From an uncultured virus (IMG/VR IMGVR_UViG_2663763079_000004) (Duplodnaviria > Heunggongvirae > Uroviricota > Caudoviricetes): a stretch of 34,864 bases of DNA. Location: positions 62,001 through 96,864 of IMG/VR virus record IMGVR_UViG_2663763079_000004; one strand, written 5' to 3'. Every line of letters starts with the position of its first letter. The first letter of the stretch is position 1. The notes beneath the pieces are model-generated. The model was not told the origin of the DNA, did no database searches, and saw only the letters and a program-made list of their open reading frames with translations. This document shows, piece after piece, positions 1 to 34,864 of this stretch. Made by a program: the position numbers and the translations under genes.

Positions 1-79
1 AAGAGCACCTGCGGCTGCAATCCGCCCGGGTGGATTGGGTTATGAGCCCGTCGCCCGGTGATGCTCTTGTGTCTTGTGT

Positions 80-137
80 AAAAAGGGCGGTACCAGAAAC
101 AAAGGGAAACTGGCACCGCCAAAACTTCACACAGCTT
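80..137 (-). ncRNA. dicF: DicF-like small RNA with intrinsic terminator
   Basis: Minus strand reads TTTTGGCGGTGCCAGTTTCCCTTTGTTTCTGGTACCGCCCTTTTT, close to recalled E. coli DicF (TTTGGCGGTATCAGTTTTACTCC...GCCGCCC then U-run). 11-bp stem with a G-U pair only on this strand; located in the leftward early operon as in the Qin dicB operon. 5' end approximate. Confidence 0.65.
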
Positions 138-310
138 TCGTTACAGGTACTACGGGTTACCACGCTGGCTACGTGATGGGGTTGTGACACCAGGTCGCTA
201 ATCTGCTTACTTCCCGCCGCTCTGTTTTGGTATTGGCAACCAGTTAATGTTGCTCAGTCGATTTCCGGGTCTTTGCGTAGACCGGCGCTGCAGTACGCTT
301 GTACACGTCA

Positions 311-404
311 CAACGAGGAGAGCACTGATACGATTAGCTATTGCGTTCGGATCGGCTTACGGCTTGTGTGTTTGCCCGTTCACCGCCAATGCTCTCATCT
401 GTTG
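311..404 (-). other. Long stem (GAGAGCAUUG/CAGUGCUCUC) closing a loop; putative RNase III site
   Basis: 318-327 pairs with 387-396 (U-G wobble on - strand); 311-314 pairs with 401-404. Confidence 0.5.
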
Positions 405-580
405 CGTCCCGGACTCTTCCCGGGCGTCACACCTTTTCGCCACGCTGGTGGGGCGCACGTCGTGCCTGAAACACTTAGCTTGCACATTCTTCCGGAATTC
501 CTGAGAGCGCATGGATAAAGGTAACTCTCTGGCGGCTCACGCTGCATGTGCCATACAGCGGTTGCGAATATTGCCGTTCA

Positions 581-654
581 CAACTGGAAGCGCACTCCTT
601 CAGTAACAAACCAGTCCCCACGACCGATGGAAGATGGAATGCGCTTTCATGTTG
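581..654 (-). other. Long stem (GAAAGCGCAUUCC/GGAGUGCGCUUCC) closing a loop; putative RNase III site
   Basis: 581-598 is near-complementary to 637-654; wobble favours the - strand; arm sequence resembles the stems at 1-68 and 311-404. Confidence 0.5.
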
Positions 655-721
655 CGTGCCTGCTTTTACCCACATCAGGCGAGGTGGATCCTGGTTATTC
701 CACAACAACAAGGATTCGGGT

Positions 722-1284
722 AATCTGGATGACTCTGGTCTAATTGGTTGAAATAAAGTGGAACTACTTTCTTTAAGGAATATGCTTTTATCTTTGGCAT
801 TGATACTTCCGATGGCGTCAAACGCTTCTGATGCTTCAGACCAACCAAGCAGTAGTCTAAGTGATGGCGTTGAAACCTTTTCAATTGCCTGCTTTGGTAT
901 GCCTCAACAGACAACTATCGATATGGATGCATGCTTAGGGGCTCAATTGACTCAGGTTGAATGGGTTAAGGACAAGTACCTGGTAACAGCCCAAAATCGT
1001 TTAAAACAAGACAATAAAGATGACCCTCAGCATCTACAGGAACTGACCACTGCTTTTGAGGCTGAAAATAAAGCATGGACTGATTTAATCGAGAGAGCTT
1101 CGGCGTCAGTGAAAGTTGATTATGCCGGCGGCACGATCGTTGGTTCGGAAGTTACAACACGCAAAATTGGTCTGTATGAATTACAAGTGCATGATATCTG
1201 GGAGCACTGGTTGCGATTTGAGGATTCAACACCTCCACTGTTACCAGAACCCAAGTTTAAATCTGACCAATAGTCATCCAGATT
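722..1284. repeat. Inverted repeat flanking the 758..1273 gene
   Basis: AATCTGGATGACT (722-734) is the exact reverse complement of AGTCATCCAGATT (1272-1284); pairing extends imperfectly (TGGTC 736-740 / GACCA 1265-1269). Confidence 0.9.
758..1273 (+). CDS. Exported protein, LprI/DUF1311 (lysozyme-inhibitor-like) family; moron
   Basis: Hydrophobic signal-like N-terminus (LLSLALILPMASNA), C-x6-TTIDMDAC motif and later AW typical of DUF1311; own terminator; opposite to the pL operon. Alternative start ATG 782. Confidence 0.6.
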   Translation: MELLSLRNMLLSLALILPMASNASDASDQPSSSLSDGVETFSIACFGMPQQTTIDMDACLGAQLTQVEWVKDKYLVTAQNRLKQDNKDDPQHLQELTTAFEAENKAWTDLIERASASVKVDYAGGTIVGSEVTTRKIGLYELQVHDIWEHWLRFEDSTPPLLPEPKFKSDQ

Positions 1285-1294
1285 GTTAAAGAGC
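1283..1294 (-). promoter_or_regulatory. boxA antitermination element in the pL transcript
   Basis: Minus strand GCTCTTTAACAA matches the boxA consensus, about 100 nt downstream of pL. Confidence 0.8.
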
Positions 1295-1295
1295 T

Positions 1296-1319
1296 AAGCG
1301 TCCTACGGGGCGCTTTTTT
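1296..1319 (+). terminator. Rho-independent terminator of the LprI-like moron
   Basis: AAGCGTCC-TACG-GGGCGCTT then T-run. Confidence 0.8.
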
Positions 1320-1326
1320 CATATCT

Positions 1327-1388
1327 GCGAATCATCCCGGTCTTCGTATGCCCCGGTCGGCTACTTCGTGGGCGTCCTGCCTGTTCGC
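1327..1388 (-). ncRNA. Candidate structured RNA at the 5' end of the pL transcript
   Basis: GCGAACA/UGAUUCGC closing stem with two internal hairpins (GGC/GCC, CCGG/CCGG), each loop carrying ACGAAG. Confidence 0.4.
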
Positions 1389-1401
1389 TGTCGATGGATT
1401 A

Positions 1402-1475
1402 ATAATACAGATAAAACTGTTAATTCGTCAACAGTCAAAACTGTTTTTAGTGGTGGTGTTTACTATAAAAACTGT
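1402..1475 (-). promoter_or_regulatory. pL promoter with operators OL1-OL3
   Basis: -35 TTGACG (1431-1426), 18-bp spacer, -10 TATTAT (1407-1402); ACAG-N6-CTGT at 1407-1420 and 1431-1444, degenerate copy ACTA-N6-CTGT at 1462-1475. Confidence 0.85.
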
Positions 1476-1506
1476 AATTTATTGTTTTTTATGAAACTAA
1501 AGACGT

Positions 1507-1529
1507 AAAAAAACCGGCGCTGGCCGGTT
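1507..1529 (-). terminator. Terminator downstream of cI
   Basis: AACCGGC-CAGC-GCCGGTT followed by T-run on the - strand. Confidence 0.8.
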
Positions 1530-1544
1530 CATGTGAGGAAGGAT

Positions 1545-2177
1545 TTACCTTTTTCGCCTGTAAATTCTATGTTCGACCATTACGCCGATAATTTTCAACG
1601 GGCGTTCAGAGCTATTAATGGTGGGGTAGTCGTCATTGAGGGGGACCAGTTCATATTGCTGGCGGCCTGAAATATCAGTAAATGTAGGACGGTATTTTTT
1701 AAAAGTAGCTTCATTATCACCATTTTTAGCAACAACAAACTCGCCCGGAACTGGCTCTAACTCTGGATCAACAATGATAATATCGCCTTCTTTAAAGTCA
1801 GGCTCCATTGAATCACCTTCTATCCTTAGTGCAAAAGTAAACTCAGAAATATCAATGTCTGTCATGATGTATTCGAAGCTACCATCAAATGCATCAATAG
1901 GGTTTTTTTCTGCTAATGCCCCAGCTTGGACGTAACTGATCAAAGGCACTTTCCTTGAATTCACATCGGCAAGAGCCATGAAAGGCCCACCGTTCATCAA
2001 CCATGTTGGGTCACACTTAAGTGCTTTGCTTATTCCTACAATGTTGCGAGGCTTTTTAGTTTTACCATCCTCAATGCTGGCCCATGATTGTTGCCTTATT
2101 CCTGCCTTTTCAGCTGCTTGCTCTTGAGTAAGACCAAGTTCGATTCTTTTTTGCTTTACGCGTTCTGCAAGGCTCAT
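1545..2177 (-). CDS. cI: Phage repressor CI, 434-like (HTH + S24 autopeptidase)
   Basis: N-terminus closely parallels 434 repressor (RVKQKRIELGL..QQS..EDGKTKKPR); VQAG cleavage site, GDSM and TFKK catalytic motifs. Confidence 0.95.
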   Translation of the reverse strand: MSLAERVKQKRIELGLTQEQAAEKAGIRQQSWASIEDGKTKKPRNIVGISKALKCDPTWLMNGGPFMALADVNSRKVPLISYVQAGALAEKNPIDAFDGSFEYIMTDIDISEFTFALRIEGDSMEPDFKEGDIIIVDPELEPVPGEFVVAKNGDNEATFKKYRPTFTDISGRQQYELVPLNDDYPTINSSERPLKIIGVMVEHRIYRRKR

Positions 2178-2206
2178 AGCTCCTCCATTCCCATGGCCTC
2201 ATGGTC

Positions 2207-2265
2207 ACAGTTTAAACTGTGATTGACAAACAGTAGTATCTGTTCAAAAATACAGATAAAACTGT
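2207..2265 (+). promoter_or_regulatory. pR/pRM region with operators OR3, OR2, OR1
   Basis: ACAG-N6-CTGT at 2207-2220, 2230-2243 and 2252-2265; -35 TTGACA (2223-2228), 17 bp, AAAAAT (2246-2251); same layout as recalled for phage 434 pR. Confidence 0.9.
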
Positions 2266-2274
2266 GGAGGTGTT

Positions 2275-2505
2275 ATGGAATCAATTTCTCAAAGATTAAA
2301 GAATAAACGTGAAGAGATGAATCTCTCACAGGCGCAATTGGCTGAATTGGTCGGAATGACCCAGCAGTCATTACAAGCGATCGAGGCGGGTTTTACAAAG
2401 AGGCCCCGTTACATCATCGAATTGTCTTCAGCCCTGCATTGCGATCCTCATTGGTTGCTCTATGGCGAGGGTGCTAATCAGAACGATAGCGCTTCAGGGG
2501 TGTAA
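2275..2505 (+). CDS. cro: Cro repressor, 434-like
   Basis: QQSLQAIEAGFTKRPRY..LHCDPHWLLYG parallels 434 Cro; divergent from cI; GGAGG RBS. Confidence 0.93.
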   Translation: MESISQRLKNKREEMNLSQAQLAELVGMTQQSLQAIEAGFTKRPRYIIELSSALHCDPHWLLYGEGANQNDSASGV

Positions 2506-2560
2506 CAGAAACCACAGAGATAAGGGATAAGCCGTGGGTGTCAAGTCAGCGCAGGAAACG

Positions 2561-3010
2561 ATGAAGAAGCAACCTTACATCAGTGCAGGTGATTTATCTC
2601 CAGAGGAGTTAAGACTCTGGCTGAACCGTGTTGCAGATTCAGCCGGTGTAAAAACCGATGGCATGTTTGAGATCGTAAGCAGTCTGCGCCTGCTGGCGGA
2701 TGAACTGAAAAAGCCGCTGGAAACCATCCAGGTAAAGATTACTTACCTTTCAAGCCCGGAAATAATTCGTTCGGAAGATCATTCCAACTCAACTCAGGAA
2801 GACCTTCGCCTACTTCGTGAGATTCAGCAATCAGTTCACGATTTCCGTCAATCCATTGATTCATTGACTCTTCAGATTTCAGAAACCCGTCGCTGGCCGC
2901 TACCTGTTGACTGGCTAAACACGGACCCAGGAGTTTCAGAGCAAGAGAAGCGGGAATATTTTCAAGGGATAAAAACACAACCCCAGAGTGGGCATGAAGC
3001 AAATGAATGA
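2561..3010 (+). CDS. Hypothetical phage protein
   Basis: ATG 2561 with AGGA RBS, co-oriented after cro; 3' half overlaps an antisense gene. Confidence 0.5.
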   Translation: MKKQPYISAGDLSPEELRLWLNRVADSAGVKTDGMFEIVSSLRLLADELKKPLETIQVKITYLSSPEIIRSEDHSNSTQEDLRLLREIQQSVHDFRQSIDSLTLQISETRRWPLPVDWLNTDPGVSEQEKREYFQGIKTQPQSGHEANE

Positions 3011-3206
3011 TCGCTTCCCGGCTGTTCAGGTTGAGTTCTGGATTTTCAATTTTGTACTGGCGGGTGACCGCATAAAGTCTGGTGAGTTGAATCGAACGGG
3101 CGGCAATCAGGTTCTGTAGCCAATACCCGACTTCCTCCCGATAGGTATTCGCATAACTCGCCATGAGGGAATTTTTAATTGAAACGTACGCAGATTGCAA
3201 AGTCAT
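2739..3206 (-). CDS. Hypothetical protein, antisense moron (155 aa)
   Basis: ATG 3206 preceded by AAGGAGG; candidate promoter TTGGTG-17-TATTCT (3271-3243). Confidence 0.65.
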   Translation of the reverse strand: MTLQSAYVSIKNSLMASYANTYREEVGYWLQNLIAARSIQLTRLYAVTRQYKIENPELNLNSREAIIHLLHAHSGVVFLSLENIPASLALKLLGPCLASQQVAASDGFLKSEESMNQWIDGNRELIAESHEVGEGLPELSWNDLPNELFPGLKGK

Positions 3207-3286
3207 GTTGAACCTCCTTCGGTTCTTAGTCGTGGAAAACCAAGAATATCCGAAGGAAGGTTCGGCACCAACAGAGGTATTGAACA

Positions 3287-3835
3287 ATGAATGAACCTGA
3301 ATGGAAAGTGGATAAGCAGCCGGCATGGCTGGTGGCCTCTATAAAAAAAACGATCACTGATTTGGACGGTGGTTACGTGGAAGCAGCGGAGTGGCTGGGC
3401 GTTACTGAAAATGCATTGTTTAACCGTTTACGCGCCGATGGTGATCAGATTTTTCCTCTCGGCTGGGCAATGGTTCTGCAGCGTGCTGGTGGATCAAACC
3501 ACATTGCCAATGCGATAGCACGCCATTCGAACGGGGTATTCGTGCCACTGGCCGATATCGAGGAAGTTGACAATGCCGATATTAACCAGCGCTTGATGGA
3601 GTCGATCGAGTGGATAGGAAAACACTCGCAGTATCTACGCAAAGCCACTGCTGACGGTGTTATTGACCAGGCCGAACGTGAGCAGATCGAGGAGAACAGT
3701 TACCAGGTCATGGCGAAATGGCAGGAGCATTTAACGTTACTTTTCCGTGTATTTTGTCAGCCAGAAAAGAGTGACGCCCGCGAGTGTGCAGCTCCGGGCG
3801 TCGTGGCAGATAAATCAACGTGTATGGAGAAATAA
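3287..3835 (+). CDS. YmfL-family regulatory protein (CII position)
   Basis: WKVDKQPAWLV..GGY.EAAEWLGVTENALFNRLRADGDQIFPLGWAM is characteristic of e14 YmfL/SfV homologues. Confidence 0.85.
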   Translation: MNEPEWKVDKQPAWLVASIKKTITDLDGGYVEAAEWLGVTENALFNRLRADGDQIFPLGWAMVLQRAGGSNHIANAIARHSNGVFVPLADIEEVDNADINQRLMESIEWIGKHSQYLRKATADGVIDQAEREQIEENSYQVMAKWQEHLTLLFRVFCQPEKSDARECAAPGVVADKSTCMEK

Positions 3836-4007
3836 TCCGCATGAGCAATTTAATCGTAAATCTCAGGTTACCGCAACTACGTATGCGTCCGGTGACGGGA
3901 GCTGCGCTGTTTCGGTATGAACGCATGGTATGCGGTAAATGGGTTTCATGTAACCACAGCCGGGCAACGGCAATTGTGGGGGTCTTTAACCGGAGGGTAA
4001 AAGCGTT

Positions 4008-4187
4008 ATGCGCGAAGTTAACCGAAAGTTCAGAGACCACTATGGCAAGCCCGTCAGAGTCATACGGTGGGAACGTGAGACCAATCGTGTCATTTACCTC
4101 AGGGAAGGCTATCCGCACGAGTGTTTTAGCCCACTCGATCAGTTTCAACGAAAATTCAGGGAAGTAGAGGGCAGCCATGAGCAGTAA
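4008..4187 (+). CDS. DUF4222-like small protein (59 aa, absent from the ORF track)
   Basis: Hand translation MREVNRKFRDHYGKPVRVIRWERETNRVIYLREGYPHECFSPLDQFQRKFREVEGSHEQ; GGAGG RBS; overlaps the rep start. Confidence 0.8.
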   Translation: MREVNRKFRDHYGKPVRVIRWERETNRVIYLREGYPHECFSPLDQFQRKFREVEGSHEQ

Positions 4188-5088
4188 ATTACACGGTCTG
4201 GTATGGGAAGCCTGTGCTTTCAAAGGCCTGATCATATCTGAAATAGCGGTCATGGCCCGCCTGGCTGACTTCAGCAACGACGAAGGAATATCGTGGCCTG
4301 CTGTGACAACTATTCAGCGACAGATCGGGGCAAAGAGCGAGAACACTGTTCGAAGCGCCATTAAAAAACTTCAGGCGAAAGGGTGGCTGAAGAAGCAGGA
4401 GCGTCGCGTAGGCGGCAAGAATAATTCGAACGTCTACAAACTCAACGTCGATATGCTGGAACGTGCAGCAGCTGAAGCAAAACTCTTCTACGCAACCCCG
4501 CGTGAACAATCAAAATTTGATGCCTCAGAAATTGAGGGTTCAAAATTTGAGGGGTCAAATTCTGATGCCTCAAATAATGGGTCTGCATCCCCTCAAATAT
4601 TGCCGGGGGACCCCTCAATGGTTGAAGGCGATCCGTCATTAGATCCGTCATTAGATCCGTCATCTAAAAAACCTTCTTGTCGGGCTCCTGCGGAACCCGA
4701 CGATAAGCCGGATCCTGAAGTGGTAATCACTGACCATGCGATCGAAGTTCTGACGCATCTGAATCAGGTCAGTGGCTCCCGGTTTCAGAAGTCAAAAACT
4801 TCCCTCGAAAACATTCGGGCACGTCTACGTGAGGGGCATACGGTTCCAGATCTGAAACTCGTTATCGACGTTAAGCATGAGCATTGGCATGGCAACGACG
4901 AGCAATACCAGTATATGCGCCCCGAGACGCTTTTTGGTCCTAAAAAATTCGAAGGCTATCTGCAGAGCGCTATCCGCTGGGATGCTAAAGGGCGACCACC
5001 ACGGGAATGCTGGGACAGAAGTAAGCCGCGGGATATCAACCAAATTGGTGCAGTGCAAACGACCATACCGAAGGGGTTTCGTGGATGA
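4177..5088 (+). CDS. Phage replication initiator (N-terminal wHTH, conserved phage C-terminal domain)
   Basis: ARLADFSNDEG.SWP HTH start, internal iterons, YMRPETLFGPKKFEGYL C-terminal motif, IPKGFRG end. Confidence 0.9.
   Translation: MSSKLHGLVWEACAFKGLIISEIAVMARLADFSNDEGISWPAVTTIQRQIGAKSENTVRSAIKKLQAKGWLKKQERRVGGKNNSNVYKLNVDMLERAAAEAKLFYATPREQSKFDASEIEGSKFEGSNSDASNNGSASPQILPGDPSMVEGDPSLDPSLDPSSKKPSCRAPAEPDDKPDPEVVITDHAIEVLTHLNQVSGSRFQKSKTSLENIRARLREGHTVPDLKLVIDVKHEHWHGNDEQYQYMRPETLFGPKKFEGYLQSAIRWDAKGRPPRECWDRSKPRDINQIGAVQTTIPKGFRG
4510..4665. repeat. Putative replication origin iterons within rep
   Basis: Five 15-bp units starting TCA(A/G)A (4510-4584, e.g. TCAAAATTTGATGCC) and three 12-bp GATCCGTCAT(TA/CT) repeats (4630-4665). 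Confidence 0.8.
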
Positions 5089-5543
5089 ACATTACTCAAA
5101 TGGCCTTTGAATTCATTGCTAAAAACCCAGATCAGAAAATGCGCGATATCATTGCCGCCTTTCCTGACTGCAAACCTGTTTCTGTGAAAAGTGCCGTATA
5201 TCGCCTGTACACAGAAGGGCGCCTGGAGACCAAAGCAACCTCATGCGGTTTTATTTATCGAGTCATCAATGATGCATCCTGCTGCGATGACCTACAGGAC
5301 GACTTTAAGTCCAGAGGCAACCTGGAACAGGAAAAAGCCGCTAAAAAACTCGAAGAGCGCAGTCTGTATCGCCGGGCCGCTACTGTGTGGCACCAACTCA
5401 GTACCTCAAGCTGCAGCCAGAAAACTCTTGAGTATTACATTCGTCAGAAAAATGCCTGCCTCCGGAAAGCACGCATGGGGAAATCACACACTGAGTGTCT
5501 GTTAGCCGGGAATTACTGCGGAGGTGATCTGTGCATCGACTGA
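5085..5543 (+). CDS. PerC-family transcriptional regulator with N-terminal wHTH
   Basis: AKKLEERSLYRRAATVW PerC motif; position after rep. Confidence 0.75.
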   Translation: MNITQMAFEFIAKNPDQKMRDIIAAFPDCKPVSVKSAVYRLYTEGRLETKATSCGFIYRVINDASCCDDLQDDFKSRGNLEQEKAAKKLEERSLYRRAATVWHQLSTSSCSQKTLEYYIRQKNACLRKARMGKSHTECLLAGNYCGGDLCID

Positions 5544-6913
5544 ACACGACCAGCGAAGGGGAAATGCTGGTGGATGAGGCCGAACTCCCAATCACCAGAA
5601 GCCAATACTGTGATGCTCTTGATGCATTACGTGCTGCACCTGCCCACTATCTCAAGGAGGTCGGCGACCAGTGGAGAACGCCCGATCTGTTGTTCTGGGG
5701 GGTTAACGCTATGTATGGCCCGCTGGTTTTGGACCTCTTTGCAGACGAAAGCAATGCAAAATGCCCTGCGTGGTACTCAGCAAAAGACAATGCCCTGACG
5801 CAGGACTGGGCGGGGCGACTGATAGAACTCGGCGGCGCGGCATTTGGAAATCCGCCGTATAGCCGTTCTCAGTATCACGAAAAGCAAGCGATCACAGGCA
5901 TGACCCACATCATGAGTTATGCATACGCTCAGCGTGAAAAGGGTGGTCGTTATGTCTTTCTGGTGAAGTCAGCGACGAGTGAGACGTGGTGGCCAGAAGA
6001 TGCGGATCATGTATGTTTTATCCGCGGTCGCATCGGTTTCGATCTGCCTACCTGGTTTAAGCCGGCGGACGATAAGCAGAAGCCGACCAGCGCCTTCTTT
6101 GCCGGGGCGATTGTTGTATTCGATAAGTCATGGCGAGGTGAGCGCTTTAGCTATATCGATCGTGTGGCTCTTGAAGCGAAGGGGCGCGCGAGTATGGCCC
6201 TTGCCCAGTATGCCGTGGGTAAACAGGCAACAGCTCCAGTAATGGATCAGCCTCAGACAGAGCAAGCTGAAACTGAAATCCCGCTTCTTCAGGACGAAAT
6301 CCTCGCAAAAAGCGGCATACGATCCTGGGCCTGCGTGGTTGCGGCTTTTGGAGATAAAGCCGAGTACACCTTTGCCGAGTCGAAGTTTGGTCATACCTGG
6401 GCGGCTGATTCAGTGGATAAACCGGAGTTTACGCCGGTTAACTCAGAAACGATCGCCACAGCTCAATCCCTGATCATCAAACAGACAGCGAAACAAGCGC
6501 TGGTGGGCTGGCTTAACGGAGTTGATCTCGAATCCACAACTGCACGTGAAGAAGCCATAGAACGCATGAACTCGGTGTATGCAGAGTTTGTCGACACATG
6601 CTCTGTAACTGAGTTCATCGATATTGTCAGCAGTCTGGATAAAACGAGCTGGTTCAACAGCAGACTGATCCGCACTCATGTTCGGGAAGCTCTCTCAGTT
6701 GCTAAACAGGCCTTACCCGAAAGCCGGATATGGCCACTGGAAGTAGGCCTGGTGTTTGAGCGAGTCGAAGGCGTGCACCATCTTAACGAGTCTCAGCAAA
6801 ACAAACTGAAAGCACACATCAATCAGCTGTGGCTTGAGCGTACGCCCAGTACCGAAATCATAACTATTGCCAGCGGGCTGGTCAGCAGCATGCAGGGGGT
6901 TAGCCATGCGTGA
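5531..6913 (+). CDS. Phage N6-adenine DNA methyltransferase (Dam-type) with long C-terminal extension
   Basis: DQWRTP, LDLFA, NPPYS, FIRGRIGF motifs. Confidence 0.9.
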   Translation: MHRLNTTSEGEMLVDEAELPITRSQYCDALDALRAAPAHYLKEVGDQWRTPDLLFWGVNAMYGPLVLDLFADESNAKCPAWYSAKDNALTQDWAGRLIELGGAAFGNPPYSRSQYHEKQAITGMTHIMSYAYAQREKGGRYVFLVKSATSETWWPEDADHVCFIRGRIGFDLPTWFKPADDKQKPTSAFFAGAIVVFDKSWRGERFSYIDRVALEAKGRASMALAQYAVGKQATAPVMDQPQTEQAETEIPLLQDEILAKSGIRSWACVVAAFGDKAEYTFAESKFGHTWAADSVDKPEFTPVNSETIATAQSLIIKQTAKQALVGWLNGVDLESTTAREEAIERMNSVYAEFVDTCSVTEFIDIVSSLDKTSWFNSRLIRTHVREALSVAKQALPESRIWPLEVGLVFERVEGVHHLNESQQNKLKAHINQLWLERTPSTEIITIASGLVSSMQGVSHA

Positions 6914-8757
6914 AATTATCGTTGATAACTTTGCCGGAGGCGGCGGCGCTTCTACCGGGATTGAGATGGCTATTGGGCGTAGTGTCGATATTGCCATTAA
7001 CCATGACGAAAATGCTGTGGCCATGCACCGGACGAATCACCCTGACACGCTTCATTATTGTGAGAACGTGTTTGACGTTGATCCTTTAGCCGCGACTGGC
7101 GGAAAGGCAGTCGGTTTTGCATGGTTCAGTCCAGATTGTACCCACTATTCAAAGGCGCGAGGCAGTAAACCTGTAAAACGTGAGATTCGCGGGCTGGCTT
7201 GGGTATCCGTTCGCTGGGCACTGGATGTTCGCCCCCGTGTAATGGCTCTTGAAAATGTTGAAGAGTTTAAAACGTGGGGCCCGCTGCTTTCTTGTGAGAT
7301 GCGTCCTGATCCTGAGCGTTCGGGTGAAACATTCCGGGCATTTGTTGGAATGCTATCCACTGGAATACCTGATGATCACCCGGCGCTGTTCGAATGTTGC
7401 GAATTTCTAGGCATATCGCCGGCTAGCAAACAAGCTAAACGGCTGATTGCTGGCCTCGGGTATAAGGTCGAATATCGCGAACTTCGTGCCAGTGATTATG
7501 GTGCGCCTACGATTCCGCAAGCGATTCTTTATGTTGATGCGTTGCGACGATAAACCCATTGTCTGGCCTGAGGCTTCGCATGGTGACCCTAAATCGACCG
7601 CGGTGCTGACAGGTAAACTGGCGGCATGGAGGACAGCTGCTGAATGCATCGACTGGTCCATTCCTACACCATCGATATTTGACCGCAAAAAGCCTCTTGC
7701 AGTTAACACGTTGAAGCGTATAGCTCGGGGTATCCAGAGATTTGTGGTTGATAGCGATAACCCATTCATCGTGAAATGCAACCACACCACGACGCGCGGT
7801 AAATATGATTGTTTCCGTGGACAGGCGTTGTATTCGCCGATACAGACAATTACCAAAACCCACGGCTACGCGCTGGCTGTACCTACTCTGGCACCGTTTA
7901 TGGCTGGAAATGGTGGTAGCCAGTACCAGGCGAAACCGCGTCCACTCAACAAACCAGCGCATACCATCCTTAAGCAATCTCGAGCATGCATAGTTGCGCC
8001 GGTGATCGCGCGCCAGTTCGGCGGCAGTATCGGCCACCGGGCAGATGAGCCCAGCGCTACGATTACCGCTGGTGGTGGGGGTAAGTCTCAGTTAGCCATG
8101 GCCACGCTTATTCAGATGGGGTATGGCGAACGGGTGGGGCAATCGCCGCGGGTTCTCAATCTTGGTAAACCGTTGGGTACTGTTACAGCTGGGGGCAATA
8201 AGTTTGCCGTAACAACTGCGTTCCTGGCGAAACACTATGGCGGGAATTACACCGGTCCGGGCGTTGCGCTTGATGAGCCAGCTCACTCAGTTACTACCGT
8301 TGATCATCACGCTCTTGTGACATCGCACCTGGTAAAACTGCGTGGTACCTGCCGTGATGGTCAGCGTACCGATGAACCGATGCCGACAATCACCGCTGGA
8401 GGTCAGCATGTGGGAGAGGTTAGCGCGCTGTTGGCGGCTAATGATTACGACGAGCGGCGTGCGGATCAAGTTAAAGAGTTCCTCAATTCTTTTGGCGTCA
8501 GCGAACTGGTGACGATTAAGGGCATCGTTTACCGCATTGTCGACATCGGCATGCGCATGCTGCAGCCACATGAGCTCTACCGGGCGCAGGGGTTCCCGGA
8601 GTGGTACATCATCGATCGGGATTACCGCGGGGTGAAGTATGCGAAGGATAAGCAGGTTGCACGCTGCGGCAATGCCGTTCCGCCCCCGTTCGCTGAGGCG
8701 CTGGTTAGGGCCAATCTGCCGGAAATGTGTGTTAACAAACAGGAGCGAGCCGCGTGA
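6906..8757 (+). pseudogene. C5-cytosine DNA methyltransferase, split by a +1 frameshift near 7515
   Basis: DNFAGGGG, SPDC, ENV motifs in frame 1; RKRFF and GNAVPP in frame 2; removing one C from ATTCCGCAAG restores GAPTIRKRFF. Confidence 0.88.
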
Positions 8758-9230
8758 CGAAATTGACACTCAGGCAGCAGGAGGTTCTGAACCTCCTGAT
8801 CGACTACCAGCGTAAGCATGGTTTCCCGCCTACTACCTACGAGCTGACCGGCATGCTGGGGTGCCGGTCCCCCAATGCGGCGGCAAGCCACCTGAAGGCA
8901 CTGGAGAGAAAAGGGGCCATCACAATCACCCGAGGGGTATCTCGCGGTATCAGCATCACTCCTTCGGTTTCCCGAAAGGAGCTGGTCGTTAACCTCAACA
9001 GCATCGTGAAAGTGAAACTTAATAAAGTTTCCCTCAGTCATTTGGAAAAACAACACGAAGAGAACCGTATACGCTATCCGGGGATATTCGGCGAGTTTAT
9101 ACCGTTGGCGACAGACGAAAATGGCTACTCGTCAATGACCCTGTGGCGCCTTATGTCTGACCTGGGACAGCTTTGCTATTGCGGAGGGGAGGTTCCCTTT
9201 GAGCTCAAGTTGATTTTGGAGGATGAATGA
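8754..9230 (+). CDS. LexA-type DNA-binding domain protein
   Basis: LTLRQQEVL..GFPPT..EL...LGCRSPNAA..HLKALERKG.I....GVSRGI is the LexA N-terminal wHTH; no peptidase domain. Confidence 0.85.
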   Translation: MTKLTLRQQEVLNLLIDYQRKHGFPPTTYELTGMLGCRSPNAAASHLKALERKGAITITRGVSRGISITPSVSRKELVVNLNSIVKVKLNKVSLSHLEKQHEENRIRYPGIFGEFIPLATDENGYSSMTLWRLMSDLGQLCYCGGEVPFELKLILEDE

Positions 9231-9625
9231 AATTTATTCTTCCTTTCCCGCCCAGCGTGAACTCCTACTGGCGGTCCCCAAATAAGGGGACTGCAAAAGG
9301 TAAATTGCTGGTCAGCGAAGCTGGCCGCAAATTCAAACATGCTGTAAGAGCAGCGATTATCGAACAGCTGAAAGCAGTCCCAAAACCCTCCGCTTCGCCA
9401 GCGGAGGTAGTCATTGTCCTGTATCCGCCTGATTACCGCCGCCGCGATCTGGACAACTACAACAAGGCGCTTTTCGACGCACTTACATACGCCGGTATCT
9501 GGGAGGATGACAGCCAGGTTAAGAGAATGACGATCGAGTGGGGTGAGAATGCAAAGGGAGGGAGAGTTGAGATCACCATAACGGCATTCAATAAAGTGCT
9601 GGATGTTTGTTCAGTGGTAGGTTGA
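9227..9625 (+). CDS. rusA: RusA Holliday junction resolvase
   Basis: LPFPPSVNSYWR, PPD.RRRDLDNYNKALFDAL, WEDDSQV. Confidence 0.95.
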   Translation: MKFILPFPPSVNSYWRSPNKGTAKGKLLVSEAGRKFKHAVRAAIIEQLKAVPKPSASPAEVVIVLYPPDYRRRDLDNYNKALFDALTYAGIWEDDSQVKRMTIEWGENAKGGRVEITITAFNKVLDVCSVVG

Positions 9626-9714
9626 AGACTATGCAATCAGGCATTAATCTCAAGGTGTGTAAACGAACCGGGCGTGCAGGCCCGATCGTCACGTTAAAGT
9701 GTATGGAGATAAGT

Positions 9715-10536
9715 ATGGCTAACCACGTTATGGGCTATGGTGCGCCCAAAAACCACTCACATTTGGCGATTGAAGGTATTTTCGTTCGCCGGGATGCGGC
9801 AGGTCGATTTTGTTTAAATGACTTTCAGCGCGCAGCTGGTGGAGAAGAACGTCATAATCCTAACCGCTGGCTTCGGTCCGAGATGGCAGCTCAGTTGATT
9901 GCTGAGCTAACGCCAGATATGGCGTTTGCTCCTGTCGATGTTGTGAGAGGAGGGATCAACCCTGGGACATACGCCTGCAAGGAATTGGTGTATGCCTATG
10001 CTATGTGGATTAGCGCCGCCTTCAATCTGAAAGTCATCAGAACGTTTGATGCGGTGCAAAATACTATGACAACGCTGACCTCCGATCGTATTCAGGCTGG
10101 TGTCATTTTGCTGGAGTCAGCATCCCGAACATTAAACCTCTCAAATTCTTCCAAACTTGGTGCTTACCAGAAATTGCAACAGGCGGCCGGGCTTCCAGAT
10201 TTAATGCCTGCTTATGCGATTGATGCTCCAGCCGGCGCCATGGATGGATCCAGTCGGCCCACACTCTCGCTTAGTGCTCTGCTTAAAACCCATGGGATAC
10301 GGCTAACTGCAAACCAGGCATATCACTTAATGGCTCGTGCCGGGATCGTGGATCAGAAGGAACGGCAAAGCCGGAGCGGATTAAACGGAGTAAAAAAATT
10401 CTGGTCTGTAACAGCCAAAGGCTGCCTTTACGGGAAAAATATCACCAGCCCTGCGAATCCCCGGGAGACTCAGCCACATTTTTTTGAATCAAAATTTCCC
10501 GAGCTTCTGAGACTGCTCGGCATTGTCACGCAGTAG
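9715..10536 (+). CDS. KilA-N domain protein (Roi/antirepressor-like)
   Basis: GRFCLND, P..WLR, GTYACKELVYAYAMWIS motifs; start ATG 9715 after GGAGA. Confidence 0.88.
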   Translation: MANHVMGYGAPKNHSHLAIEGIFVRRDAAGRFCLNDFQRAAGGEERHNPNRWLRSEMAAQLIAELTPDMAFAPVDVVRGGINPGTYACKELVYAYAMWISAAFNLKVIRTFDAVQNTMTTLTSDRIQAGVILLESASRTLNLSNSSKLGAYQKLQQAAGLPDLMPAYAIDAPAGAMDGSSRPTLSLSALLKTHGIRLTANQAYHLMARAGIVDQKERQSRSGLNGVKKFWSVTAKGCLYGKNITSPANPRETQPHFFESKFPELLRLLGIVTQ

Positions 10537-10539
10537 GGG

Positions 10540-11604
10540 ATGATCTTGCGCGGATTACTAACACCAGAGATTGTGCCCCGCCTCGGCGTAGTACTCTTTA
10601 AACCGGGAAAGGAGCTGATGAGCCTTTTTGCTCAGGGGCGAGTTCTAATAACTCCACAGCCCGAGTACATGGCCGGTTTTCCTACGGGGAAAGTGCCAGA
10701 CGCTCGCCAGCCGTTATCCGTAGATCGCAGCCTTGTTCCTTTCTTTACCGATCCACGTGTCATCACAGCTGCGGGAGGTATTGAGGGGCTGGAACGATGG
10801 CTTAACCTGGCTGTCAGACAATGCCAGAATCATGATGAGGGATATCACCACATCGAAACAGTCATCTTAAGGCAAGATCCAGGCTCCGTTTTATTATGCT
10901 GGCATTGCGACAATAAACTTCGAGATGAGCCGGATCCGGCGATCAAGGAAATAGCAAGCCGTAATGTTATCGACTGGGTCATCGATATGGTCCTGCTTTC
11001 GCTTGGATGCACCCGGGAAAGGACATTATCCCTGGCAGAGTTGTGCTGGTGGGCTGTTCAGTCTGGGATTTCTGATGCGATAACGGAGGCTATGGCTGAA
11101 AAGGCCTTGCGGATAGCTCCAGAGCCGCACCGTTCGGTATACAGGGACAGCGACATCATCCCGGCAATACCCGCGGCCGACATACTTAAAAGACGTCTGG
11201 ATAAGAGGGAAAGCCATGCCATAACAGGGGATCTGGAGACGGTTGATCAGGGTGCTGGGAAACCTATTCTCCGGTTGGGCGTGGATCCGGATTGCCCTGA
11301 AGCATTTATGTTGCGACCGAAGCGCCGGCGCTGGAGTTGCCCTCAATACACCCAGTGGGTAAAAACACAGGAATGTGCCTGCTGTAGGCAACCAGCTGAC
11401 GATCCACACCATATAATAGGGCATGGTATGGGAGGAACAGCAACCAAAGCCCATGACCTGTTCGTGATACCGCTGTGCAGAGCGCATCACGATGAACTAC
11501 ATGCCAACCTCATCGCATTTGAAGAGAAGTATGGTTCGCAGCTGGAGCTGCTAATCCGTTTTCTTGATCGTGCGCTTGGCATTGGCGTCATTTTTAAAGA
11601 ATAA
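10540..11604 (+). CDS. DUF968 (YdfU-like) protein
   Basis: LLTPEI.PRLGVVLFKPG start, LCWHCDN, CACC..PADDPHHIIGHG, PLCRAHHDELH. Confidence 0.88.
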   Translation: MILRGLLTPEIVPRLGVVLFKPGKELMSLFAQGRVLITPQPEYMAGFPTGKVPDARQPLSVDRSLVPFFTDPRVITAAGGIEGLERWLNLAVRQCQNHDEGYHHIETVILRQDPGSVLLCWHCDNKLRDEPDPAIKEIASRNVIDWVIDMVLLSLGCTRERTLSLAELCWWAVQSGISDAITEAMAEKALRIAPEPHRSVYRDSDIIPAIPAADILKRRLDKRESHAITGDLETVDQGAGKPILRLGVDPDCPEAFMLRPKRRRWSCPQYTQWVKTQECACCRQPADDPHHIIGHGMGGTATKAHDLFVIPLCRAHHDELHANLIAFEEKYGSQLELLIRFLDRALGIGVIFKE

Positions 11605-11622
11605 GTGTATGGAGTGCTGAGC

Positions 11623-12453
11623 ATGAATATCGAATCAATTCCAAAATTCTTTGCCCCGAAAGGAATGCATATATCAGATAGCGGGAGAGCAACTGCCAGC
11701 GAACAACTCACCGTAACTGACGTTATGGCTGCGCTGGGGATGACGCAGGCCGAAGCGGGGATCGGATTATCCATGTTCCTGGGTAAGGCTGGCATCAGCG
11801 AGAATGACCGCATGGCCTCAATTCACTGGTTGGCCGAATATGCAAAGAAGAATGCTCCCCGCTCAGTCAGGAAAGCCGCCGGCAAGAAATATCCTCTTTG
11901 CATGCTGATCATCGCCAGGTTCGCATATCACGACTACGCCTCATCAGCTGCGGATACTACGGACTGTACGAAATGCGCAGGTAAGGGGTTCGTGAAGAAA
12001 GTTAAAATGGTCGAGAAAAGCCACTACACAATGAGATTACCGCAATGGGCAAAAGACCTCAGGCAGTCACCTTCTGATTTTGAGGTTAAGCGGCAGGTGC
12101 AGGATGTCGATCACGTGCTTTGTGTGAAATGCCATGGCACCGGGAAAATCAGTAAGCGCTGCCAGTGCAGCGGGACGGGGAAGACACTTGACCGCAAAGA
12201 ATCCGAACTTCAGGGAGTGCCTGTCTACAAGACATGTAAGCGTTGTGAAGGCCGCGGGTTTAGCAGGCCAAAATCCTCCAATGCATACCGCGGCATCCTT
12301 TCAGAGTTACCTGGCTTGCCGGAGCGTACCTGGCGTTATAGCTGGAAACCTTTTTATGAAAGCCTAGTGACCAAATGTTTTGTGGAGGAGAGTTTTACTG
12401 ATGCTCAACTCCGGAGAGTTACAAAAACGACTAATTTGATAAATTTCGCATGA
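11623..12453 (+). CDS. Q: Late antitermination protein Q (Zn-finger, phage 82-type)
   Basis: KFFAPKG, LTVTDVMAALG, several CxxCxGxG motifs; followed by promoter and terminator. Confidence 0.9.
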   Translation: MNIESIPKFFAPKGMHISDSGRATASEQLTVTDVMAALGMTQAEAGIGLSMFLGKAGISENDRMASIHWLAEYAKKNAPRSVRKAAGKKYPLCMLIIARFAYHDYASSAADTTDCTKCAGKGFVKKVKMVEKSHYTMRLPQWAKDLRQSPSDFEVKRQVQDVDHVLCVKCHGTGKISKRCQCSGTGKTLDRKESELQGVPVYKTCKRCEGRGFSRPKSSNAYRGILSELPGLPERTWRYSWKPFYESLVTKCFVEESFTDAQLRRVTKTTNLINFA

Positions 12454-12469
12454 AATAGCGACACGATAC

Positions 12470-12497
12470 TTGCAAAGTTGCCGTTTTTGTGTAAATT
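12470..12497 (+). promoter_or_regulatory. Late promoter pR'
   Basis: TTGCAA-16 bp-TAAATT immediately after Q, with a terminator about 40 nt downstream. Confidence 0.7.
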
Positions 12498-12534
12498 TAA
12501 TCTTAACGATGGGCATTGTATGTTCAACGTTATC

Positions 12535-12560
12535 AAACCCGCCTCCGAGCGGGTTTTTTT
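12535..12560 (+). terminator. tR' terminator
   Basis: AAACCCGC-CTCCGA-GCGGGTTT plus T-run. Confidence 0.85.
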
Positions 12561-12662
12561 ATGGCTGCGAATCACATTTCTCGCAGTGGCGGTAATTTGT
12601 CGCTTGCTGAATTATTCGACCAGAGTTATCTGTGTGTCACGCCAAATGAAAGGGTAAAAGAC

Positions 12663-12899
12663 ATGCTAAATCAGCAAGATATGACAGAAACAGCCAAAAC
12701 GGTTTTGAACGCCTTAAGCGACAAGCCTGCAACGGCTGGAGAGATTGCACAGTATACGCACCTGACGCGTGAACGTTGCCAGTTAATACTGACGCAGCTT
12801 GTGATGGCGGGGTTATATGATTACCAGTGCTCTTTCCGTTGTGGCGAGCGAACATATCGGTTGATCCCGGCCTATAACGTAGCGATGTGCAAGCGTTGA
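12663..12899 (+). CDS. Small wHTH protein (TrmB-like, common after Q); C-terminus apparently replaced
   Basis: MLNQQDMTETA..PATAGEIAQ.T.L.RERCQLILTQLVMAGL.DYQ recognised; the sequence departs from the recalled family ending after DYQ (~12827). Confidence 0.6.
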   Translation: MLNQQDMTETAKTVLNALSDKPATAGEIAQYTHLTRERCQLILTQLVMAGLYDYQCSFRCGERTYRLIPAYNVAMCKR

Positions 12900-13082
12900 T
12901 TGACGTTAAGCAGGAGATGGGCGCCAGCTACCCCAACCCAATCCCTTACCTAAGAACGCAACAGTATGAAAGTTGGCGGAAAACGCAACAGGCGGTTTCA
13001 GAAAAAGGGAAAAAGGCTTTAAACACGATTGAAACTGGTCATATAAAAAGCTCTAAAGGACGCCAAAACGAGATTTTGTATG

Positions 13083-13112
13083 TTGCAAAAACTGTGGATA
13101 AGTCACTATAGT
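13083..13112 (+). promoter_or_regulatory. Candidate sigma70 promoter with a perfect DnaA box in its spacer
   Basis: TTGCAA (13083-13088), 18 bp, TATAGT (13107-13112); TGTGGATAA (reverse complement of TTATCCACA) at 13093-13101. Confidence 0.6.
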
Positions 13113-13185
13113 TAGCACTAACAAAAAGTATCCTCTGAAAAAAGTGGGATACTCAAAATAAAATCTCAATTTTTTGATACCGGCT

Positions 13186-13233
13186 ACACAACATGTAGTG
13201 CCTGATGTGGGTAGGGCGCACTACATGTGGTGA
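13186..13233. promoter_or_regulatory. Tandem NrdR-box-like operators
   Basis: ACACAACATGTAGTGC (13186-13201) and GCACTACATGTGGTGA (13218-13233) match acaCwAtATaTwGtgt at 13/16 and 11/16; starts are 32 bp apart. Confidence 0.65.
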
Positions 13234-13248
13234 TTGGAGGGCTTTACA

Positions 13249-13443
13249 ATGACAGTCAACGAAATCTACGAAACATACGGGATAGAACCAGCGCATTATG
13301 ATGCAAATGAGTCTCACTTTGCTTTCACTAAACGCATCCTGGGCTCAAGTCAGGTAACAGTAGAGAATACTGGTGTTAGTTATTCTTCCAGTAGTACTAA
13401 TAAAGGCAATATAGATAATAATAACAGTCTTTATAGTTACTAA
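13249..13443 (+). CDS. Small hypothetical protein (64 aa), Ser/Asn-rich C-terminus
   Basis: ATG 13249 after GGAGG; stops 8 bp before the protease gene. Confidence 0.7.
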   Translation: MTVNEIYETYGIEPAHYDANESHFAFTKRILGSSQVTVENTGVSYSSSSTNKGNIDNNNSLYSY

Positions 13444-13451
13444 GGGAAACT

Positions 13452-14360
13452 ATGCCGAACTGGAATGAAGTTCTGAACGAGATGACCATTCTTGAGCAGA
13501 AGAGTAACCCGTTGGATACCGTCAGGAAGAAGTATATAAAGAGTCTTTCTGACTACACAGGTAGAAATGTCATTTGTTACTACTCAGGATGGCTTCAGAA
13601 GAACACATCCAGTATTGGTCATTTAGTTTCTATGACAGATGACGACAAAAACGGTTTTATGACAGCCATCAATGGTATGGATCCCCAAAAGGGATTAGAT
13701 ATCCTTATTCATACACCTGGTGGTGAGATTGCTGCTTTAGAGTCTCTTGGGCAATATCTAAGGGCAAAATTTGGCACAGACATTCGTGCATTTGTTCCTA
13801 TGATCGCTATGTCTGCTGGCACAATGTTGGCATGCTGTGCAAAAGAGATTGTGATGGGGAAGCAATCAAATATTGGGCCATTTGATCCTCAAATGGGGGG
13901 ACTACCTGCTCATGGTATCCTTGAAGAGGTTGAAAAGGCCAAGCAAGAAATGATGCAAGACCAAAGAACGATTCCATTTTGGTCTTTCAATCTTCAGAAA
14001 CTGCATCCAACCTTCATCGGTGAGTGCGAAAAGGCCATCAAATGGGCAAGTGAAATTGTTTCTGAATGGTTAATTTCCGGGATGTTCAATGGCGAAGCTG
14101 ATGCTAGGAATAAAGCAGCGTCAATTTGTGGTCGACTAAATGATCATTCGACAACATATGCCCACGCTAGGCACATTCATATGGATAAGGCCCGCGAGAT
14201 AGGGTTAAAAATCGTCTCCTTAGAGGATGATCAAGAGCTTCAAGATCTAGTGCTTACTATTCATCATAGTTATATGCATACCTTTGGGAGCAGCACTGCG
14301 GTTAAAATTATTGAAAACCATAATGGGTCGACAATGATTTGGCATGCGGGAAACCAGTAG
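13452..14360 (+). CDS. SDH-family Clp-fold (ClpP/S49-like) serine protease
   Basis: LDILIHTPGG, AMSAGTMLA (Ser), SNIGPFDPQ (Asp), HARHI (His), A.EIGLKI; no signal peptide; AT-rich. Confidence 0.88.
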   Translation: MPNWNEVLNEMTILEQKSNPLDTVRKKYIKSLSDYTGRNVICYYSGWLQKNTSSIGHLVSMTDDDKNGFMTAINGMDPQKGLDILIHTPGGEIAALESLGQYLRAKFGTDIRAFVPMIAMSAGTMLACCAKEIVMGKQSNIGPFDPQMGGLPAHGILEEVEKAKQEMMQDQRTIPFWSFNLQKLHPTFIGECEKAIKWASEIVSEWLISGMFNGEADARNKAASICGRLNDHSTTYAHARHIHMDKAREIGLKIVSLEDDQELQDLVLTIHHSYMHTFGSSTAVKIIENHNGSTMIWHAGNQ

Positions 14361-14384
14361 CACAAATTCCACCCAACAGTTCTT

Positions 14385-14410
14385 AAAAGGCTACCACTGG
14401 TAGCCTTTTT
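14385..14410 (+). terminator. Terminator of the protease operon
   Basis: AAAAGGCTACC-ACT-GGTAGCCTTTTT. Confidence 0.85.
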
Positions 14411-14440
14411 CATTTCTGCACCTGTGCCGGTGCATATCAT

Positions 14441-14539
14441 CCTCAGAGCCTTAACAGGGGTGAGCCACAGAATGGTCGCGTGACTACTCTGAGGGCGATC
14501 ACCTCTGGGCACTGGCTCACCCCTGTAAAGGAAAGTCAC
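14441..14539 (+). promoter_or_regulatory. Structured 5' leader RNA overlapping the RBS of the next gene
   Basis: Perfect 14-bp stem 14454-14467/14513-14526, inner stem 14473-14479/14495-14501, apical loop complementary to both flanks. Confidence 0.7.
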
Positions 14540-15385
14540 ATGAAAAAAGTCACCATGGCCGCCATCGCGGTCGCTTCGCTGTGCCTGAGTAACGCCGCTT
14601 CGGCTACTGAGGTTGTTATCACGACTGGCCAGCAGGGACTGACCTACAACTCGGTGTACGGCGTGAACCTTGCCAGCGCACTGAATGAGTATGGTTACAG
14701 TTCGACGGTCATCCCCAGCAAAGGCTCACTCGACAATCTCGACAAGGTGGCCAGCGGCGCCGCTCAGATCGGTTTCACTCAGGCCGATGCTTTCCAGTTC
14801 TGGCGCGGCCGGCACAGTAACGAAGCACAGAAGGTAGACATCATTGGTGAGCTGGCCGATGAATGCGTTTTTGTGGCGGTGAAGAAGGGCGGCAAGATCA
14901 GCGATGAAGGGGATTTAAAGACGGGTGTGATAATCGCAGTCGGTGAGCCAACCAGCGGATCGTATGCATCCTGGCAATATCTTCAGGGGCTGGAAAAAGA
15001 CTACGCCAAAGTCGAGACCTATGCCAAAGGCGGTGTGCGCTCTCTGGCGAAAGTCACCACTGGCGAGTATGACGCCTTCCTCTGGGTATCAGCGCCGGAC
15101 CGGTCGAATAAGTTTCTGGAGGCGGTTAATCAGGAAGGCAGCGGCCTGACAATGATCGACATGAACGGCTGGCATGTAGACGATAAGTTGCCTAACGGGA
15201 AGCCGGTGTATGAGCTGAAAAAAGCGGTGACCGAATCCGGCTGGCTGAGTGACTCGAAGGTGAAGGTTCCTTGCACTAAGACGCTGGTGGTAGCAAATAC
15301 CGATGCTGGTGATGACATGCTGGAAACGGCCTCGACTGTCCTGCTGAAAAACCTGAGCCGGGTGCTCGGTACCAACGGTAAATAA
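14540..15385 (+). CDS. TAXI-family (TRAP-type) periplasmic solute-binding-like protein
   Basis: Signal peptide MKKVTMAAIAVASLCLSNAASA; ITTG..G.TY, S.GSLDNL..V.SG.AQIGFTQAD, AVG.P.SGS, G.YDAF motifs. Confidence 0.8.
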   Translation: MKKVTMAAIAVASLCLSNAASATEVVITTGQQGLTYNSVYGVNLASALNEYGYSSTVIPSKGSLDNLDKVASGAAQIGFTQADAFQFWRGRHSNEAQKVDIIGELADECVFVAVKKGGKISDEGDLKTGVIIAVGEPTSGSYASWQYLQGLEKDYAKVETYAKGGVRSLAKVTTGEYDAFLWVSAPDRSNKFLEAVNQEGSGLTMIDMNGWHVDDKLPNGKPVYELKKAVTESGWLSDSKVKVPCTKTLVVANTDAGDDMLETASTVLLKNLSRVLGTNGK

Positions 15386-15387
15386 TC

Positions 15388-15549
15388 ATGCTGCGCAGGC
15401 TGTGTTTCTGGGCGCTGTTTGCCGTTCTACTGTTCGTAGCCTGGCGGCTGGCGGGCATGCTGATGGATATGGTGCTGCTGGTCATCATCATTGTAACGTT
15501 GATTATGTACCGGAGCAGGGTATTTAAACGAAAATCCAAAAATAGATAA
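15388..15549 (+). CDS. Small membrane protein (53 aa, absent from the ORF track)
   Basis: Hand translation MLRRLCFWALFAVLLFVAWRLAGMLMDMVLLVIIIVTLIMYRSRVFKRKSKNR: two hydrophobic stretches, basic tail; starts 2 bp after the TAXI stop. Confidence 0.7.
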   Translation: MLRRLCFWALFAVLLFVAWRLAGMLMDMVLLVIIIVTLIMYRSRVFKRKSKNR

Positions 15550-15591
15550 TAGGCACATAAACATGATATGTGCCTATGACAAATTGACGTC

Positions 15592-15879
15592 TTATTGTTC
15601 TATTTTGTAGCCTAATGCTTCGAACTTCTGCTCAATGTTATTGTTAATAACTTTAGCTATTTTTGCAGAGCAAAAGACCTGTACTTTTACGCAGGTATCA
15701 ATATTGTCAAGGCGAAAGTTACAACCTAACGGGATCACAGTTATTTCTCTATCTAGCTTTTGGTAATCTTCTTGATCATTAATCTCTTTAGCCACTGCTT
15801 TGCAATCGGTTGCTAACTTTTTATACTCTTTTTCATCATTTTTTATGCGAATGGTTATTATTGTCGGAGGGTTTGACAT
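15592..15879 (-). CDS. Hypothetical protein, AT-rich antisense moron
   Basis: 95-aa ORF with AAGGAA RBS; hairpin ATAGGCACATA/TATGTGCCTAT (15549-15577) lies between the convergent genes. Confidence 0.7.
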   Translation of the reverse strand: MSNPPTIITIRIKNDEKEYKKLATDCKAVAKEINDQEDYQKLDREITVIPLGCNFRLDNIDTCVKVQVFCSAKIAKVINNNIEQKFEALGYKIEQ

Positions 15880-16017
15880 GTCATTTCCTTTAAAGAGTTA
15901 TGTTTGAAAATATAATGTGATGAAACAGATTACTGTAAGTATAACGTACCAAAAAAATCATTATGAAAAATAACTCCCCTCGCGATTGAGAGGACTCACA
16001 GCAAAAGAGGGGGCTAA

Positions 16018-16407
16018 ATGTCCGATCCAGTCTCTGGGACTACGATTGCGGCTGGTGGTCTGATGGGGGCCAGCATGTTTGGCCTGGCTACCGGGATTGA
16101 TTACGGCGTTGTGTTTGGTGCGTTCGCCGGCGCAGTTTTCTACGTGGCCACAGCAGCGAATATTTCACGCGGAAAGCTGGTGGCTTACTTCATGACGTCA
16201 TTCATTGTTGGCGTTCTCGGCGCCGGACTGGTGGGCTCAAAGCTATCAAGCTGGACCGGCTACAGCGATCGCCCGCTTGACGCACTGGGCGCCGTGTTGC
16301 TTTCGGCGATGATCATTAAAGTGCTGACGTTCCTTAACAGCCAGGACCTGAATAGCTTGTTCAATATTCTTACCCGGTTCCGGGGAGGAGGTTCAAGTGG
16401 TAAATGA
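16018..16407 (+). CDS. Putative holin
   Basis: Multi-TM Gly/Ala-rich protein (GIDYGVVFGAFAGAVFYV) at the head of the lysis cassette. Confidence 0.8.
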   Translation: MSDPVSGTTIAAGGLMGASMFGLATGIDYGVVFGAFAGAVFYVATAANISRGKLVAYFMTSFIVGVLGAGLVGSKLSSWTGYSDRPLDALGAVLLSAMIIKVLTFLNSQDLNSLFNILTRFRGGGSSGK

Positions 16408-16675
16408 TCCTTCAGCGCTGGCGAATGCAGTCATTTGCGCAGTAATTGTTCTGGCCCTGATGTTCTACCAGCGTGGTGGCTCCCGGCACAGACCGGGAAT
16501 ATCTGTTCTGGCTTATCTCATGGTGCTGGTTTATGCCAGTATCCCGTTCCGCTTCCTGTTTGGTCTATATGAGTCATCCCACTGGCTGGTGGTGCTGGCA
16601 AACATTCTTATCTGCGGTGCCGTTCTCTGGTTCAGAGGGAACGTCGCACGTCTGGTTGATGCACTGAGGCACTGA
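16397..16675 (+). CDS. Phage holin-family protein
   Basis: Three TM segments, R.G.RHRP and RGNVARL motifs; directly before the endolysin. Confidence 0.8.
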   Translation: MVNDPSALANAVICAVIVLALMFYQRGGSRHRPGISVLAYLMVLVYASIPFRFLFGLYESSHWLVVLANILICGAVLWFRGNVARLVDALRH

Positions 16676-17304
16676 TGAACCAATCACAATTTCAAAGGGC
16701 GGCTGGTATAAGCGCTGAGTTAGCTGCGCGCTGGTATCCGCATATTACAGCCGCGATGAAAGAATTCGGTATTACCACTCCCCTGGCTCAGGCGATGTTT
16801 ATTGCTCAGTGCGGGCATGAAAGCACCGGGTTCAGCCGTCTGGTCGAGAGTTTTAACTACAGCATTGCAGGTCTGGCTAATTTTGTTAAAACCAAACGCC
16901 TTACGCAGGATCAGGCCAATTCACTTGGGCGCCGGCAGAGCGAACCTTCACTCCCGTTACAGCGTCAGCGTGCAATTGCCAATCTGGTGTACAGCAAGCG
17001 AATGGGTAACAACGCCTCCGGTGATGGTTGGCTCTACCGCGGTCGCGGAATTATCCAAGTCACGGGGCTGAACAATTACCGAACCTGCGGTGACGCCTTA
17101 AAGGTCGATTTCGTTGCTCAGCCAGAACTACTGGCTCAGGACAATTATGCCGCCCGCAGCGCAGCATGGTTCTTTGTGACGAATGGTTGCCTCAAATGGG
17201 GCGAAGACCTTGAGCGAGTGACCCAGATTATTAATGGTGGGCAAAATGGTATTGATGACCGCCGTGCCCGCTTCCTCAAAGCTAAATCTGTCCTAGTGGT
17301 GTGA
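16675..17304 (+). CDS. Endolysin, glycoside hydrolase family 19
   Basis: AMFIAQCGHES, GDGWLYRGRGIIQVTGLNNY, VTQIINGGQNGIDDR. Confidence 0.95.
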   Translation: MNQSQFQRAAGISAELAARWYPHITAAMKEFGITTPLAQAMFIAQCGHESTGFSRLVESFNYSIAGLANFVKTKRLTQDQANSLGRRQSEPSLPLQRQRAIANLVYSKRMGNNASGDGWLYRGRGIIQVTGLNNYRTCGDALKVDFVAQPELLAQDNYAARSAAWFFVTNGCLKWGEDLERVTQIINGGQNGIDDRRARFLKAKSVLVV

Positions 17305-17305
17305 T

Positions 17306-17542
17306 ATGCAATTAATCGAAAACTGGCAATCAGCCTGGAAGATGTGGTCTGTACGCATTCTGGCTGTTCTGGCCATCGTCGCTACGTCGTGGGCCGCTGT
17401 ACCGGATGGCGTGAAAGCGTTAATACCGGATCAGTTTTTGGGCTACGTTGTCGGCTTTGTCTCTGTCTGCGCTGCTATTGCTCGCATCATTAAGCAGTTC
17501 AGCCTGACCGACAGTGGCACCAATACGGATCAGCAGTCATGA
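17306..17542 (+). CDS. Small two-TM holin-like membrane protein
   Basis: LIENWQSAWKMWSV start, two hydrophobic helices, ARIIKQ end. Confidence 0.65.
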   Translation: MQLIENWQSAWKMWSVRILAVLAIVATSWAAVPDGVKALIPDQFLGYVVGFVSVCAAIARIIKQFSLTDSGTNTDQQS

Positions 17543-17811
17543 CAACGATGGAAATCATTGTAGGTGCGATTGCTACGGTGCTGGCTCTGATATTCGGTGC
17601 ATTTCATCTCGGTAAAAGCCAGGGAAAAGGCATCGCGACTGCTGAGGCCGAGAAACAGAATGCAGAAAATACAGCCGCCGGTAATGCAGCCGTGGCAGAA
17701 CGCCGCGTGGAGCTAACGAAAGGGGCCAGCGATGTACAGCAGACTGTTAGCCATATGCCTGATGACGATGTTGATCGGGAGCTGCGCGAAAGCTTTACCC
17801 GCAAAACCTGA
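17539..17811 (+). CDS. Inner-membrane spanin (Rz-like)
   Basis: N-terminal TM then Ala/Glu-rich helix; overlapped by a lipoprotein gene. Confidence 0.75.
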   Translation: MTTMEIIVGAIATVLALIFGAFHLGKSQGKGIATAEAEKQNAENTAAGNAAVAERRVELTKGASDVQQTVSHMPDDDVDRELRESFTRKT

Positions 17812-17965
17812 AGTCATCGACACCGCCTGCGACTGGGTGCGGATCATCTACCTGACCGACCACGATATCGACGTGCTGGATAAGCAGACCAAGCGCGACA
17901 TTCTGGCGCACAACAAAGCAGTGCAGGCTAACTGTGGCAAGGTAAAAGGAAATGAACATAAATAA
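17732..17965 (+). CDS. Outer-membrane spanin lipoprotein (Rz1-like)
   Basis: Lipobox LIGS-C at residue 18; overlaps the 3' end of the Rz-like gene in another frame. Confidence 0.8.
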   Translation: MYSRLLAICLMTMLIGSCAKALPAKPEVIDTACDWVRIIYLTDHDIDVLDKQTKRDILAHNKAVQANCGKVKGNEHK

Positions 17966-18194
17966 TGTTAACGCTGCTTCAATCTTATGCGAACAGCTTA
18001 AGGAACTTGAAGGGCAATACTCACTCGTCGTACGCGGGGAAGGGTTAGGTATCACGATTCAGAGTCGTTATCAGGATGATGATTTTGTTAATGCGGTACG
18101 CAGGAGTGTTACCGGTGAACTTAGCCGACGTATTGGTGCGGTAAAGCATCAACTTACTGAACTAGGCGTAACGTCATTCACCAAAGAGCATTAG
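17952..18194 (+). CDS. Hypothetical protein
   Basis: 80-aa ORF with AAGGA RBS, overlapping the spanin stop. Confidence 0.65.
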   Translation: MNINNVNAASILCEQLKELEGQYSLVVRGEGLGITIQSRYQDDDFVNAVRRSVTGELSRRIGAVKHQLTELGVTSFTKEH

Positions 18195-18307
18195 GCATTA
18201 CAGGAGAACTATCATGGGACTTCGATATTGGCCTTGAATTCATAAACACAAACCCCATTTACATTTTGTAACCCTCCACGTTGGTAGGGTATAAAATGGT
18301 GATCACT

Positions 18308-18505
18308 ATGTTAGAAAATTATTTCAAAAATGGCGCAATACCTACTGATCAAAAAACCCAGCGCTTACTCGCCGTGCAGGCTGCTCTCGAGGTCGTTAAG
18401 GCTTCTGCAAACTCAGGTAACGGTGTGATGCACAGTGATTTAGACCAAGCAGCTGAACGCATTGGAAAGCTTGCCGATGCAATTCAGGCCGCCTTAAAAC
18501 TTTAA
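18308..18505 (+). CDS. Hypothetical helical protein (moron)
   Basis: Ala-rich helical ORF, start at ATG 18296 or 18308; followed by two terminator-like hairpins. Confidence 0.6.
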   Translation: MLENYFKNGAIPTDQKTQRLLAVQAALEVVKASANSGNGVMHSDLDQAAERIGKLADAIQAALKL

Positions 18506-18562
18506 AGGCTATACAGAGATTAAAATACTCAACAGCCTCTGGGCTTTTTTGTATTGACATAA

Positions 18563-18590
18563 CAAAGGCCGCCTTCGGGTGGCTTTTTTT
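18563..18590 (+). terminator. Rho-independent terminator
   Basis: AAAGGCCGCC-TTCG-GGTGGCTTT plus T-run; a weaker one sits at ~18534-18550. Confidence 0.8.
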
Positions 18591-18824
18591 AATGGCCTTA
18601 CAGGAGCCATTCCACAGAGAGGCTTCGTAAGCCTCTCCACATGTCACAACCGCGTGCTAACTGAAACTGAAGTGGTGGCGCGGACCATTAAAGCGCTTCA
18701 AGAGTCGACCGAAGCCCTGGCGCTTTTTGATACCGGCGTAGAGCAGGCGAGCTAAGGCATTACAGCAGGCATTCACTGAGTGCCTGTGATAATGCTATCG
18801 TTGTCCTTTCTATGGAGGGGGCTG

Positions 18825-19340
18825 ATGAACATTGCAGAAAAGATCTCTTTGTGGTCCATGATAGGCACTTGGTTTTCAGGCATAGCGACAGTTGCAGCTG
18901 TTTTAATGGCTTTCCATTTAGCAAATAAAAGGCCAAAAGCCATTGTTAAATGTACTGTTTCAAGATCAGTGTTTTTTATCCAAAATGATACTGGGACTGT
19001 TACAGAGAAAGGAATTCAAATTAAGGTTGTGAACAACGGAATTTACCCAATTACAATATCATCCGTTGAATGGGAGTATGGTGGCGATAGCGTAATAGCT
19101 AACTACTTTTCTGATTTTAAATCACATAAGCTTCCGGCAAGATTAGAGCATGGAGAGGTTGCCAGGTTTTGGATTCCTCTTTTTCCTGATGAAAGAAATT
19201 GGTTGAAGCGACTTGCTAAAGAGATCAGGCACAAGGGCAAAAATCCCAGCAAAGTTAAGTGTTCAATTGAATTAACAACTGGTGACAAGTTTAAGACTAA
19301 ACCTGATAAAGAGATAATCCGAATACTTAAACAATATTAA
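18825..19340 (+). CDS. Membrane-anchored hypothetical protein (moron)
   Basis: ATG 18825 after GGAGG; N-terminal TM (WSMIGTWFSGIATVAAVLMAF) and beta-rich domain; AT-rich; own extended -10 (TGTGATAAT) and terminator. Confidence 0.75.
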   Translation: MNIAEKISLWSMIGTWFSGIATVAAVLMAFHLANKRPKAIVKCTVSRSVFFIQNDTGTVTEKGIQIKVVNNGIYPITISSVEWEYGGDSVIANYFSDFKSHKLPARLEHGEVARFWIPLFPDERNWLKRLAKEIRHKGKNPSKVKCSIELTTGDKFKTKPDKEIIRILKQY

Positions 19341-19342
19341 AT

Positions 19343-19368
19343 AAAGCCTCGCTGATGCGGGGCTTTTT
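19343..19368 (+). terminator. Rho-independent terminator
   Basis: AAAGCCTCGC-TGAT-GCGGGGCTTTTT. Confidence 0.8.
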
Positions 19369-19380
19369 CTTGGAGACTTT

Positions 19381-19611
19381 ATGCGCCTAACAGTTCTCGA
19401 CGACGATATGGTCGAACGCATAGAACCTGGTCGCGAACGCATCACGGTTTATCTCAATGGAGTTGAGGTAAAGCACGCTTTTTCTGCTGACGATGAAAGA
19501 GGTGAGGTGATTGCCGCTGTGCGCGATAGTCATGGTCATTTCACTGTCGAGCTCGGCGAGGTTAAGCGACAGACGCTGTTCGGTCAGGTGAGGATCGTAC
19601 GCCCATCCTAG
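19381..19611 (+). CDS. Hypothetical phage protein
   Basis: 76-aa ORF with GGAGA RBS before the HNH gene. Confidence 0.7.
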   Translation: MRLTVLDDDMVERIEPGRERITVYLNGVEVKHAFSADDERGEVIAAVRDSHGHFTVELGEVKRQTLFGQVRIVRPS

Positions 19612-19626
19612 CAATAGGACCAGAGC

Positions 19627-19968
19627 ATGAACAAAGAGCCCCGCATCTACGGCAGCAAATGGGACCGTGAGCGTCTTATCTTCCTTCGTGCGCATCCCTT
19701 ATGCGTCATGTGCCAGGAGCAAGGCAGGGTGACAGCGGCAACGGTGGTTGACCACATCATCCCGCACAAACTGAAAGAGGCTTTGCGCTCTGGTGACAGC
19801 CAGGCAATCGCGAAGGCGCAAAAACTTTTCTGGAGCCGGAAGAACTGGCAAGGGCTGTGTAAGCAGCACCACGACTCAACGAAGCAGCGGATGGAGAAGC
19901 GTGGCACCGTGATCGGCTGCGATGAAAACGGGATGCCACTGGACCCGGCTTCTCATTGGTTTAAGTGA
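19627..19968 (+). CDS. Terminase-associated HNH endonuclease (HK97 gp74-like)
   Basis: HPLCVMC, ATVVDHIIPH, NWQGLCKQHH; just upstream of terS. Confidence 0.92.
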   Translation: MNKEPRIYGSKWDRERLIFLRAHPLCVMCQEQGRVTAATVVDHIIPHKLKEALRSGDSQAIAKAQKLFWSRKNWQGLCKQHHDSTKQRMEKRGTVIGCDENGMPLDPASHWFK

Positions 19969-20090
19969 TAACCATTATCAATATATTTCAAAATTGATTG
20001 TCATTTGAAATCATTAGCATTCAAATGATATCGATTCTCATTTGAGGGGGAGGGGCGGGTCAAAAGTTCAGAACCTCGAACCCAAATGAC

Positions 20091-20100
20091 CGCCGCCAGT
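20091..20100 (+). other. Putative cos site
   Basis: CGCCGCCAGT between HNH and terS, similar to the recalled HK97/HK022 3' cohesive end CGCCGCCAAA. Confidence 0.5.
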
Positions 20101-20150
20101 CCTTTTTGTGCACAACCGCGAAATGAAAAGTTTTTTTCCGGGAGGTTCCG

Positions 20151-20615
20151 ATGGCAGGACGACGCCCGAAACCGACCCACCTCAAAGTGGTTACCGGCAA
20201 CCCGGGCAAACGAAAACTCAACGATAAAGAACCCACGCCAGCTAAAGAAATTCCAGGCCCCCCAGCTCATCTTACCGACTGGGGTAAGGTGGCATGGGGT
20301 CGGCTGACTGTGCTTCTCGATGGTATGGGTGTTCTCACCGTTGCAGATACTTTAGCTCTTGAAAGGCTTTGCGATATTTATGCCGATATCCTGCAACTGC
20401 GCGACACCATCGCTGTAGAGGGCAGAACTTATACCGTCCAGACCGAGGGTGGTTTTCTGATAAAGGCCAACCCGGCAGTTTCAATGCTGGCTGATGCTGA
20501 CCGTCGTTTTAAAAGTTACCTGGTTGAATTCGGTCTGACACCAGCGGCAAGGACGAAGGTGAAAGTGAATGGCGAAACCCCCGAAGAAGACACGCTCGAC
20601 AAGTTCTTCGGTTGA
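20151..20615 (+). CDS. terS: Terminase small subunit (P27 family)
   Basis: GRRPKPTHLK..GNPGKR, KANPA, EFGLTPAAR. Confidence 0.93.
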   Translation: MAGRRPKPTHLKVVTGNPGKRKLNDKEPTPAKEIPGPPAHLTDWGKVAWGRLTVLLDGMGVLTVADTLALERLCDIYADILQLRDTIAVEGRTYTVQTEGGFLIKANPAVSMLADADRRFKSYLVEFGLTPAARTKVKVNGETPEEDTLDKFFG

Positions 20616-22305
20616 TCCGGCAACGCAGTATGCAAAGGATGTAACCTCTGGAAAAGAACTGGCCGGTCCTGACATTCGAAATGCCTGCCAGAGACACCTC
20701 AGGGATCTTGAATCTTGCCATGCACGAGGGCTCCATTGGGATGTTGAGGCAGCACAGCGCTCCATTGATTATTTTGCGAAAGTCCTCAAGCTTAATGGGG
20801 GCGATTTTGAAGGTGCGCCTTTTGTTCTGCTGCCATGGCAGTGTTTCATCGTCGGTTCGATTTTTGGCTGGAAAAATGCCAGAGGTTTTCGCCGATTCCG
20901 AATGGTTTACGTGGAATCAGGAAAAGGATCTGGCAAATCCCCCCTTTCTGCCGGGATAGGTCTTTACTGTCTCACTGCGGATAAAGAACCTCGTGCTGAA
21001 GTTTATGCTGCTGCAACGAAAAAAGACCAGGCAATGGTCCTCTTTCGTGATGCGGTGGCGATGGTCGATCAGTCTCCGGCTCTTTCCGCACGCATACAGA
21101 AATCTGGCGGCGCCGGCAAAGAGTGGAACCTGGCTTTTCTTCAGGCTGGTTCATTCTTTCGCCCAATTAGTTCAGATGACGGACAGTCGGGTCCACGACC
21201 ACATTGCGCTCTTATTGATGAAGTTCACGAGCATAAAAGCAATCAGGTTGTTGAAATGATGCGCGCCGGCACTAAAGGTCGCCGGCAGGCACTCATTTTT
21301 ATGATCACGAACAGTGGACACGATAAAACCAGCGTCTGCTATGACTATCACGAATACGGTAGAAAGGTATCTGCCGGTTCGATAGAAGATGACAGTTTTT
21401 TCGCCTTTATTTGTTCTCTGGATGAAGGTGACGATCCTTTCAAGGATGAGTCCTGCTGGAAAAAGGCTAACCCCTCGCTGGGTCACACCTTTGAAGAAAG
21501 CTATCTTCGTGAGCAGGTGACTCAGGCCCGGGGGATGCCTTCGAAAGAGAGTATTGTCAGGCGTCTCAACTTCTGTCAGTGGGTTGACGCGGCTAACCCG
21601 TGGATGAGCAGTGATGTCTGGATGGGATGTGAGGAAAACTTTGATCCAGATGAGCTGGAGGGTGAGGAATGCTACGGTGGCCTGGACTTGTCCGGATCCC
21701 GTGACTTGACTGCCCTGGCGCTGTTTTTTCCAAAACAACGCAAGTTGCTGGTGGAGTTCTGGACACCCAAAGATACCTTGCTCGAACGGGCTAAAACGGA
21801 CCGGGTGCCTTATGACGCCTGGGAGCGCGATGGTCACATCCACACTACGCCAGGCAAAGCGGTGAAATACGGCTTTGTTGCCCAGCGTATTGCCGATCTG
21901 ACGGAGAAGTTTGATATCAAGGCCATCGCCTTCGACCAGTATCGCATTAAATATCTTGAGCCGGAGCTTGAAGAAGCATCTGTTTCTGTTCCCTTAATCC
22001 CTCATGGGCAAGGGTACTACAAAGCGAAAGATTCCGGGCTGTGGATGCCTCACTCCATCGAATTGTTTGAAGAGTTGCTTGATGACAGCGTCATTATCAT
22101 CAGGACGAACCCTTGTCTTCGCTGGAATGCGGCTTCAGCAGTGACGGAGGCTGATCAGAAAGAAAACCGAATTTTTGCCAAGAAAAAAAGTACCGGGCGT
22201 ATCGACGGCATTGTAGCAGGTGCTATGGCAATCGGTGCCTCCGAAGGCTATGAGGATGATTCTGGCGATATCGACGACTTTTTCAGTAATCCCATCATTG
22301 TGTGA
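20569..22305 (+). CDS. terL: Terminase large subunit
   Basis: LLPWQ, Walker A GKGSGKS, Walker B ALIDEVHEH, GLDLS and RIDG nuclease motifs. Confidence 0.96.
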   Translation: MAKPPKKTRSTSSSVDPATQYAKDVTSGKELAGPDIRNACQRHLRDLESCHARGLHWDVEAAQRSIDYFAKVLKLNGGDFEGAPFVLLPWQCFIVGSIFGWKNARGFRRFRMVYVESGKGSGKSPLSAGIGLYCLTADKEPRAEVYAAATKKDQAMVLFRDAVAMVDQSPALSARIQKSGGAGKEWNLAFLQAGSFFRPISSDDGQSGPRPHCALIDEVHEHKSNQVVEMMRAGTKGRRQALIFMITNSGHDKTSVCYDYHEYGRKVSAGSIEDDSFFAFICSLDEGDDPFKDESCWKKANPSLGHTFEESYLREQVTQARGMPSKESIVRRLNFCQWVDAANPWMSSDVWMGCEENFDPDELEGEECYGGLDLSGSRDLTALALFFPKQRKLLVEFWTPKDTLLERAKTDRVPYDAWERDGHIHTTPGKAVKYGFVAQRIADLTEKFDIKAIAFDQYRIKYLEPELEEASVSVPLIPHGQGYYKAKDSGLWMPHSIELFEELLDDSVIIIRTNPCLRWNAASAVTEADQKENRIFAKKKSTGRIDGIVAGAMAIGASEGYEDDSGDIDDFFSNPIIV

Positions 22306-22311
22306 GTCACC

Positions 22312-23631
22312 ATGAATAAAGAGAAGAAGCCAGGCCGGATAAAAAGCGCCGTTCGCCGGTGGCTCGGCGTACCCATCTCCCTTACCGACGGTGAATTCTG
22401 GGCTGCTTATGCTGGTGGGCAGTCCGCAGCTGGGAAACTCGTTACGGTTGATAAAGCCCTGCAGTTATCGGCAGTGTGGTCATGTGTAAGGCTGTTATCC
22501 GAAACCATCGCGACGTTGCCTGTTGGTTTTTACGAAAAAACGGCTGGCGGTCGCCAGAATGCAAATGATCACCCGCTTTATGAGCTCCTCCATAATCAAC
22601 CCAATGCTGATATGACTGCAGTGGAGTTCTGGGAAATGATCATGGCCAGCCTGCTTTTGTGGGGGAATGCTTATGCAGAAATCGATCGAACCGGAAAGCG
22701 TATTACCTCGCTGGTGCCTCTCAGGCCAGAAAGGATGAAGGTTGATTTAAGCAAGAGCGGAGATCCAATTTATACCTACCGTGACTGGCCTTCAGGTACA
22801 TCCCGAAACATTGATGAACGGGACATCATGCACATCCGTGCGTTCAGCACCAATGGTGTCATGGGCCTGTCACCAGTCAGTTATGCCCGACAGACACTTG
22901 GTCTGGCAATGGCAACAGATGAAGCCAGCGCCAAAGTTTTTAAAAACGGTATGCGGCCCAGCGGCGTTCTCTCAATGGATCAGATCCTGAAAAAAGAGCA
23001 GCGCAATGAAGTACGTGAAAGCATGGTTGAACAATTTTCTGGATCCATGAATACCGGGAAAATGATGGTTCTTGAAGCGGGAATGAAGTTTCAGCCTGTT
23101 GACCTCAACCCGGAAGACGCCCAGATGCTGCAGTCCAGAGCCTTCAATATCGAAGAGATTTGTCGGTGGTTCAGAGTATGGCCGGGGTTGATTGGACATA
23201 CCGCCCAGGGGCAGACGATGTGGGGAAGTGGCGTCGAACAGATGCTGATTGGCTTTTTAACGTTTTCACTTCGTCCATGGCTGACCCGTATTGAGCAGGC
23301 GATTCGTAAAAGTCTCCTGGCTCCGGGAGAAAGAAATAAGTACTTCGCAGAGTTTTCCATCGAAGGTCTCTTACGTGCTGACAGCGCCGCCCGTGCCGCT
23401 TTTTACTCAACGATGACCCAGAACGGTCTGATGACCCGCAATGAAGCACGGCAAAAAGAAAACCTTCAGCCAAAACCTGGAGCTGACCAACTAACCGTTC
23501 AATCCAACCTGCTGCCGATAGATCAGCTTGGCAAGTCCGGCGACAGTGAATCAGCCAAAAACGCACTGCGGGAATGGCTTGGCATTAAATCAGAGGAGAC
23601 GCCGGAATGTACCGTAAAAACGCAGCCATGA
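22312..23631 (+). CDS. Portal protein (HK97 family)
   Basis: SAVWSCVRLLSETIATLP, LLWGNAY, GLSP, G.MTRNEAR. Confidence 0.96.
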   Translation: MNKEKKPGRIKSAVRRWLGVPISLTDGEFWAAYAGGQSAAGKLVTVDKALQLSAVWSCVRLLSETIATLPVGFYEKTAGGRQNANDHPLYELLHNQPNADMTAVEFWEMIMASLLLWGNAYAEIDRTGKRITSLVPLRPERMKVDLSKSGDPIYTYRDWPSGTSRNIDERDIMHIRAFSTNGVMGLSPVSYARQTLGLAMATDEASAKVFKNGMRPSGVLSMDQILKKEQRNEVRESMVEQFSGSMNTGKMMVLEAGMKFQPVDLNPEDAQMLQSRAFNIEEICRWFRVWPGLIGHTAQGQTMWGSGVEQMLIGFLTFSLRPWLTRIEQAIRKSLLAPGERNKYFAEFSIEGLLRADSAARAAFYSTMTQNGLMTRNEARQKENLQPKPGADQLTVQSNLLPIDQLGKSGDSESAKNALREWLGIKSEETPECTVKTQP

Positions 23632-24314
23632 AAGTAAAGGCATTCGACTTCGATATTAAGGCTGTCAACGATGACGGCCTTTTTTCTGGATACGGTTCTG
23701 TCTTCGATGTGGTGGATAGCTACAACGAAGTCGTGGCGCCGGGCGCATTCCTCGAAAGCATCGAGGAAACGCGAGCTAAGGGGAGGACGTTCCCTGTTCT
23801 CTGGCAGCATCGCACCGGTGAACCCGTCGGGAACTGGGATATCTCAACCCTGAAAGAAGATAAGCATGGGCTTTTTGGTGAAGGCGCTTTGTGGCTGGAC
23901 GACGCCACCTACGCCAAAACTGCATGGAGAGGCATGAAAACCCGTGCCATTACGGGCCTTTCCATTGGCTATTACGTTCGGGAATCGAATTACGATGAGA
24001 AAACCCGGATCCGCACATTAACGAAGCTCGACCTGGTTGAAATCTCTATCGTTACCGTACCAGCCAACGACGATGCCCGCATCGACGTCATTAAGTCGAA
24101 ATTGTCACACGGTGATCTTCCTTCCTTACCTGAATTTGAGAAGTTCCTGCGAGAGGCAGGTTTCTCGAAAAGTCAGTCCGCAGCGGTCGCCTCCCGCGGA
24201 CTGTCCTATCTGCTTGACCGGAGTGAGTCCGGGGGCGAAGACGGCGAAACCAAAGCGGCTATTGCGGCGATGCGCCAGCAACTGAGCCAGTTTTCTCTCC
24301 CAAAAATTCTCTAA
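23607..24314 (+). CDS. Prohead maturation protease (HK97 family)
   Basis: FSGYGSVF, LWQH, GLSIGY, LVEISIVTVPAN; alternative start 23628. Confidence 0.95.
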   Translation: MYRKNAAMKVKAFDFDIKAVNDDGLFSGYGSVFDVVDSYNEVVAPGAFLESIEETRAKGRTFPVLWQHRTGEPVGNWDISTLKEDKHGLFGEGALWLDDATYAKTAWRGMKTRAITGLSIGYYVRESNYDEKTRIRTLTKLDLVEISIVTVPANDDARIDVIKSKLSHGDLPSLPEFEKFLREAGFSKSQSAAVASRGLSYLLDRSESGGEDGETKAAIAAMRQQLSQFSLPKIL

Positions 24315-24323
24315 GGGATTTAT

Positions 24324-25544
24324 ATGTACCAGAAAAAATCGGCTGATGATCAGCCACAAAGTATTGGCGAAATCTCTAATCAGCTCGCCATGGTGATTGA
24401 TCAGGTCAAAAACTTTGGCGAAGACGTGAAGAAAAAAATGGAGGCAGGAGAAACCGTTTCGCTGGAACTGAAACAACGAACGGACGAAAGCCTTAATCAG
24501 ATGAACGAGCTGAAAGAACGTCTCACTGAGCTGGAGCAAAAAGGTGCACGCCGCCCGAACGATGCACCTGCACAGCGAAAATCGCTCGGTGAGCTGGTGG
24601 TCGAAAGTGAAGAGTTCAAAGGTATGGACAGTTCGGCCCGTAAGAGCATCCGCGTCAAACTGGAACAGAAAGATATTATGAACGTGCCGGCCACTACGGG
24701 CACAGGCGCGAGCCCAACCAACAGCCTGGTGGTCTCCGATCGTGTTCAGGGCATTATCGCCCCGCCGGAACGTACTCTGACCATCCGTAATCTGCTTATC
24801 CCCGGCACTACCGCATCTAACGGTATTGAATTCGTTCAGGAAACGGGGTTTACCAATAATGCTGCAGCTGTGGCGGAAGGTGCCCTGAAACCAAAATCTG
24901 ACATTCGGTTTGATCTGAAAAGTGCGCCGGTTCGTACTATAGCGCATTACTTTAAAGCGTCCCGTCAGATCCTGGACGATGCGCCCGGTCTGGCCAGCTA
25001 TATCAATGGCCGCGCTCAGTATGGTCTTCGTTTCAAAGAAGAGCAGCAACTGCTGAGCGGCGATGGCACCGGCGCGAATATCCTAGGTATTCTGCCGCAG
25101 GCAACAGAATTTGCGCCAGCCCTAACCCTGTCCAATGCCACGCCGATCGACCGTCTTCGCCTGGCTGTTCTTCAGGCCGTTCTTGCGGAATATCCGGCGT
25201 CTGGTTTTGTCCTGAACCCGATTGACTGGGCAGGCATCGAGCTGACCAAAGATAACGAAGGTCGCTATATCATCGCGCAGCCGGTCAATGGTGGTGTTCC
25301 TCGTATCTGGGGTCTCCCTGTTGTGGAAACACAGGCCATGGCGCAGAACAACTTCCTGACTGGTGCCTTCAACATGGCTGCGCAAATCTTCGACCGCATG
25401 GATATCGAAGTGCTGCTCTCCACTGAGAACGAAGATGACTTTATTAAAAACATGGTCACCATTCGTGCGGAAGAGCGTCTGGCGTTAGCGGTTTATCGTC
25501 CGGAAGCATTTGTCACCGGTACTGTAACCGCTTCTGGCGGCTGA
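24324..25544 (+). CDS. Major capsid protein (HK97 fold with delta domain)
   Basis: Coiled-coil N-terminus, VAEG..KP.S, L.GDG.G.N..GI, IWGLPVV, IRAEER. Confidence 0.96.
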   Translation: MYQKKSADDQPQSIGEISNQLAMVIDQVKNFGEDVKKKMEAGETVSLELKQRTDESLNQMNELKERLTELEQKGARRPNDAPAQRKSLGELVVESEEFKGMDSSARKSIRVKLEQKDIMNVPATTGTGASPTNSLVVSDRVQGIIAPPERTLTIRNLLIPGTTASNGIEFVQETGFTNNAAAVAEGALKPKSDIRFDLKSAPVRTIAHYFKASRQILDDAPGLASYINGRAQYGLRFKEEQQLLSGDGTGANILGILPQATEFAPALTLSNATPIDRLRLAVLQAVLAEYPASGFVLNPIDWAGIELTKDNEGRYIIAQPVNGGVPRIWGLPVVETQAMAQNNFLTGAFNMAAQIFDRMDIEVLLSTENEDDFIKNMVTIRAEERLALAVYRPEAFVTGTVTASGG

Positions 25545-25586
25545 CAATTCAGGGCCGCTTAGCGGCCCTCTCTTTCTGAGGAGATA

Positions 25587-25844
25587 GTGATGGCCAGAAA
25601 AAATGTGTCTGAACCGTCTGTACCCGACGGCGTAAATGCGGCGCCAGAACTCACAGAGTCCGGGACTATTCAGGTTCAGCCTGTCCGGCGTTTTATGGAT
25701 GGCGACATTTTCAGGACGCCAGCTGATGATCCGTTTCATGTCTCTCGCTTACGTGCTGCCGAGCTCAAAGGTAACGGGCTGGTGACCATAGTAGGTGAAG
25801 TCCCTGATAACAAAATGAACCGCGCCCCCGAAACCAAAGGGTAA
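25587..25844 (+). CDS. Hypothetical head-region protein
   Basis: 85-aa ORF with GAGGAG RBS between capsid and connector. Confidence 0.7.
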   Translation: MMARKNVSEPSVPDGVNAAPELTESGTIQVQPVRRFMDGDIFRTPADDPFHVSRLRAAELKGNGLVTIVGEVPDNKMNRAPETKG

Positions 25845-26182
25845 TGGTTATGACGGTAATCAACACTGAAACAGCCATGGAACATCTCAGGCTGGATGAT
25901 GAAATCGATAAAACGATGGTGGAGGGGTATCTTGCCGCTGCGGAGGATGCTGCCATGCAGTTTCTCAACCGACGCTTTTTCGCTGACCAGGCTGCTCTGG
26001 ATAGTGCTGTTGAGAATGAAAGCGCTGGCGATCGTCCTCTTATCATCACGCCCTCCATTCAGAGCGCGGTTCTTCTTATCGTGGGCTGGTTGTATGAAAA
26101 CCGCGGGGATGATCTGAGTCCTGATATTCCAGGACCCGCACGCTGGTTGCTGAATCCCTGGCGAATTCAAATGGGTGTTTAG
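25844..26182 (+). CDS. Head-tail connector (HK97 gp6-like)
   Basis: HLRLD, YLAAA, AVLLIVGWLYENR, LLNPWR. Confidence 0.9.
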   Translation: MVMTVINTETAMEHLRLDDEIDKTMVEGYLAAAEDAAMQFLNRRFFADQAALDSAVENESAGDRPLIITPSIQSAVLLIVGWLYENRGDDLSPDIPGPARWLLNPWRIQMGV

Positions 26183-26191
26183 CCGGAGGGG

Positions 26192-26533
26192 ATGATGAAA
26201 ATTGGACCAATGCGGCATCGGATCACCATCCGTAATTTTATTACTACACGAACACCGAGTGGTCAGCCAACAGAAGAGTGGTCTGACGGCGCCACTATCT
26301 GGGCAGAGGTTAAGGGAATCAGTGGGCGAGAGAGCCTGACAGCAGGAGCAGAAAGGGCGGATGCTACCGTTCGTGTCTGGGTTCGATATCGAAAAGATAT
26401 TTCGGCATCATCGCGGCTTCTTGTCCTGAACGGCCCCTACAAAGGAGTAACATTGAATGTCACCGGGCCTCCGGTGCCAGATAGCAAAGGTACCCGGCTG
26501 GAGATTCTTTGCAAACAGGGGACCGAAAAATGA
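26192..26533 (+). CDS. Head closure protein / head-tail adaptor
   Basis: G.MRHRITI, WAEVKGISGRE, VRYR.DI. Confidence 0.9.
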   Translation: MMKIGPMRHRITIRNFITTRTPSGQPTEEWSDGATIWAEVKGISGRESLTAGAERADATVRVWVRYRKDISASSRLLVLNGPYKGVTLNVTGPPVPDSKGTRLEILCKQGTEK

Positions 26534-26979
26534 TTGATGTGAATCTGGATTTTTCCGGGCTGCAGGATATTGCCCGCGATCTGCAAACGCTCAGCAAGGC
26601 CGAAAATAATAAAGTTCTCCGGGAGTCGACCCGCGCTGGTGCCGAATTGCTCCGCCAGGAGGTTATGGATCGCGCTCCTGAGAAATCTGGAAAACTGAAG
26701 AAAAACGTTGTTGTCGTCACCCAGAAAAGTCGCCGTCGCGGTGAAATTTCATCGGGGGTGCATATTCGTGGCGTTAACCCGCGAACGGGGAACAGTGACA
26801 ATACAATGAAGGCCAGCAACAAGCGGAATGCGTTTTACTGGCGCTTCGTGGAGCTGGGAACATCTACGGCGCCAGCACATCCGTTTGTTCGTCCTGCCTT
26901 TGATACCCGCATGGAAGAGGCTGCGCAGGTGGCGATGCAGCGGATGAATCAGGCTATCGATGAGGTGCTGGCTAAATGA
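26530..26979 (+). CDS. HK97 gp10-family morphogenesis protein
   Basis: AP.KSGKLKKN, FYWRFVELGT...PAHPFVRPAFD. Confidence 0.9.
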   Translation: MIDVNLDFSGLQDIARDLQTLSKAENNKVLRESTRAGAELLRQEVMDRAPEKSGKLKKNVVVVTQKSRRRGEISSGVHIRGVNPRTGNSDNTMKASNKRNAFYWRFVELGTSTAPAHPFVRPAFDTRMEEAAQVAMQRMNQAIDEVLAK

Positions 26980-27323
26980 CAGAAGATGATCTCTATGGCC
27001 TGCTGTCGCCGCTGGCAGACGGGCGGGTTTATCCGTATGTAGTGCCGCTAGGCAGCGACGGACTTCCTGCAGTTTCCACCCCCTATGTCATTTTCTCGAT
27101 ACCGACTGATGTTGCCGGGGATGTTTTCTGCGGCCAGGCAGAGTCGACACTGCGCATTCAGGTTGATATATGGGCTGAAACGAATGACGAAGCCAGAGCG
27201 TTACGCCTGGACGCCCTGGCTCGCCTGCAGGTTCTTTCACCTGTTGAGGTGACAAAAATTCCTGGCTACGACACGACAACCCATCTTCATCGGGCAACTC
27301 TCGAAATAACGGTTATTGCCTGA
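26976..27323 (+). CDS. Tail terminator/completion protein (DUF3168-like)
   Basis: GRVYP, PYVIF, IQVDIWA; position before the tail tube gene. Confidence 0.82.
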   Translation: MTEDDLYGLLSPLADGRVYPYVVPLGSDGLPAVSTPYVIFSIPTDVAGDVFCGQAESTLRIQVDIWAETNDEARALRLDALARLQVLSPVEVTKIPGYDTTTHLHRATLEITVIA

Positions 27324-27379
27324 CAAAAACCAATCCAATCCGACCGCCGCTGGCGGTTTTTTCATTTATGGAGGCTGCG

Positions 27380-28084
27380 ATGTCAGCACTATTTGAACGT
27401 GCCCAAAAAACGGTAGTAATGATTACCTCTGTGCCAGTCACTGCGGCAGAGCTGGATACGGCAACCTGGTTAAACCTGAGTTGCACTATCAAACAGGCCA
27501 GCTTTACCGCTGGTCAGAAAAACGATATTGACGTGACAGTGCTCTGTTCGGATGAAACGGAAAATATCAACGGCCTTCCTGCTCCGTCTGAAATGTCACT
27601 TTCCGGTAACTTCTACCGCAACCCGGCGCAGGATGCACTTCGTGCAGCATACGATAACGACGGGGTTTATGGATTTAAGGTTATTTTCCCGTCTGGTAAT
27701 GGATTCCTGATGCGAGCTGAGGTACGTCAGCACACCTGGGATTCTCAAACCAATGGTGTTGTTGCTGCAACGTTCTCGCTGCGTCTGAAAGGTAAACCCA
27801 CCAATATTAACGCCCCAGGAGTTCTGTCGTTTGCTACTGACCTTCCGGCGTCCCAAACGGTCGCGGCAGGAAGCGCCCTGACTATGGGCGTGGTCGTCCA
27901 GGGCGGTACGGCACCTTATACCTACGCCTGGAAAAAGGGCACCTCGACGGTCAGCGGCCAGACCAGCGCAACGTTTACGAAAGCCAGCGCTGTATCCGGT
28001 GATGCCGGGGTTTATTCCTGCGTGGTTACTGATGCCGATGGCACTGTGATCACTTCTTCTGATTGCACCGTCACCATCAATTAA
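27380..28084 (+). CDS. Major tail tube protein with C-terminal Ig-like domain
   Basis: IDVT.LCS.E.E.INGL tube motif; GGTAPYTYAWKK..DAGVYSCVVTD Ig-like tail. Confidence 0.9.
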   Translation: MSALFERAQKTVVMITSVPVTAAELDTATWLNLSCTIKQASFTAGQKNDIDVTVLCSDETENINGLPAPSEMSLSGNFYRNPAQDALRAAYDNDGVYGFKVIFPSGNGFLMRAEVRQHTWDSQTNGVVAATFSLRLKGKPTNINAPGVLSFATDLPASQTVAAGSALTMGVVVQGGTAPYTYAWKKGTSTVSGQTSATFTKASAVSGDAGVYSCVVTDADGTVITSSDCTVTIN

Positions 28085-28114
28085 CGGAGCGCCGGGAGAC
28101 CGGCGATAAACTTA

Positions 28115-28519
28115 ATGTCAAAACCGAGTCTTAAAGCACTGGCACTTGCCCCGATGGCAGGCTTTCGTAAAAAAGAAGTCTCCGTTCCGGAGTGGGATAA
28201 CGCCAAAGTCATCATTCGTGAGCCATCAGCAGAAGCCTGGATTCGCTGGCAGGGGATTGCCAGCCCGGAACCACCAAAACCACCGGAAGGGCAAGAAGCA
28301 CCAGAGGTACCTGAACTCACTCCCGCAGAACGAGCCTTTCGCACGATGCGGGCCGACGTCACGCTTTTCATCGATATTTTGCTGGATACCGACCTGCAGC
28401 CCGTCTTTACTGTCGATGACACCGAACAGGTCGAAGCGATCTATGGCCCTGTGCATTCCCGGCTGTTGAAGCAGGCACTTGATCTCATTCGTGACGCGGA
28501 TGATGCTAAAGCAAAGTAA
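28115..28519 (+). CDS. Tail assembly chaperone (gpG-like)
   Basis: Position after tail tube; V.VPEW..AKVIIREPS; ends GCAAAGTAA. Confidence 0.85.
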   Translation: MSKPSLKALALAPMAGFRKKEVSVPEWDNAKVIIREPSAEAWIRWQGIASPEPPKPPEGQEAPEVPELTPAERAFRTMRADVTLFIDILLDTDLQPVFTVDDTEQVEAIYGPVHSRLLKQALDLIRDADDAKAK

Positions 28520-28521
28520 AA

Positions 28522-28827
28522 ATGCCTGGCATGCAGTTCCTGATGGCGCTGGCGCTCCGGATGGGCCGCACGCTGGGCGAACTGCGACAAACCATGACGG
28601 TCGGCGAATTCAGGATGTGGGCTGAATACGACCGTATCAGCCCAATCGGCGATATTCGCGGCGATATTCTCAATGCTCAGCTGGTATCTGCGGTTTACGG
28701 AGCGCAGGGCGGTAAAGTCACCATTGAAGATGCTCAGCTTCAGTGGAGCGCAGAAGAGGTTGAAGTAAACGACGGCGGCGATCCCTTTGCAGGGCTGGAA
28801 GCGGCGCTGCTGGCTGCGTCAGCATAG
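28522..28827 (+). CDS. Tail assembly chaperone C-terminal part (gpT-like, -1 frame)
   Basis: FLM.LALRMGRTL.EL, W.EYDR.SPIGD.RGD; in the -1 frame relative to G. Confidence 0.82.
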   Translation: MPGMQFLMALALRMGRTLGELRQTMTVGEFRMWAEYDRISPIGDIRGDILNAQLVSAVYGAQGGKVTIEDAQLQWSAEEVEVNDGGDPFAGLEAALLAASA

Positions 28828-28900
28828 CCAGTAATAATTCGTGTGAATGCCACTCATAACAGGTGTTATGTTGTTTTTTTTGACACACGGAGTGCTTTAA

Positions 28901-29134
28901 ATGACTACTACTGGCTGGATATTATTATTTGTTTTTGCTCGCCTTATTGATCTTGTTATCTGGTATTTCCTGAACAGAGGAAGCGTAAGAGCTAATGATC
29001 AGATCGCTATGCTTAAAGAAATCTCTGAAAAGCAAAGTGCTCAAATTGATCTTCTGATTGCACTTGCTCATAAAAAAGAGGAACCAGAAAAAGATTATCT
29101 GGAAGAAGCAAGGAAAAAAGCTGGTTTAATTTAA
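28901..29134 (+). CDS. YebO-family / HK97 gp15-like superinfection-exclusion moron
   Basis: TM then WYFLNRGSVRANDQIAMLKEI (YebO-like); AT-rich, between chaperone and tape measure as for HK97 gene 15; extended -10 TGTTATGTT (28864-28872). Confidence 0.8.
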   Translation: MTTTGWILLFVFARLIDLVIWYFLNRGSVRANDQIAMLKEISEKQSAQIDLLIALAHKKEEPEKDYLEEARKKAGLI

Positions 29135-29150
29135 TAATATTGAAATCATA

Positions 29151-29177
29151 AAAAAGCCCCACAATGTGGGGTTTTTT
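29151..29177 (+). terminator. Terminator of the gp15-like moron
   Basis: AAAAAGCCCCAC-AAT-GTGGGGTTTTTT. Confidence 0.85.
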
Positions 29178-29194
29178 GTTTCTGAGGAAATGAA

Positions 29195-32100
29195 ATGGCA
29201 ACCCTGCGTGAACTTATCATTAAAGTTTCTGCTAACTCTCAGTCATTTCAGACCGAGATAGCCCGCGCGTCACGTATGGGGGCTGATTATTATAAAACAA
29301 TGCAGAATGGCGGCAGGCAGGCCGCGGCTTCAGTTCGGGAAACTCGCCGTTCTGTTGCTGAGCTTACTGACCAGATGGAGTCAGCAAAGGCTACCGCACT
29401 GGGATTAACCGGGGCATTTGCTGGTGCTTTTGCTACGGGGCATTTGATATCCCTGGCTGATGAATGGAATTCAGTAAACACCCGCCTAAAACAGGCATCT
29501 CAATCAACTGATGATTTTACCAGCTCTCAAAAACAGCTGATGGATATCAGCCAGAAAACGGGCACATCTTTTTCTGACAACGCTAATTTATTTTCCCGTT
29601 CAGCAGCCTCAATGCGGGAATATGGTTACAGCTCCAGCCAGGTGCTGGATATTACTGAGGCTATTTCTACTGGTTTAAAACTTTCTGGCGCGAATGCTCA
29701 GGAGTCCAGTTCGGTCATCACTCAGTTTAGCCAGGCTCTGGCGCAGGGCGTGCTGAGAGGCGAAGAATTCAATGCCGTCAACGAGAGCGGCGACAGGGTT
29801 ATACGGGCGCTTGCGGCAGGGATGGGGGTTGCGCGTAAAGACCTTAAATCTATGGCGGATCAGGGGCAGTTAACCATTGATAAAGTAGTGCCAGCCCTCA
29901 TCAGCCAGCTTGGTAAGCTACGGAATGAATATGGTGAATTGCCGCAGACTGTTTCATCGTCGGCAACAAAAGTTGAAAACGCTTTTATGCAATGGGTCGG
30001 TGGAGCTAATGAAGCGAGTGGCGCGACAAATACCCTGACCGGATTACTTGATGGCGTAGCCAACAATATTGATCAGGTCGCAACTGCTGCCGGAGCGCTT
30101 GTTGCCGTTGGTGCTGCCCGATATTTGGGAAATATGGCTCTTGGTGCCAGCTCTGCAACGGCTGGGATTATTAACGCCGCAAAAAGTGAAGTAGCTTTAG
30201 CTGAAGCCCAGGTCAGAGGGACGCAGGTTTCGACAGCTCGTGCGCGTGCTGCAGTTTATCGTGCCCAGCAGGCACTGGCAGCGGCGCGGGGTACAGACGC
30301 GCAGGCCGCCGCAGAAAAACGGCTCTCACTGGCGCAGGAGTCACTTAACCGTAATATTCAGGCCAGAGTATCCGCTCAGACTGCACTGAACTCGGTTACT
30401 GCTGTAGGTTCCCGGCTCATGGGGGGAGCATTAGGCCTCGTTGGCGGTATTCCTGGGCTGGTTTTGCTTGGTGCCGGTGCCTGGTACACGATGTACCAGA
30501 ATCAGGAGCAGGCCAGATTATCCGCTCAGGAATATGCAAACACCATTGATGCTGTCCGTGAAAAGACAAAATCAATGTCCCTGCCCGAAGTTTCTGATAA
30601 TGAGACCAAAACCCGTCAGGCGCTGGAGGAGCAAAACCGTCTTGTTGATGCCCAGGCATCTAAAGTAAAAAGCCTGAAGGAAGAGATCGCGGGCTATCAG
30701 TATGTCCTGTCTAACCCCGGCCCGACAACCAGCGGTGGTTTCATGATAAACCACCTGACTTCGGTCGAAACGGTCACCCGTGGTCTGGAAGAAGCGACTT
30801 CCGCTCTGGCCGTTGAACAGGAGAGGTTAGCTCAGATGCAGGCTAAGTCTGAGTCGATCCAGTCGGTACTGGAAGGGATAGAGAACAGGCGAATAGCATT
30901 AATCCGGCAGCAGGCTGCAGAACAGAATTCAGCATATCAATCGTTATTAATGATGAACGGTGAGCATACTGAATTTAACCGTTTGCTGGGTCTCGGAAAT
31001 AATCTTCTCATGGCCCGACAGGGGCTGGTAAACGCACCAGTACGCTTACCACAGGTAGACCTGACAACCCAGCAAACGGCTGCACTTGAAAAAAGCCGTC
31101 GTGATCTGGCGCTTTCAAAACTCAAAGGTGAGGACAAAGAGCGCGCACGACTGGGTTATGCTGCGGATGACCTGGGGTTAACTAACGACCCACAGTTTCA
31201 GACCGGACGGCAGGAGTTGATTAATAACGGCCTGAATGAATGGAGAAACAACCAGGAAAATAAACCCAAGCCAAAAGGAAGGCATGGGAAAACCGAGGCG
31301 GAGAAAACCGAAGATACCTATACCCGGCTGATTAAACAGCAACGGGAGCAAATTGCTCTTTCCAGCCAAAACACTGAGCTGGCAAAGATGAAATATCAGG
31401 TTACTCAGGGGGAATTATCTTCGCTTGAAAAATCCAAAAAGGAAACGTTGCTGCACAATGCGGCGCTTATTGATCAGAAAAATATCGCTGAACAGTTAAA
31501 AACATTCCGCGAAGGTCTGGCCGACAGCAATACTGCCGCCCGGGAAAGGGGGAATATCGATTTCCTCGGCGCGGGACAGGGGGATAAAGCCCGTGACCGA
31601 ATGAAGGAAATGGCGGATATTCGCGCTGATTTTCTCAGGCAGCAGCTGGATTTACAACGTGATTTCAGTCGTGGGCAGATTTCCGAAGACCTGTATAAAA
31701 AGCAAACGGAAGCGCTTAAAACAGCGCTTGCCGAACGCCTGGATATTCAGGAGGAGTATTACAAAAAAACCGATGAACAGCAGTCAGACTGGCGGGCAGG
31801 GATCAGCGATTCCCTGATGAACTATGCCGATCAGGCTTCTGATCTGAGTTCAATGGCTGCTACTGCAACCAGCGAAATTCTGGATGCCACCACTAACTCT
31901 ATCTCGAACAACCTGACCAGCGTCCTGACGGGCGCCACTTCGTTTAAAGATGGTATGTCGAATATCTTCAGCTCTCTGGGTGAAACGGTGATTAAGACGC
32001 TGATCCAGATGGCAACACAGGCGTTGATCACCAAAGCGATTATGGCGTCATTTGGCGGCGGAGCGGGTGGGTTGTTCGGTAGTCTTTTTGGCGGTGCCAG

Positions 32101-32581
32101 CGGTGCGGCAAGTAGTGGTACCGCTATTCAAAGCGCGGGAGCTAATTTTTCATTCAACGCTCTCGGAGGCGTTTACGATTCTCCGTCACTTTCTGCCTAC
32201 AGCAATGGTGTTTACAGCACTCCCCAATATTTTGCGTTTGCGAAAGGGGCGGGTGTATTCGGCGAGGCCGGGCCGGAAGCCATCATGCCGCTTACCCGTG
32301 GCGCTGATGGTTCGCTGGGGGTCAAAGCTGTTGGGCGGGAATCGCCGGCGGTACAGAACGCTGCTAACCAGATCCAGGCACAGCCACGAATTGCTGTCAG
32401 CGTAGATGCCAGAAGTACGTTCACCGGTAAACCGGATGACATAACGATGCAGGCAATTGAGCGAAGGAATGACGCTCTGGAACAGCGGATAGTTAACACC
32501 TTAACCGCCGAAGTAAATAACCCCCAGAAGAAATTCGGTCGGGCTATTTATTCAAATCTCCAATCTAAAAAACCAAGATAG
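29195..32581 (+). CDS. Tail tape measure protein
   Basis: 1128 aa Ala-rich helical; Q.SQALA.GVLRGEEFNAV tape-measure motif; GEAGPEAIMPL near the C-terminus. Confidence 0.96.
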   Translation: MATLRELIIKVSANSQSFQTEIARASRMGADYYKTMQNGGRQAAASVRETRRSVAELTDQMESAKATALGLTGAFAGAFATGHLISLADEWNSVNTRLKQASQSTDDFTSSQKQLMDISQKTGTSFSDNANLFSRSAASMREYGYSSSQVLDITEAISTGLKLSGANAQESSSVITQFSQALAQGVLRGEEFNAVNESGDRVIRALAAGMGVARKDLKSMADQGQLTIDKVVPALISQLGKLRNEYGELPQTVSSSATKVENAFMQWVGGANEASGATNTLTGLLDGVANNIDQVATAAGALVAVGAARYLGNMALGASSATAGIINAAKSEVALAEAQVRGTQVSTARARAAVYRAQQALAAARGTDAQAAAEKRLSLAQESLNRNIQARVSAQTALNSVTAVGSRLMGGALGLVGGIPGLVLLGAGAWYTMYQNQEQARLSAQEYANTIDAVREKTKSMSLPEVSDNETKTRQALEEQNRLVDAQASKVKSLKEEIAGYQYVLSNPGPTTSGGFMINHLTSVETVTRGLEEATSALAVEQERLAQMQAKSESIQSVLEGIENRRIALIRQQAAEQNSAYQSLLMMNGEHTEFNRLLGLGNNLLMARQGLVNAPVRLPQVDLTTQQTAALEKSRRDLALSKLKGEDKERARLGYAADDLGLTNDPQFQTGRQELINNGLNEWRNNQENKPKPKGRHGKTEAEKTEDTYTRLIKQQREQIALSSQNTELAKMKYQVTQGELSSLEKSKKETLLHNAALIDQKNIAEQLKTFREGLADSNTAARERGNIDFLGAGQGDKARDRMKEMADIRADFLRQQLDLQRDFSRGQISEDLYKKQTEALKTALAERLDIQEEYYKKTDEQQSDWRAGISDSLMNYADQASDLSSMAATATSEILDATTNSISNNLTSVLTGATSFKDGMSNIFSSLGETVIKTLIQMATQALITKAIMASFGGGAGGLFGSLFGGASGAASSGTAIQSAGANFSFNALGGVYDSPSLSAYSNGVYSTPQYFAFAKGAGVFGEAGPEAIMPLTRGADGSLGVKAVGRESPAVQNAANQIQAQPRIAVSVDARSTFTGKPDDITMQAIERRNDALEQRIVNTLTAEVNNPQKKFGRAIYSNLQSKKPR

Positions 32582-32602
32582 ACCTGCCCGGAGGGAATAT
32601 TC

Positions 32603-33076
32603 ATGGCAGATATTTTCTACCCGGATGAATACCTGCCCATGCCGCTTATGGACGGGTACGGGTTTAAGCCCATATCACCTTTACTGCGAACGGAGATGAC
32701 GTCCGGTCGTGCTCAACAACGAAGGCGATATACCTCAACACCCACCCAGGCATCAGTTAAATGGATTTTTAAAACTGATGCTCTGGCGCAGGTATTTGAG
32801 GCGTTTTTCAGGGATGCGCTTAAAGATGGCCAGTCCTGGTTCTATCTGAAACTCCAGACTCCAGTCGGAGTAAAGCCCTATAAAGCCAGGTTCGTGGATA
32901 TTTACGAAGGGCCGACGCTGGTCGCGCCAAAATACTGGCAGTACAGCGCAACGCTGGAATTATGGGAGCGCCCGTTACCGCCTTCAGGCTGGGGAAATTA
33001 TCCGGAATGGCTGGCGGGCCAGTCGTTACTGGATATTGCGCTAAACAGAGAGTGGCCGAAGCATGACAATTCTTGA
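32603..33076 (+). CDS. Distal tail protein (gpM-like)
   Basis: RTEMTSGRAQQRR, L.DG..WF; directly after the tape measure. Confidence 0.8.
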   Translation: MADIFYPDEYLPMPLMDGYGFKPISPLLRTEMTSGRAQQRRRYTSTPTQASVKWIFKTDALAQVFEAFFRDALKDGQSWFYLKLQTPVGVKPYKARFVDIYEGPTLVAPKYWQYSATLELWERPLPPSGWGNYPEWLAGQSLLDIALNREWPKHDNS

Positions 33077-33539
33077 GCGACTATATGCCAGCAGCGGATC
33101 GGAGGTTATTCACGATACGCTGCAGATATCAACAGGCGATGATAACTACTGGCTAACCAGTGGCTGGGATGACGTTTCAGTGACGCTGGAAAATGGTCAG
33201 CCGGTGACGTTTGAGGCCAGCGCGATAGATATCGCCTTACCAGCCAGGAACGCCGACGGGACACAGGATTTAAAGTTTGCTATCAGCAATATTGACGGAC
33301 GGGTTTCAGAGGCGATCGATAAAATTCTGGATGAAATGAAATCAGCCACGCTGACATTCCGGCGGTACATTTCATCCGATCTGTCTGCTCCGGCATCATC
33401 ACCGTATACGCTCGATATCAAATCCGGCTCCTGGACCCCGACAGCAGTTCAGGTCACGGCAGGCTATATGAATGTCCTCAAAACAGCCTGGCCCCGTAAA
33501 CGTTACAACCTCGCCGAGCATCCGGGCTTACGTTACTAA
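33063..33539 (+). CDS. Minor tail protein (DUF1833 / gpL position)
   Basis: L.RLYASSG, IALP.RN.DG.QDL.FAISN, WPR.RY....HPGL. Confidence 0.8.
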   Translation: MTILERLYASSGSEVIHDTLQISTGDDNYWLTSGWDDVSVTLENGQPVTFEASAIDIALPARNADGTQDLKFAISNIDGRVSEAIDKILDEMKSATLTFRRYISSDLSAPASSPYTLDIKSGSWTPTAVQVTAGYMNVLKTAWPRKRYNLAEHPGLRY

Positions 33540-33551
33540 TCTGAGGCAAAT

Positions 33552-33932
33552 ATGTTCAACCCTGATAAATACCGTTCTGTTAAATGGCAGAAGGGCGGGC
33601 GCGTATACCCGCAGCTCGACTGTTTCGGCATTGTGAACGAGATACGCCGCGATCTGAATTTACCCGTCTGGCCCGATTTTGCCGGGGTAACCAAAGACGA
33701 CGGTGGACTCGACCGGGAAGCGAGAAAGCTGATGCTTTCGCTGAAACGTTGTGAACCCTGTGAAGGTGCCGGAGTGGCCTGCTATTCGGGCTCAACAGTT
33801 TCCCATGTCGGGATCGTTGTGATGCTCGATAACCAGCTGCAGGTCGCGGAATGCAATCCAGGCTCGGGGGTTACGTTTCTGCCACTGTCGCGATTTATCC
33901 GTCGCTTTAACCGCGTGGAGTTCTGGCAATGA
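33552..33932 (+). CDS. NlpC/P60-like tail tip assembly protein (gpK position)
   Basis: W..GGR..P.LDCFG and HVGIV motifs. Confidence 0.85.
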   Translation: MFNPDKYRSVKWQKGGRVYPQLDCFGIVNEIRRDLNLPVWPDFAGVTKDDGGLDREARKLMLSLKRCEPCEGAGVACYSGSTVSHVGIVVMLDNQLQVAECNPGSGVTFLPLSRFIRRFNRVEFWQ

Positions 33933-34864
33933 CGATAAAGTTTTACCCGTCCCGGCTACCGGGTGAACCCCTTGAAACGCACGAGCATGGTGTGCTGACG
34001 CTGCATGAGTGGATGAGCAAAAATGTCCCGAGCTATTCACAGGATAAAACTCATCCTGTCGTGATCGAGCTGAACGGACAGGCAGTGCCCCCGGCGGAAT
34101 GGCCGTTATGTTTGTTGCGGCCAGACAGCGACGTGCGGATATATCCCATTCCTTATGGCACGGGTCTTGAAATTGCCGCATGGGTTTCGGTGGCCGTATC
34201 CATTGCATCTACAGCCTATGCATTATTCTTTGCTCCTAAACCAGAGCTGGGCGGCTTTTCATCCAGTAACGCTTCATCGCTGGATCTGAATCCGGCTAAA
34301 GCCAACACAGCGAAGCTTGGCGATCCCGTTAGGGAGGCTTTCGGGCGAAACCGGATTTACCCGGATTACCTGGTGCAGCCGGTAACGCGATTCGACCCCG
34401 CTGATCCCACCAGAATGACGGTAGAAATGTTTGTCTGCCTTGGATATGGGCGTTTCTCCTATACCGGTGGAGATTTTCGGGTAGGAGAAACTCCGGCGCT
34501 GACCTTAGGCGATGGTTTTTCATATACCAGCTATGGGCCCGGCGATAATGTGGCCGGGGATCGGCGCAGTGAGATATGGTTCAACTCAACGGAAGTTGGG
34601 GGAACGTCGAGCGGCAGCGGCCTCGATATGGCACAGACTGCCCCTGAAGCCAGTGATATCGTTGCTGATGCCATGACCGTCAGCGGTGCCTCTGTCTCGT
34701 TTTCGGGCCTCGATGTCGATGATGATAATGATGAAGACGAGGATGAGAACAAACTTCCTCCTGGCTGGATCGCCGGTGCAATTGTCACCCTGAAAGCGCC
34801 AGTGAATTATCAGGTATCCATCGAGGGCGGTTTTAACGTGCTGACAGGCGACGTCGTGTCAGAG
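33929..34864 (+). CDS. Tail tip / host specificity protein (J-like), 5' part; runs off the window
   Basis: ATGA overlap at 33929; MTIKFYPSRLPGEPLETHEHG..., N.AKLGDPVREAFGR.RIYPDY; read as open to the window end. Confidence 0.85.
   Translation, partial: MTIKFYPSRLPGEPLETHEHGVLTLHEWMSKNVPSYSQDKTHPVVIELNGQAVPPAEWPLCLLRPDSDVRIYPIPYGTGLEIAAWVSVAVSIASTAYALFFAPKPELGGFSSSNASSLDLNPAKANTAKLGDPVREAFGRNRIYPDYLVQPVTRFDPADPTRMTVEMFVCLGYGRFSYTGGDFRVGETPALTLGDGFSYTSYGPGDNVAGDRRSEIWFNSTEVGGTSSGSGLDMAQTAPEASDIVADAMTVSGASVSFSGLDVDDDNDEDEDENKLPPGWIAGAIVTLKAPVNYQVSIEGGFNVLTGDVVSE

What the first reader, a model, noticed from the sequence alone, without database searches (positions are those of the whole stretch)
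13083..14410. Peptide plus Clp-fold protease operon under tandem NrdR-like boxes and a DnaA box: candidate dNTP/replication-sensing defence module
Seen: a self-contained AT-rich unit with a candidate promoter holding a perfect DnaA box (13093-13101) in its spacer, two 16-bp boxes starting 32 bp apart (13186, 13218) that keep all strongly conserved positions of the NrdR consensus, the second next to the RBS, then a 64-aa ORF, an SDH-triad Clp-fold protease with no signal peptide, and a terminator. Established: NrdR is an ATP/dATP-sensing repressor binding tandem boxes about three helical turns apart; DnaA plus NrdR is the control logic of the enterobacterial nrdAB promoter; the slot after pR' carries lysogenic-conversion morons. 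Inference: a non-RNR prophage cargo borrows host nucleotide/replication sensing so the protease is switched on when dNTP pools change or DnaA/NrdR are titrated, e.g. during superinfecting phage replication.
Basis: partly seen in the sequence, partly recalled or inferred. Interest (0 to 1): 0.88.

Follow-up and report, generated by a model that had tools for sequence, protein, structure and literature searches.

The report
NrdR-controlled prophage peptide-protease cassette
A prophage carries a small two-gene cassette (a short disordered protein plus a ClpP-like serine protease) that sits behind a binding site of the kind that the host's nucleotide-sensing repressor NrdR otherwise uses only on DNA-precursor genes, which suggests that the cassette is switched on when DNA building blocks run low.

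Summary
The two 16-bp boxes (13186, 13218; 16-bp linker) carry all 12 core NrdR positions. This is the only such pair in the 96.9-kb record, against 0.01 expected.

The pair is conserved. All 24 sequences whose protease is at least 64% identical keep 12/12 core positions with a 15-16-bp linker of unconserved sequence, and 0 of 93 more distant loci do. In four host genomes the same pattern hits only nrdDG promoters, nrdHIEF promoters and this cassette.

I read it as a real NrdR operator on a non-RNR operon. The papers I read say paired boxes occur only at RNR operons.

The DnaA box is not part of the module: it is at chance level alone and perfect in 4 of 24 loci, where it belongs to one promoter lineage.

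The cassette is an old mobile pair, a short protein with a disordered C-terminal half plus a PF01972 protease. Distant copies often lie inside type I restriction-modification loci and beside other defence genes, so a defence role is plausible but untested.

In most relatives, though not in the window, an intrinsic terminator ends about 23 nt before box 1. This hints at NrdR-assisted termination.

The parts
13083..13112 (+). sigma-70-type promoter-like site TTGCAA-18-TATAGT (predicted start near 13119)
   Evidence: 9 of 12 matches. Homologous promoters (TTGnnn - spacer - TATAGT) stand upstream of the cassette in L001, L013, L051, L012, L118 and the E. coli loci L262-L264 and L266. RNA contigs of two studies begin at 13137.
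13093..13101 (-). perfect DnaA-box 9-mer TTATCCACA in the promoter spacer
   Evidence: 1 in the window against 0.23 expected, with 21 of 100 shuffles having at least one. At the same place in 4 of 24 close loci (WIN, L001, L013, L051); degenerate in L118, L262 and L264; absent in the rest.
13127..13153 (+). leader hairpin (10-bp stem, one mismatch) without a canonical T-run; most relatives have an intrinsic terminator at this place
   Evidence: With a strict definition, 14 of 19 distinct loci have a terminator whose stem ends 21-25 nt before box 1. The window itself does not.
13186..13201 (.). NrdR box 1, ACACAACATGTAGTGC (C4 A6 A8 T9 T11 G13 all present)
   Evidence: Core positions as stated in PMC13584703.
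13202..13217 (.). 16-bp linker, not conserved in sequence among relatives
   Evidence: the linker is 15 bp in 13 and 16 bp in 6 of 19 distinct loci. The required 15-16 bp length is stated in PMC13584703 and PMC12051234.
13218..13233 (.). NrdR box 2, GCACTACATGTGGTGA (all six core positions present); ends 2 nt before the SD
13249..13443 (+). 64-aa partner protein: two short N-terminal helices and a disordered C-terminal half carrying the conserved VSYSS motif and an LYSY end
   Evidence: phrog_25714 at 1.4e-09; alignment A1 with Y45 nearly invariant; AF2 mean pLDDT 66.7 with helices at 3-10 and 23-33; the A1 HMM finds a homologue upstream of the protease in 52 of 117 loci.
13452..14360 (+). 302-aa cytoplasmic SDH-type ClpP-fold serine protease (Ser121 in AMSAG is invariant)
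   Evidence: PF01972 at 6.3e-24; phrog_11747 at 5.1e-113; alignment A2 invariants; AF2 pLDDT 92.4; Foldseek gives ClpP and SppA.
14385..14409 (+). intrinsic terminator closing the unit
   Evidence: 11-bp stem, T-run. RNA contigs end at 14345-14365, and none of those laid continues into the next gene.
11605..12453 (+). context: antiterminator Q, followed by its own promoter-plus-terminator unit (TTGCAA 12470 -16- TAAATT 12492; terminator 12535-12556)
   Evidence: PF03589 at 4.1e-46.

Best explanation
The region 13083-14409 is a self-contained prophage cargo operon. It lies in the late region downstream of Q, and in most relatives directly between Q and the lysis genes. It encodes a 64-aa protein with a disordered C-terminal half and a cytoplasmic ClpP-fold (SDH-type) serine protease.

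Between the promoter and the ribosome-binding site lies a true operator for the host repressor NrdR.

Proposed working:
1. When dATP is plentiful, the ATP+dATP-loaded NrdR tetramer binds the two boxes in the transcribed leader and blocks RNA polymerase. In most relatives this happens just after an intrinsic terminator.
2. When dATP falls relative to ATP, NrdR lets go and the two genes are made together with the host RNR genes. Such a fall could come from replication stress, hydroxyurea-type stress or nucleotide drain by a replicating phage.
3. The protease is the effector. The small protein is its co-translated partner, acting as inhibitor, substrate or adaptor.
4. The most likely use is stress- or infection-triggered proteolysis that protects the lysogen population (abortive infection or defence).

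What is shown: the operator's sequence, spacing and conservation; its specificity in host genomes; the family of the protease; the pairing of the two genes.

What is inferred: NrdR binding and its direction of control; the roadblock mechanism; the role of the small protein; the defence function.

My odds: NrdR operator about 0.85. A defence or abortive-infection role, given that, about 0.4.
For: Operator in the window. Both boxes hold C4 A6 A8 T9 T11 G13 and the linker is 16 bp. These are the defining features given in PMC13584703 and PMC12051234 (passages). The pair occurs once against 0.01 expected.

Conservation. 24 of 24 sequences with protease identity of at least 64% score 12/12 with a 15- or 16-bp linker. 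0 of 93 loci at 60% or below do; their maximum is 10. Among 2421 background tiles of 270 nt, 0 score 12 and 3 score 11. In 19 distinct sequences the 12 core columns plus T14 are invariant while the linker is not conserved.

Host genomes. In four host genomes (about 20 Mb) that all encode NrdR, the strict pattern hits 11 places. These are 4 nrdDG promoters, 3 nrdHIEF promoters, 4 cassettes and nothing else (checked).

Non-core positions. They agree with host RNR boxes: A3 in 58/76 against 18/28, and T5 in 52/76 against 18/28.

Precedent for an operator downstream of the promoter. The functional E. coli nrdAB boxes 1+2 lie downstream of the promoter, and binding needs ATP+dATP (PMC12176259, passages).

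No other conserved regulator. The wHTH gene upstream is missing from the other loci.

Transcription unit. RNA contigs of two studies span 13137 to 14345/14357.

Cassette. A same-strand ORF of 40-110 aa ends next to the protease start in 100 of 117 loci. It is a detectable homologue in 52 of 117.

Defence context. Of 68 diverse genome loci, 20 have a nearest neighbour with a PADLOC hit. 13 of these are clear: type I R-M in 7, type II or IV REases in 3, and a CBASS cyclase, SoFic and a PbeA-like protein in one each; one of the type I loci also carries HEC-01. L115 reads hsdS - small ORF - protease - hsdM.
Against: - No binding or expression data exist; all of this is sequence inference.
- The window's own host is not known to me, so NrdR was shown only in the hosts of four relatives.
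- The reversed-pattern control gave 8 places against 11. The pattern count alone is therefore not impressive; the argument rests on where the 11 lie.
- In E. coli, 3 of 5 variants inspected have 11/12 with C4 lost in one box (L262, L263 = Nissle 1917, L264). C4 is reported as critical.
- I found no sigma-70 promoter overlapping the boxes by eye, so repression must work on elongating polymerase. That is less usual.
- RNA contigs that hold the cassette have much higher word depth than flanking prophage contigs in three runs. If this reflects expression, repression is at most partial in those cultures.
- Neither protein hits any PADLOC model.
- The neighbour count had no control set.
- A scan of viral contigs found at least 114 similar box pairs, mostly beside non-RNR genes. 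Either such use is common in phages or A+T-rich palindromes mimic the pattern.
Confidence: 0.62

Rival explanations
1. The two boxes matter as RNA, not DNA. They pair into a leader hairpin next to the ribosome-binding site that sets mRNA stability or translation, and the likeness to NrdR boxes is incidental.
For: In the window the boxes form a 15-bp stem with one mismatch, and the leader 13119-13260 folds better than shuffles (z = -3.08). On 19 sequences the covariation score is 0.213 against 0.165 in shuffles (8 of 500 reach it). Pair 7-42 switches between C-G (11) and U-A (6).
Against: - 77.0% of cells are paired against 74.6% in shuffles (34 of 500), so pairing follows from both boxes being the same palindrome.
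- The three outer pairs are unpaired in 13-15 of 19 sequences.
- The invariant columns are exactly the six NrdR core positions in each box.
- The loop is held at 15-16 nt, which a hairpin does not need.
- The same motif marks the nrdDG and nrdHIEF promoters in the hosts.
Confidence: 0.07
2. The boxes are the operator of a factor encoded by the element itself: the small protein acting as an autoregulating antitoxin, or the wHTH protein at 12561-12899.
For: Small upstream genes of two-gene toxin-like modules often bind palindromes in their own promoters (general knowledge, recalled). The small protein has two N-terminal helices. A MarR-like wHTH gene lies just upstream in the window.
Against: - The wHTH gene is absent upstream of the cassette in the other close loci; there is only a partial hit, downstream, in L051.
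- Loci at 60% identity or below that have a homologous small protein lack the boxes.
- A private operator that copies 12 core positions, the linker length and the secondary preferences of NrdR sites would be a coincidence.
Confidence: 0.05
3. The boxes act mainly as a decoy. As the phage genome multiplies, its NrdR sites titrate the scarce repressor and lift host RNR expression to feed phage DNA synthesis. The neighbouring genes are bystanders.
For: Many viral contigs carry near-consensus box pairs next to non-RNR genes; only 1 of 80 sampled loci has an RNR gene beside the pair. The NrdR site is the only one in the 96.9-kb record.
Against: The pair keeps one fixed place immediately before the cassette's ribosome-binding site, wherever the cassette sits: after Q, after the lysis genes (L003, L005, L262, L264), or in a non-lambdoid element (L265). 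One site per genome is a weak sponge.
Confidence: 0.1
4. The cassette serves the phage's own lytic cycle, for example by processing a phage or host protein late in infection, rather than defence. NrdR only keeps it quiet in the lysogen.
For: The cassette sits in the late region behind Q and a promoter-terminator unit of the pR'/tR' type. Both proteins belong to PHROG families. Homologues occur in sequenced phages of Shewanella, Porphyromonas and Gordonia.
Against: The same pair occurs outside phages, inside type I R-M loci and beside other defence genes. It is absent from most relatives of these phages: 86 of 5426 complete E. coli genomes have it. That is typical of accessory cargo.
Confidence: 0.2

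Closest known systems
NrdR operators of enterobacterial RNR operons (nrdAB, nrdHIEF, nrdDG)
   Same: Two 16-bp partly palindromic boxes with C4 A6 A8 T9 T11 G13. The linker is 15-16 bp and free in sequence. The non-core preferences are the same. As at E. coli nrdAB, the operator lies downstream of the promoter.
   Different: The controlled genes have nothing to do with ribonucleotide reduction and sit on a prophage. The passages I read say that in E. coli K-12 and P. aeruginosa PAO1 only RNR operons carry box pairs (bioRxiv 10.1101/2025.03.28.645925). In most relatives the operator follows an intrinsic terminator at a fixed 21-25 nt.
Host-regulator-controlled morons in the Q-to-lysis slot of lambdoid phages, such as the Fur-regulated stx1 promoter (recalled, not checked here)
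   Same: An accessory operon downstream of Q/pR'/tR' that carries a site for a host repressor and ends in its own terminator.
   Different: The sensor is nucleotide status (NrdR) rather than iron. The cargo is a cytoplasmic protease pair rather than a secreted toxin.
PF01972 SDH_protease / MEROPS S49, ClpP clan (SppA, ClpP)
   Same: The HMM match is above Pfam's cut-off. There is an invariant Ser in a GxSxG-like AMSAG motif. Foldseek gives the ClpP/SppA fold.
   Different: There is no signal peptide or membrane anchor. The protein has an extra helical C-terminal half (residues about 150-302). It is always preceded by a small partner gene. It scores 98.9 against the NCBIfam equivalog cut-off of 250.
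Defence genes embedded in type I R-M loci (PrrC-type arrangement; PADLOC's HEC candidates) and prophage abortive-infection proteases such as Lit of e14 (recalled)
   Same: Distant copies of the cassette lie between hsdS and hsdM or next to them, in 7 of 68 loci. Other copies lie beside REases, a CBASS cyclase, SoFic and HEC-01. The cassette is prophage-borne in enterobacteria.
   Different: There is no PADLOC model hit for either protein and no phenotype is known. The protease class differs from Lit, which is a metalloprotease.

Membership tests
NrdR operator (NrdR regulon) | Two 16-bp boxes, each with C4, A6, A8, T9, T11, G13 | tested here: met
   for the window. 24 of 24 close loci score 12/12. 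Of 5 E. coli variants, 2 score 12/12 and 3 score 11/12.
NrdR operator (NrdR regulon) | Linker of 15-16 bp, constrained in length but not in sequence | tested here: met
   16 bp in the window. 15 bp in 13 and 16 bp in 6 of 19 distinct loci, with unconserved linker columns.
NrdR operator (NrdR regulon) | Host encodes NrdR | tested here: inconclusive
   All 4 host genomes of close relatives have TIGR00244 above its cut-off. The window is a virus record and its own host could not be searched.
NrdR operator (NrdR regulon) | Site lies in the promoter or leader of the regulated operon | tested here: met
   Box 2 ends 2 nt before the SD. The promoter-like site lies 74 nt upstream of box 1. RNA contigs start upstream of the boxes.
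NrdR operator (NrdR regulon) | NrdR binds with ATP+dATP, and the operon is derepressed in an nrdR mutant | not testable with these tools
   Needs EMSA or MST and reporter assays.
NrdR operator (NrdR regulon) | Regulated genes encode ribonucleotide reductase or its helpers | tested here: not met
   The genes are a PF01972 protease and a phrog_25714 small protein. No RNR gene appears among the 120 neighbours scanned.
PF01972 SDH_protease (ClpP-like serine proteinase) | HMM score above Pfam's gathering cut-off | tested here: met
   84.9 bits against 31.3.
PF01972 SDH_protease (ClpP-like serine proteinase) | Conserved catalytic Ser, with Asp and His after it in the sequence | tested here: inconclusive
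   S121 is invariant. D145, H238 and H241 are conserved in at least 90% of 53 sequences. Which of them forms the triad was not checked on the model.
NCBIfam NF047768 Clp_like_SDH (equivalog) | Score above the curated cut-off | tested here: not met
   98.9 bits against 250. RefSeq nonetheless names the E. coli homologues 'SDH family Clp fold serine proteinase'.
Known anti-phage defence system | Match to a model of a described or candidate system | tested here: not met
   PADLOC gives 0 families for both proteins.
Known anti-phage defence system | Enrichment next to defence genes | tested here: inconclusive
   20 of 68 loci have a neighbour with a PADLOC hit, 13 of them clear and 7 of those type I R-M. 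No control set was run.
Known anti-phage defence system | Protection against phage in an assay | not testable with these tools
   Needs plating assays.
DnaA-regulated promoter | Consensus 9-mer TTATCCACA conserved with the promoter | tested here: inconclusive
   Perfect in the window but at chance level. Kept at the same place in 4 of 24 loci with diverged flanks, degenerate in others of the same promoter lineage, and absent from the second promoter lineage.
Type II toxin-antitoxin-like pair | Small upstream gene tightly linked to a larger downstream effector gene | tested here: met
   The gap is 8 nt in the window. The positional partner is present in 100 of 117 loci. A terminator lies between the two genes in the L020-L029 group.
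Type II toxin-antitoxin-like pair | Effector toxic alone and neutralised by the partner | not testable with these tools
   Needs expression tests.

The most novel reading that the evidence does not exclude
The cassette is a new kind of abortive-infection or defence module that has no sensor of its own. It borrows the host's dATP/ATP sensor NrdR. NrdR acts here by a mechanism not described for it: bound about 20 nt behind an intrinsic terminator, it stalls RNA polymerase in the termination zone. Terminator read-through, and with it protease synthesis, then depends on the dNTP pool. A phage that drains or distorts the pool would release the protease. The many box pairs seen beside non-RNR genes in viral contigs would mean that phages use NrdR wiring widely.
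Probability: 0.2. Interest if true: 0.88.

Novelty: new variant of a known kind. Interest (0 to 1): 0.72.

Why it matters
NrdR is treated as an RNR-specific repressor. The passages I read state that only RNR operons carry correctly spaced box pairs. A box pair that is conserved in front of a non-RNR prophage operon across Kluyvera, Buttiauxella, Mangrovibacter and E. coli relatives would be the first well-supported member of the regulon outside nucleotide reduction.

It would also show that mobile cargo can be wired to the cell's dNTP status. dNTP supply is a known battleground between phages and bacteria.

The cassette is an uncharacterised, widespread gene pair. 362 protein clusters at 50% identity match at E <= 1e-30. 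Its context hints at defence.

Everything is testable with standard tools in E. coli K-12. Natural copies exist in 86 of 5426 complete E. coli genomes, including Nissle 1917.

Tried and rejected
- ESM Atlas on the small protein: no usable hit.
- Papers on PF01972 / SDH proteinase: 6 hits, none on function (listing only).
- Papers on ClpP-like proteases in defence islands or R-M loci: nothing specific (listings only).
- Papers linking NrdR with phage or prophage genes other than RNR: none found.
- Earlier findings of this scan: 5 notes sharing 4-6 short words, none relevant.
- Near-identity DNA search: no match in E. coli complete genomes and only one partial phage match.
- A sigma-70 promoter overlapping the boxes: I looked by eye in the printed upstream regions and found no consistent -35/-10. 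This is not a formal test.
- Reading TGTGGATAA as the Q-binding element: the window's Q is 74% identical to the Qs of L012 and L019, whose promoters lack the 9-mer. It is only 35-38% identical to the Qs of L001 and L051, whose promoters have it. The idea is neither supported nor excluded.
- wHTH protein as box binder: rejected.
- RNA contig depths: the tool warns that depth cannot rank genes, so I use only what the contigs span.
- Parts of the stretch without RNA cover (14631-15600 in three runs): no conclusion.
Full report
**What is there.**

The window is the last 35 kb of a 96,864-bp virus record. Around the finding lies the late-control region of a lambdoid prophage, in this order:
- A DUF968 protein (10540-11604).
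- An antiterminator Q (11605-12453; PF03589 at 4.1e-46).
- A promoter-plus-terminator unit directly behind Q: TTGCAA at 12470, 16 nt, TAAATT, then a terminator at 12535-12556.
- A MarR-like wHTH gene (phrog_331) and a 74-aa ORF.
- The unit in question.
- A TAXI-like exported binding protein (phrog_6856).
- Holin-type genes from 16018.

- Promoter-like TTGCAA-18-TATAGT at 13083-13112.
- TTATCCACA on the minus strand at 13093-13101.
- Boxes at 13186-13201 and 13218-13233.
- SD at 13236-13240.
- A 64-aa ORF at 13249-13443.
- A 302-aa ORF at 13452-14360.
- A terminator at 14385-14409.

GC is 0.39-0.445 inside the unit and 0.50-0.56 beside it.

**Are the boxes more than chance?**

According to passages I read in PMC13584703 and PMC12051234, an NrdR site has these features:
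- Two 16-bp boxes with six highly conserved positions: C4, A6, A8, T9, T11, G13.
- A 15-16-bp linker whose sequence does not matter.
- Both boxes are needed for binding.

Both window boxes hold all six positions and the linker is 16 bp. Single boxes of this kind are at chance in the window: 9 seen against 9.06 in 300 dinucleotide shuffles. The pair is not: 1 seen against 0.01 expected (3 of 300 shuffles). It is the only pair in the whole record.

**Conservation.**

I fetched 48 viral loci and 73 genome loci that encode a relative of the protease. 116 of them were usable. I searched the stretch upstream of the small ORF for the best box pair.
- The window and all 23 loci with protease identity of at least 64% score 12 of 12 core positions with a 15- or 16-bp linker.
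- None of the 93 loci at 60% or below does; the highest score is 10.
- Among 2421 background tiles of 270 nt from the same loci, none scores 12 and three score 11.
- The 24 sequences reduce to 19 distinct ones. In their alignment the 12 core columns and T14 are invariant while the linker is not conserved.

Results against the trend: in E. coli complete genomes the cassette is found in 86 of 5426. Of the five variants I inspected, two score 12/12 (L265, L266). Three score 11/12 with the C of one box displaced (L262, L263 = Nissle 1917, L264).

**Is it NrdR's motif?**

Four named host genomes hold close relatives: Kluyvera, Mangrovibacter, Buttiauxella, and an assembly labelled Pseudomonas lundensis. 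All four encode NrdR, nrdA and nrdD, and three of them also encode nrdE.

The strict pattern CNANATNTNG-N21/22-CNANATNTNG has 11 places in these roughly 20 Mb. Four lie upstream of nrdD, three upstream of the nrdHIEF cluster, four are the cassette, and none lies elsewhere (positions checked). The tool's control, the pattern read backwards, has 8 places. The count as such is therefore not the argument; the locations are.

nrdAB does not meet the strict pattern. [quoted passage not shown]

Positions outside the core also agree between cassette boxes and host RNR boxes: A3 in 58/76 against 18/28, T5 in 52/76 against 18/28, and C or T at position 7. The host boxes were picked by their core, so only the non-core agreement is independent.

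A preprint (10.1101/2025.03.28.645925, passages) states that in E. coli K-12 and PAO1 only RNR operons have box pairs, and that single boxes at topA or dnaA are doubtful. My searches found no paper on NrdR sites at non-RNR phage genes.

**Rivals for the boxes.**

An RNA hairpin between the boxes is possible in the window. On the 19 sequences, pairing is barely above shuffles: 77.0% against 74.6%, with 34 of 500 shuffles as high. The covariation score is 0.213 against 0.165 (8 of 500), and the outer three pairs are mostly open. The tool itself warns that related sequences can exceed shuffles. The fixed linker length and the identity of the invariant columns fit a protein site better.

A regulator encoded by the element is unlikely. 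The wHTH gene is not found upstream of the cassette in the other loci. Distant loci with a homologous small protein have no boxes.

**The DnaA box.**

The 9-mer is perfect but expected 0.23 times in the window; 21 of 100 shuffles have one.

It recurs at the same place in the promoter spacer in L001, L013 and L051, with diverged flanks, which argues for some function there. It is degenerate in L118, L262 and L264. It is absent from the other loci, which use another promoter lineage (TTGCAA-17-TATTTA).

It therefore belongs to one promoter lineage, not to the module. Whether DnaA or the antiterminator reads it stays open.

**Promoter, terminator and a possible mechanism.**

I found no consistent sigma-70 promoter inside the operator, looking by eye. 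The upstream promoter is the likely source of transcripts.

RNA-library contigs support one unit. Two runs from two studies each have a contig that begins at 13137 and ends at 14345 or 14357 without loose ends. Two runs of another sample have contigs spanning 12825/12834 to 14365/14162. No contig continues into the next gene. These are contigs, so starts and levels are only hints.

In most relatives an intrinsic terminator stands between promoter and boxes.
- With a strict definition, 14 of 19 distinct loci have a terminator stem ending 21-25 nt before box 1, against 0.8% of positions in the background.
- With a looser finder, the distance is 20-25 nt in 21 of 24 loci, counting L051 by a manual reading. 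This includes terminators of unrelated sequence (L265, the L262 type).
- The window itself, L001, L003, L005 and L018 have only a hairpin without a proper T-run.

E. coli nrdAB shows that NrdR can act from downstream of a promoter (PMC12176259). The fixed distance suggests that bound NrdR stalls polymerase in the termination zone. That is inference, and part of the regularity may be shared ancestry of the pR'/tR'-like segment.

**The two proteins.**

The protease:
- It matches PF01972 (84.9 bits, cut-off 31.3) and phrog_11747 (5.1e-113). It does not reach the NCBIfam equivalog cut-off (98.9 against 250).
- In 53 aligned relatives Ser121 (AMSAG) is invariant, and D145, H238 and H241 are nearly so.
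- The AF2 model is confident (pLDDT 92.4).
- Foldseek finds ClpP and SppA, at E about 2e-4 and a target TM-score of 0.5-0.63. The helical C-terminal half has no match.
- The family has 362 clusters at E <= 1e-30 among 1.84 billion representatives.

The small protein:
- It matches phrog_25714.
- The AF2 model has low confidence overall (mean pLDDT 66.7). It shows two short helices, and the rest looks disordered.
- It keeps a V-x-Y-S-S/T motif across its family, and in the close group an L/M-Y-S-Y end.
- A same-strand ORF of 40-110 aa ends within -45 to +90 nt of the protease start in 100 of 117 loci. This is a mechanical count.
- A profile of 39 members finds a homologue in 52 of 117 loci.
- In all eight loci of the L020-L029 group for which upstream sequence was printed, a terminator lies between the two genes. 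That would give more small protein than protease.

**What might it do?**

Neither protein hits PADLOC. In enterobacterial relatives the cassette sits after Q and before the lysis genes, after the lysis genes and before the terminase, or in a non-lambdoid element. It always carries its own leader.

In 68 diverse genome loci I scanned the nearest large ORF on each side, 120 ORFs in all.
- 20 loci have a neighbour with a PADLOC hit at E <= 1e-5.
- 13 of these are clear:
  - type I R-M subunits in L064, L065, L071, L073, L109, L113 and L115;
  - type II or IV endonucleases in L102, L103 and L108;
  - a CBASS cyclase in L061;
  - SoFic in L097;
  - a PbeA-like helicase in L119.
  L109, already counted among the type I loci, also has HEC-01 on its other side.
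- The other 7 hits are generic domains.
- Integrases or transposases flank five more loci.
- No control set was run, so this is a lead. Still, being embedded between hsdS and hsdM (L115) is the classic place of abortive-infection genes.

I therefore keep defence as the leading reading at about 0.4. A role in the phage's own lytic cycle is at about 0.2.

**Verdict.**

- The NrdR reading is strongly supported by comparative evidence.
- The DnaA part is not a property of the module.
- The defence reading is plausible but unproven.
- The finding extends a regulon thought to be RNR-only to a mobile protease cassette, and it raises a testable new mechanism.

Noticed in passing
In the 80 loci fetched, only one (L177) has an RNR gene within 300 nt. 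The others lie beside portal, terminase, antirepressor, MT-A70, YopX and holin genes, or genes of no family. Several recurring near-perfect pairs sit on 90-190 kb contigs. Either phages use NrdR sites widely, or A+T-rich palindromes mimic them.
   Followed up: partly
window 12470-12556: A second promoter-plus-terminator unit lies directly behind Q (TTGCAA-16-TAAATT, terminator 12535-12556). The window thus has two pR'/tR'-like units 600 bp apart, with a wHTH gene (phrog_331) and a 74-aa ORF between them. This looks like the scar of a recombination that brought in the cassette together with a foreign late promoter.
   Followed up: partly
L020-L029, L053 (protease 58-60% identical): This group has no NrdR boxes. 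It has a short inverted repeat (ACGTAcggaTACGT type) before the ribosome-binding site. The eight loci of this group printed (L053 was not printed) also have a strong terminator between the small gene and the protease gene.
   Followed up: no
L265 (E. coli ETEC isolate record): Here the cassette, with 12/12 boxes, lies in a non-lambdoid element next to RepA-helicase, ProQ/FinO and PerC-family genes. It again has its own promoter, terminator and boxes.
   Followed up: partly
L049 / G004: The assembly labelled Pseudomonas lundensis carries a lambdoid-type cassette identical in its boxes to the viral locus L002. It also has nrdAB, nrdEF and nrdD with enterobacterial-type NrdR sites. The label or the purity of the assembly may be doubtful.
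   Followed up: no
window 14540-15385: The next gene after the cassette's terminator is a secreted TAXI/NMT1-like solute-binding protein (phrog_6856 at 1.1e-122) in G+C-rich DNA (0.55). It looks like a separate moron of different origin.
   Followed up: no
L051 2630-2665 and L013: In two relatives the DnaA-type 9-mer occurs twice. In L051 the two copies form an inverted pair flanking the -10 element; in L013 they lie 62 nt apart.
   Followed up: no

Follow-up and report, generated by a model that had tools for sequence, protein, structure and literature searches.

In the viral DNA examined here (the window, a single stretch of 34,864 nt), the start codon of a TAXI-family gene is immediately preceded by a long hairpin into which its ribosome-binding site is folded, and the question raised by this locus is what kind of RNA this is and whether it governs the gene behind it. 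On comparative grounds the element is a conserved, intricately folded cis-acting 5' leader RNA of ~125 nt, for which the name phage terB/tciA leader is proposed. The best explanation of its conservation and of its modelled folds is that it probably acts as a two-state translational switch over the ribosome site of the first gene. If this reading holds, an uncatalogued and structurally elaborate regulatory RNA occupies the cargo slot of lambdoid prophages, which lies behind Q, tR' and tRNA genes and in Shiga-toxin phages carries stx.

The surroundings of the leader in the window are those of a lambdoid late region (Table 1), with a phrog_331 gene and a 74-codon ORF between tR' and the protease moron and with two holins and then an endolysin downstream of the TAXI gene. 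In a relative (L011) the leader directly follows an almost identical tR', and because of this the segment 12557-14410 of the window looks inserted, separating tR' from the leader. No sigma-70 promoter was found by promoter scan between 14410 and 14445, and the segment between P0 and PK1 varies among leader types and keeps no TAnnnT (alignment by eye). In 93 of 106 distinct upstream contexts P0 is preceded, at a distance of 5-25 nt, by the end of a hairpin with a T-run, and the leader RNA is presumably produced mainly by read-through of the upstream terminator. In RNA-library contigs assembled from related strains, which cannot show transcript ends, the protease moron was represented at word depths of 726 and 187 and the leader weakly, at 16. 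One of these contigs stops at 14442, a single base into the PK1 5' strand, which may be an assembly or graph break where prophage copies diverge, at a repeat boundary.

Table 1. The leader of the window and its neighbouring features, numbered from the first nucleotide of the window.
Feature	Position	Strand	Basis or remark
Q-type late antiterminator gene	11605..12453	+	Pfam PF03589, two stretches, E 4e-46; phrog_127
tR'-like intrinsic terminator just after Q	12535..12556	+	terminator scan; 72% alignment to L011 promoter-terminator region
ClpP-like SDH protease moron	13452..14360	+	PF01972
Intrinsic terminator immediately upstream of leader	14385..14409	+	terminator scan
P0 hairpin	14418..14433	+	stem 14418-14422 / 14429-14433, loop 14423-14428; RNAalifold, pair counts
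PK3 5' strand GUGCC in P0 loop	14424..14428	+	pairs with 14508-14512
PK1 5' strand CCUCAGAG	14441..14448	+	pairs with 14487-14494; contiguous with anti-Shine-Dalgarno CCUU
P1 5' strand	14449..14467	+	includes anti-Shine-Dalgarno CCUU 14449-14452
P2 5' strand	14468..14479	+	5/13 pairs compensatory
Apical loop, 15 nt	14480..14494	+	GUGACU (PK2 5' strand, 14480-14485), A, CUCUGAGG (PK1 3' strand, 14487-14494)
P2 3' strand	14495..14507	+	also partner of P1 5' strand in alternative hairpin
Internal loop GGCAC, PK3 3' strand	14508..14512	+	pair counts
P1 3' strand	14513..14531	+	ends in Shine-Dalgarno AAGGA 14528-14532
PK2 3' strand AGUCAC	14534..14539	+	directly before start codon; candidate pairing, lambdoid subfamily only
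Alternative (putative ON) hairpin	14446..14518	+	14446-14450 with 14514-14518, 14455-14463 with 14499-14507
Phage TAXI-family solute-binding protein gene, 281 aa	14540..15385	+	PF16868, phrog_6856; signal-peptide-like N-terminus

The pairings listed in the first-pass annotation (a 14-bp stem, a CCTT/AAGG extension, an inner stem and pairings of the loop with both flanks) were all found where it had placed them. As read from the sequence, P1 contains a perfect 14-bp helix of ACAGGGGTGAGCCA (14454-14467) with TGGCTCACCCCTGT (14513-14526), extended across one A/A mismatch (14453/14527) by CCTT (14449-14452) with AAGG (14528-14531). The Shine-Dalgarno, 7 nt before the ATG, is buried by this long hairpin as had been claimed, the base of P1 pairing its AAGG with CCUU. 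The inner stem joins TGGTCGC (14473-14479) to GCGATCA (14495-14501) with one G.U pair, and the apical loop is complementary both to CCTCAGAG at 14441-14448 (through 14487-14494) and to AGTCAC at 14534-14539 (through 14480-14485). The nested part of the window leader was calculated at -51 kcal/mol (z = -3.49), a stability matched by 0 of 200 dinucleotide shuffles. Many pairs of the leader are G.U pairs that would become C/A mismatches on the other strand, which fits an RNA of the + strand. A short reading frame within it (ATG-GTC-GCG-TGA at 14472) was rejected as a leader peptide, not being conserved in other types by eye, and likenesses of the internal loop to a K-turn and of the leader to HDV-like or twister folds were rejected by inspection.

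The first-pass annotation had also pointed to similar leaders ahead of other cargo genes at this slot, and this proved sound, since such leaders precede terB/tciA in hundreds of prophages. By blastn the element was found at 73-79% identity in 17 phage records, in each of which it ends at the ATG of tciA, a TerB-family gene with Q on one side and the lysis genes on the other. Two pattern scans of viral contigs and one of species genomes, together with phage and E. coli loci, brought the collection to at least 234 copies, at least 80 of them distinct; a strict-pattern scan of genome contigs gave 6 true copies among 40 loci. Judged by the first six residues of the downstream reading frame, the cargo among these at least 234 copies is TciA-like in 220, TAXI in 8, a small signal-peptide ORF in 1 (L078) and unclear in 5, and a scan aimed at starts other than ATGT returned 7 TAXI and 12 TciA genes among 19 loci. 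A covariance model located the leader also in phage JLK-2012, before a TciA 43% identical to that of L011. This JLK-type leader is present in 783 of 5426 complete E. coli genomes, at 2059 places (median 3 per genome), where Q, tR', tRNA genes and a further terminator precede it, and the LMessi-type leader is present in 13 of the 5426. E. coli carriers amount to about one in seven complete genomes and are mostly those with EHEC/EPEC-type prophages.

To judge which pairings are maintained, pairs were counted on 80 distinct lambdoid copies and compared with the same strands after sliding the partners and after shuffling columns, and a wider alignment of 29 representatives, chosen from 86 distinct copies and including 6 jumbo phages, was treated likewise by pair counts. 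In the lambdoid set 90.9% of cells pair, as against 38-45% with partners slid, and changes on both sides occur in 14 pairs, a number reached by 0 of 500 shuffles, although the independent lineages are few (about five lambdoid and two jumbo types) and so are the compensatory events. The P1 core and CCUU/AAGG never vary, and as this is partly imposed by the search patterns, which required the core, both are uninformative either way; the top pair of P1 is AU in 43 and UA in 26 of the 80 copies. Compensatory changes were seen in 5 of 13 P2 pairs in the same copies. The 5-6 bp stem of P0, free to change in sequence and predicted independently by RNAalifold, pairs in 99.3% of cells with 4 of its 5 pairs compensatory in the 29 representatives. 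The pairing of the loop with the 5' flank (PK1), proposed in the first-pass annotation, is upheld: in the lambdoid copies it forms in 99.8% of cells and shows compensatory changes at 3 of its 8 pairs, and the representatives hold AU17/GC6/UA5/GU1 and CG22/UA7 at individual pairs. With the jumbo phages included, PK1 occurs in four sequence versions (CCACAGAG/CUCUGUGG, CCUCAGAG/CUCUGAGG, CCAUGGAG/CUCCAUGG and CCGUAGAG/CUCUACGG) joined by G.U intermediates, and its terminal pair is broken in one copy (locus L009).

The P0 hairpin and a further covarying long-range pairing, PK3, were not among the pairings listed earlier. PK3 joins the P0 loop to the 3' side of the P1/P2 internal loop, and at least five contiguous Watson-Crick pairs form in 75 of the 80 distinct copies, with exceptions in Evi, L240 and L258. 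Its versions are type-specific (CGCUC/GAGCG, CGCCC/GGGCG, the GUGCC/GGCAC of the window, and GGCUC/GAGCC, the last in Asesino), and one column pair is CG in 46 copies, UA in 33 and other in 1. Compensatory changes affect 2 of its 5 pairs in the 29 representatives. The window type pairs one position off the register of the others, and its rows are for that reason scored as unpaired in PK3. Comparison of the copies thus provides compensatory changes in support of P0, P1/P2, PK1 and PK3. The pairing of the loop with the 3' flank (PK2) fared differently in the covariation check, which was made here by pair counting and which PK1 had passed: PK2 has no compensatory change, 4 of its 6 pairs are invariant and it is missing from the 6 jumbo-phage homologues, so this part of the earlier proposal was not sustained. 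The loop GUGAC and the GUCAC before the AUG are invariant in the 80 lambdoid copies, the outer (sixth) pair is broken in 15 of them, and both motifs are lacking in the jumbo-phage copies, which have an A/U-rich and variable spacer ahead of the AUG. PK2 may be a lambdoid-specific addition.

The jumbo phages in question are giant lytic phages of Erwinia and Salmonella (Caitlin, Asesino, pSal-SNUABM-04, pEa_SNUABM_10 and others) and carry a diverged leader, recognized by the covariance model with E-values of 7.6e-11 to 2.5e-9, directly behind a tRNA-Cys gene and before terB-DUF3927. In the Caitlin record, the one read that far, a TAXI gene then follows, and the TAXI protein of the window is 65-74% identical to jumbo-phage TAXI proteins. 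This gene order and this identity indicate that terB, tciB and TAXI are one phage module, and the window type looks like a module from which terB-tciB has been lost, leaving the leader fused to TAXI. The leader appears to go with the module and not with one protein alone, because it precedes a TciA of only 43% identity, TAXI, and terB-DUF3927-TAXI in jumbo phages. It is absent before terB in 8 of 8 tested contexts from P1-like, Schitoviridae, Pseudomonas, Vibrio and Pantoea phages (P1, pJN2-26, SP-076, phiK7B1, AF, MS02, LIET2 and SP-058), and before TAXI of Wellington, FBKp24, phiEaH2 and KLEP7. If the switch reading holds, the signal that opens the leader would be the signal answered by the phage terB/tciA-tciB-TAXI module.

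The leader is an RNA family absent from Rfam that would work on a known principle. Rfam 15 gave 0 matches in the window at gathering score and nothing on the leader in L162, L159, L001 and L002, and at E up to 10 or 1 only sub-threshold chance matches appeared, for example mir-587 at 17.9 bits on the minus strand. As no family matches any leader type, the novelty that a characterized family would have removed stands. Full-text literature searches on tciA/TerB prophage regions and on lambdoid late leaders returned no description of the leader. One preprint (bioRxiv 10.64898/2026.05.13.724894) puts the genes of the sRNAs PasA and PasC at no more than 10 kb from TerB genes and, in the sections consulted, does not describe the leader. 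STnc100 lies just downstream of terB-DUF3927 and is a different RNA from the leader.

A second fold became apparent when RNAalifold, run on the mixed alignment, returned P0 and a second long hairpin, with no P1/P2. This competing hairpin is built from the 5' strand of P1, the end of the PK1 strand and the 3' strand of P2, and since the same strands are used it excludes P1, P2 and PK1; in constrained folds it leaves 14519-14542, including the Shine-Dalgarno and AUG, single-stranded. It can form in all types, with 96.2% of cells pairing in the 80 copies compared with 28-55% when partners are slid, but shuffled columns reach 95.6% and changes on both sides occur in 1 pair only, which makes it a case of conserved complementarity and not of covariation. 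The G-rich and pyrimidine-rich strands of the leader pair promiscuously. Closed and open folds were calculated at -59.2 and -48.4 kcal/mol for the window, -53.5 and -51.9 for L024 and -46.7 and -39.6 for Caitlin, and for L159 (the E. coli type) and L166 the open fold is itself the minimum of the nested model. In this energy model the window copy would be biased far more to the OFF state than its relatives, its OFF fold being strongly favoured because P1 is perfect. The opening energy in the nested model is not discriminating, the leaderless tciA of phage P1 giving 12.6 kcal/mol against 7.0-11.5 for leader copies. The conformational switch suggested in the first-pass annotation is therefore plausible in that a conserved competing hairpin frees the ribosome site, although covariation for that hairpin is absent.

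In the mechanism that these folds suggest, the OFF state would consist of P0, P1/P2, PK1 and PK3 and would close the ribosome site of the first gene, blocking its translation in vivo. In the ON state the competing hairpin, formed in another register, would leave the Shine-Dalgarno and AUG single-stranded. PK1, whose strand is contiguous with the anti-Shine-Dalgarno CCUU, would exist only in the OFF fold, and PK3 would be compatible with the open fold without clash. The long-range pairings would tip a nearly balanced two-state RNA towards OFF, and an input acting on them, for which a ligand or ion, a protein, an sRNA, an RNase and temperature are candidates, would switch the leader and set translation of the terB-tciB(-TAXI) module. 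The simultaneous formation of P1/P2, PK1 and PK3 in three dimensions is proposed from geometric reasoning and not from computation. By such reasoning PK3 would make a three-way junction of the internal loop, and this junction could lay P2 back against P1 so that the apical loop reaches the P1 base, where PK1, with PK2 in lambdoid copies, would close a second junction over the ribosome site. The leader would then be a compact RNA that naturally has two states, and with its three long-range pairings, each open to test, it would be well suited to structure work.

A special case of the two-state switch is a true riboswitch, in which the pseudoknotted OFF fold would be the aptamer, a triple pseudoknot sensing a metabolite or ion, and ligand binding would close the ribosome site and gate translation of terB-tciB-TAXI; this is possible though doubtful. 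Several properties of the leader point that way, namely a fold of several helices with long-range pairings that covary, a competing fold of nearly equal energy, a constant link to one gene module in phages of unrelated types, and an anti-Shine-Dalgarno strand contiguous with the PK1 strand. Of the features by which riboswitches are recognized, a conserved structured domain with covariation is found here, with compensatory changes in P0, P2, PK1 and PK3, as are mutually exclusive folds, the open one resting on conserved complementarity and not on covariation. Nearly every conserved nucleotide is, however, explained by pairing, which by eye leaves few invariant unpaired positions for a pocket, no ligand can be named, and the eight other terB contexts manage without the leader. 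A static element is unlikely. It would be a translational damper, a folding insulator or an mRNA-stabilizing or processing structure (for example an RNase III/RNase E substrate) located directly after a tRNA or where the read-through late transcript begins, and the constant position behind a terminator (the 93 of 106 contexts noted above) or a tRNA, the long near-continuous duplex of RNase III size, the A/U-rich variable single-stranded linker after P0 and the RNA-library contig end at 14442 would all suit it. That contig end may nevertheless be an assembly break at a repeat boundary, and three covarying long-range pairings or a conserved competing hairpin are not needed by a damper or stabilizer. 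Decidedly unlikely is an operator whose fold would be opened or locked by a factor acting in trans, be it a small RNA or an RNA-binding protein of phage or host. The invariance of the two PK2 motifs in the 80 lambdoid copies, with neighbouring linkers that vary, speaks for such an operator, and prophage small RNAs occur nearby, with STnc100 downstream of terB-DUF3927 and, according to the preprint, Pas sRNA genes in the same regions (bioRxiv 10.64898/2026.05.13.724894). The window, however, holds no complementary partner elsewhere: the best other matches have 2-3 mismatches and are near the shuffle range, a search for a partner of the P1 strand or loop giving 8 matches against a shuffle mean of 2.8 (largest 8) and 3 against a mean of 0.49 (largest 3). 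Autoregulation by TerB is itself unlikely, because the TAXI-type leader keeps its structure by compensatory changes with no terB downstream.

Two further readings carry far less weight than the two-state translational switch. That the leader is a self-cleaving ribozyme or other catalytic RNA, trimming the late transcript just upstream of PK1, is very improbable: the nested multi-pseudoknot topology loosely recalls HDV-like ribozymes and the RNA-library contig stops a single base into the PK1 5' strand, but the end of a contig is not an RNA end, the putative cleavage site differs in sequence between types, none of the Rfam ribozyme families (HDV-like, twister, pistol, hatchet, hammerhead) matches, and the order of helices differs from that of HDV-like, twister and pistol folds. 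The reading as a hairpin arisen by chance, as a transcription terminator, or as a repeat or a protein-binding site at the DNA level, for which P1 as a strong GC-rich inverted repeat would speak, can practically be dismissed. P1 is followed not by a U-tract but by GUAAAGGAAAGUCACAUG, the terminator scan places no site at 14449-14531, tolerance of G.U pairs is confined to the + strand, none of the 200 shuffles folds as well, and compensatory changes are present in four helices. The strongest argument against a chance origin is the conservation of the architecture together with these compensatory changes, and the earlier view that the arrangement is unlikely by chance is borne out by its recurrence across the at least 234 copies (at least 80 distinct).

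The two-state translational switch has parallels among known systems. SAM-II, preQ1-II, ZTP and guanidine-III are riboswitches acting on translation, in which a pseudoknotted aptamer closes the ribosome site, and the phage terB/tciA leader would resemble them as a 5' leader in which long-range pairings stabilize a Shine-Dalgarno-sequestering fold against a competing open fold. It differs in being larger (P0, P1, P2 and two or three long-range pairings), in matching no Rfam family, in being found only in phages and prophages and in having no ligand assigned. The leader pseudoknots of rpsO (S15) and phage T4 gene 32 are protein-operated translational operators that bind the product of their own gene. 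There too a pseudoknot beside or over the initiation region controls ribosome access, but the gene downstream of the phage leader is swappable, terB or TAXI, with the fold kept by compensatory changes. In the repZ/repA leaders of IncI-alpha and IncB plasmids a pseudoknot activates translation, requires translation of a leader peptide and is blocked by antisense RNA; as in those leaders, the loop of a distant hairpin pairs beside the ribosome site of a gene that structure keeps closed, whereas the phage leader has by eye no conserved leader ORF and no antisense partner was found in the window. The lambda cIII and N leaders and T7 early mRNAs, which work through alternative mRNA structures and RNase III, are likewise phage leaders with two folds or a long duplex whose opening or cleavage sets translation, but they have no sequence relation to the present leader and are not known to have covarying long-range loop pairings. 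HK022 put forms two hairpins in the RNA directly downstream of a promoter and renders RNA polymerase resistant to terminators, whereas the present leader lies after terminators and abuts the start codon, a position that argues against a put-type function.

The STnc100 sRNA was found directly 3' of terB and the DUF3927 gene in E. coli prophages (L162 and L159), and structured RNAs therefore lie on both sides of the gene module usually found behind the leader. One leader copy, at locus L078, precedes neither terB nor TAXI; its cargo is an ORF that overlaps the holin gene and whose start (MKKRFLSAVTVAVLL...) resembles a signal peptide, and this uncharacterised ORF is a third cargo type behind the leader. 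The Q antiterminator of the window contains a match to a DnaJ-type CXXCXGXG zinc finger. Other Q types are present in leader-bearing relatives, with a 162-aa Q in JLK-2012 and a DUF1133 protein in O157:H7, indicating that the leader is not bound to any single Q family. The tciA gene of phage P1 (84% protein identity) occurs without the leader, yet pairing is predicted for its Shine-Dalgarno region as well, with an opening energy of 12.6 kcal/mol in the nested model.

Between the terminator following the Q gene (tR') and the leader, the window carries a protease gene with promoter-like sites upstream and a terminator of its own. Word depths of 726 and 187 were obtained over exactly this gene in RNA-library contigs from related strains, as expected for a moron expressed in lysogens.

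Features of the window and of related loci
Record	Feature	Position	Details
Window	Q antiterminator	11605-12453	282 aa; two PF03589 stretches
Window	Promoter-like sites upstream of protease gene	13083-13164
Window	ClpP-like SDH-type protease gene	13452-14360	PF01972, phrog_11747
Window	Terminator belonging to protease gene	14385-14409
L162	STnc100 sRNA	3760-3932	RF02076, 105-107 bits
L159	STnc100 sRNA	3159-3331	RF02076, 105-107 bits
L078	Leader copy with third cargo type	245-820	minus strand
L005	Leader of phage Evi	2504-2652
L158	Phage P1 tciA	560-738

Only the first 54 nt of the leader were matched in prophages of the PPompW type and in the Stx2a-converting phage records containing them (LC567818.1, LC567822.1 and nine other phage records). 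Annotated features beneath this partial match include the IS110-family element ISEc20, which suggests an insertion cutting the leader at one fixed point. In the phage Evi leader the 5' strand of P1 carries an 11-G run in place of GGGG, and a JLK-type loop of the upstream hairpin P0 is combined with a TciA-type internal loop, breaking the pseudoknot between them (PK3); either recombination or a homopolymer error in the assembly accounts for this copy. An enterobacterial-type leader and tciA start were also present on a 700-base Kocuria sabuli scaffold from an actinobacterial assembly (L121). Both match the common E. coli/Klebsiella type exactly, and contamination of the assembly is the most likely source.
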